Source of the DNA: Dimorphilus gyrociliatus
Lineage: Eukaryota; Animalia; Annelida
Length of the DNA stretch: 64,000 bases
Direction: 5' to 3'
Assembly (NCBI GenBank): GCA_904063045.1
Contig: CAJFCJ010000011.1
Coordinates: 310,001-374,000, forward strand
Below the pieces are notes generated by a model. That model saw nothing but the letters and a program-made list of their open reading frames with translations. It had not been told where the DNA came from and made no database searches. The stretch's first letter is position 1. The number at the start of each line of letters is the position of its first letter. The position numbers and the translations under genes were made by a program. Shown in pieces: positions 1 to 64,000 of the stretch.

Positions 1-1
1 T

Positions 2-910
2 ACAAATTTCAGAAACCCTATTTTTCAAGATGCTAAACAACTAATGAAAGAAACTTTACTAGAACTAGAAGCGATAATTATTTCTAAGGATACTAAATTA
101 GATATTCTAGAACAATTAGACGGCCCAATAGCAGAAGTTCATACTGAAGAAGGTTTTATGTATGACCTCACTCTGCAGTCTTGCGAAAACATTAACCAGC
201 ATATGAGTGATTCTTCAAAAATTCTTATCAATGGAACAAATTTGTTTCTGATGAATAGGTCAAATGGTACAGAGATATTTGTTATAAATGTTGGCGTAAC
301 ACCTTGGGTAATAAGGAATAGATGGAGGGAGCAACATAAATTTAGCAGCTTTTCCGTTAGTCCAGAGGGAAATTATATCCTATTCTGCGATAGAATCAAC
401 GGAATAATCAAGAAAAGCGAAGTTGAAGTAGAGTCCTTAACATTTACTGATTTTATTAGAGTTGACGATGTGAGCGAAGCGTATTGCATTCCTGAGAACA
501 AAACTTTAGTTCACCATGACAGAAGAGTGACATTGTTCAACAGAGAGGGTGCTAAAATATGGTCATCTTTATTCGATAACCTAGAGCATATCGATTTCCA
601 AGTAGGTAAATATTTCTGCACGAAACAAGATGATATAGAAATTAGGTCTTTGCAAACTGGAAATGAAATTCGTAGTTTTCAAACAAGTGAAAATTTCTCC
701 GAAATGCATTCACTACTCTTTGGAATCGTAATCCTTCAACCAGAGCAAAATCGTCTTGCTCTATTATCCAATGTAGATGGTTCGGTAATTAAAGAATTTC
801 CGCTAGAGTTTACTCCAAAAACCATGGCAGTTTCGCTAAATATTTTAAACCCAGCTTTCTGTATAATATCTGATGACAACAAATTATATGTTATGAAACA
901 AGCTAATTGA
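2..910 (+). CDS. 5'-truncated intronless coiled-coil/beta-propeller protein, paralogue of the neighbouring RING-propeller genes
   Basis: Frame is open from base 2 (TNFRNPIFQDAKQLM...) to the stop at 910. C-terminal FPLEFTPKTMAV matches the [LI][GE][YF]xPxx motif ending the three genes at 3934, 5760 and 8111. Confidence 0.7.
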   Translation, partial: TNFRNPIFQDAKQLMKETLLELEAIIISKDTKLDILEQLDGPIAEVHTEEGFMYDLTLQSCENINQHMSDSSKILINGTNLFLMNRSNGTEIFVINVGVTPWVIRNRWREQHKFSSFSVSPEGNYILFCDRINGIIKKSEVEVESLTFTDFIRVDDVSEAYCIPENKTLVHHDRRVTLFNREGAKIWSSLFDNLEHIDFQVGKYFCTKQDDIEIRSLQTGNEIRSFQTSENFSEMHSLLFGIVILQPEQNRLALLSNVDGSVIKEFPLEFTPKTMAVSLNILNPAFCIISDDNKLYVMKQAN

Positions 911-1049
911 AAGTATATAACCTTTTCCTTAACACATAAGAAGACAAGAAAATATGTTGATTGTAACAATTATTTGGCTATTAAAACTATAGTGTTCGAA
1001 AAATCAGTTATTCGATATGATTTGAAGTATTATATGTTAACCCAAATAA

Positions 1050-2946
1050 TTATTTTAGTATCGTTGCTAATAGCTTATGTTTTTTGATGAATAAACATGA
1101 ATGATTTGTGTCATTATTTTAAATTTAGTTGATATTATACCTCTTTCGAAAATCTCAACCTCCAATATAGCATGAGAACCAAGTGATGTAATTTCAATCT
1201 GAGATGCCTGAGTTTCGGGGATTATCTCACAAACAGTTTGCTCGTATCTATAATTTCCACTTAATAAATAAGCTTTTTGTACATTAGATATATCTTTTAT
1301 TGTAATTCTTATTCCATTGTTTACTGTTCCAGCATGATTTGCTGTTAAAGATAAATTAATTAGTCCTATAGAAATATTACTAATTAGATAAAACTTTACC
1401 TGTAATGCAAAAAACTTTTATATCAATAGGTGGTGAAAGTGTTGCTCTGACGTAATTATTGTTTACTTGATTTAGCTCGAAAGATGAACCTCTTGAAATA
1501 TATATTCCATCTAGTAAAAAGCTCTTCCTGTCGATACTACTTTCATGCATAGCAACAATGTCTTTTGTATTCCCTACAAAATGAAAATTATAATAACGAA
1601 ATATTGAATATGTCTAAATTTTTAAGGAAATAGCTAACGATTCGAATTCGGATTTCCTATTTTTCTTCCATAAACAAATAGTTCGGAAAATTCAAAGAAA
1701 TGTTTTGATTTAACATCATTCTCATCAATCATATGAATTAATATATATTGCCCTCTTATTGGTTGTGAACATTTAAAAATGTAACTTTTCCCATCCTTAT
1801 AGCTAGTTTGTGCGGGATTAAAATTTTCAACACAATATTTATTCAATGTAGATTTCATTGTTTGTGGATAGTCGCTAATTGATATATACATGAAGGAAAA
1901 TTCTTTTGAGTTTGCTATAGAAAAATATCAAAATTTTAGCCATGTACAGTATTTTTACTCTTATAAATTTGTTAATTAACCTGACGTAGCGCCAACTACA
2001 ATCAAACCATATATTTCGTAGTAATATTCCAAGTCCAATCTAAAAAATGGTAACTTATTTATGTTTTCTTCATTCCTTGAGCGAAAAAATGTAGTGAGAT
2101 TATTATCCATTAAATGTGAAAGTTGTAGATTAGGATTAAATGGAGTTCCCGCGTAAAATTTGTTGTTCGTATAGTCAATTATGTCATAATCTAAATATAA
2201 TTTTGTTTACATTTCAGTCAACATAATAGGAAGAGAATGTATAATTTATCAATTACCTCGCTCTTTTATAAAATCTCCAAACACTTGCAAGTCGCACAAT
2301 GATAGGTATTTAGTTCCAGCCAGATGATCAACTGTAAGAAAAGATCCAATTGCATTTACAGCGCAATCGTATGTTTCGTAGTAAGATAATGCTGTTGATA
2401 GAGCTCTCTTCACTATATTTTCTTTATAATAGCAGAAATTCCTTTTTGTACTCTTTGGAAAATCTTCAGCATAGATTGTAAAATTTTTGAGATCCTTATC
2501 TAAAAAGCGTAAGAAATTTTAATGACACAACTACTGTCTACGTAACAAAGATTACTACTAACAACGATTAGTATCTCTGCTAAGTACCATAACCTTTGTA
2601 ATTAAGTATATTTTCCCAAGATCAATAGAAATCCATGAACCAGTTTCATATGCTGAAGTGGCACTGCATTGAAAGATAACAGTTTGTGGCAGATGATGTA
2701 TATTAATGTTATCGTCATTAGCTCTGTAGGCATATGAAGTATCATCGGGAGAATAAACTCTAGTTGTTGATTGAAATGCTTGACGATTTCTGGCTATATT
2801 TACTTGTGAATTCTTGACAAATAGAAATTTTCCTGCTTTTAAAAAGTTATCATGATTTCAAACTTATATAAAATAGAGAAGAAGACCGTAATAGTAAAGA
2901 GTATTAAACCTGTTAGAATAAAAATTATCACACATTTAACCAACAT
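1050..2946 (-). CDS. Secreted multi-domain F-type lectin (FTP)/F5-8 type C protein, spliced
   Basis: Manual splicing gives signal peptide MLVKCVIIFILTG, then VNIARNRQAFQSTT...RANDDN...CSAT...WISIDLGKIYLITKVMVLSRD and C...GSFLTV...YLSLCDLQVFG (FTP fold signature). A second domain follows (LDLEYYYEI...CSQPIRGQYILI...FSELFVYG, ORF 1634-1891), then a third diverged domain ending ILEVEIFER. The 3' end is uncertain. Confidence 0.7.
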
Positions 2947-3933
2947 TTTGTTAAGCAGCTTTCGTATTGTATGATGAACTTTTCCTACTGCTGAATGAGA
3001 GAATAATGACAAAGAATTGTAGATTGTTTAATATTTCACATGGCTTATAAATAAGGGATTTGTTTAAATATAGAACGTTTAAAATTTATCAAAAGCTACA
3101 ACGACTGGAGCAATCTGATCCTCTCTATAAGAATGGGACGTCTTACTCCTAAAAGAGAAATCAAAAGAACCAAACAGGACAGTTGGTATGTTTTTTGTGA
3201 ATAGCTAACATTTAACTATGATTTTTATTATAATTATTCAGAGCTATACTAGATGTTTTATTCATTATTCTCCAGTTATTATTGTGTGAGTTCGTATTTT
3301 AAATTTTGAACTGGTTCCGAATTAATAATGAAAAATATCGTTAATACTTTAAATGATTGATATTTTCCATAAATATACTTTATCTAAATATATGTAATTA
3401 GAGAAGGAATTAGTTATTCTTAAATGTATACATACTGTACAAATTTTATATGTGTTGTAACTACCGTAAAATAATTCAATTGTAATAGTTTAATACCATT
3501 TTTATAATTTTCAAGGACAAAGTATTTTAAAATGAATATAAATTTTATATATTCTCTAATATAAAGCCAAAAAAAGTATATCTGTTAAAGAAAGTGGAGT
3601 AGAAGTATGTAAAATTTACTTTAAAGACTGGTTCGTATTCTAAATTTTTTACCCGCCCATTTTATTCTGTTCTGAAACGTGAATATTACTACTAATTAAC
3701 ACTCATTAAGTATTTTCCTATATTCCATAAAGCAGATATACGATTTATTATCAAAAAAGTTCAGTTTTTAATATTTTATATACAATAATTGTGAAATTCA
3801 TTCGTAAATTAGTATTTTGAAAATCCATCAAAGTGCTATTAACCATTACCGCCATTCTCGTAAATCTTTTTAGTTTTAGATTCTGTTTTTACAATAATCT
3901 TTAGTCAGTGTGAATCTTAATTGTCTTTAATAG

Positions 3934-5148
3934 ATGTCAAGTCCAACTGAAAGTTCCAAAATGGGTGATAAGGAAATAGAATGCTCAATTTGCTCCAGCA
4001 GATGGTTTAGCATGGACGTTGTGGCCTTACCATGTTCTCATGTTTGCTGCTCGGAATGCTTCAAAGAACTTGAAGAAAATTATAAAGACAACTTGAGAAT
4101 AGACTGCCCATCTTGTCAAGTAATGATGACCTTTCCAAAAGACGATTCGTCCTTTCCTTATTATTTCAATGAAACCGATTCAAACATATCATATGATATA
4201 GTTGTTGAAGTTCCTAATGTATCTGAAATTATAATTTCAGACTTGAATGAAAAATTACCAGACAATAAAGATCGTCAAAGAAGGAAATTTAATAATAACG
4301 GAGCTTCTGAGAACTTGAACACTATGGCTGTAGAAGGAAATAAACATGGTCTATTGAAGCTCGAAAAAACAATCTTTCTTCCCCTGAACGTAACATATGT
4401 AGTTGATATGGCCATAGGAAATAATCGACTTTATCTTCTCAGCTTTATTGGATCCATATTCGAACAATCAGAGGTCATAAGTTCTTATTCTCTAGATGGA
4501 AAGTTTAATGGTGATATTTTCAATGTATCACGTTTTCTCAAAGGATCAGTTGCGGACAGTCTTAGTATTTATAAAACGAAACCTATTGTATGTTTATGCT
4601 GTTCGCGATTGAACACTATATATACTGGCGATTTAAATAATTTAGGATCGACCTTGAGCCCATGGCTAGATATTGAATCTCCTACTAAACTGTGCATCAC
4701 AGTTAAAGGCTTGATCATTACATTCAAAGAAACAACGTCTATAGGCTTATATGACGAATCGGCAAACTGCTTCTGGAAGTTAAATTTAGGTATCAAACTA
4801 TTATCCGCCTGTGCACCGTATGACGGCGATTATATCTTTGTCATCGATGAAAGACAAAAATTAATCTTGAGAAATATTATAGACGGTCAAGTCAAGGTTA
4901 TTTTTGGTAGTCAATTGAAAAATTGTTCGTATAATGTAGCACCGCTTCGAAACGGAATTGCCGTTGCCGAACAACAATCTCACTGCCTAAAATTCTACAA
5001 CAGCAAAGGAATGTTTGACAAAACTTTAATTGATCTTGGTTACAGGCCAGAAAAAGTTACTTCCTCTGAAGAGAACAGCAAAAACATTATTTACCTATCT
5101 ACAACTGTAAGCCGTGTGACTCGACTATCTATTTATAGAGAAACATAA
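3934..5148 (+). CDS. Intronless C3HC4 RING-finger + beta-propeller (TRIM/NHL-like) protein
   Basis: 404 aa ORF with CSIC...LPCSHVCCSEC...CPSC RING and a beta-rich C-terminal half. Confidence 0.85.
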   Translation: MSSPTESSKMGDKEIECSICSSRWFSMDVVALPCSHVCCSECFKELEENYKDNLRIDCPSCQVMMTFPKDDSSFPYYFNETDSNISYDIVVEVPNVSEIIISDLNEKLPDNKDRQRRKFNNNGASENLNTMAVEGNKHGLLKLEKTIFLPLNVTYVVDMAIGNNRLYLLSFIGSIFEQSEVISSYSLDGKFNGDIFNVSRFLKGSVADSLSIYKTKPIVCLCCSRLNTIYTGDLNNLGSTLSPWLDIESPTKLCITVKGLIITFKETTSIGLYDESANCFWKLNLGIKLLSACAPYDGDYIFVIDERQKLILRNIIDGQVKVIFGSQLKNCSYNVAPLRNGIAVAEQQSHCLKFYNSKGMFDKTLIDLGYRPEKVTSSEENSKNIIYLSTTVSRVTRLSIYRET

Positions 5149-5405
5149 TAAAAGGCAACACTTTCCAAGTATATTTTGACCAGTAAGAATACTAATTGTG
5201 ATAAGACAATGGAAAAATATTTATTCTTTTGTGCTAATTTTTCTTTGGTTTATTAATAAATGATACGTTGTTTTTTCCAAAACTCAACACGCTTGAAAGA
5301 AATATTTATCTAAGACTAAATACTGTCTCTATTAAAGTATTGTAAATTGCAAAATTTATAGACTGGTTCTGAATAAATACCTAAATAATACGACCTATTC
5401 TCGTA

Positions 5406-5491
5406 GTCTCCGTGGCGCAATGGATAGCGCGTCGGACTTCTAGTGGGCTTAGGCAATTCGGAGGCTGTGGGTTCGAGTCCCACCGGAGATG
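5406..5491 (+). tRNA. tRNA-Arg-TCT: tRNA-Arg(TCT) with 13-nt intron (5443-5455)
   Basis: Cloverleaf: acceptor GTCTCCG/CGGAGAT, D arm GCGC/GCGC, anticodon loop CT-TCT-A then intron GTGGGCTTAGGCA, T arm GTGGG-TTCGAGT-CCCAC. An oligo-T terminator follows. Confidence 0.95.
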
Positions 5492-5759
5492 TAATTTTTT
5501 TTTTCTAACCAATTTTTTTTTTTATCTGAAAATACTAATTAAAATGAGCGCTAATGATCCGCTTATTACGTAGAAATTACAAGTAAAATCCTCAGTATTA
5601 TAATAAGTAGATAGATATCTGTTTCTGAACTGACACATCATATTTTTTTATAAGAAAATAATATACAATGTAAAGAGACTTTTTGTTTAAAAGAAAAAGT
5701 TCATTAAAAACGTCTAACTTTAAAAAATAAAAAGAGAAAAACAAATAGTCTTTAAAGGA

Positions 5760-7262
5760 TTAATTTCCCAAAAAGATTAACAAGTGATTCTTTTCGCCAT
5801 TTGTTGCGAAGACGTAAAGATAATCTGTAAATAATTTAGAAGATAATGCAATCGATGTTGGAGTATATTCCAATTTTAAGTAATTTTCATCTATTTTTCC
5901 ATCTTGATTTACGGCGATAATTGATTTATTTTTTGAATTTGTTAAGGCTAAACCCGTATGATATTGAATCATTTTTTCGCATTTATCATCAATTGCTAAT
6001 AATTGGGAGGTGAGTCTGTTGCCGTATTTTAAATTTCTTTTAGTCAGTTGATTAGCTTCCGTAACGATATAAAAATGATCTTCAGTTTCTGCTCTAGATA
6101 TTAAATTTATAGAGGATTCCTCTTTTATTGTCCAAAGTCTTAGTTTATTAGTTTGATACATTGATATCGAATAATTGTCTCTTCCTTCGGCGACTAATAA
6201 TCCTTTCAAAACGGAACATATCGCTCGAACGTTAATAACGTTTAAGAATTTCGTTAACGTAACATCTTTCCTATAAAGTGGATAGCTATATATCGACTCC
6301 CTTGATTGGCAAACAAAGAATACAATTGATTCTGAAAGATCAATTGTTAATGATATAGCTGATAGATTATTTATTTGATTATTAACTACTAATAATTCTT
6401 TGATAAATTTTCCATCCAAATTGAACCATGTTAAGATGCAATTGTCGTTCTTGGAACAAAGACAATAGAGCTCCTCCTTATGAACGCAACAATCAATAAC
6501 TTTAGTAATATTTTCATCTAATTCAATAAATTTCGTCATTGTAAATTTGGACAAAGATGGTTGAGTTAAAACGTGAACAGTTGTCATATCCTCGCTTTGT
6601 TCTTTTAATTTCAAAATGACTTCTGTATCTAAAGCTTTTCTCCTCAATCTTTGACAACTTTTTAAAATATTATCGCTTTCTTCTTTAAAGGAGCTGACTG
6701 AGGTAAAAATATCAAAAGCTTTCATAGAATTCCTAATTAAGCGTCTTTTATCTTTAAAAGCAGACATAAGATTATACTTTGTAATTTCCGATTGTCTTTC
6801 CACCTCTTTACGGACATTTTCAAAAAAATCATTCAGATTTTTTAATAATTCTGATTCTTCTCTCTTGCTTTCTTTCAGAAGATTCATAATTCGATATTTT
6901 TCATCTTTTATTAAACTTTTTCTATCCTCCATTCCAAAATATTCTTCCTCTTCATCATCTTCGTCGACTTCGTTCATTTGATCAACTTCCGTAGACTTAA
7001 ATATATCTTCATAATTGTCAGAAATCTCTTGGAACATTGTAAATTTTGGTAAAGATAAAATTCCATTGCCGGGTAGACTAAATACCGAAGAACACTTTGG
7101 ACAATTTAACTGTTTACAACCTTGAAATTTCTCCAAGCATTTCGAACAAAAAACATGAGAACAAGGTAAAAATCTAGGATCATTTTTCAACCAACTTTTA
7201 TCGCAAATCGAACATTTAAAGGCTGGTTTATTCAATTTTACTCCCAAATTATCAGCCGACAT
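5760..7262 (-). CDS. Intronless RING + acidic linker + coiled-coil + beta-propeller (TRIM-like, no B-box seen)
   Basis: 500 aa ORF with CSIC...LPCSHVFCSKC...CPKC RING, a heptad-rich middle, and a C-terminal propeller ending LKLEYTPTSIAL. Confidence 0.85.
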   Translation of the reverse strand: MSADNLGVKLNKPAFKCSICDKSWLKNDPRFLPCSHVFCSKCLEKFQGCKQLNCPKCSSVFSLPGNGILSLPKFTMFQEISDNYEDIFKSTEVDQMNEVDEDDEEEEYFGMEDRKSLIKDEKYRIMNLLKESKREESELLKNLNDFFENVRKEVERQSEITKYNLMSAFKDKRRLIRNSMKAFDIFTSVSSFKEESDNILKSCQRLRRKALDTEVILKLKEQSEDMTTVHVLTQPSLSKFTMTKFIELDENITKVIDCCVHKEELYCLCSKNDNCILTWFNLDGKFIKELLVVNNQINNLSAISLTIDLSESIVFFVCQSRESIYSYPLYRKDVTLTKFLNVINVRAICSVLKGLLVAEGRDNYSISMYQTNKLRLWTIKEESSINLISRAETEDHFYIVTEANQLTKRNLKYGNRLTSQLLAIDDKCEKMIQYHTGLALTNSKNKSIIAVNQDGKIDENYLKLEYTPTSIALSSKLFTDYLYVFATNGEKNHLLIFLGN

Positions 7263-8110
7263 TCTAATATTTTCTTCTATTTGATTAAATTTAAGAAATT
7301 TAGGAAAAATTCACACAAGACAATACTCTCCTTTGAGTAATTACATGAGTAGAGAGTTAGAAGTAAAAAGTTCACTTTCTCCTTCTAATATAGGCCACTG
7401 TTTCGAATGTTTTTGATTAATTAACTTCTAGTTAAAATTAACAAAAACTTTAAATTGAGAACATAATTCACAGAAACAAAGTCTGTATTATGAATCTTTT
7501 TCATTTTTTTACCTAATTTGTTCTAAAATAAGATAACTTACCAATTTCTCTAGCAGCTAATGATTTATTCATTATGACCTATGCCTTATAGTTTCAAATA
7601 AGGGGTGCAAGAAATTATTAATAACGACAACCGTAGGAATTTATTATGGTTACTCAATCAGATCAATGTTCGAGAACAATCTTAATCATTCATTAAGTCT
7701 TCATGATTATTTTTTGAATAAAAAAAACTATACTTTAAATCGTACGAATCGTTTTTATATTATATTTTGTATTACATTAACAAAGTAGTCTTTAATTGAA
7801 CTCGTTCTCCACATGTTTAAAACGAGTGTCACGTGACATAGACACTACTCCAAGCAGGCAGATTAAAGATATCTGCAGAATATTTTTACTTGTGATAAAA
7901 TAAATTTTTATATTATTTGTAAAAGTTTTTGAGAAGAAAAACCAACTATGGAAAAGTTACAAAAGGTTTCCGCTTCCGTTTATTATCACGTGTTAAAGTA
8001 ATGAGAAAGAACTCATGGATCTATAGTGGCTGATCAACGTACCTTTGAACAATACAAAAACGCTTCTTCCAACTAAATTAGGCAATTAAATAAAAAAAAC
8101 TTGGTGTAAA

Positions 8111-9304
8111 ATGGCTCTTTCAAAAGTTTCCCCGTCAAATATGGAAATAGAAAGACTAATACCAAAAGTTGACGAACTGTTGAGAGATATGGATGTACTA
8201 ATAAAAGAATCTCAAACTGAAGAAGAAAAGTTAATGCAAGCGCTAAAGAGTCGTTTAATTATGGTTCAAGCAATGGTTCATAAAAGATCTAAAGAAATAT
8301 TGGCCGATTTAGAAAAGCAATTTAAAGATAAGCGGGAATCTTTAAAGTCCTTTTCAGATGAAGTTATGAAATTGAAAACTTATCACAGCAGCATGATAAA
8401 AAATCCAAGTATTATGAGCGACTTGGTCGAAAGGAAACTTGACACAATGAGACGTTGTATAAGTCTCAATTACAACGAAAATGACCTCGCAAAAATTGCA
8501 GATGTTACAGTAAGTGATTGTTTTAAGAATAATTTAAAGAAGAAGAAGATTATTCTCCTGGAAGACAATGTCGATATAAAACGTATAATCGTCAGAGAAG
8601 ATTCCATATACATGTTGAAATTATTGAATGGAGAGGTTATACTTACTGCGTATTCTAACAAAGCAATCTTTATTAAGGATCTATGGAGAGAAATCGGATT
8701 TGCATCAGATTTTGATATTGATTTCGAAAGACGTACTGTCTATGTATCAGATGTTGGATCCGATATTAGAAGATCTAAATTCTCCATGGATGGATTATCA
8801 TTTTCAAGATGGTCTGACACGCATAGAGTTACCAATATATTTTGCATGAAAAATGGTCTTATCATTTACGAATGCGGCGGTTGGTACAACGATTATTGTG
8901 AAAATATTATCATGCTAGATTTTGAAGGAACTGAGGTATGGAGGTTAAGACTGGCCGAGCATGTGTCAATTAACGTTTGCTATAGCAAGAGTCTAATTGC
9001 TACGTTGTGTGGTAAAACTCCTATCATTTATGATGGAAATGGTAACCCGATAAGTACAATTGCTCCCCAACGTTTCGACACGGATGGAGCTAATTTGCTA
9101 TCATTTAATGTTTTTGGTCTAATCTGCGCTTTTCGCAACTATAATAAAGCTTTCAGATTCTGTGAAAGAGATTGGAAATGGATACCAGTTGATATTGGCT
9201 TTAAACCTAAAAGATTAGCTGTGTACAATGATCTTTTTGAAACGAGAATCTATGCTGTTGAAGAGAATAATAAAGAAAGGAGGCTCTACGTATTCCTCGA
9301 CTAG
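8111..9304 (+). CDS. Intronless coiled-coil + beta-propeller protein (RING-less paralogue)
   Basis: 397 aa ORF. The N-terminal coiled coil aligns with the 5760 gene (LIKESQTEEEKLMQAL vs LLKESKREESELLKNL); it ends VDIGFKPKRLAV. Confidence 0.8.
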   Translation: MALSKVSPSNMEIERLIPKVDELLRDMDVLIKESQTEEEKLMQALKSRLIMVQAMVHKRSKEILADLEKQFKDKRESLKSFSDEVMKLKTYHSSMIKNPSIMSDLVERKLDTMRRCISLNYNENDLAKIADVTVSDCFKNNLKKKKIILLEDNVDIKRIIVREDSIYMLKLLNGEVILTAYSNKAIFIKDLWREIGFASDFDIDFERRTVYVSDVGSDIRRSKFSMDGLSFSRWSDTHRVTNIFCMKNGLIIYECGGWYNDYCENIIMLDFEGTEVWRLRLAEHVSINVCYSKSLIATLCGKTPIIYDGNGNPISTIAPQRFDTDGANLLSFNVFGLICAFRNYNKAFRFCERDWKWIPVDIGFKPKRLAVYNDLFETRIYAVEENNKERRLYVFLD

Positions 9305-9583
9305 TATATTTAAAATTTGTTATCAAGTTATTTTTTAAATTAGTGAAGAGTGATTTGTTTTCTTATGAAAAGCCATTTGTTATTTATATTTGTAAAATAA
9401 AGTTTAGTAAAGTGCTATTTTAAGCTCCTATCCAGGGTTTAATAATACAATCGAAACGCGCCACTTTTTTCTTGCGGAAACGGAATTGTCTCTTACCGGT
9501 TTTCATTAACTTCTTTCAGTGACTACTAAAAATTCTATTCGAAATCCTACATAAGTTATAATACAATATTTCATTATAAAATA

Positions 9584-10856
9584 ATGGCAGCCGGATCCGA
9601 CCAATGGTGTTTGATAGAAAGTGACCCTGGAGTTTTTACAGAATTAATTAAAGGCTTCGGTAATATTAAAAGTTTAAGTAAATAATCTATTATCGTTACC
9701 GGAACTGTTATCTTTCCAGGCGTTGAAGGGGTACAAGTTGAAGAGATTTATAATCTGGACGTTAGTGCCTTTGAAAGTATCAAGTCAGTTACTTAATTTT
9801 TAAAATTTAGTTTTAAATTAATTTTTTGTATATTTTTGTCAAGACCTGTTCATGGCTTAATATTCCTGTTTAAATGGCGCCAAGAAAAAGAATTTGATGG
9901 AACTCCAGTTCAAGACAGCCGTTTAGATAACATATTTTTTGCTAAACAAGTTTGTTTTCTATAGTTAACATCACCTTCGTTTATTGAAAATCGAATAATT
10001 TTTAGGTTATAAACAATGCTTGTGCTACGCAAGCTTTGATCAGTATTCTATTGAATGCTTCCCATCCTGATGTAAATATTGGATCAACTTTATCAGAATT
10101 TAAGGAATTTGCCTCCGCTTTCGACCCAGCTGTATGTAAATTTACAATTTGTTCTTTAATGTAATAAAATATATTTAACCATTTTTCATTGTAACAGACA
10201 AAAGGTCTCACACTTAATAATTCGGATGTGATTCGGAGAGTTCATAACAGCTTCTCACGTCAGCAAATGTTCGAGTTTGATGAAAAAATGTCTAAAAAGG
10301 AAGAGGACTCTTTTCATTTCGTCAGTTACGTTCCAATTGACGGTCGCTTGTATGAATTAGATGGTTTAAAAGATGCCCCTCTTGATCATGGACCTGTTGG
10401 TGATGATTGGTTAGCGGCAGCCAAACCTGTTATAGAAAAGAGAATTTTGCGCTACACAGATGGCGAAATTCATTTCAGTCTTTTAGCTTTGGTCTCAGAC
10501 AGACAAATGTTAGCTGAGAAGAGAATTGAAGAGATTAGACGAGAAATGGAGGTGGGAATGGAAACAGATGCTCTACAAGATGAGTTGGTTATACTCCAAC
10601 AAAGAATTGAAGAAGAAAAATCTAAAAGAGAGAGATATCAGACGGAAAATGTGAGAAGAAAGCATAACTATCTCCCATTCATTATGGAATTGCTGAAAAT
10701 TTTGGCGAAAGAAGGCAAACTTGTTGACTTAGTAACCCAGGTAAAAACATTCTATTTATTAATTTTTTTATATAATTTGAACAAACAGTAAGACATGTTT
10801 ATTTCCAGGCGAAAGATAAACAAGCTGCCAAGAAGAAAACAGAAACAGTCAAGTAG
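9584..10856 (+). CDS. UCHL5: Ubiquitin C-terminal hydrolase L5 (UCH37), multi-exon
   Basis: [30 protein letters not shown] (catalytic Cys), DSFHFVSY (His), YELDGL (Asp), [15 protein letters not shown]; last exon [15 protein letters not shown]. Confidence 0.95.
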
Positions 10857-12729
10857 CTAATTCTTAAATTTATCGTTGTTAGATTGTTCTGTAATACACA
10901 ACCAACGAGTAGCTAATTTGTAAGATGGTTTATCTGATCCATCGTCATAGGGAATATGCCAAATACCATTGTTATATTGAACCCTAGTGTCAAAGGAATC
11001 TGGATACTGAAATAATTTTTAATTATTAGTAAAAAAACCAATAAAAACTTTCGACTAACCTTAAATTTGAAAAAGGTTTTTCCATATTGATTTTTTTTCA
11101 AACCTAAAAATGGTACTTGATTAGTTCTCTGCCATATCTTAAACTGTATGAGAAATAATTGGAAAGAATTATAAATAATAATATGCTAAGCATTAACAAG
11201 CAATTATTTGCCTTTAATCCCAATTCACCACCCAATAAATATTTATGATCTCTTAGCTCATCTAGTGTAACAATTTGAGTTTGTCGACCGCTTGATAATG
11301 CAGCATAGAGTGTCATTTTATCATCTTCTGATCTGATGTGTCGAGATACCAAATTAATTAACTTGAAATTTTTGTAATAAATAAATAAATATACTTGTTA
11401 TCAACGAAGAAGCACTTTGCTTTGTCTTGAATTTCGTCCATGAATTTTCCAGGCCAACTTAACATATGCTTTCTACCCAAGACTAATACTCTCTTACGCC
11501 TCACGTCCACTAAGTAATTTATAACGCTTCTCAGCTGGAATGGATTAGAGAATTTCTTAATTTATATTTCGTTATAAATAGTTTAGCCTCTTACTAATTC
11601 CGCCCTTTGTTTAAGTGTAATATGTTTTGGTGCAGCATAGGCAACGTTTAATCCATCTACGATCATGTCAAATCTTCCACTTTCATTCATAAACGTAATG
11701 AACCTCTGAAGTTCTTCGATAGTAGTTGAAAGGAATATATCATCTCGCTCAACTGCTAATTTTAGGAAAGACCTCCTAAGACGTTCAAAGTCAGTCAATC
11801 CTAATTTAGGTAAAGGCAGTAACTTTTGCGAACAGCATGGGCAGGTAGACTTCCTAGGCTCTATATTATTAATGCAGTACCCTTCCCTGTAAATAATTAT
11901 AGAAAACGCCATGTTATACTACTGTGGTGTGATGATAATACCTTACAAATGCTTCTTTTATGAGTTCCATTTGCCTAGCCCCAGGTATCCATCTATATTC
12001 ATAATAATAAAAAAGTAGATCCAAGAGCCATTTTTTTCCTTTCTGAATGAAATAATTAACTATCTTTTCACTAACGTAAACATCATGTTCGTGGAGTGCC
12101 TTAGCTAATTTATCTACTTCTTTCTTATCATCAAATCTGAGAGCCGCCCTAAATAAAGGAGAGTAAAATTCAGGCCCTAAAGTATGAGAAGTTAATTTAG
12201 CCATGTCCAAGTATCTATAACCGTCCCTCCATCTATCTGTTGCCGATAAACCAATGATTATAGACTGGCATGTATCAACATCAAAGAAGTCGGCAATTTG
12301 ATGAATTTCCGTTAGCAACTGATCTATTCTATCAGTTTCAGAGCTTCCTCTTTCTCCGCATAGTCTCAACGCAGCACTTAGAATTGTTAGTCTATTACGA
12401 TCATCTACTTTTTTTGATTTCATGTAATCATAAAGAGATATGCCAAGTTCGAAATCATCTTTCTTCAAATCAGATTGATGAGCGTAGTGACGAAGAAGTG
12501 CATTAGTCCAAACTTGCTTAAATCGTTCATTTATATTTAAACTATTTATTTTCCTGTCACATTCCACCCAAAAGTCAATATCTTTATATTGGTTATCTTT
12601 TATAAAAGACAAGACGGTTTGAAAGTGTTCGTCATTTCTCGCATCTGATTTTATTGTTCTGATGGAACCTTTAAAATTATTGAAAAGTAAAATAGGCCTT
12701 AAACCTCTACCAGTTAGCAATTTAAACAT
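10857..12729 (-). CDS. PRORP: Mitochondrial protein-only RNase P catalytic subunit (MRPP3), multi-exon
   Basis: Basic targeting-like N-terminus and PPR-like helices. NYN motifs IVDGLNVAY, SEDD, LDELRDH; terminal exon WHIPYDDG...RWLCITEQSNNDKFKN*. Confidence 0.9.
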
Positions 12730-12938
12730 TCAAAGAAAAATTTGATTCTCAGTGATTTGACCTAAGTTTGTCTTATTTACGGCCGTACAACACGTGCGAA
12801 ATAAATAAAAACTGGTATAAAGGTTAAACGATTCAGGGTCTAGTATTCGATTCGATAAGATATTAAACTATAAGTCAGATAAGAACGATTCGATAATCGA
12901 GTTCTTTTTGATTTTTATATATAATATTTCACGTCAAA
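12730..12938. promoter_or_regulatory. Putative 209-bp bidirectional promoter between PRORP and MRPL11
   Basis: Head-to-head ATGs at 12729(-) and 12939(+). CGATTCGATAA occurs twice (12848-12858, 12886-12896). Confidence 0.6.
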
Positions 12939-13605
12939 ATGGCTGCTCGGCGAGCGACGTCTAAACTTACGAAAGCTTTAAAAAAGACAGCTGAGAAAGT
13001 GGTTGTCGATCCTTTCCTAAAATCATATATACCAGCTGGAAAAGCTGTTCCAGCCCCTCCATTAGGGCCAATGTTAGGTGCACGTAACATACAAATCGGT
13101 CAATTTTGTAAGGACTTTAATGAAAGAACAAAAAACATCAAAAAAGGAATACCACTACCGACAAGAATATGGGCTAATCCAGATAAAACTTATAAAATGA
13201 TTATACATAAGCCACCTCTCACTTATTTTATTAAACAAGCGGCTGGTATCAATCGTGGAGCGATGAAACCTGGCAAGGAGACTGCAGGTTTGAATATTCT
13301 TAATCTTTATTTTTGGTTCATTCGATCAATTTTCATTCCAATTTATTACAGGAAAAATATCTTTAAAGCACGTTTATGAAATAGCTAAAATAAAAAGTGA
13401 AGATCCTTGCTGGGAAAACGAGGATATGGAAACAATTTGCAGATCGGTTATAGGGGCAGCTCATAGTTTAGGTGTTGAAGTAGTAAAATCATTAAGTGCT
13501 GAAGAATATAAGGAGTTCCTCGATGAAAGAAGACAAATTGTTGATGAACAATTAACAGAACTGGAAGAATCTAGAGCTGCTAAAATGTTGCGAGTTGTAC
13601 AGTAG
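12939..13605 (+). CDS. MRPL11: Mitochondrial ribosomal protein L11 (uL11m), one intron
   Basis: IPAGKAVPAPPLGPMLG...FCKDFNERT...GIPLP; exon 2 ISLKHVYEIAKIK...VIGAAHSLGVEVV. Confidence 0.95.
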
Positions 13606-13960
13606 AGCTCAGATAGTTAGATAATTAACATCAATTTTCCGAGAAATGTAAAGTACACTATAAATAGAATAAATAAATTGCTCATTACTAAAGATCCGCA
13701 GTGAAATTTGCAATGGACGGTATATTTTCAGAAATAATAATTTTATTTTTTCAAAAAAAAAAGGAAACAAAACCAAAAAACATAAAAAAAGAAACAAACA
13801 ACTCACTCATCAAAGGATTTCCTGAAGAACATTTTATAAGACTTGTTCGAAAACTAATTATAATATGTTTGTAATTTATCGCATTATTTAGATTTTTTTC
13901 CATTCAATCAGATAAAACAAGAAAAACCATTTCTTTTCCTAAAGACATTTTCCACAACAA

Positions 13961-16255
13961 TTACTCCCTTATCTTTTTTCCCTTAGATTTCTTAGATTTT
14001 CTTTTCCTCTTATCCCTGTCAACTGCTATAAGGCCTTGGTGGTGAAGTTGACGATGCATTTTATTGGCCTTTGTTAGTGTATTTAGAAATATCTTATCAC
14101 CCTTAGTATTTGGAAGTGGCGGAGCGACATCTTTTTCTGATGCTTTTAAACGAAGTGTTCTCCTACCAATTGAGCTATCAGAGCTTTGACTTTCTGTATC
14201 AACTGTCGACTTTTTTGGAGCGACTGGAATTAAATTGAACGCCAGCTCTTTGTGAATATCTCTCCTGACAGCCCCCGTACCGCTATAAGCCGATCTATCT
14301 ATTCTTGTCTGGGCGTTTCTTTGTGCTGTTTTTGTCCTTTCAAACTCGAAAACAGCGGCTTCTCTTGCAGCTGTAGCACTCCTCGTTGTTCGCCTTACAG
14401 GAGTTTGTCTCCTGCGGCTTTTACTTTCTCTTAATTCGTACGGTTCTGTTGATAGGCTTAAACTTTCTAGTAATTCTTGAGTTTGATTTTCTAAATTTTT
14501 CGATTCCTTTCGACGTTTGTTTGAGATATTTTCATTCGATGAATACGTATCCTCTTCATATAATACAGCAGCAGACTCAGCTAAAGGAGGAACTTGTTTA
14601 ACGGAATTCTTGCTGGGTGGAGGATTAGATTCTGGAGGAGATTGCCCTAATGAGCTTAATATCTCGTGCACATCGGCTTGTTCCACTACATTAAATCCTA
14701 AATCTTGACTATTTTCCACCTCTTCGATTCCACCTTCCTCTTTCTCTTCCTTCGTATGGGTGGCTATATGAGCTTGTAAATCTTCAGTAGTCCAAAATCT
14801 TCTTGAACACATGGTACATTTATTTTGTATATGTTTATTATGAATTAGTAAGTGCTCGTGGAGATGATGGGATCTGGCAAATTTCTTATCGCATTGTGGG
14901 CATTTAAGGGCGTCGTCCGAGTGAATTTTTAAATGATTCTTTAAATCGTAACGGTGTCGATATTTTTTGCCGCAAACAGCACATTGATAATTTGCTCCTG
15001 ATTTATGTGTGTCTGTATGCCTCTTAAGAGCGGAAGGTCTTAAGAATTCTTTGTTACATTCCGTACAGGTATATAATTTTTTCTGACGATTTTCCTTCTT
15101 CTTATTTGATTCATCTGCCGCTCCCTCTTGATGACGAATTAGATGCTTATCCAACGATCTTGTTGTTTTAAAAGGTTTCTTGCAAACAGGGCATGTAGGC
15201 CTCGGTGCGTTGCTATGATCATCTTGAACATGTCTTCGTAATGCCCGCTCGTGTTTGTATCGATTCTTACATAATTTACATGCATAACGCCTTACATCAG
15301 AGTGCGTGTCTTCATGCTCTCGCAGTTTGTTCATTGAGACAAATTTTTTATGGCAAACTGAACAGGTGGGAACTTCTTCGCCACGATGTAATTTAGAATG
15401 AAAAGCTAAGGCTCTCTTTCTTCTGAATCTCTCACCGCATTCTCCACATTCGTAGATAGCAGCAGTGTTATGCACATCCATATGATAGGCTAAAAGTGAT
15501 GGACTAGCAAATCTCTTGTGGCAGACGCTACACGCGTAAACAGTTTTTCCACCATGCTCCACGTGTTCGTGAGCCCTTAAGGAGCGTTCGTGCTTATATT
15601 TTTTACCGCACATTACGCAAGCGAAGGCGGCTCTCGACGAATGTACGTGCATATGGACGGCTAACCGTGAGGCTATTAGAAAAATCTTGCCGCACTTCGG
15701 ACAACGATGACATCGTTCGCCCGTATGAATTCTTTCGTGCATTCTCATATACATTTTACTCTTAAAGCACTTTCGACAGTGTTTACATTCGAATTCTGGT
15801 ATACTGGAATGGCTAGCTAGATGAGTACGAAGGTAATTAGTCGTTGTGAATACTCCTCTACACACGGGACAGGTATGCAGTCCTATGCCCGTATGCAGTT
15901 TCATATGCTGGGTATGCGATGTTTTTTGCCTGAACGATTTACCACATTCACGGCATTTATAACGAGGCGTCGAAGCGTGCGTGTCCATATGGCGTGTTAA
16001 CAGGGAGGGAGTCGTACATTTTCTGCCGCAAATCTTACAAACGTGTAATCCCAAATTCTTGTGCATTTTCATATGTCCAACAAGATTGCTCTGCCATCTA
16101 TAAACCCTTTTACATATTTTACATTTATATTGAGCTTCCCCATGTTTGCACTGATGCCTTTCTAAACTGCTTGCAGATTTAAAGCTCGTATCGCATATGT
16201 CACAGGTGAATGATTTGTTTCCAAGTCTGGATTTTCCGTCTTCTTCGCTCATCAC
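13961..16255 (-). CDS. Intronless C2H2 zinc-finger protein with 17 fingers and a basic C-terminal tail
   Basis: 764 aa ORF; I count 17 C-x2-C...H-x3/4-H repeats. Confidence 0.92.
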   Translation of the reverse strand: MMSEEDGKSRLGNKSFTCDICDTSFKSASSLERHQCKHGEAQYKCKICKRVYRWQSNLVGHMKMHKNLGLHVCKICGRKCTTPSLLTRHMDTHASTPRYKCRECGKSFRQKTSHTQHMKLHTGIGLHTCPVCRGVFTTTNYLRTHLASHSSIPEFECKHCRKCFKSKMYMRMHERIHTGERCHRCPKCGKIFLIASRLAVHMHVHSSRAAFACVMCGKKYKHERSLRAHEHVEHGGKTVYACSVCHKRFASPSLLAYHMDVHNTAAIYECGECGERFRRKRALAFHSKLHRGEEVPTCSVCHKKFVSMNKLREHEDTHSDVRRYACKLCKNRYKHERALRRHVQDDHSNAPRPTCPVCKKPFKTTRSLDKHLIRHQEGAADESNKKKENRQKKLYTCTECNKEFLRPSALKRHTDTHKSGANYQCAVCGKKYRHRYDLKNHLKIHSDDALKCPQCDKKFARSHHLHEHLLIHNKHIQNKCTMCSRRFWTTEDLQAHIATHTKEEKEEGGIEEVENSQDLGFNVVEQADVHEILSSLGQSPPESNPPPSKNSVKQVPPLAESAAVLYEEDTYSSNENISNKRRKESKNLENQTQELLESLSLSTEPYELRESKSRRRQTPVRRTTRSATAAREAAVFEFERTKTAQRNAQTRIDRSAYSGTGAVRRDIHKELAFNLIPVAPKKSTVDTESQSSDSSIGRRTLRLKASEKDVAPPLPNTKGDKIFLNTLTKANKMHRQLHHQGLIAVDRDKRKRKSKKSKGKKIRE

Positions 16256-17392
16256 GAATTTTTGCCTAAAGTTGCAAAATTGTTGGCTAAATAGATGAAA
16301 ATTATAAATAAAATAACTACTTCTATAAACACATTCTCATCTTTCTTCTCAAATGAATAAGGGTGATAGAGTTACTGTAGATGTATTGTATTTATTATTA
16401 CAGCTGCAAATCTAAACTAATTCGATACGTAAACGTCCATTAATATCATACTCATCATAGATATAAGCTGCCTTACTGTCAATTATTACAACGCGTAGCG
16501 CAGAAGGAGTATTGACATGTACAGCATCTCTATGCTACTGTATTTCTCCAGCTTTTAAAATATTTTCTTGTCTAGTATTTCAACAGTTTATGTTTTGTAA
16601 ATAAACAATAATTATTTCTTACTATAAATCTTTATAATAAGTCATTAAAAAATAATATAAAATGCATTAAATAAAAAGGAAAATCGTTAATTTGTATCAT
16701 ATTATTTCCCTAGTTCTTTTAGTCAGGTGTTGAAAATAGTTTTCGGTTGAGACATTTACAACATCTGATTATTTTAATTTCCATTTCACTTTTTATTTTT
16801 AATATACTTATTACTACATTTACAAGTTAAGATAGTTCCAGTAATGTATTTGGTTACAAATTGCAGGTCCGACAAACCCGACTGCGCGTACAATCAAATA
16901 ATATCACCCTATTATCGCTCAGTAAGTATAGGATAGTTTTCTAAACGAACTCTAGTTCCAACAAACGACATGAGTAGAAGTAATATATATATAAATTATG
17001 AACTAACCTGAGACTAGTCTTTGTTAATTAATTGTTGAAATTGTTGATTTCACATTAAATAAACAAGAGAAGCTCATTTTCCTACATTGTATACACTAGT
17101 GAAAAATAATTCGATGTTTCTTCGATATCCACAACTAATTAGCATAATTTTGTTTCGTGTTTTGAAAGACTCTTATTAATTATCATTATATTTTTCTAAA
17201 AACACTAGAGGCTACCTTTCACGATAAATTTTTATTAAACTGTAACCATAGAAACGTTACCGCCATGACCAAATAAACATGGCGAAGGCCAATTGATTTG
17301 TTGTAAACAACATTAAGCTATAACTCAAATCATTGGGTAATAATGGGAAACATTTACTTAAAATGATAATATAATTATATTATTAGCTAATC

Positions 17393-18977
17393 ATGGATAA
17401 GACGGTTAGTGCAGAAAAAAGAGGATCTTTACATGATCTATTAGCAACTGTTGTTGAAGTTCATAAGAAAGATATTAATGATTATACGTGGGGTCATCTA
17501 AATGAAGCTAATTTACCTAAAATAGGGTGGAAGTCAAGTCATGTTGAATGGCATGGCTCAAAAACACCAAGAAGCCGACCTCTCAAAAGTCGACAAACTA
17601 TTACTCCAATTCAACCGAGAAAGCCAAAAACAACGGATGAAATGAAAGATTCCGTTATGGCTTTTAGTGTTGGTACAAACGGAGCTCTAAGTCTTAAAAA
17701 AGACAAAGAAACTCTAGCTTCAAATTCGGCAACTAAAGGAAAGGTTCTAGTCGAGGAATTGCCCTCTAGACTAATACATCATTGTATTCCATCAGTGGAT
17801 GGTATAGCTTTCACAAAAAAGGAACAATACGATCAACTACGTAGTTTCGAAGAAAATGTCCTTAAAAAGAGCCAACTGCTAGAAAAGAAAATTCTTAGCG
17901 GCGTAGCTACAGTCGAACCTCATGAACATAACCTTCAGTTAGAATTGAAAGAATTGAACGAAATTGGTGCTGGCGCTGGAACAAATCTAATTAAACTGCA
18001 AACATATGCTAATACTTTTCACGATCTTGCTGAAGATGCTAATATATTTGGTCATCTATTTAGGACAATAAAGGAAGAATACGATAGTTATTTGCAATGG
18101 TTGTTAGAGACTCATACTACTCGAATTCCAATTCTACAACAACAAGTTTGTAGAATAATTACCTAATTGACGTATTAAGTTTAATTAACGTGTGTTGATA
18201 ATTTAGATGAGAAATTTAGAAGAAAGGGAAACTTCAAGACCAAGTCGTTTAAAAGAAGAAGAAGATCGAGTGAAAAATCTTGAAGACAAAGCCGAAAAAA
18301 TACTGGAAGAAAACGAAAATCTCAGAGCAGAACTTCGAAAAGAAGAATTACTGTTATGCCAATTGGAAAACAGTAATTACATTATTCATTATATTTATTT
18401 ATACCTTCATCTAACTTGGAAGTATTCTTTCTTTTAAGCTGAACCTGTCAAGGCAACAACGAAATTCATCCCTAAGACCTCATCGGAACAAGTTGAATCG
18501 CTTAGGGTCTCTATATGGGAAAAAATAGATGATATAGAAAATATTCGCAAAGATCTCAATTCGAATTACGTTCCAATATCAGTTTGTACCTATTTGGAAC
18601 AGTGTTTGAAAGATACGGAAGTCTGTATAATAGTTAATTTCATAATCGCTTAAATAATCCCTCTTAATCTTTAGGTAAACATTCAAAAATTGTCTGGTGA
18701 ACGAGATTACTTTGTGAGAAATGTCACTGAATTAGAGATGGAGCTTCAAAACGCAATAAGCATGGCGGATACAACTGAAAAGGACGCAAAGTTTGTAGCA
18801 TTGACTTTAAGATTATATTAAATTAACTTTTAATCATATACGTTTCGCTTAAAAAGGAGAGTCTGGAGGAAAATAAGGGCTGTTAAGGCTTTAATGAGTG
18901 CAAGCGGTACAATGATTGTTGAAGATATGACGGAAGAGGAGGAAGACGAATGCAAATGGAACTGGTACATTTCCTAA
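17393..18977 (+). CDS. C6orf118-like coiled-coil protein (TSNAXIP1 N-terminal-like domain), multi-exon
   Basis: YANTFHDLAEDANIFGHLFRTIKEEYDSYL resembles the TSNAXIP1_N signature. Short GT-AG introns link coiled-coil exons to a stop at 18977. Confidence 0.55.
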
Positions 18978-19042
18978 TTAACTAATTTACATAATTGTTT
19001 TTATAAATAAATATACAAACATATATTGATACTACGTTAGCG

Positions 19043-19066
19043 TATATATATATATATATATATATA
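19043..19066. repeat. (TA)12 microsatellite
   Basis: Seen directly. Confidence 0.9.
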
Positions 19067-19758
19067 CTTCTCATCACTATAAAAGATTAATATCATTATC
19101 TAAGAAGATATCACTCTTTAAAGAAACTACATGAAAGGAGAACTTAGCATTAACATTCTTGATTGGCGTTAACAATATCTTTATCAAAGCTGAAGACTGA
19201 AATATCTATCTTTATAGTTGAAAGGTTTTTCTCATTCTATTTACTTACTTTCTGTAAATACTATATGTATTAATATACTCTATGCAGACAGATTTATACC
19301 TATATATACAATATATACTGTATATATACACACACACACACATGTATGCTATCCTTCCTATCAATCATTGATAATTTATTGCTTTAGAATTTTATATATA
19401 AAAATAGGCGTAAAACTCTCTATTATTTTCCCACGTTAATTACTTTGACTATTTCTTTCACTTTCTACTTTTAATCTTGTCTTTTGTTCTTTTATTTTTT
19501 TTAAAAAAAAAACTTTATCTTAAAAAAATTTAAGGCTTTTTTCCACCTTCCTTAGTTTTATGTAAATTAAATTATTTACTCTTTCAAATTGTATATAACT
19601 TGCTTTTTCTTTTCTACTTTTAAACAAACTATTTAAAAGTATTTATATTTCTAAGTAATACATCAGCTCATTAATCATTTTTATAATAAAATTCCTATAT
19701 TCTATATTGCACAATACGAACGAATGTCTTCTTATGTCAGTTTTGATTGTATGAAATG

Positions 19759-19847
19759 AACAGAAGCCGTGGCGTAGGGCTTGTGATTGAGTCAAAAGCA
19801 AACACATCCACAGTCAACCTTACGTCAAACTCGATACTTCTGTTTTT
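19759..19847 (+). ncRNA. Putative Pol III structured small RNA, class A copy 1
   Basis: Terminal stem AACAGAAG/CTTCTGTT, second stem GGCGTAGGG/CCTTACGTC, loop motif TTGAGTCAAAAGCAAA, TTTTT end; TTGCACAAT at 19707. Confidence 0.7.
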
Positions 19848-20040
19848 GATTTTTTTTTCTTTTTTTCTATAATATTCATTTATCATTCAATTTTCTTACA
19901 GATTTAAACTAAAATGAATGAAATATCTTTCTTCTTCGGAGAGAGAGATACATAGATAGAGAGACAATATTAATGATTTCCCTATATTGCGCAATCATTA
20001 CAAAACACGAATATATTGTAGTTTTATAAGAAAATCTATC

Positions 20041-20130
20041 AAGTGAGCCATGGCTCGGAGTTTTAGAGTTTGAGCCCGAAGCAAATTCACTATAACTCTG
20101 AGTGCTAAATTGATACTCTCTTCTCTTTTT
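20041..20130 (+). ncRNA. Putative Pol III structured small RNA, class B copy 1 (most diverged)
   Basis: Stems AAGTGAG/CTCTCTT and GCTCGGAGTT/AACTCTGAGT, loop TTGAGCCCGAAGCAAA, oligo-T end; TTGCGCAAT at 19987. Confidence 0.65.
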
Positions 20131-20470
20131 CTTTTTTTTAATATCTTTCAATGAATTAATAAACTTATCCATTAAAATTTTAACAAACAGATAAAACAGC
20201 ACAAAATGCGATTATTGTTAGAGTTTTTAATCAAATTAAAGAACAGTTAAACACCTTTTGTTTACAATTCCTATTTTTTATTTACATCTATTTCAATATT
20301 TACATAATTCATTCAACTTTAATATTTTTAAATTTCAAATGTCACGTCTGTAAATTCAAGCTACACTAGTTCCATCTGGTTGACTGCTTTCATAGTACAA
20401 TTCATATGATAATCTGTATTGCACAATATAAGAAAGTTTCTACTTATGTTGATTTTGATAGTAAAAACTC

Positions 20471-20563
20471 GACGGAAGCCGTGGCGTAGGGTTTGTGATT
20501 GAGTCGGAAGCAAACACAACAAAAATCTGTCGACTTTACGTCAAACTCGATACTTCTGTTTTT
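20471..20563 (+). ncRNA. Putative Pol III structured small RNA, class A copy 2
   Basis: Stems GACGGAAG/CTTCTGTT and GGCGTAGGG/CTTTACGTC, loop TTGAGTCGGAAGCAAA, TTTTT end; TTGCACAAT at 20419. Confidence 0.7.
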
Positions 20564-20836
20564 GATCTTTTTTTTCTTCTATGATTTCCTTCTTTAATTC
20601 ATCATTTTTCTCTTCAACTTTTCAACTGTTTTGAATTCTTTAGTGTTTATTTTACATGTATAAATGATATTTCGTTAAAAAATACATAATTTAAATGTAA
20701 TCTATATGATATTTGAAACAATTTTGTATAGCGACACTAGCCCCATCTGGTATGTTTTAGAGTTACTACAATGATTCTATTCTTGCACAATTATTGCCTG
20801 TTCAGCTTATATAGCAGTTTCTATGCGTAGAATTAC

Positions 20837-20922
20837 GGGTGAGCCGTGGCTTGGAGAATTTGAGCTTGAGCCTGAAGCAACCTCCCTCCCTCTCCGAGTT
20901 CTAATTCGACACTCACCTTTTT
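20837..20922 (+). ncRNA. Putative Pol III structured small RNA, class B copy 2
   Basis: Stems GGTGAG/CTCACC and GGCTTGGAGA/TCTCCGAGTT, loop TTGAGCCTGAAGCAA, TTTTT end; TTGCACAAT at 20783 and CTTATATAG at 20806. Confidence 0.72.
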
Positions 20923-21148
20923 GTTTTTTCAACACTTCCATTTAATTATTAGTGTTAATTTTACAAATACAAATGATATTTCGTAAAAAAAAATACATAC
21001 TTTAAGCATAAACTATAGGATATTCTAAATAATTTTTGTTGAGCAACGCTAGCACCACCTGGTATATTTTAGAATTATTATAATAATTCTTTTCTTGCAC
21101 AATCGTTACTTGATCGGCTTATATAGCATTTTCTTTGTGTAGAATTAC

Positions 21149-21239
21149 AGGTGAGCCATGGCTCGGAGAATCTGAGCTTGAGCCTGAAGCAAACTCTCTA
21201 TCTCTTCGAGTGCTAATTCGACACTCGCCTAATTTTTTT
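21149..21239 (+). ncRNA. Putative Pol III structured small RNA, class B copy 3
   Basis: Stems AGGTGAG/CTCGCCT and GCTCGGAGA/TCTTCGAGT, same loop, T7 end; TTGCACAAT at 21095 and CTTATATAG at 21118. Confidence 0.72.
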
Positions 21240-21450
21240 ATATTTGTATTTTTTTCTTTTTCTTTAGCTATTCTTCTCTTTCTTAGTTTCGTTAATAGAA
21301 AAGTATAGAGTTTTCTTAATCTTTATTTAAAAAATACTAGCCCCATCTAGTATTTTTACTGATTTTGCTTTACTCTTTAACTAGATTGCATAATCATTAC
21401 GTAATCTTTGACCATTCTGCTTATTTAGAACTTTTTAAGCGTAGAATTAC

Positions 21451-21536
21451 GGGTGAGCCATGGCTCGGAGAATTTGAGCTTGAGCCTGAAGCAATCTCTC
21501 TCCCTCTCCGAGTTCTAATTCGACACTCACTTTTTT
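21451..21536 (+). ncRNA. Putative Pol III structured small RNA, class B copy 4
   Basis: Stems GGTGAG/CTCACT and GGCTCGGAGA/TCTCCGAGTT, same loop, T6 end; TTACGTAAT at 21397. Confidence 0.72.
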
Positions 21537-21876
21537 GTTTTTTCAACACTTTCATTTTAATTATTAGTTGCTTTATATAGATATGTAACAATTAAAAGCA
21601 GAGCCACAATCGCTATATTGAGCTATACGAATACTTGTTAAGAAGTTTTTATTTGAATTTTAAAAATACTGTAAAACGACCTTTTGCACTGTTTTCAACT
21701 ATTTAAGTTTGAGCTTTAATCTGAAAATTTAGCTCTAAGATTTGCTTTAGAGTGTATAGCACTAGCTTTTATGTTTAATAGTGTCAAAAAAAAATGGAAA
21801 AAATAGAGGCAGTGTACTTTTTAATAGTTTTCTCTTTTAAAAAAATATGAATATTATTAATTTAGAAAAATACAAC

Positions 21877-21962
21877 AAAAAGGCGAGTGTCGAATTAGAA
21901 CTCGGAGAGGGAGAGAGGTTGCTTCAGGCTCAAGCTCAGATTCTCCAAGCCACGGCTCACCC
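21877..21962 (-). ncRNA. Putative Pol III structured small RNA, class B copy 5 (inverted)
   Basis: Reverse complement of a class B unit, with its upstream elements (ATTGTGCAA at 22008-22016). Confidence 0.7.
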
Positions 21963-22235
21963 GTAATTCTACGCATAGAAACTGCTATATAAGCTGAACA
22001 GGCAATAATTGTGCAAGAATAGAATCATTGTAGTAACTCTAAAACATACCAGATGGGGCTAGTGTCGCTATACAAAATTGTTTCAAATATCATATAGATT
22101 ACATTTAAATTATGTATTTTTTAACGAAATATCATTTATACATGTAAAATAAACACTAAAGAATTCAAAACAGTTGAAAAGTTGAAGAGAAAAATGATGA
22201 ATTAAAGAAGGAAATCATAGAAGAAAAAAAAGATC

Positions 22236-22328
22236 AAAAACAGAAGTATCGAGTTTGACGTAAGGTCGACAGATTTTTGTTGTGTTTGCTTCCGACTCAA
22301 TCACAAACCCTACGCCACGGCTTCCGTC
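22236..22328 (-). ncRNA. Putative Pol III structured small RNA, class A copy 3 (inverted)
   Basis: Reverse complement of class A copy 2 with one stem change (G-U to G-C); ATTGTGCAA at 22372-22380. Confidence 0.7.
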
Positions 22329-22859
22329 GAGTTTTTACTATCAAAATCAACATAAGTAGAAACTTTCTTATATTGTGCAATACAGATTATCATATGAATT
22401 GTACTATGAAAGCAGTCAACCAGATGGAACTAGTGTAGCTTGCATTTACAGACGTGACATTTGAAATTTAAAAATATTAAAGTTGAATGAATTATGTAAA
22501 TATTGAAATAGATGTAAATAAAAAATAGGAATTGTAAACAAAAGGTGTTTAACTGTTCTTTAATTTGATTAAAAACTCTAACAATAATCACATTTTGTGC
22601 TGTTTTATCTGTTTGTTAAAGTTTTGTTAAAAGGGAATTTAATAAGAGAGTTTTTGATAAGATAATTCGACTTTATTAGATGTTTCTTTATCATTTCCTC
22701 TATTATACTATTTTTTAAATATTCTTAGATTTTGAGCATTTTTCTATTGAAAGATACTATTTGGAAAGATTGTTGTTAATCTATTATTGATATGATGAAA
22801 CGATCGTTTCGAAAAGGTAGACTAGTAGAGGAGATAAGAACTTTTTTTAATCCATAGCA

Positions 22860-24164
22860 AGATGTTTATTGTTTTATTTGTACTGAAGATCAAGCGAAGT
22901 TGCCTTCGTATAATAATTCTACGATACCATTCGCATCAGCAACTTGTGGACCAATTCATTTAGATGGTTTCCATAATCTACACGACAGGATGAAGAATAT
23001 CATTTATCCTAGTATTTATGTCAGTCCAGCAGGTCTGTTAACTGTTTTATTCAAGTTTAACGTATCTGTTGAGATGACTAAGGATAAAACTATTCGAGTT
23101 GTAAATCATAGGTCTTTAAAAATGGAAATATATTAGTAATAAATATTATAGCGCTATTTGATATTTAAGATTTAGAACGGCTATCTCAGTTAACGCTGAT
23201 GGAGAATCGAGCAGCGTTTACCACCCGTCGGCAAGGATGTATCAGGATTGTTCGGTTACGGATTGTCTACTTTATTGGGATAGAAAGGTTAAATTGGGAT
23301 CTGATTACGCTATTTTCGGTCAAGGGAATACTACTTATGAAATACGAGAAAAGAATTTCTTAATTTGTCAGCCTAATTTCAGAGATTTGTATAATGATCT
23401 GACTGTTAGCCTATTATATTCATCCTCGGGCTATGGTCCTGATATGCTACCACAGTATTCGCATCTTGTTAAGAATGCCCAATATAAATATCATAATAAT
23501 GGAGCAGTTTCAGTTATTATAAATGATGTTTGTAAACTTTTATACAATGTCATCGTAACTCTTTCTTTTATTAAATTTTATATTATCAATTAAGGTTAAA
23601 ATCTATCAGACTCCGAGAGGAGATTTAACAGTAACGATTTGGCCTAAAGTCATACGAGTATCACCAGTTAATGGGTGCATATTGCTTAAAAGTAGCCATA
23701 TTCGGTTAACTGTTGACGAAAACTGGAAAATAAATATGCAATCTGGCAATTATCAGGTGAAAGCAAGTACAATTGGATTTTGTATTGTTAATGGTATTTC
23801 AGAATATGGATTTACGGCATCAAGGCAATTTTACTCGATTCCTATCAATGAATTTTATACTTTTCAAAATAAAGGAGAGAAAATGAAAGTAGTTCAAGAT
23901 AATGATAATGATAGAGATGATATGAAAAACATTTTAGAAACGAAAGCATGCGATTTAAACGTTTCAACTATTAGAAAAAAAGATGATAATTTATTTAACA
24001 GTCATTCAATAAACAGAATAGAGAATTCCCCATCCAAAGATTCTAATAGCTGTTTCGAATCTTCAGAAGAAAAGTATAAAAAAGAAAGAAATAATAGGAA
24101 TAATTCGCCTAAAGACCCTATCTTTAATTTATCATTAAATATAGATGGGAAGAATAATATTTAA
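22860..24164 (+). CDS. Uncharacterised multi-exon protein with beta-rich domain and low-complexity tail; start uncertain
   Basis: ORFs 22900-23136, 23237-23593 and 23682-24164 are joinable through short GT-AG introns (IYVSPAGLLTVLFKFNVSVEMTKDKTIRVVNH / RTAISVNADGESSSVYHPSARMYQ...). Confidence 0.55.
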
Positions 24165-25337
24165 GTGGGGAAAAGAAGAAAATAAAGAAAAAACACTGAA
24201 TAATACATTCGATAAATGAGTTATAAAATAAAAACAGAAAGAAATAAACAAAGAATTTAGGATAATGAAAGCAAATGAAGATTTAACTTAATTAGGGAGA
24301 GGCAGTCTACTTTTTTTTATAATAAAAGCGATAGGGATTTGTTATAATTGACAATGAGATGAGTCTTATTCAGATTTTTATAAAAGCTTCAACTGTGTTG
24401 TGTTTAATTCTTTTTCTCCTGTTTAGTATTGTAAAATAGTATTATTAATTGGTTTACTGTATATTCATTTTTAAGCCTATAAGCAACCTATCAATATATC
24501 AATCCGTCATGCTAATCCTAAATCCTATTAGGTAATTTGGTATTTATGATAATGTTTTTTTTTTCAACACCAACTGTAGTTTAGCTTTTCTACTAATAAA
24601 ATGTATGGGAAGAACGAATAGTTCTGAAGAGAATAAACGGAAGTGTGATAGGCAGGAAGGAAAAATTAAGATTAAATTACAACTGCATATAGAATAAAGA
24701 TAAAAGAGATTAGTGCTTTCAATATGTTTTCCTCAATTTAGGCGAAAAAAAATCAATTATTTCTTAACCTAAAATCCAATTGAATTGCTCGTAAAATAAA
24801 TGATAATCCGTTTTCTCTTACTACAATGAAAACACTTCAATTCAGTCAGAATTGGATGAATTATTTAGGTAGAAATCGTCTGGCAATTGATTAGTTTATC
24901 TAAAAGTACAAGCTTCTATATGGGCAAGATTTTCTATATTTTAAACAATAAATTATTACATCAGTAAATAAATCACGCTCTGTTTTGCAGACGACTCCAT
25001 TGTTCTGATATTGATATTCCTATCAACAGTAGAAAGAAAAAAGATCGATCGTTAAAAAATGTTCTGTTAATTCAACAGTTTTATTAAGATAAAGAACATT
25101 TTCAACAGTAAACGAAAAATAGAAAATTTAATTTCGCAATTGTGGAAGTTTTATAATTGATTTAAACGATTATTTAAAAAAGAGTCAAGAAAAAAAATTC
25201 AATATTTTAAATAAATGACAAACAGTTTCCAAATAGAGACAATTTTATCTAACATATCGTTTGTATGGCAAAAAATAGAGACAGATATAAATATGTTGTT
25301 CGGAGCAAGATCAAATAGCCTAAATAGCCATATAGCA

Positions 25338-26741
25338 TCAATTAATCAATAGATTATCTTCATTGTGTTTGTTAACAGAATTCTTAGTTTCTGGATCTAT
25401 TATATCCAACATTTTAGTCAATTTTGGTATATCAATAACCATATCATTGACGTGATTTGCAGGATAGGCTTGAACCCTCCAATATTTTTGTCCAGTCAGA
25501 TCAGATATTGCCCAGAATATTGCATGCGGTAATGCGGGAATATCGTAGCCTGTCTTCGTTACGGGAACGTATTCTATCACAGCAACATCCAAAGATGCAT
25601 AATTCATGTTATAAAGAGCTCCTCCATGTGTTCCTATTATAATAGAAGTTTTAGAAAAAACCTTAATAGCTTCCTCTAAATTATATTTTGCATCGAAAAC
25701 TATTAATCTCTCTTTATATCGTGACGCCAAATAATCGATGACATTTCTTTTATTATGAATTCTTCTTCCAGGATTGACCGCACCGGCTCTTGTTAGTAAC
25801 ATGATAGTGGCTTCATTTTTAGGAACTGTTATGCGATCCGGCACTCCAAGAAATCTTCGCCCTTGTTTCCAAAGAACTGGATGAAGAGGAGGAGCTATAC
25901 AAGCGAATATAAGATAATCCGCACTATAGACAGTAACATAGTCGCTCCTTCTATGCCAAACTATTCTTTCGTTCGTTATATTAAACTTTGTCAGAAGAAG
26001 AAAAATATTTTTGTGAAAAGGTCTCTCTAGTAGAACAGTAACCTCGGGTCTCCTTAGAATTTCCCACGCTTGTACTAACTTTGGTAATGTACCGTCGTAG
26101 AAATGTTGAAATAAATAACCCATTGGGATAATCATTGGGGCTAAAATTCTATAATGTCTATTTGCTCTTCTCGTCTCACTGAAATATTCGACGTTTGATC
26201 TAAACCCGCAATCGTAAAACATTTTAAATGTTGCGTTCTTAACAACTTGAATAACACCTTTTAATTGTTCTTTAGTATTCGGTACGAAATTTCCCTTATT
26301 CCTTTCACTTTTGAAAAATAGAGTTCTATCCTCATCCGACGGGAATAACGGTTCTTTCCGTTTAAAATTCTCATAGTATAAAGTCATTAGAGGCATTTCT
26401 TCCGTTTTATACTTTCTTATACCCATATAGAAATCATATAAATTATAATAAACATTGTCATGAGATTTTTGCTTTTCAAAGTCTGTTCTATCATTAATTA
26501 AAGGTGATAAAATATTCCAATTCGGATCAAGGTGTTGTGCCTTTGTAGTTCTGATATCCATCGTTTTACTTACAGTAAATACCTCTTGTTTCGCATTTGA
26601 TTGCAGGTCAAAACTAATTTTATTAGAACTATCACCAAAAATCTTCTTATCAGTTGAATTTAAGAAAAAACAAATACCCAAAAATAAATTAATAGAGCAT
26701 AACAGTATCACACCTATCGCACATTTTCGAAAAATAGCCAT
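25338..26741 (-). CDS. Intronless type II membrane glycosyltransferase family 61 (DUF563-like)
   Basis: N-terminal TM (MAIFRKCAIGVILLCSINLFLGICFFL), YFQHFYDG, LLTRAG...RRIHN, IIIGTHGGALYNM (GT61 HG motif). ORF track starts at 26792; second Met preferred. Confidence 0.8.
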   Translation of the reverse strand: MAIFRKCAIGVILLCSINLFLGICFFLNSTDKKIFGDSSNKISFDLQSNAKQEVFTVSKTMDIRTTKAQHLDPNWNILSPLINDRTDFEKQKSHDNVYYNLYDFYMGIRKYKTEEMPLMTLYYENFKRKEPLFPSDEDRTLFFKSERNKGNFVPNTKEQLKGVIQVVKNATFKMFYDCGFRSNVEYFSETRRANRHYRILAPMIIPMGYLFQHFYDGTLPKLVQAWEILRRPEVTVLLERPFHKNIFLLLTKFNITNERIVWHRRSDYVTVYSADYLIFACIAPPLHPVLWKQGRRFLGVPDRITVPKNEATIMLLTRAGAVNPGRRIHNKRNVIDYLASRYKERLIVFDAKYNLEEAIKVFSKTSIIIGTHGGALYNMNYASLDVAVIEYVPVTKTGYDIPALPHAIFWAISDLTGQKYWRVQAYPANHVNDMVIDIPKLTKMLDIIDPETKNSVNKHNEDNLLIN

Positions 26742-28184
26742 ATCTGCATTTATAAAGGAAATATTATTATTGTACTCTAATATGGAATACATTGAAAATA
26801 CCGCTTTTAAACATATTAATATGCTGTTTCATTCATTAAATTTTATATAATAATATTGATCTACTTGCACTAGTTCCGCAGGACAGTCGATATGCCCTTT
26901 GCAATTTCCATTAAATCATTTATAGAATAAAGATGACGATGATAGCGCAAAAGTGACAGTAAACTGAGTAGTTACTAATATACTGACAACTGTTAAAAGA
27001 CAATTTTTAGATTATACCTATTCAATAATGGGAGCATTTTAGTTGTTTTTTTTAAGGAATAGCTTCTGAAAGCACCATCTAATATATCAAAGAGTTAATC
27101 AATATTATTTCAGCCATATACGTTTGTTTAAAAACTATTATTTCAAATGTTTATCAATAAGGATACAGAAATAATTATATAATAATAAAGAAGTATGATT
27201 TTTAATTAATCTGATGAAAAAATCTTTATAATTCTCGTCAAGAAATAGGTAAGCCCTTGTCACCAACCTTGAATATCGCTCAAAAAAAAGGTAAAGAAAA
27301 ATTAAGTCGTTAAATAAACAAAGAGAAATACCGGTTATTTATCCTTCCACATTTTCCAATATATAAGCTCAATATATATCAAAATATCGTGTAATCATTC
27401 CTAGTATTTTGGATGAATCTCGCATGCTTATAGAATGCTATCTGAATAACCCACCATTGTTACAGAAACGAATCTATTTACGACAAAATATAAATTGGTA
27501 AACAAAAGTGGCCGCTCAAGTTAAAGTCAAAAGTTTCGTTCATCTAATAAAACTTTTATATATGTCATCGAGTTATTCATTTTATCTAAACTTATTAAAA
27601 AGCCAAACTATTTCATTTAACTTAGCTTTTTGAAAAATTTTAGCGCTTTCTAGACATTAGTTACAATTTCTTAAGAATCTCTGCAGAGAAAATTTGAAAC
27701 AGCTTAGAAATTGTTTATATGTTAAGCTAAAAAATTATTCACCTGTATTCGTTTAGAATTAAAACAAATATTCACGATAGCTAGCATTAGATAAAAATTT
27801 TCAAAACACTAAAAACAGACAATAGATGGCGTTGGTTATTTATTTACAAGAGAATTAGTAACAAAGTGCCAAAGAAATTTTTATTAAAACTAAAATAAGT
27901 TGGAATTGAGCGAAAATTAGAAATATAAAGAGGATGGAATTGAAAAAAGAAAAGATTTTCTGCACGAAACAATACATTATTAATTGTTAAGAATGACAGG
28001 TTTGAATAGCAAAAGAGAATTACTGCCGATGGTGACCGCGGTTACTACGTTCCATCAATTTAAAATTTTCATAGCGTCTCGTTCTCTGGCAACAGCATAA
28101 TTTAACGGTTATAAAAGACAATGGTTAGCTGTAAACTTCTCAAAAGGTTTTCATTCCTTAATAACTGAAAGTGAAAACGATAAA

Positions 28185-29143
28185 ATGTCTTCAAATGTCC
28201 GAAAGACGCCTCAAAGGAAAGGTCCAATTTTGGCAGAATATACCGGTAAATATTTAGTTATAAGTTTATTTCTCGAAAATGACCTACTTTTTCTTTAAAA
28301 AAAGGTCCAGGACCTGCTTATAAGCCTGATGTCGATTTATTGAAAAAGAAAGGACCATCGTATTCATTTGGATGTAGACTGTTAGGTAAATTCTCATTAC
28401 TAAGTAAAAGATAGTATGGATCTTTATCAGCTATGATAGGCTTTCAAAACTATCACTGCATGTACTGCATTTAAAACTCGTTGAAAGCTATTTAAACATT
28501 TTCTTCAGATCGACCAAATACAAACCCGGCTCCAAGTGAATATTCAATAGATAAGGGGATCACTTACAATGGAAAAATGTCTTGTCCGTCTTATTCGTTG
28601 CAAGGGAGATCTGAACATCAGAATTTAAAACTTACGATGGGCTTTAGCTTAGATAAAACCCCTGCTCCTGGATCATATGCACCAGAAGGAGTTAAACAAG
28701 GATCGATTAGTAGTCAAACAACTCCTCCAAGTTTCACACTACGTCCAAGGACTAAGGATGTGTTCAAAAACCCTGTCCCTGCTCCTTCAAGTTACAATCT
28801 AGCTAGAGATATTTCGAAACCTTCCGCAACCGGAAGAAATCCACCAACTACTACTATAAAATTCAGAAAGTTAGTAGGATCCCCACAGTATTCGTTAATA
28901 AAAGCAGCCGTTCCCGGACCTGGTAGCTACGGAGCCGTTGATCCAAACAAAACGAAAAAGAGCGACGGTGTCTTTTCAATTCAAGGTAGAACTAAACTTA
29001 AGAATTACTCAACGGTTTTGGATAATCCAGGTCCTGGTCAATACAGCCCAGAAGCTAAAAGAGGTGGAACGAAATTTACTCTTGGAACAAAACCATCTCC
29101 TTTCGTTCTTATGCTTATTGATAAAGCCGATGTTGAGAGCTAG
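28185..29143 (+). CDS. ODF3/SHIPPO-repeat ciliary protein, two short introns
   Basis: Repeated PGP(G/A)xY / PAPxxY units (GPGPAY, PAPSEY, PAPGSY, PAPSSY, PGPGSY, PGPGQY). Confidence 0.85.
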
Positions 29144-29938
29144 TTCAATTTTAATCTATTTGATGTTTATTCTTCAGAATACAAATAGAGAATATCTATT
29201 TCACAAGTAATATACTATATATCACTGAAAATAAAACACGTTTCTGATATATTTCATACGTAATCCAACAAAACCATTACGTAATATATTTTACAGATAT
29301 TATTTTATGTCAGTTTGATGATTCAGCCTATATGTCATTTATAAAAATATGATTATAGTATTATAATCTGCTTATTTTCATATTTTTATTATTACAAAAG
29401 TATGTCATTTGCAATGTCGAAGTTAAATTGTATCGGAATTAGCAGTGGTATTTATCTGCTATACAGAATGTGAAATGAGCTAAGAACTGTACCAGTTTTT
29501 ATTTTTACATAATAAAAAATTTCTGAAATTAAATCATAGACGCTCTATTTTGTTAGGAATTTTTTCCTGTTTGACGAATATCAGTATTTTTACCCACCGG
29601 AAATTGACATCACATAATGACCAGGTCAGCTCATTTACTACTATCTTTATAACGTACAGCGCCCCCTATGTTTGCGACTGCAGACGACACAATATAAACC
29701 TCAGTAAGGTGTAAGTATTTCTTTGAAAAGGTTAAACACAGTCCCATCAAGTAATCCTAACAAGTCAAGTGCAGGTTAGTTATACAATAATAAGAGTCGG
29801 TGATAGTAGATGATTGATTTAATAGAGTTTCATTTGTAATATCGTTCAATCGTGTGCAGCAACGAGAAAGACTAAAATTTAAGTACTCTTCGTATAAAAT
29901 CTCCACTCAGCTGAAACATTACGAATTGGCTCGATTAA

Positions 29939-30454
29939 ATGGCAAATATGGTTAAAGTGGAACCGGATGTGGAAATAACTAACAATCGAAATGTATCTGT
30001 TGATTGGGTTATCGACAAGTAAGACTAAAACGACAACTGACTATTAAGTTGTATATTATAAAAATTTCCATTATATTTCATAGCGAAATGAAAGCGCCTC
30101 AAATAACGATTATAAAACGTAAGTAACCATTTAACTTGGCTAAACCATTAAACTCCATAGGTAATTATAATAGCTGAAGAACCAATAAAAATCCCAAAAT
30201 GCGTGAAAACAACTACAAAAAAGAAGAGAATCCGCAAGAAAATACCAAAAGGAACTAAGGAGTACGAAGAAGAGCGAAAAAAAAATAATCAAGCCGCTAG
30301 AAAATGTCGCGCAAGGAAAAGATTACAAATGAGCGATCTTCAAATGCAAGTAGAAGAATTAAGAGCCGAAAATGACCGACTGAAAAAAGAAGTCACTTTC
30401 CTCAGACAAAAACTAAAGGAGAGTACAGTTATTGTTAAAATTGAACCATCTTAG
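29939..30454 (+). CDS. Small C/EBP-like bZIP transcription factor, three exons
   Basis: Spliced MANMVKVEPD...EYEEERKKNNQAARKCRARKR plus leucine zipper; both introns keep the frame. Confidence 0.85.
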
Positions 30455-31327
30455 AAAACGTAAAAAAAACAGTTATATATATAAATGTATATATATATAT
30501 TCCATTCTACATTAAATGCCTTACATTGTTATACCGGAGAGGGTATTCCACTTAAATTAATTATATGGGTGTTTGTGTTTTAAATATTCCATACTAAAAA
30601 AGAGTTATTTCAAGTTGTTTTATTATATATTATTATATGTCTTTATATATAACAAAATCTAGTAATAATGATAAGAAACTGTTGAGTAAAAATAACGAAC
30701 CGGACTGTCTGTTTTTTTGTATATTGTATTCAATTTTTTATTATAAGAACTTTAAAAGAATGTAAAAGATATGTTATATATTGAAACAAAACGTTTTAAA
30801 ATATATAACTAAAATATTGTTCATTTATAGTTCTTACGCTTTTGTAAATTGTTCTTCTAAAATATTCTGAATATTATTGAAACAAATTTGGATTATTAGA
30901 ATTTATTAAAGATATATCTATATAAACAATACATTTTATTCTTTAATTTACTTATACACGTTGGCTTAGTTTGGCTACGGAATATTATATTTTGTTTGTA
31001 ATCTAAGAAAACAAACATGAAGTGTTATTATGTATAATTAGCATTGGCTATTAATCACTTTTAACAAGTATGCTCAGGCCTTAACTAGAATGGGCCCATT
31101 AATTGGTAAATTCAGTTGTCTTACAGGAGCTACAGATCTGTATTTGGTAGGTAAATTCAGTTGTCTTGCTTTAACGGCTCGACAATCGGATTCCGTTAAG
31201 GATACTCTTCTAGATCTTTAAGCCAAAGTGAACTACATATAAACTTTTCGAAGTGAATTATTCCCTCATATATGAAGGTTGATTAATGGTTTATCAGTTG
31301 GCTAACGCCTATTTGCAAACAAGCAAA

Positions 31328-32733
31328 ATGAAGCTTTTTGTACTGATGTTAGTTTTTAATGTCTATGAGAGTATAGACCAAAATCTGGATTTAAAGCTTT
31401 ATGTTTCTGAAATGAAAACACGTATAGGATGTTTTAGTGATCCATATGCCGATAGACTTGATGACACCGTTTTAGAGTGCCCACCACTTCGATATGTCTT
31501 TGTTAGCAGAGTATTTTATGGAGTAAAAGAGGAGTTCAATAAATGTACATCCAAATTGAAAAACTCGAAGGAAATTAATTGTGGCACAGAAGGTCTTGAG
31601 TTTACGTTAAATCACTACTGCGGTGGAAAGCAAGTCTGTCGTTTGGAACCTAAACATTCGGGATTAAGTAGTTTAATAGGTATTCCGAAAAACCCCTTAT
31701 GGAAAGGATTACCAGCTTATAAACGTTTGGCGGATTCCTTTTGTAAAATTTACAATCACGCCGAAATACATTACCATTGCGTTGGAGGTAAGTTACATAG
31801 ATTAGCAATTTCCATTGTTTCATCATGTTAAACCTTTGTTTCAGCAATAAATCTGGCAAATTTCGGTCAAAATCTCGATTTACGGTTCATAAATGACGTA
31901 TCCAATAGTTTGATGGTTTTAATACCCAAACATAATAATAAACAGATAGATCTTATATTTAGATCTACTCAACCATTGGTGTTTGATTTCAGTCAAACTT
32001 TCGGTGGTTTATTACGTAATCCATTGAAAAATCACAATGGATGCTACGATAAGGATATGCATATGATTAAGTTAAAAGATATGCATACGGGAAATCAAAC
32101 AATTGTAAATATTTGTGATCCAAGAAATTCTATAATAAAGATGGGATTAATCGTTAGATTAATAATTGTAAAACGCTTCCCGGAAGTTGTTGATTGGCAT
32201 CATAATATTCCAAAAGGTTTCACTTGTAATAAAACATGTAGGTCATCTCATTTCGTTTATATTACAAAACAAGAGGATAAAACAAATTTCGAAAGGTAAC
32301 TCTTTCGATTTAATATATTTACGTGTCAACATTTTGAACTGTTAATATTTGCCTTAGAATTGAAAATACCAAGAACACACAGGTTGCTTCGTCTTCGATT
32401 ATTATTTATATTGTGGCTTCAGCTTCAGTGGTCAGTCTACTGCTGATAATACTTATCCTTTTAATTGGATGTAAAATTAGAAGTCGTCGAAAAATGTTAG
32501 ACCGGAAGTACTCATCGTATATAAGGAAAAATGGAAGTCAATCTATGGTGACTAGAAGAATGCCCCTTCCACAGCAACCGCCACGTCCTTTGACAAGTTA
32601 TGATATAGCTGATGAATATGTTAGTAGTCAATATAAGCACCAAGATGCTTATGACATAGATGAAAATCCGTATGCGAAACCTTCGGAGTGTTACGATAAT
32701 CGCAAGAATACTCACTCTTCTTATAGCGCATAA
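31328..32733 (+). CDS. Type I membrane protein with SUEL/Gal-lectin domain and Tyr-rich tail, three exons
   Basis: Signal peptide MKLFVLMLVFNVYES; LECPP...SRVFYG...C...C...CGGKQVC...C...HYHC (SUEL cysteine pattern); TM VASASVVSLLLIILILLIGC. Confidence 0.7.
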
Positions 32734-32942
32734 TATACTTCGTTATTTATTTTAATTATTTCATTATTAGATCAATAAAATGTGTTAATATCCAAAGGAA
32801 TCAGTTATTTTAAATATCCATTAGAAAAAATAGATCATTAAATCAATATATTAATCTGTTTAACCTTCTTCCTTCTAAGAAATCACAATATGTTGACTGA
32901 AACTACTCAACAGTAGTAGTATATTCTATGTGTGAAAACTGG

Positions 32943-35996
<3,054 letters not shown>

Positions 35997-36284
35997 TTTA
36001 ACTTGAATCCAAGAAAGCAAATGTGATTATCCTGAAATCGTTAATATGATATTGATATCAATATTGCCGTAAATAAACTTTTAAGGTCAAAAACAGGGAT
36101 AACTTTAAAGCAATAGATGTCGCTATATGTATATTGTATACAACTGACTGTAACAAAGTATAGGCTTTTATTGGTATACTATAACAAATTTAGGCATAAA
36201 TCAGAATAAGATACATATAAGAATTTTATATTTTGATTACTCGTTCAAATCATTTAAATTACCATAATCAATAAGTTTTTAGTC

Positions 36285-39054
36285 TTATAGTTTACTAATA
36301 GAGTTTGCAGTCGCCGACCAAAGATTCATTGGAATATTCTCCAAAGCGATTCTCTTTAATAGTCTACTTGGCTTTAAAGATGGTTGATTATCTTTATAAA
36401 TCAATGGAGAAATTCGCATTTTATAATATTAAATTACTTATTCTATTCTTTCTTTTTTCAAAACTTACTAAATGATGCGTGATATTTGCAGATTTCGTCA
36501 TAAATCTTACGTGGTCCCTTCTCATCAGCATACTTCATTAAACCACCAATTTGTCTTGGAAAGTTAAAACCAAACAATCTAAGTAATATATACATTTGTG
36601 TTAGCTTTTGTTTTTTAAAGAAAAAAATCATCATTTAAGAAAGAAGAAAATAGAACATACAAAATTAAATCTATGTCTTCAGGTTTCTCAATTAGTCCGT
36701 TCTCTAGTGCCAGGAATGACTCATTTATGGAATTATATAGGTACCACTTTGCCAATTCCTACGAAGAGTGTTACATTTTTCACATAAATGGTTAATGTAT
36801 GAAAGATAATATATACCTTATGGAAAGGAACTTCTTTCATTAACCTTGTTTTTTGACATTTGTCTGTGTCGTTTGCTATGTCTAATAGTTTTTCGAGCTC
36901 TAGGTAATAACTTGACGTATTATCGGAAAATGGAGAATATTTGCAAATCATAACTTTCCTACTATCTTTATACAAATCTCTAGTTAAATCATCATTCTTT
37001 TCATATTTTCCGTTGGCATAATCGGGATATAATAAATGTTTCACTGAATTCATCTAAGTTATATGAATATATACGTTTGTACATATAGAATTTTAGAAAA
37101 TACAAGGTTTAACCCTACAAACCAGGCTATGATTGGTTGTTTGAATCGGACTTTTCAGCAATAAAGGAACCTAAGTAAGACAGGCATTGATTTTTCGTTA
37201 TTAACAAATCAACTAAGTAAACCTTATTCAAAATTTTTCCTGCTTCCAATACAGTTGATATAGCTTTTGGACACGTTTCACTGCAATATACAATTTGTAG
37301 AAGACGAGATAAATGAAAGAATTCGAATATCTGAAATCCAATAATAAATCTTTGTCTCTTTGTTAACGATGCTACCTGTAGGATAATTTTGTTATTCGAT
37401 AATAAAGATATTGATTCTTCCTCATTCACAACCTCATCTATATTTATTGCAGATAATATTGCAAATATTGCTGTCGGTTTACAAGTAGAGTCTATCTTAT
37501 ACAAAATGTCTTGAATATCCCCTTTATCATTGATAAAAACCTTTTGACGTGTAAGGATAATTCGTTAAAAGAGAATCGTTTTAAAAGTAAAAACACAAAC
37601 AATATCGCAATTTTTCAGACTATTCGTATTTTTAGTTATACTAAAGAGAGAATCAGCTGTTTGTTTGTTGATTTTTCCGTGCTTAAGCTTATCATTCAGA
37701 AAGTCTGTGATAGTTTGAACAGAGCTTTTAATTATCTGTTAATAAATGTGCAAGATGAGAAATATCGACTATTAATGCTAAAAATATCTTCTCGCCTCGT
37801 TCCTTTCGTCATATACCATTACAGAAATACTTGATTTCACAAAACCTAGAGCAATTTCAATAGCTCTTTTATTATAGCCTATAATAGCTATAGAGTTTAT
37901 TTTGTCTTCCTTTGTATTCATCCAATCAGCACCTCCAGGTATTTGCCACTGTAAAAACAAGAAATTAAATTACAAGACTCTCCTTGGAATTAGAAATCAC
38001 CTTTGACGCGGATCTTTCGATGAAATCAGAATATCTTAATCCTTTCGATTGTGATGATGAAAATAAGCGGAAAGAGATAATTCTCTCGATCATCTGTCCT
38101 TGGTCAAACGGTTTCACAGACCCGGCAACGGCTTGGATACCGTACTAGAATATTGAAAATATTCGCTTGAACATTTTAACAAAAAAAAAATACTTTCGAA
38201 GCTTTTTCATAGGGATAATCTAAGACTTTTTCGTTAGCCGACAATATTAATTCGTCTAACTTATTTCTATCGATAACTTGTCTTTTACTCGTTCTCCTCT
38301 CTTTGAGACTTTTACCCTCGACTTGTTTTGCAAATTTCTTTGCTTCCATCCACATGTCAGAATCTATTATCTTTTATAAATGAATTATTGGTTTCGTAAA
38401 AAACGATTAGAAACGAGAGTTTCACCTTATCAACAATGTTATTTTTTAAAGCTTCTTCCGCGTTAAAGAATCTTCCACTTGGGATGACATCTAGAGCGAA
38501 TCTGAGACTTGAAAGACGAGGAAATCTTTGAGTGCCTGTGGCCTGTGGTATTATTCCTAAGTTGACTTCAGGAAAGGAAAACCAAGAATTGTAATGAGAA
38601 ATTCTATAATGGCAAGAAATTGCTATTTCCAGACCACTCCCAATACAAAAATTTTCGATAGCAGCTACAATTGGTTTAGAAGAATTCTCAATTTCACTTA
38701 AGACTTCAATGAGACAAATTTGATGATCTATTAATTATGAATTGACATTTGTTATCAATTATCTTCTTTGCAATCAATTTATAGCTAATTTACCTTCATC
38801 ATATAGTTTCAGTGGCAAGTACTTATTAGTGAAAGATTTTTGACCAATTATTACAATGGACTTAACTCTAGGATCATTCTGTGCTTTTTTTATATTTCGC
38901 AATAGATTTTTGTAAATTTTACTAAAAACAAATACAATATCAAAAATTCAAAAACATTGAACAAGGAAGAAGGACCAATTTATTACCTCAATTCGTACTC
39001 TTCATTTTTTATCAATATCGTTGCCAGTGAATCTTCTACAAGATATTCTGTCAT
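36285..39054 (-). CDS. EHHADH: Peroxisomal bifunctional enzyme paralogue 2, catalytically degenerate
   Basis: Colinear exons with paralogue 1; GSGLEIA, FPEVNLGIIPQATGTQRFPRL and C-terminal SKL* are kept, but the dehydrogenase motifs are altered. Confidence 0.8.
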
Positions 39055-39323
39055 TTTAATAGGATGTTTTTGATGAGCTCTACTTTTTGTTCTTTAGGAC
39101 ATAAATACTAACACAAATTGGTCTAAAGGTCAAAAAATATTTTAGCCATTACACTAAACTGTTAGAGACGGCGCCACTGTTACTCGCTTGTGTAAGTTTA
39201 AGTTGAAGATAGATAGAGATTAATAATATTCGAATGTCTTCTAAACCCAACTATACTTTATTGTGTATTTATAAACAACTTTTACTTTGACACATTAACA
39301 AAATAAATAAACTGACTTAAAAT

Positions 39324-42445
<3,122 letters not shown>

Positions 42446-42900
42446 TGTATTAGTTGAATAACGAATAAAATTTCGAACTAGTTTAAACGTTGTAAAAATT
42501 TATTACTCTTCTCTCGAGATTACCTCGAAATTAACTTTAAAATAAGTAAATATACTTTATTGGGGTATACCAGTTAAAATTGAAAGAGATTCTCTGCTAA
42601 CTTTGTAAATTTAAATTTTTTCTTATCTTTGTCATTATATTAATGATTCTCCAAATAAAAAAAATTCCTTTGATTTATTTCAGTATTTTTTAATTTTTCA
42701 AGTAAAGTGAAAATGAAGGCTCCCTTCAAGTATGTAACTACAGACGCGGTTAAATTTGTTTTTAGAGTTTGAAGTAATAATCGAAAGAAAATCGGGATTG
42801 AGAGAATTGATTGGCCTTAAATGTCTTCTAAAGATTTAAAAACTATTATACCCGAATAACTAATAAATTATCTCAACGAAATTTTCTAAAAATTGGAAAT

Positions 42901-45674
42901 ATGCCGGGATTGGACGAGTGTTCTTTATTTTCGTTAGAGATTGTTATCGACAAACTTAAACTAAGTAATTTAAAATGTCTTTTTCCAACGGTTGCCTTTC
43001 GTCTTTTGGACTTCCCAACACTTTTGATTAAACATGTGGAGGATTCACTTGATAAACAAATTAAGGCAAAAATCAAACGTGATACTACCTATAAGGTGAA
43101 GGATTGTTAGGTGCAAGTTAGAAAAATTAAACTTATTAATAGTTTTATTTCGAATAGATACCAAACCAATTCAGCGAATTGAAGAACAAGGATGGCTACT
43201 TTGTTTTTTCTAAAGGAAAATCAACCTTGTTTAAAGTATCTTTAAATGAGTTATTGCATCATTTAAACAACACACCATTGTATATAATGATCATGGATTC
43301 TTTTGCTGATAAACCTCGACTCGTAGCTAATTGTCTTATACCACTTGATGTTACCATGAATAATCTATATCTTGAAATTAAGAAAAATGGATTATCTGTG
43401 CCTTGTGTGAAAAGTCTCAAGGGAACATTTAAGATTTATAATCTTATGGGCAGTGAAATTGGAGAAATTCACTTAGCCTATCGAATTTCAAGTCTTGGAT
43501 TCACTTTAATGGCTCATCTACCGGAGAAAACTATTCACAAAGTTGAAATGCCCATTGTTAAAGAAAATTTAGAGAAAGTCAATATATCAATTCCCACTAA
43601 GGGAGCACAAGAAGAGGTTTGCATAATCAAATCTTTTTCCGTTTTGTACTCTTTAAATATATAAGAAAATAAATTCGTAAATTAAGAAAATTTACTCAAC
43701 AGCTATTACAAAGGATTAGAGAGGATAAAGAAAGGTTTACTCAGACAGACACTGAAATTCCCGAGATCAAAGAGCAATCTACCCAAATAGAAGATTTTGT
43801 TCCTAGGATGGATGCATTCGTTCAGACAGAAATGAGAAAGAAAAGATATGGATCTAAGCGAACTGAGAACATAATTGAAAATGAAGCTGATCATGAAAGC
43901 CATCTGATAGTGCCAAATATTCTTTGTCCGCCTCCTCTATTCTATAATAGTGAACTAGAAAAAACACCAAAATTTGATCATAGCCTACCTTCTGGATGCA
44001 TACCGGCGTGGTGTGAATCAGAAACGGAATCAATTCGAGAAGAAGATAGATATAGTGACGTTGATTCTAAAGAATTTGATGAAATGCTAATAAGACATAA
44101 AGCAAAAGTAAGGAAAGATGAAGATAAAAGAGTAACCGTAGTTAAGTCTTATCCAGGTGAGAAGGTTGTCGTTATGGATAAGAGTGAAAATGAGTCTTTA
44201 AAGAAATTCTTTAATCGATTCCCAATGCTAAATGAATTGGTTAGAGAACTTACATCATTAAGCAAGTGAGTTTTTATCTATTTTTTATGAGTACAAAATC
44301 AATTTGTATTATCCACATCTACAGATTACAAGGATCAAAAGAAGGGAAAACTGAATCTCCGTTCACAGCTCAACCAGAAAAACGGGATAGCAGACAATCG
44401 TTCATAGATCGTCTATCAACTCCTAAGAAAAGCGTTAGCATTCATGACGTAGTTCAGGCTAAGTCGTTTCGTCGTCCTTGTAAAGAAATAGTCGAAGAAA
44501 AAAAAAAAGTAAGGGTTAAACCATCCGAAAAAGAAAGCGTGCAAAAGAAAAAACGTACTGGTAAGCCCGAATATGGCATGACACATACGCAGCGTCTTCG
44601 TCTGGCTGAAAGAAACCCCAAACTCTTAGAGGCTCTAGAATGCGAGGAAAGAAAACGACTACTTCAATTTCAATCAACTTATAAAAAAACTATACCGATA
44701 GAACCAAAATTGGGGAAAGAGAGGTTTAAATTACCTGCCGAAAGAAACGATATACCTACGCCTCGACCAAGAAAATCATCAACAATGTCAGACATCAGCT
44801 TTCGCAAGCCTATTCCAACTCCACGCCAGAGTATTATTCACAAAATAGATACGAGCGAACTTGCCGAGGAATATCGCATAAAATTAGAGAGGGAGTCATC
44901 AAGTTCATATATGACAGCTACAAGCGATCCTTATTCCCGTAAGTCATCGTCGATTTTGCATTATAATGTCTATAGAGACCAATTTCAGATACAGAAACCT
45001 TTTTGCCAACTCAAGAAGACAGCAAAGAAAGAGAGTTTGCAAATGGACAAAATGAAGAAGAATATTATTATACAGATGAAGGTGACTTTTCTGGTGAAGA
45101 AGAAGAAGAATATCACTATAAAGGTGATAAAGCTGACTTTGGAGCAACAAGAATTATAAAACCAGCAATATCTTTTGAGCCGAATTTGGACGATACTGAA
45201 TCAGTCAGAGAATACTCTCCAAGGAGAAATGTGATAAGAAATTCAGATGACGATGACCGTACGAGACTGACAGACAAAACTCAAAAGAGTTTGGAACCAT
45301 TAAAGAGTTCAATATCTCCAGAAGTTCAAGACGATAAAACAGAGAGGACTTTGCCACCAACAAGAGCAGTTGTTGGTAACACGCCCACTCCATCAGAGTC
45401 GAGGACACCTTCGCCTAGATTAGCAAAATATCAAGGGGGATCAGTCGAGAGTTCCGTTGAAGAGTCAAGTGAATACCGTCCCAAATCTCCCCGAAGACCT
45501 AGAATTTCAAGACTCGAAAGTGTACATACAGAATCTGTAAGCTCATATTGCCCCAGTGACGACGAAATGAGTGATTTAGACGACGAAAGTCTAGCACTAA
45601 ACATAAAGCCTATTAGTGAACTTAGGCCTAGTGATCAAGCGAAGAAAAAGCTAGGATATACCTGGGGAGTCTGA
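42901..45674 (+). CDS. MAP10: Microtubule-associated protein 10 (KIAA1383)-like, multi-exon
   Basis: LFSLEIVID...VAFRLLDFPTLLI and FSKGKSTLF N-terminal signature; long Ser/Glu-rich tail joined by short introns (e.g. 44939-44988). Confidence 0.75.
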
Positions 45675-46104
45675 TTTTATTAAAATATACATAGACTTGC
45701 AGATATTTATAAAATAGCTTATTAAAACTGATCGTTTTATTTTGGTACTAATACATAAGACCAAATTGTTTATTTATTTATTTGTTTATCTAAAAATATA
45801 ACGATTTTAAATTATTATTTGCAAGCGTTTATTAGTTTACAAACAACATTTAGCTGTTTAAGAGAATAACAATTTGCCTATAAGACAAAATATTTAGATA
45901 TAACCAAAAAATAAGCAGTTTTATTTATATGGTGATAGGCGAAAAGGGGAGTGTAAACTTCTAGATAAGAAAATACTACATGTCTCTTTTTTAAAGATAT
46001 TTTTGGTACTTTACAGCCAAACCATTTCAGCATAAAGTCTCAATGGATTAATAGATATTTTTCATCAGAAAACTTTACACGATCTATCATCAAGAGACCT
46101 ACAA

Positions 46105-48119
46105 ATGGCAGAAGAAACCAAAAATCGGTGAGTTCCTTTAATTAGAGTAGTTTAAAAATCTCTTTATGTGCACTTGTTACTGACAGAATTAATAATTCGC
46201 AAATTTTAAAAATCTTAAAAAATGTTGGTCCTCATCAATGGCCTATTGTTTTCTCACCGGAGTACAATATTAGCTTTTTTGGTATGGAAAAGGTTCATCC
46301 ATTCGACGCGGGAAAATGGGGGAGAATATTCGATTTTTTGAAAGGTTTTTTTTAATCATTAATCTTCGCTATTCAATAAAATGCATTTAAATTGTTTTGA
46401 ATTCAACCTCAGAGGCTTCAATGTTGTCAAATGATGATATTGTACAACCATGTGAAGCTAGTGAAAGTGATTTACTGGTTGTTCATACAAAAAGTTATTT
46501 GAACTCGCTGAAGGCAAGTACTTATATATATATATATATGTGCTATGTGCTATATATAAAAAATAAAACAACCCAACTAGCAATTTTAATCCCACATGAA
46601 ATATACACTTTCCAAACCTACTTAATATCTCGGAAAGAGGTTGTAAATACTAATAAAAGCTTTAGGTACCTACCTGCATCCCCATCCTTCTTTACGCTTT
46701 AACTGCTTCGTAGTACGTAAAAGATCTTGATTGCCAATACCTATAATTAAATTGACTGCAAAAATATTAATAGATTTGATTAACGAAAATCTTTCACACA
46801 CTTAACCAGGTTTACAGACAATTAGCAAATGTTCTGTTCAATGAGGTTGATAGAGAAAACATTGTTCGACTAGAACATAAATATTTGTTTGATAAAGTTG
46901 TAGGTAAATAAAAGTTGTTTTTCCTTTTTCAGTGGTCCTTCAAAGTTGCATCTGTGACAGAAATTCCCCCTGTTGCTTTAGTTCCTAATTTTATCGTTCA
47001 ACGAAAGGTTATGAAACCACTAAGATATCAGACTGCGGGAACTATTCTGGTAATTATTTCCTATAAGAGCAGAAAAAAATTGTTAGTAGGCTTCCAATTG
47101 ATTTTTTACCGTCTTAAACGTATCTTCCAGGCTGCTCAATTAGCAATCAAGCGTGGTTGGGCGATAAATATCGGCGGGGGATTTCATCATTGTTCACACG
47201 ATAAAGGCGGTGGATTCTGTGCTTATGCCGATATCACATTAGCAATCAGATTCTTACAATCTACTTTTCCTGATCATTGCAAACGAATCTTAATTGTCGA
47301 CCTAGACGCCCATCAAGGAAACGGTCACGAAAGAGATTTTTTAAGTGAAGGCGAATGTGTAAAAATTTTAGATGTATATAATCGAAATATTTATCCTTTC
47401 GACGGCTATGCTAAAAGTATGCTAAAAGGCGTCTAATTGATTACCTATAATGCTTTATTTATTTTATACTCAGGAGGAATATCTTGGAAAGTTGAACTTC
47501 CTTCTTATACAAAGGATGATACTTACTTAAACATAATTGACAAGTAATTAGTCTTCTAAAAAAAAAACAACAGCCTTTAATTTAAATTACGTTTTTTTTA
47601 ATGTTAACTGACGTTTCTTAATGGTTTCTTCGAAAAAAGGTACGTGAAAATTGCCTTGAACAAATTTCAACCCAATTTTATACTATATAACGCCGGGACT
47701 GACGTTCTAACTGGAGATCCTCTTGGATGTCTAGATATTACAGCAGATGTAAGATTCAGCATATAATCTTTAGAATATCCATGATTATTGTATTTTATAT
47801 CATAAAACATTCAGGGTATTATCTCTAGAGATCAGATTGTTTTCACGGAAGCTAGAAAGGAAAATATTCCTATATTAATGGTCACTAGCGGAGGATATCA
47901 AAGATCAACAGCTACTATAATTGCGGAGAGTATATTAAATTTACGAAAACTAAACTTAATTGGCCTATCAGGTAAGAATATACACGAGAACATTATTCCA
48001 TTAATACTATACTACTATTATATTGCGTTTGTTTTCCCTTCTCAGGTGAAGAGACGCCTCGGCACGATGAGAATATTCAAGCTCAATTAGGCAATGAAAA
48101 TGCACCATTAACCGTTTAG
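46105..48119 (+). CDS. HDAC11: Histone deacetylase 11 (class IV), multi-exon
   Basis: WPIVFSPEYNISFFGMEKVHPFDAGKWG, GGGFHH, GGFC, DLDAHQGNG, YNAGTD, TSGGY. Confidence 0.95.
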
Positions 48120-48415
48120 ACTTGTCTAATTTAATATTTCAATTTCATTTGTAGAGTTTACTTTCTGTAAACTTTAACAAAATCATGCTAGAAATAATTT
48201 TGTGCTTTATTTTAACTGCATTTTCTGAAAAGAGCGCTAAACAGTGAATTTGATATTTGTAGAGTACTTGAAATATTTAAAAGATACAATAATAAAAATA
48301 ATAAAGACTTTACAATTATGCAATGAAAGTTACACGTATTTATTTTACTACTCGTACAAATAGAAAGAATAAAACGAATAGTTCATTTTTTAGCAATGAT
48401 TATGCTATGAAATAT

Positions 48416-51400
48416 TTATACAATTGAATGAGTACAAGATTCATTAACTTCGGCTATAGTACCGTCATTTTTCATTTTAGTTAATGTTTGATATTCAGGA
48501 CAATCGTAATTGTTGCTTCCTCTTCCCGGTCTGGGAGGAGGAGGACCGACTGTTCGAACCTTTTTGGCTGGACTAAAGAAAACGTCACCGTTAGCTTTGA
48601 CTGTCGTATCGACCGTGGAGCGCTTTTGGTATTGAGATGTTGAAGTAGATACGAAGCAGTAACTTGGTGGTTGCTCGTACCCGGTACCAGCTTTAATTGG
48701 ACTTCTATCCGGTTTTTTATTTAATTTCCCATTTCTTAAATTGGATTTCATCTTCCTATTTTGTCTAGCCCTGAAGGTGGCGATAGATATTGTAAAGACT
48801 ATAAAAATAACAGCTCCCCCTGCAAGTAGGCAATATAGTAATGTATTGCACCCATCTTCATCACTATTATCATCTAAGCCACAATGAATCACTCCATTGC
48901 AGCGAAGTGACTTGTCAATACAGTAGTAACTTTTAGGGTAAGTACAGAGTATATCTCCAGGTGTGCATAGTTCTACCCCCTTGCACAGAAATCCATCACA
49001 TTTATTCTCATTGTAATCAGTAATTTGTGACTTGACTCCTGTCCAAACTATTTTGAAACCTTTTATGGGTTCATTGTGCTGTACTTTTGACCCATTAATG
49101 AAAAGCCTGTAGAGGAGAAAAATAGTTTTAATAATACTCTGGCAAAGTTTGCACTTTCATTTTCTTATCTTATCTAATATACAAGACGTAATGTATAATT
49201 CAAAGTACATATAATAAGATTAATAGTGTAAGTAATGTGAAAGTAGGCTAATTACATTAATATTTTGATACTTATATTTGTATACAAAACCCCTGAATAC
49301 CAAAAATTATTACATAAAAAAGGGAATGAGAGATTATTAAGAAGCAATTCAAAAAAAGCAAAGCAGTCATCAGTCTAAAAGGCCATATGATAATGCACAA
49401 TTTGAGCTTGCGTCATAAACAGCCCACGGGATGTTACCACGTCCTCTTTTTAAAGGGCTGCCGCCTCATCAGAACTATTGATCATTTTCCCTTCCTGCTC
49501 ATATTCTTCCCTCATTCTGCTCTCTGCCTCCTATCCATATTCAACTTAAAAAACTATTTCAGTTCATACTCTCTTAATTTTTTCATGAAAGACTATTCCT
49601 TTAGAAGTCTACAAAGAATCACTGTAAGATATCACTCATTCCTTACTGTTATAAAGTCCTTTTTCCCTCTAGGCCTATTCTCGACAAAATAAACAAACCT
49701 AACATAAGCCCGTCCGGTTCTCGTTCGAATCTCCTTTATGTCTTTTTTCTTATCGCAGAGACGCTTTCGACTATCTTTTAACATCAGTCCTTCGTCATAG
49801 ATATCAATATAGGCTTCCAAACAACGATAATTTCCAAAATCGATATCCACCACGTTCAATAGTATTTGATGATTTTTCTCTGCTATTATCTTCCACATAC
49901 ATTCTAATGTTTTAAAGCTACTTTGCTCCGGATAAAATGGTGATGTTATTACACCTCCTCCACCAACTTTGACAGCTTTACTGCATATTTCGTCGTGTTT
50001 ATATTTAGAAGAAACTGTTTGCGGATTAAAAAAATATAATTGCTTTATATCTAAAAATTAATTATCTTGTAATGCAAAAAAATTAAGTTAAAGGGTGTGT
50101 TATGTTGATAAAAAATCATCACGTGACCATATCGTGACAATTAAATTAGTTTGGTATTTTATTTAGGGTATTAACTCGGAGTAAAAAAGGGTTTATAACG
50201 ATAAATGAGCGACATATTTTACCAGGGAAGAAAGTATGGAATAGGAAGCAGAATGATTTCCTAATGTGACATTAATTGAGACCTACCAGGCTATTTTAGT
50301 TTTTGATAATAAAAAAAAGTAGAGAGCTATGTAATTGTGCTCTTCGCTCTTAAGAGTCATGCTATAAGACAAAGAAATTCACCTCATTCGAATAACCCCT
50401 TTTAACCTAATGGCATTATTATTAATACGATTTTTGGATATGATTAAAAAATACCTAGAGATATAGGAAGAGAAAGTAGAAGATAAGAGGGAAAACATAT
50501 ACATTTTCATACTTTTTATCACGTTAAAGAAAGATAAATAACATTTAAACTAAAATTCTCCAATCTTCCCAAGACGTTACTAATACAACTTATTAGAGAC
50601 ATTTATTATCGTTTAATGGCGCTCTTTTAGAGCCTTTATATACAGTCATTAACGAGGAGAAAATTTTCAGTCTACATGCTCCGTCTCTCACTCTCTCTCT
50701 AATGTTCTCCTTTTTATTTCGCCTAAGTAAACAACTTTACTAAAGAATATTTATAAAAAGAAAGTTGTACTCGACTTACCTTCATGCTCATTAACGAATT
50801 TGAATGTACCGTTGAAGCCTGAGTATGTCTTTAAAATAGTTGTTTTAAATCGAATCCTTAAAATTCTTGTGGAAGAATGTAAATATTCTTTTTGACCTTG
50901 TTTACCGCAGAAACGTTGAATATGATTTGAGTAATTTCTCGTATCGACGTTAAATAAATCAACAGCGTCATTAAAGCATCTGTAAGAAGGCAAAACAGAA
51001 TAAACTCAAATACTTTCTTTATCTATTCTAGTGTTGTAATATAAAGACTATTCGATTTTATTCCCCCTTTTCTTCGACTTCTTTTACCTTCTATATATAA
51101 ATAAAGGAATGAATGATAAGTTCAATAGAATTTTCTCAAGAACTTTATGCTTAGTCGATTACATTACTCTCGAATATTTACACTTATTCGCTGAATAGAT
51201 ACGATTATACTGTATTTTTTTCAGAAAATCTCTAAAACTCTATTTAGTACGTTATAGCATTGAAGATTATACTAATAAGGCAGTTATTTATCTTTATACT
51301 AGATGAATGCTTTTGAAAAAAAGGCGGCTATTCATCTATATGTTCTATGTATGCTTTTAAAAAATGCACGAAAAAGTTATTCCGCCCTAAATCTGGGACA

Positions 51401-52308
51401 CAATTTAAAAAGCATTCTTCATCATTAGCCTCACTACTCTAAACTATCTTCCAGTATATTCCAGAGTGAAATTATGCATGAGGTAGTAAAAAAAAAGGAA
51501 AATTACTTTATATCCTACTCTTTCTACCAATCAAAAGAAATAGCGAGAAAAAGACATTTAAATAGAACAAAAAAAGAACTAACAACTATAAATACTTTCA
51601 TTCAATATTTTGAAAAATATTAGGAAAAGGGGAATTAGGAAGTAGACTAAACTCAATTACTTTAATCCACTTTAATTGAATAATGAGGAATGATCCTATT
51701 AATGATTTAGTTGTCTTGGGGAATACGAATACTCTTCCTTTTCCATTTATAAAACTTACTGTTTTGCATTGGGTTCTTCGATCTCGAAATGATCGAAGGT
51801 AATAAGCACTTTTTGATCTGGTTTCCCAATAAATAGAAAATTACAGCAATAATTGTTGGGATAATTTTCCTTTGGAAAGGTCGGATGTGATTTAAAGGTT
51901 CCACTCAGTTGCTGTCTGCTATCGAATTTGTTTCGAAATTTCGGCGGACAGTCACAGCTACTAAGGACAGTATGTAAAGCTGAAATGAAAGAGAAATAAT
52001 AAATTAAATAATAGAATAGAAAGGAAACCATAGTAGAGGTAAATTAATTAAGATACAAACGTATATTATAACTGACTTTTTACATAAAGCAAAACATCTA
52101 CCATTAGTTAAGACGTTTACTTAAAGATTAATTGATATTTTATATAGATTTAGTAAATTTTGTAATTTAAAACTAGTAGTCTATTAGTCAAACTCTTACT
52201 ACAAACACATCAATATTATTCTCTTACAAACTATATAGTATATGTTTGTTTGTAGAATTTTAAACAATACATACCTCCAAAAAATTTAATAACTAAGATG
52301 ACAAACAT
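48416..52308 (-). CDS. CUB-CUB-LDLa single-pass membrane protein (Neto/SOL-2-like architecture), multi-exon
   Basis: Signal exon MFVILVIKFFG (52308) splices to ALHTVLSSCDC. Two CUB domains, LDLa CIDKSLRCNGVIHCGLDDNSDEDGC, a TM helix, and tail ending HSIV*. Confidence 0.8.
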
Positions 52309-55300
52309 TTTTTCCCTTATATTGTTTATTCTCGCAAAACAGCAACTGCAATACCACAAAGTTGTAGGATAATATCCGGCGGGAATGAGTAGTTAAATTA
52401 TGACGCCTCTATACATGCTAGATGGCTATTAAGGCTTTTCAAACTGTAAAATTTTCGGAATAGCAGGTTGCGGTAGTAAACTTAGAACTTGTGTTTTATT
52501 TTTTATCAAGCAGATTTTCCGAAAGTTTTATACATAATTGTTCAATTAATTTTTCATGAGAATTTTTCGAGGCGGTCAGTCCTGCGGGGAAAGTGCTGCA
52601 AAGTTGTTTGTTCTATATTTTCCGCAACGATTTTTTATTAGTTAATACGGAACAACTGCATTGGGAAAATGGCTGATGTATTTGTTATCCTAAGAGCTTT
52701 AGAAATAGCATGTGAATGCTTTAAATCCTTGTCGAAAAACAATTTTGCATTCATTAAAAATTTATCTGTTAACATCAAGAATTACTTGTAATAAAGTATT
52801 GTCCTCTTAATAATATTCTATGCCTCACAGGCTACTAATATCACTGCTCGAATAGCTTATGAATATATTACTGCCTCTCCTCAGTCAATTAATATTTAAT
52901 TATATCCAATGGAGATATAAATCTTATTCCATTAAAACTTACATAGGAAATCAAAAATTAAAACTGTACTCTTTATAAATATTGTTATTTACTTTCGATT
53001 TCGTTATATTAATGCAAAATTGCTTTCAAGCATATTACTCTAAATATACATATTTTTTATAAAGACAATGAGCACTCAAGGAAGAGAGGAGAGATAAATA
53101 GGTAAAAAGACGCACTAGAGGAAGATAGACTGATAGACAAAGATATTAAGAAACAGAGGGAGAGAAAAAGATAGATAGAGAGGGAGAAAACAGAAACAGG
53201 AAGAATAATCGGAACACAAAAAAGGAAGAACACAATTTAATCTATATTTTCAAGACACTAGAGGTTTAGAAAATGTCCAAAGATGTTAAATTACTTTAAA
53301 AATACAAAGGTTCAGAATCCCAATGAAGAAATTAACATTAACGAATATCATTAATTATGGTATTTAAAAATATGAATCTTAATTAGTAACTAACTTACCA
53401 AAGAGAATTTAAGAGAGTAGCTTTATTGATAATATAGATCAATTCTTTTGCTAAGATCTATTACTGAGCTATTGTATAGCAATGCAGAAATAGTCGTCTA
53501 CAGCAGAGAAATCGGGTCTGTACAGCAAATTATTGTACAGTTGTCCAAATATGCTCTTGACAAAAAATGAAATTATGCAACATTAAAAAATTAATCAAAT
53601 ATTATAAAAATACAAAAATAAGCTATAAAAAGCCATTTATAATTCTTATAAGTGCTTTATATGAGAATATATATATATATATAAATGTATAGATTGTATT
53701 TATATACATAAAAACATATTTATATTTATATTGGGAAAGGATTATATAATCAATATTATCTCTATCCAGAGCTATTTGTAATCTTGTTGTTCTATTAATA
53801 AGGGCAACTGCTTTTACTTAAGGCAACTGAAAAAGTTAACTATCATATAACTTGCATGGCACACGAAAGTTTGGAGAAAAAATTGTCATTTATCTAATAA
53901 ACTACCTTATTATAACTATTCATTGACTTCTTGTTGTTTTTTCTACAAGCGGATATACTTCATATAAGTCTAATATAAACTTACTCGAATTTCTTTTAGA
54001 CGAAAGATGCTCCTCGTTAAATTACAGTTTCCGTCCAACAGTGAGAAAGGTAAGGCATCAATTTGATGTCTAATGCAGCTAGTGCATGAATTACAGAGAC
54101 GATAACCGCGCCATCTGGTTGAGTATTATAAACACTGTAATAATTAACGGAAAACGTACATGTGGTAAAGAATGAATAAACTTCTTTATTTACATTTTCT
54201 GTTAAGCCTCTTTCCCCCAAACAATCAATTTAATGAAATTCAATGGATTTTATTTAGTTCAGGTGCTAAAAGTAAGCTTAAGTAAACGTTATTCATTCTT
54301 CTTAAGGAGAAGAAAAGAAGCAATTCGAGAATAAAATCAGTATAAAGAAAAAGAAAAGGACGGGTAGAGAAATACCCAATGAAATTTCTCTGAGTGGTCA
54401 CCAACCGTGATGGGACTGAAAAATTTGAAAGGACGCAATAAACTGTGAGAAAATAATGCTACTCGTGGTAAAAGGTCAAATTTCATCCTACAGATTGTAT
54501 ATCGTTAGTACGAAAGACCTAGAACAGGGAATAACTCTCAAATTATTATTTATAGAAGAATATTATTTCCGTTTTAAGGAGTAATTTGTGAATAAAATCC
54601 AGATTTTGTTCTAGTAGATGTATTTCTATTTTAACTTTTTTACTTTATATTATCGTTAATTGACTAATAGTATTTTTTCAATAATATTACTTTTGAAATG
54701 TAGAAAGGCTCACAGCCATTCATTTCGATCTGTCTACTCTCTTTTTTTCTCTCTCTCACACTCTCTTCCTTTCTTCTTTTCATATGTATCCTAAATTGAA
54801 AAAAAAATGGAGAAAGGGAAGAGAAAAAAATCAATCTTCCCTTTAAAAAAAAGAGACGCCCCGACCAATTACGTACATGCGGTACATAATGAAGACGCAG
54901 AATACGCCGGCGGCCTATCTAAACTTAGAGAGTATCTTGAAATAAAATCCACTTCCATTTACTAAAGCTCTCTTTCCGTTTTAAATTCTATAAAGAGATC
55001 GTTTCACGTCTTTTTCATCATTTTTAATAAGTTTATCATAGGTATTAGGGTTAGCGAGAACTGGAATCTCTTACAGATAATTATGAAAAATGGATATACA
55101 TTGTCTTGATTGATAAGCAGAGTGAGAGAGAGGGGAGTGGGAAGGGAGAAAAAAGAGAGTAAAAACTCTTAATTCAGGTTAAAAAGCAAAAAATTTGCGT
55201 GACAATGTGACAATAAGTTTGTTCTTTAGAAGAACATAAAATTGCGGAAATGGGAAAAGCCAGGCGATTTTTCTCACCGGATTCCACCGCTAATTTCCCT

Positions 55301-55684
55301 AAAATAAGAAAATAAGGACAGTTTGATTATTTCACATCATACGTTTCTTTGAACAAAATTTGGCTAGAGGATAAGAAAAAAATAAACACGAAGCCGAAGC
55401 CAACTAGACAAAAAATTGACAGGATTACTTTAGTTGACTTTTCCTTTCTCTCTTCCTTTCCATTATTTTGTCGTCAAAAAAAAGAAAATTTTCTTTTTTT
55501 TTTATAGATTATCATATAATCATAATAAATAGGCCTAAAGGATAAGACAAGGAAGAGCGTAGCGTTTCTATTTATCATTTTAATTTTCTGTTGTATTTTT
55601 CATATTCAATATATTTTTGTTTGCTAATTAATTGTATACTGTAATGCTTATACTGTATTCATGTTTGTAGTATACACATATACT

Positions 55685-55705
55685 GTATATATACAGTATA
55701 TATAC

Positions 55706-55749
<44 letters not shown>
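55685..55749. repeat. Imperfect (TA)n/TACA microsatellite
   Basis: Seen directly. Confidence 0.9.
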
Positions 55750-55753
<4 letters not shown>

Positions 55754-56372
55754 TTATTTATTTGTATACTGTTCACATCCACATAGGGTTTGACAATCAT
55801 TTCTTCATTTCCTTGGAGATAAATACAAGACATGAAAATCTAAATTCCTTACAGTAATTATATTTGTAGACGTTATATATTTTAAAACAAGAGCGTTTCT
55901 CTGTCTTCTCTTTTTATGCATCATCCATTCTCTCTTCTGCCTTCTCTTTTTTCTCTTTTTCTTTTTTTTTTTTCTTAGTCTTTTATCATCTCTACTATCA
56001 ATAGACTATCAATTGGATTGAAAATAATCATCGATTAAGCACCAACACCAAAAGGAAATATTAAAATATGAAAAAAATAATAATAATTCGTATTTCTTTT
56101 TTCAGATTTAAGATTTTCTGCACAACATCTGCAAATCAATATCCACCAGACATTTAATCTTCAATAATCATGTCTTCAGAGACTTTGTATGTATACATAT
56201 ATAAATATACATACAAGTATACTATCTGTGTTTATACTATATAATCATATACATTTATATTTGTTTCTTATATGTACAATACATAAATCACTATTTATGT
56301 ATTGTTCAGGTTAGTAAATAAATATATATTATATACTTATTGTTATGTTATATATACTTAATGTATATAAAA

Positions 56373-58595
56373 TCAAGTACGCCTACACGTATCACAAGTT
56401 GCACACTGCTGCCACCTATGAGCGCAATAGAAACACTTGTGTAATATATCATCCAATAAGAGATAGGATTGAAGTGTTGCAGGTAGACCCAAATTATTCA
56501 TCTTTACTCTTATTCCAAATCCTAAGCACTGTCTAATTGTCTTTCTGCAAAGTTGCTTCAACGTTCTCACAGGTGGAATGATTAAGTACAAATTCTGAAG
56601 AACTTCATATTCATCTTCTCGTATCCCTTCTGTAGTAATTACATAACCAATTTGCGAAAGTAGGTGAAGTACTTGGACATTCTTTCTTTCTAATGCCAAT
56701 CTAACAATGCTTTTATGCTGCCCATCGCCATCTTGTCTTGCAGGTGTATTAAAATCGTAATTAAACTTTAGCAGATCTGTTTAAATGAATAAGAGAAGAA
56801 TTTTATTTTTAATTATTGAAAAGAATTATTTTTAAAGTTAAAATTAAGAAAATTAATTAGAAAATAGCTAATTTATAATTTATAACATTCCTTTTAACGT
56901 TTCGATTTTGTTGTTAACAACTGCATCATAAATTGGACTTTCCCCAGATGAATTGTACTTATCGACCAGCACTTGACCACTTGTAATTAGCTCGGTAACT
57001 AAATTCGAATAATTCTTACGAATGGCAACGTGTAAAGCAGTATCACCCGTCTTATTGTCACTCGCGTTAACGTTACAACTTGGTACAACCAAGAGGCGAA
57101 CAGCAGCCGCTTTGTTGTTATAATTAACAGCTTCAAATAGAGGAGTGTGACCCCAATGATTCTTCAAATTAACATCGGCGCCGGCCTCGATTAAGGCGCT
57201 CACCAAGGCCTCCGATCCTTGTCTAGCGGCAAAATGAAGAGCCGTATCCATATTCCTATCGCATATATTTAATAGAGCTTTCGCCTTTATAAGTCTCTTT
57301 ACGGCATTCAATTTACCATTTCTTGTCGCTTTCATAAGTGGAGTTTTAGATGTTATATCTTGCGCATTTACATTAACTTTTTGATTAAGTAATACATCTA
57401 AAATATCAACTGCTCCGTCCTCAGCAGCATAATGATTCGGTGTATTTCCAAATGTGTCTCTAGGATCTGGATCAGCCCCAAACGATAATAATTTATGGAA
57501 ACACGCCATTTTATGACGAAGAACCGCAAAGTGGAGGGCTGTTCTCCTTAAGGTTGTAGTGCATTGATGGATGTCACAATTCATATCCTTCAATCAGACA
57601 GAACCAGATTTATAGTTAATGCTTAATAAGCATAATTTATAGATTATTTTAATTTGTATAGTAATTTAACCAAGACCTTTTTAGTAAACTACTTCTTCTA
57701 TACATTTCTATATACTCCATCTTTAGAAAAAGTTAGCAACTTCAATTTAACACTAATCGATTACACGCAATTATTTTCATTCAAAACAGAAAATAATCTC
57801 CTTTTTCCAAGTTTTCTTAGAGTTGGTTTATTTTTTTTTTAAAAAAAAGAAGCTTTTTTTTATTAGCCTCTTTCGTAATTATAGAGATACGAGTATTTCT
57901 GACATTTACTCGACGAAGAAAATAAGCCTATCCTTTATATTTTTGCTGTCTAATACAAATAATCACAATTTAGATATCAATTTATAACTAATTAATCAGT
58001 TAGAAAAGATAGAAGAGAAATGTGTTACTTTTTTTTTTACTGAGATTAAATTTAAAAACTATTTATATATTGTAAAGACACTATCGTCATAGAGTATATA
58101 TATATATATATATATATACAGTATCTATACATAAGGTACATACATGAGAAACATATTGTATATGGTATATATTCATTGTACTCTAGAAAGCATCCTTTTT
58201 CTTTTTAGCTTAAAAGGATTTATATAAATATAAAAATAATTTATATGCTTCCTTTTATAAAATAATAAAAAAAAAAGTAATATTATTTTAGAAATAGACA
58301 GTATTTATAAATTATGATGTTATATTAATCATATACTTGTATATATATATAAGAATAAAGACTATAAAATATATAAATCTTGTCCTGCCTTTAAATACTG
58401 CAACATTCCAGTGTAACCTTTGTAGGCTACCAAATGAATTGGGCTCAAATCCAAATGGTTTTTCTTCCTGACATGAGCAAATTTAGCATCCAAATCTATC
58501 TTGTTCTGCTCCACCAATGTTTCCAATCGAGCTAAATCATTATTAACAACGCAATCGTAAAATTCTAAACCCCACCCAGGAGTTCTATTCGACAT
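56373..58595 (-). CDS. Ankyrin repeat and SOCS box protein, multi-exon
   Basis: Ankyrin repeats (TALHFAV, TPNHYAA, TPLMKAT, TALHFAA, TPLFEAV, TALHVAI); SOCS box VRTLKQLCRKTIR...LGLPATLQSYLL. Confidence 0.88.
58095..58118. repeat. (TA)12 microsatellite
   Basis: Seen directly. Confidence 0.9.
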
Positions 58596-61500
58596 TTTGT
58601 TGTTGTGTGAAAGTGTTCGCTGACGGTCACGTGGGTTGTTTGCCAAGCAACCATATTGATTCGTATACGTAATTACTCGATCTTTATTCACTAAACATCT
58701 GACCAGTTTCTAATTTGTAAAATCAGACTTATACGGAAGGAAGTTGCTTTGTCACAGGAAAAAAAAATACAAAATCCCTCAAATCTTTGCTTAAAATCAC
58801 GAGGAGCAAACAAAAGAAAAAGAAAACAACTAGTGGAACAATTACAAATGACAAACAAATTTTAGTTACTCTTCTTCGGTTTAGGAGATAATTTCTCATC
58901 ATTTTTCTAAAATAGTTCCACCTACTCAGTTATAAATCTGTCCTAATAAAATATAAATTAAATATCTCCTGAATATTTATAGAAATTCTAAAGTAAATGA
59001 AATAGAAGAATAAATTTCATCTCCATTCTTTTTTAACTAGTTTCTTTAATGAGAAAGAAATGATTTATACTTAATTTATTTTAACAAAGATGGAAGCTTA
59101 CAATATACTGCTGTATTAATTACTTTATATTTCACATTTACAAGACTTTATCTTTGTAGAAATTTATTTCTCAATCCATTTTGAAATTAATAATGATGCA
59201 ATTAATTTTTATATATATATACAGAAAAATCTATGCAACTTATCAACTTTTCCTCTCTGATGAATATGTATAATTACTACCAGCGTTTTTTTTTATCTAA
59301 AAAACAAAAAAAGAAAGAAAAAAAGAACACATAGATTCTTTTATCTTTTCCTTTTTATCATATGGTATGTAGCGTACATTTTCTTTTTTTGGATAGACTC
59401 AACTATCATAAAAACTTATCTTTTTGTTCTATTTTTTTTTATCTGTCTCTCGTCTCTCTCCCATTCTACCCCCTTCCTTTTATATACAAGTATATTGAAA
59501 TAGGAAAGTTATAACAAATTAACTAGCACTAAAATTTTCAGATCTTCTTATATCGTCCTTTATATTATTTGTAAAATGGATAAGGTATATATAAAGCAAA
59601 ATAATATAATAACGTTACCTCTATTCGATTTCTTAGAATTTCTTGTTTAAAAGATTTATTTATATATAATAATCTATCTAATACAGCAATAGTTCTTACT
59701 GGAACAAATAATTAAAGACTGTAATCTATTACAGGATTCTACTGTATAGGGTTATTTAAATAAATACCAATAAAATTCTCATGTAATGTTTATTAATAAA
59801 TTCAAATCAAAGGTAAAAGTATTGGTTATATTTTTTATCAGTCCGATTACTAAGTGTTGTGGCAAAATGTTTCTACTTGATAAGAAAAAAAAGACGATGA
59901 TAGATGGGCGTGCATTTAATCTATTTAATTTAATAATCCATCAAAAGCATCTCTTTGTGCTTATAATCTATAACCTGCAAGCTATTTTGTAATATAATAA
60001 CCTAAAAAGTTTAAAATTATATAAACTTTAATAGGAAAAGAAGAATAAAATAATTTCAAATATAAAAATTCCATGTTCTCTTGAAACATCAACTGTTTTA
60101 TAAAAAGAGAAGAGGAGTTCGTGTTAAAAAAAAGACCATATAATTAATCGATTTATTTCCTGCCGAAAATCAATTTACCACAAAACCAACTGACAGGAAA
60201 CGTTTCTAAGAAGACAAGCGAACAGACTAAAAGATCTAACTGAAGTATTTGCTTACGAATATCAGGGGAAAGATAAAAATAAAAGAAGATAGTAGACTAG
60301 ATGAAGAATGCATTGGGAGAAACAATTAATTCGTTTAATTATTTCAATTTGTCCGTTTGGTGTGTAATACTAAAAATAGTAATTGAATAATAATTCAACT
60401 GCCATGTACGAAGACAGTCTTCTAAAACGAAAAAAGTAGGCGTTAAGTAGGTTGGATGAGTGTAGGCGTTAAAGAAGATTAGTTTTGAGTAAAGATGTTC
60501 TACTCATTTCTCTCTCTTTTTTTTTTTATTTCCATCTTGACTATAAATGTATAGATTTTTAATTATTAATAAAACATCAAAAATTTCCAAAATAAAGCAT
60601 AAATCACGGTGTACTTCCTTGAAGAATGGAAAAGTAATAGAAGCATATTAATTAGAGTAGTACCAATTACCTATCAATTACCATTTACAAAAAAATCTAC
60701 ATTATATTTTGGCCTATAAAGAATTGAATAGTAATTAAAAAATAACATAAAACATTAAGACGTACATATCATTTTCATACTAATATCTAATTTTTCGTAA
60801 ACTTAACAGATGGCAGACGTTGTCTAAGGAGAACGGTAGCATCCATCTACAATTTACAAACCGAATTTTATTGTATAAATGAATCAAAGAGGCTGAGAAA
60901 ATTGGAGGAGGAGGAGGAGAGAAGGATTGTAAACACGTGAAAGAGAAAGAAAGAGAGAAAGAGAGAGGGAAAGGGATCGCAAAAAAAAATCTTTAATTTA
61001 TGAAAATTAAATGAAATTTATTTATAAAGTGTTAAAACGGAATTTTTAGCTTTGCTTTATAAACACTTTTGAAAGTGTTAACTATATCATTAATTTTAAG
61101 AGAAAGGTGTTTCAAACAGTTTAAAATACTCATTATACCTTATAAAAAAACGTTTGAATTCGTTTAATGACGGATAAACTTTCAAAGTTGTCAAAGATAT
61201 CCTTTGATAAATGGTCATTTAATGTTAAATATATTACCATCACCATCATACGTTCTACTTAAAATTACAAATTAGAACCATTAATATCCTATTAGTTATA
61301 TAAAGTTATAAAATCTTTTCAACTAGTTATATAACAGTGTCAGGAGGAAAATGAGTTCAATTGAGAGGCTAAAAAAGGAAAGATTTTAATTCTGGCAAAG
61401 AGATATGTTTATCTAAGGATTTAAATGTTTATCCTACTTTCCCTTTTTATAATTGTCCTTTCTAATAGTTCAGATGTTGAATATAAAGAAAAATAGTAAT

Positions 61501-61857
61501 CAATTTTATTTATTTAAACTGCGGAAGTAAGAATTATTCGTTAATATAGGCATTCAGTTAGAAATAATCAGATTTTCTATGAAATATTAATTCTTGGATT
61601 ATTATGTTTATCATTGAATATTTGGACAAAAAATATAAAGTAAAATTTTTTGTGTTATTATTTTGCTGCATTATTTACAGCTTTTCCTATTATCAATTAA
61701 ATTTCGAAATAAATGAACAATACGACCTAATTTATTGAGTAGTTTTTAAAATTTTGATAAAAAGTAATTTAATATATAAAAATTATTTTTATTCTCTTGA
61801 AAATTAAAAATATATTTAAATAAATTTAAGCTTTCTTTAAAAGGTAACTTATAAATA

Positions 61858-61897
61858 TTCCGGAAGTTGGTTGCATATGAGGTAGTGCGCCTGCGCA
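61858..61897 (+). promoter_or_regulatory. ETS-like (CCGGAAGT) and NRF1-like (TGCGCCTGCGCA) sites upstream of Rheb
   Basis: GC-rich consensus matches in an AT-rich background, 125-160 bp before the Rheb ATG. Confidence 0.55.
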
Positions 61898-62020
61898 TAC
61901 GAAAATAAGATTCATTTTCAGATAGAAAACGAGACGTAAACAAGTTTTTTTTAAAAAAAGATCGCAAGAGCGAAACATAGCCTCGATAAACACTATTTCC
62001 TGTCTATCTATGCTCACAAA

Positions 62021-63263
62021 ATGCCACATCGGTTAAGAAGAGTCGTTATTTTGGGTTTTAGGAGCGTTGGTAAGTTATATTGTCATGTTTTAGTGATAAA
62101 GCATGTTTGTTTACTAGTTTATTGAACTTTAGCAACGTTCAACTAGACAAAATGATTAGCTACGAGAATATTCTGTTTTATTTTTTACTAGACATAATTA
62201 AGTTTTATTGACTGAAAATATTTAATAAATTTGTGCATATTTTAGTAAAAATTCAATTCTTTTATCCATCCCTTAGGAAAGTCTTCCTTAACCATACAAT
62301 TTGTCGAAAATCATTTTGTGGACAACTACAATCCGACCATTGAGAACACTTTTGATAAAGTGATTTCTCACAAAAATGTCGAATATAGATTAGATATTGT
62401 TGATACTGCTGGTCAAGATGAATACTCCATTTGCCCGCAGGCTTATACAATGAACATAGACGGATATGTTCTCGTGTTTTCGCTAACATCCAGAAAAAGT
62501 TTCGAAGTCGTCAAAGTCATTTATGAGAAACTACTAGATCAGACAGGAAAGAAAACATTACCGCTTATCTTGGTTGCCAACAAAAGCGATTTGGCAAGTG
62601 AAAGACAAGTTCAACCCAACGAAGGAAGAGCTTTGGCAAACGAATGGAAGGTGAACTTTATCGAGGCTTCTGCGAAAGACAATAAAGTGAGTTCATATAT
62701 TTAATAGTAAACGGAAGTAGCCTAGACAGGATGGGACTCTGAAAAGAGGCATCTGTCTTTAACATTCTATTCCACTAAGAATGCATGCACAATTTAAACA
62801 GAAACCCATTCCATATAATTCAAAATAGAATAGGTTTTTATATTTGTTAACGAAAACTCTCGTGTTTCTTTTATAGAAATCGAATAGATGCTTAAATTTA
62901 CATTGTAAACAATAGACTTCCCTATTAAAAATGTATCTTTTATAAGAAACAATTTACATTATAACTGCTATAATAAGAGAGTAGTATAACCTTTTAAGAC
63001 TATTCTACCATTGTAATACACATTTACATACTTCTAACGATAGAGAATACTAACAAATTTTTTTATTAATACTATAACTAATTCTATTTACTCATTCTTC
63101 TGCTAAGATAAATAAAGTCATTGGGGAAACTATAGTATTAATCATTATTTTTTCTTTTTTTTTTATTCTTCAGAATGTCAAAAATATATTTCAATCAATT
63201 TTGGACGATATGGACAAATCTGAGGGAAATTCTTCTGACAAACCCAGTTGCAATGTTATGTAA
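62021..63263 (+). CDS. RHEB: Rheb small GTPase, three exons
   Basis: [50 protein letters not shown]; CAAX end CNVM*. Confidence 0.95.
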
Positions 63264-63651
63264 AAAATAAACTGTTACCACTTGTTAAAGGACTTTATAT
63301 ATGTTTAATAGTTAATAACGTTACATTGAATATTCAGGTACCTATGCTATTCTATAATTTTTCTTGAAGCATGCTAGTTTAAATTTTTTTTTTCTTTTTC
63401 ATTATATCCAGTCATTATTCATTTATAATAAACAATCATTAATTTATCAATTTTGGTTGCATTATAGAATTACGATCAGTTAGGAAAAATTATGAAATTG
63501 TAAATAGACTGTGGCGACATCTATTCCAAACTCGAGAAAAATATTCGTTTATAACGCATATCAAAGTGAAGGTCATCGAAGCTCGTGGAGATTTTCGTGA
63601 AAACCTCGGCAGATTCACTTACTCTATTAATCAATATTGAAAATATTCATC

Positions 63652-63948
63652 ATGTGGACGAGGCTAATACAAACTTTTAATACTGTTAGACCTTTTTTTG
63701 TTCAATCTCGCTACTTCAGCCTGTTAGAACAACACTGGCTCCGTAAACCGAATAAGATTTTATTGCAACCTTCTAATTATATGTTACAATTACAAAACGA
63801 GTATAAAGTCAAAGTTGCTCTAAGAAAACGATGTAAACAATGCTACATGGTTATGAGGAAAAATAGATGGTACGTAGAATGTAAAGCGAAGCCTAGACAT
63901 AAACAGATGCAAAAGCTCGATAAAAAAGATGTTTGGAAGGAAGATTAA
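63652..63948 (+). CDS. MRPL36: Mitochondrial ribosomal protein L36 (bL36m)
   Basis: [37 protein letters not shown]; ATG at 63652 preferred to the TTG start in the ORF track. Confidence 0.9.
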
Positions 63949-64000
63949 AGGAACATTTAATTATTATGCAAAAAATTTTTCGATTGTACCATCTTTGGTA

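Follow-up and report, generated by a model that had tools for sequence, protein, structure and literature searches.

A cluster of eight small-RNA-like units at positions 19758-22328 of the window, a 64-kb stretch of contig CAJFCJ010000011.1 from Dimorphilus gyrociliatus, is likely to be a set of RNA polymerase III (Pol III) genes for a structured noncoding RNA of ∼85 nt, of the RNP-scaffold type and from a family absent from Rfam. Pol III transcription of the units is predicted from their sequence, and protein binding and a role as an RNP scaffold are probable by analogy. The sequence-only reading had proposed a Pol III small-RNA family distinct from Y RNAs, sbRNAs, and vault RNAs, and this proposal is sustained by promoter boxes at fixed positions, oligo-T ends, covariation on the sense strand, GC content, a homologue from outside the worm, and the lack of an Rfam match.

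The predicted gene cluster and its copy number

The units are 84-90 nt long, with six on the plus strand and two on the minus strand, and they occupy a 4.6-kb intergenic region that holds no ORF of note and is bordered by a TSNAXIP1-like gene on one side and the next genes on the other. The motif GAGYCNRAAGCAA is present eight times in the 64 kb compared with 0.84 expected occurrences, all of them within 19789-22298. A T5-7 run lies 0-4 nt past each unit body (8/8 units), and the GC content of the units (0.43-0.56) compares with a genome GC content of ∼0.30. Two subtypes can be distinguished, A (U1, U3, and U8) and B (U2 and U4-U7); a model (R1) constructed from only the subtype B units recovers subtype A end to end (E values of 3e-7 to 6e-6), and in the 64 kb it finds no further copy besides the eight units. 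The predicted genes, the elements of a representative subtype B unit, and the duplicated segments are as follows.

19758-19847 (body 19758-19844 plus T run), plus strand: U1, subtype A predicted RNA gene; R1 36.8 bits, E 3e-7, end to end; P1 8/8, P2 9 standard pairs
20040-20130 (body 20040-20123), plus strand: U2, divergent subtype B predicted RNA gene; 94 bits; one U-U mismatch in P1, P3 fully paired; T5 2 nt past body
20471-20563 (body 20471-20560), plus strand: U3, subtype A predicted RNA gene; 31.9 bits, E 6e-6; in left duplication arm
20836-20922 (body 20836-20919), plus strand: U4, subtype B predicted RNA gene; 107 bits; in left duplication arm
20837-20843/20912-20918, 20848-20857/20891-20900, and 20862-20868/20878-20884, plus strand: predicted U4 helices P1, P2, and P3
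20844-20847, 20901-20911, and 20869-20877, plus strand: predicted U4 loops (internal 5' side, internal 3' side, and apical)
21148-21239 (body 21148-21231), plus strand: U5, subtype B predicted RNA gene; 105 bits; T7 1 nt past body
21450-21536 (body 21450-21533), plus strand: U6, subtype B predicted RNA gene; 108 bits
21877-21963 (body 21880-21963), minus strand: U7, recent inverted copy of U4; 106 bits; in arm 21874-22625
22236-22328 (body 22239-22328), minus strand: U8, recent inverted copy of U3; 33.5 bits; in arm 21874-22625
20174-20925, unstranded: left arm of the 752-nt inverted duplication (U3 and U4), 99% complementary to 21874-22625
21874-22625, unstranded: right arm of the inverted duplication (U7 and U8), depth ∼2x that of single-copy flanks

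The eight units described earlier are all present and all lie within 19758-22328, but they amount to only six independent copies, because U7 and U8 are the copies of U4 and U3 within the 752-nt, 99% inverted duplication, which contains both minus-strand units. Subtype B bodies are 71-94% identical, and their flanks are 51-66% identical, having diverged to background; U4-U6 are spaced in tandem at 302-312 bp. Depths were taken from the contigs of four runs, which appear to be DNA: short contigs over a unit have depths of 185 and 141 compared with 144-158 in the flanks, corresponding to single copy, and the right duplication arm has about twice the depth of the single-copy flanks. One of the four DNA-like runs (X2) shows an apparent enrichment over the units, and a Nextera adaptor is present at 22453.

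A common fold and a homologue outside the worm

All of the units can adopt a three-helix rod (P1-P2-P3), in which P1 is 7 bp (7-8 bp across units) and P2 is 10 bp, the two being separated by an asymmetric internal loop (5' CCRU versus 3' AAYUYGAYA). P3 consists of 3+3 bp, with the helix GNG-N-UUG/CAA-N-CNC closing a 9-nt loop, AGYCNRAAG. Three elements predicted to be single-stranded are near-constant: AGCCRUGGC and AAYUYGAYAC on the 5' and 3' sides, respectively, of the internal loop, and AGYCNRAAG in the apical loop. The helices vary in sequence, and P2 reads GGCGUAGGG, GGCUYGGAGA, or GGCGCAGUGG across the sequences compared.

Pattern scans of metagenome, genome, and viral collections returned a homologue of 128 nt on a metagenome contig, L004 (JAAUXW010197096.1), that carries all three conserved motifs; it was retrieved by two of these only, yet the third, AACTCGACAC, is present too. 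Its ends are complementary (GAGCGAG/CTCGCTC), P1 and P2 covary, with a 10-bp P2 of other letters, and R1 matches it end to end (25.8 bits, E 2.5e-4), such that the loops are conserved between the worm and L004 while the stems differ. Of 16 pattern matches in the collections, the other 15 are attributable to chance, lying in bacterial coding DNA without the third motif and scoring ≤13 bits, and a second viral scan gave no match. Judged from the L004 sequence, the family is older than D. gyrociliatus.

The claims that one fold is common to all eight units, and that stems vary with pairing kept while loops are nearly invariant, are borne out by a structural alignment (A4). Paired positions are complementary in 97.6% of 207 alignment cells compared with 32-51% in slid controls, and 13 of the 23 pairs show double-sided changes, although the covariation rests on three deep lineages only (A, B, and L004), so that its formal power is low, and the alignment was fitted to the structure. 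None of 500 shuffles reached the observed pairing and covariation values. The earlier argument that the G-U pairs fit only the strand ending in oligo-T also holds: 31 cells are G-U, only 83% of cells would pair on the opposite strand, and the fold is therefore specific to the oligo-T-ending strand. The apical hairpin requires revision, however. A hairpin of 4 bp with a 7-nt loop had been proposed, and this was dropped because it is unpaired in subtype A, whereas compensatory changes (A-U to U-A and G-C to A-U) favor a register of 3+3 bp closing a loop of 9 nt. Support for P3 outside the worm is weak, because the model and the manual alignment pair the L004 P3 differently. Taken singly, the units have modest MFE z-scores (-0.4 to -2.4), and in predicted folds U5 alone favors an alternative local hairpin.

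Predicted promoters, terminators, and tRNA-like features

Upstream of all eight units, at fixed distances, are the palindrome TTRCRYAAT near -53 and a TATA-like box near -29, and six of the eight have an additional CTAGYNCCAYCTRGT box near -100. The TATA-like box 25-30 bp upstream and the oligo-T terminator, present at 8/8 units, are those of a Pol III gene with a type 3 or mixed promoter, and the boxes and their distances are kept although the flanks have decayed to background. The predicted promoters are the following.

19707-19739, plus strand: U1 promoter; TTGCACAAT at -52, TATA-like TTATGTCA at -27
19987-20018, plus strand: U2 promoter; TTGCGCAAT at -54, ATATATTG at -30
20366-20451, plus strand: U3 promoter; CTAGTTCCATCTGGT at -106, TTGCACAAT at -53, TTATGTTG at -28
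20737-20814, plus strand: U4 promoter; CTAGCCCCATCTGGT at -100, TTGCACAAT at -54, TTATATAG at -30
21049-21126, plus strand: U5 promoter; CTAGCACCACCTGGT at -100, TTGCACAAT at -54, TTATATAG at -30
21337-21428, plus strand: U6 promoter; CTAGCCCCATCTAGT at -114, TTACGTAAT at -54, TTATTTAG at -30
21985-22062, minus strand: U7 promoter, a copy of the U4 promoter
22348-22433, minus strand: U8 promoter, a copy of the U3 promoter

The EBER, 7SL, and vault genes have mixed Pol III promoters that combine internal elements with a TATA-like box near -28 and, farther upstream, a bZIP site (ATF/CRE or C/EBP-type) near -50. The worm units resemble these in having a bZIP-type site, a TATA-like box, and internal control elements at comparable places, but differ in that the palindrome TTRCRYAAT is C/EBP/PAR-like and not TGACGTCA, and in the extra box near -100, which by sequence likeness resembles a CTCF core. 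As a short palindrome, the -53 element is also unlike known SNAPc-type PSEs. L004 has TATATAG at -29 and a GTTCCACATTG box that precedes the TATA element by 67 bp; the corresponding spacing in U4 and U5 is 68 bp.

The sequence-only reading had described weak A and B boxes, and this is correct for the worm units, where box A is weak and degenerate and box B is degenerate, but not for the L004 homologue, in which box A is perfect (9/9) and a tRNA-type box B is near-perfect (8/9). The 5' region of L004 contains 15 nt that are identical to a sequence in the yeast tRNA/translation literature, presumably that of yeast initiator tRNA, and that span the perfect box A. Because L004 retains full tRNA-type A and B boxes, the sequences suggest descent from a tRNA-like Pol III gene. 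Like tRNA genes, L004 combines the perfect box A with a GTTCGAGTCC box B, here in an extra hairpin, and the 3' loop element UUCGACA resembles a tRNA T loop; unlike tRNA, there is no cloverleaf, and the box A letters contribute to the long-range helix P2, as its 5' strand, and not to a D arm. ARAGORN and the Rfam tRNA model identify no tRNA in the units or L004, and within the window report only an unrelated tRNA at 5406-5491.

Relationship to known RNAs and possible roles

The view that the units cannot be assigned to a known family agrees with the Rfam searches. No family matches the units when the whole window is searched at gathering thresholds, and at E = 10 the region, together with single worm and L004 units, yields chance matches only (mir-276, in the flanks, NPPA-AS1, and AHBV epsilon). 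Neither the Y_RNA (RF00019) covariance model nor the vault RNA model (RF00006) matches at gathering thresholds or at E = 10. Several other candidates were dropped: SRP Alu domain and 5S rRNA (short similarities only, unsupported by Rfam), 7SK, U6atac, and telomerase RNA (neither size nor motifs agree), a kink-turn (no tandem G-A beside a 3-nt bulge), and a sarcin-ricin loop (the letters misfit). Spliced-leader RNA was likewise rejected, as no Sm site is visible by eye in the units and a T-run terminator follows each of them; the genome paper finds no spliced leaders in D. gyrociliatus (PMC7854359).

One alternative is that the units are the worm's highly diverged Y RNAs, bound by Ro60 (TROVE plus vWA) through a bulged terminal stem and by La through the U tail. 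The bodies (84-90 nt), paired ends (P1 of 7-8 bp), and T5-7 runs lie within the 80-130 nt, paired-end, oligo-U-tailed form of Y RNAs and sbRNAs, and the upper stem of 9-10 bp and the small cluster of mixed orientation also fit (PMC4726728, PMC4450293). As in Y RNAs and nematode and insect sbRNAs, the worm units have a terminal stem with a predicted bulge, a variable and partly pyrimidine-rich internal region (the 3' loop segment of subtype B is pyrimidine-rich), and multiple copies on both strands. Y RNAs carry a single bulged cytidine in the lower stem; when U1, U3, U8, and L004 are folded in silico, the leading C on the 5' strand (in CCRU) has no partner, but it lies across from a 3-nt bulge (AYA) rather than breaking up a continuous helix. 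Ro60 recognizes a 5'-strand motif, GGUCCGA in animals and GNCGAA or CGAA in bacteria and phage (PMC4201824, PMC12135203). As the sequence-only reading had noted, the canonical Ro60 helix is missing: the 5' strand reads (G/A)AGCCRUGG in 9/9 sequences, without GGUCCGA or CGAA, and CGA is found only on the 3' strand. Nor does P2 contain a GUG-CAC or UG-CA core, or the loop a UUAUC motif, where Y RNAs have a conserved (A/G)UG-CA(C/U) core in the upper stem and a loop with UUAUC at its 5' end (PMC4450293); the conserved asymmetric loop (CCRU versus AAYUYGAYA) and conserved 9-nt apical loop are unlike Y RNAs, and the Rfam Y_RNA model fails to match at E = 10 even with single units. Judged by these letters, the likeness to Y RNAs is architectural only, with the Ro60 recognition motif absent from the 5' strand, and we consider this explanation unlikely.

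There is a slim chance that the cluster is instead a functionless repeat of tRNA origin, SINE- or satellite-like, that was amplified locally and whose hairpins are inherited rather than selected. The tandem spacing of U4-U6, the recent inverted duplication, and the tRNA-like box A and box B of L004 would be expected of such a repeat, but the flanks are at background and yet bodies, promoter boxes, and box distances are kept, compensatory changes affect 13 pairs, G-U use is strand-specific, and a second organism retains the loops with stems of different sequence. Moreover, the units lack tails of poly-A or simple repeats, and the earlier concern that they might be dispersed SINE or MITE copies is countered by single-copy contig depth, no additional copy in 64 kb, the lack of target-site duplications, and the presence of covariation. 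Slimmer still is the prospect that these are Pol III-driven precursors diced to miRNA- or siRNA-like products; P2 and P3 do form an imperfect hairpin of ∼20 bp, but the conservation is reversed relative to miRNA precursors, with constant loops and variable stem arms, and the miRNA model matches are at chance level and located in the flanks. Least probable is an identity as vault RNAs, which supply the RNA part of the MVP/TEP1 vault particle. Their size, panhandle fold, clustering, and mixed upstream and internal Pol III promoter, including TATA-type upstream elements and the full A and B boxes of L004 (9/9 and 8/9), all fit vault RNAs, which are Pol III transcripts of 80-150 nt. However, annelid and mollusc vault RNAs in Rfam, even those of Helobdella and Lottia, keep box A plus TTACTTCG (PMC8824774), whereas box A with the TTACTTCG flank is absent from all units and L004; RF00006 gives no match, and the conserved elements of the worm units are loops and not promoter boxes.

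Returning to a Pol III scaffold-RNA family, each unit would have its own compact promoter, composed of a bZIP-type palindrome, a TATA-like box, usually a CTAGYNCCAYCTRGT box, and a degenerate internal box A, together with an oligo-T terminator. Pol III would read the units, and the RNA would form the P1-P2-P3 rod, with helix letters free to vary if pairing is kept. One or more proteins may dock at the constant loops and La may bind the U tail, and the RNA could serve, much like Y or vault RNAs, as a stable scaffold for an RNP.

What is known of small Pol III scaffold RNAs (Y, sbRNA, and vault) comes largely from vertebrates and nematodes. For annelids and molluscs, the literature we found describes vault RNAs alone, with nothing on a Y-type RNA or a similar molecule; the D. 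gyrociliatus genome paper does not treat noncoding RNAs (PMC7854359). The broader proposition, that this is an undescribed, cross-species Pol III RNA family of tRNA-like origin with its own protein partner or partners at the constant loops, neither Y nor vault but a third kind of small cytoplasmic or nuclear scaffold RNA in spiralians, is one that we regard as evenly poised. The family at this locus is compact and low in copy number, its fold is clear and its promoter defined, and it has both clear candidate loops for protein docking and a homologue outside the worm. The question it raises is whether spiralians have here their missing Ro60 partner or a new RNP. The locus may also record a promoter shift inside one RNA family, from internal (full A and B boxes, as in L004) to mostly upstream, as in the worm.

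Units and shared fold

The apical motif GAGYCNRAAGCAA occurs eight times in the window, all within 19789-22298, against a chance expectation of 0.84 for 64 kb. The sequence-only reading had proposed eight small-RNA-like genes sharing this motif, and eight bodies of two subtypes are indeed found (U1 to U8):

19758-19844, plus strand, U1, subtype A
20040-20123, plus strand, U2, subtype B
20471-20560, plus strand, U3, subtype A
20836-20919, plus strand, U4, subtype B
21148-21231, plus strand, U5, subtype B
21450-21533, plus strand, U6, subtype B
21880-21963, minus strand, U7, subtype B
22239-22328, minus strand, U8, subtype A

However, U7 and U8 are not independent units: they are copies of U4 and U3, produced by a 752-nt inverted duplication (20174-20925 versus 21874-22625, 99% complementary) whose right arm contains them. 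U4 to U6 form a tandem array with a spacing of 302 to 312 bp. The units have a GC content of 43 to 56%, compared with about 30% for the AT-rich window, and the cluster occupies a 4.6-kb gap between the TSNAXIP1-like gene and the next genes, in which no credible open reading frames were found. The nearest ORFs with a Pfam match are:

13961-16255, minus strand, 764-aa ORF packed with C2H2 zinc fingers
17393-18166, plus strand, TSNAXIP1-like ORF
25338-26792, minus strand, glycosyltransferase-61 ORF

Short (AT)n and (AC)n microsatellites lie just upstream of the cluster, at 19045-19070 and 19325-19345. In run X5, which carries an older species label and is of low depth, a 283-nt contig places 19222 right next to 19900 and lacks 677 bp that include U1 and its promoter. 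Neither strand offers GT-AG at the junction, so the gap looks more like an indel polymorphism or a variant of the assembly than like splicing. If the junction is real, cluster copy number differs among strains. Farther away, an 86-nt tRNA gene (5406-5491, plus strand; Rfam tRNA, 54.8 bits), for which ARAGORN gives a four-letter anticodon, has ACTTCTA followed by an insert and a T10 run after the gene; from its sequence it looks like an intron-containing tRNA-Arg(UCU).

The units were segmented by hand, and a covariance model was trained on subtype B alone, whose five copies form a gap-free alignment. This model recovers the full length of each of the three subtype A copies (E values of 3e-7 to 6e-6), and matches nothing beyond the units anywhere in the 64 kb. 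The shared fold is a rod:

P1, terminal helix, 7 bp, connecting both RNA ends
Internal loop, asymmetric, 5' side CCRU, 3' side 9-11 nt ending AAYUYGAYA
P2, middle helix, 10 bp
5' joint between P2 and P3, short and variable
P3, apical helix, 3+3 bp flanking one mismatch
Apical loop, 9 nt, AGYCNRAAG
3' joint, variable, with a pyrimidine tract in subtype B

That the stems vary yet keep pairing is borne out by a model-guided alignment: of its 207 cells, 97.6% hold standard pairs, and both sides have changed in 13 of the 23 pairs. Two caveats apply: the structure guided how the sequences were aligned, and the covariation signal is carried by only three deep lineages. None of 500 shuffles matches these values, and sliding the partner by one to three columns reduces pairing to 32 to 51%. 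Single-sequence minimum free energy (MFE) z-scores are modest (-0.4 to -2.4). G-U pairs occupy 31 cells, and on the opposite strand the paired share would be no more than 83%; the selected structure therefore sits on the strand that ends in oligo-T, as had been proposed, and thus in RNA. The 5' element GCCRUGGC is self-complementary (20041-20052, 21149-21160, 21451-21462, and equivalents), and in U5 and U6 the self-complementarity grows to a perfect 12 nt (GAGCCATGGCTC). Two RNA molecules might dimerize through this element, or a dimeric factor might bind it in the DNA.

Promoter and terminator signals

Counting from the first paired base of P1, all eight units have a palindromic TTRCRYAAT at -52 to -54 (variants TTGCACAAT, TTGCGCAAT, and TTACGTAAT) and a TATA-like box at -27 to -30, and six of the eight carry CTAGYNCCAYCTRGT at -100 to -114 (20366-20380, 20737-20751, 21049-21063, 21337-21351, and copies). 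The oligo-T tail described earlier is present throughout, as a run of five to seven T residues starting 0 to 4 nt past each body. Flank identity outside these boxes is 0.51 to 0.66, the background for AT-rich DNA; body identity within subtype B is 0.71 to 0.94. Together, the upstream boxes and terminator have the arrangement of a Pol III gene whose promoter lies upstream. In EBER and 7SL genes the upstream region pairs a bZIP-type site near -50 with a TATA-like box near -28, unlike the SNAPc PSE, and the -53 palindrome and TATA-like box of the worm units would match that geometry. By its letters, the -100 box resembles the core motif of CTCF, reported as the most abundant motif in D. gyrociliatus open promoters (PMC7854359).

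Run X2 has a depth of 15 to 37 over units and promoters in 20852-22453 and of 0 at the 21580-21890 spacer and at 19500-19900, and one of its contigs terminates in a Nextera adaptor at 22453; this run may come from a tagmentation library of the ATAC type, in which case its depth would mark open chromatin across the genes.

A homologue in a metagenome contig

A metagenome collection was searched for AGCCRTGGC followed, after a gap, by TTGAGYCNRAAGCAA, which are two of the family's three conserved elements. Of the seven loci that matched, six lie in GC-rich or coding DNA and are chance hits. The seventh, contig JAAUXW010197096.1 (L004; 1759 bp, 39% GC), has both searched motifs at 704-831, together with features absent from the search pattern: the third motif, AACTCGACAC, and complementary ends, GAGCGAG/CTCGCTC, exactly at the P1 position. 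Its P2 is 10 bp with other letters (GGCGCAGTGG versus CCGCTGGGCC), its MFE fold gives P1, two C-G pairs in the loop, and P2 (z = -4.1), and the subtype B model scores it end to end at 25.8 bits (E 2.5e-4); other pattern matches in all collections score at most 13 bits and lack the third motif. TATATAG lies at -29, and farther upstream L004 aligns with the worm -100 box (16 of 23 letters with U3), its related box at 609-619 standing 67 bp from the TATA (68 bp in U4 and U5). Past the 3' end the sequence is T-rich (TTT 1 nt and TTTT about 10 nt beyond it), with no T run of five or more, unlike the worm units. The family is therefore older than D. gyrociliatus.

The L004 homologue is longer (128 nt), with an extra hairpin containing a near-perfect box B (GTTCGAGTCC) replacing the worm's variable 3' joint, and a perfect box A (TGGCGCAGTGG) makes up the 5' strand of its P2. 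This box A region begins with 15 nt that recur, letter for letter, in a sequence from yeast tRNA and translation papers, taken here to be yeast initiator tRNA. The weak A and B boxes of the sequence-only reading thus hold for the worm, where box A is degenerate (six or seven of nine consensus letters) and box B has shrunk to a TYGA core within the conserved 3' loop, but not for L004. The ancestor of the family was probably a tRNA-like Pol III gene whose promoter was internal.

Identity of the family

The units were earlier left unassigned, and no Rfam family was found for them in scans of the window at gathering thresholds, of the cluster region at E = 10, or of single units from worm and L004. 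Dispersed repeats, raised earlier as a check, do not fit: in the main DNA run, short contigs over a unit have depths of 185 and 141, like single-copy flanks (144 to 158; duplicated arms, 320 to 356), and the units lack poly-A tails and target-site duplications. Conservation is inverted relative to a miRNA precursor, with constant loops and free arms. A spliced-leader RNA is rejected, as no Sm site was seen in the units by eye, an oligo-T terminator of the Pol III type follows each of them, and D. gyrociliatus reportedly has no trans-splicing (PMC7854359). Annelid and mollusc vault RNAs retain box A and TTACTTCG (PMC8824774), which the units lack.

We consider it quite probable that the units are a real family of structured RNA genes read by Pol III, and one of a kind not yet described. 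Granting this, the overall architecture is similar to that of Y RNAs and sbRNAs, but a diverged Y RNA binding the worm's putative TROVE+vWA protein is unlikely: the Ro60 motif of the Y RNA 5' strand, which reads GGUCCGA or, in bacterial and phage RNAs, CGAA (PMC4201824, PMC12135203), is missing, as the sequence-only reading had noted, the 5' strand being AGCCRUGG. In addition, P2 lacks both the GUG-CAC core and the UUAUC that follows it in Y RNAs (PMC4450293). The chances are about even that these Pol III RNAs instead form a new RNP of their own. The product would be a stable Pol III RNA in which the helices do no more than provide a framework, with the three constant single-stranded elements as putative protein contact sites and the U tail binding La, and the RNA may thus act as an RNP scaffold, much as Y or vault RNAs do.
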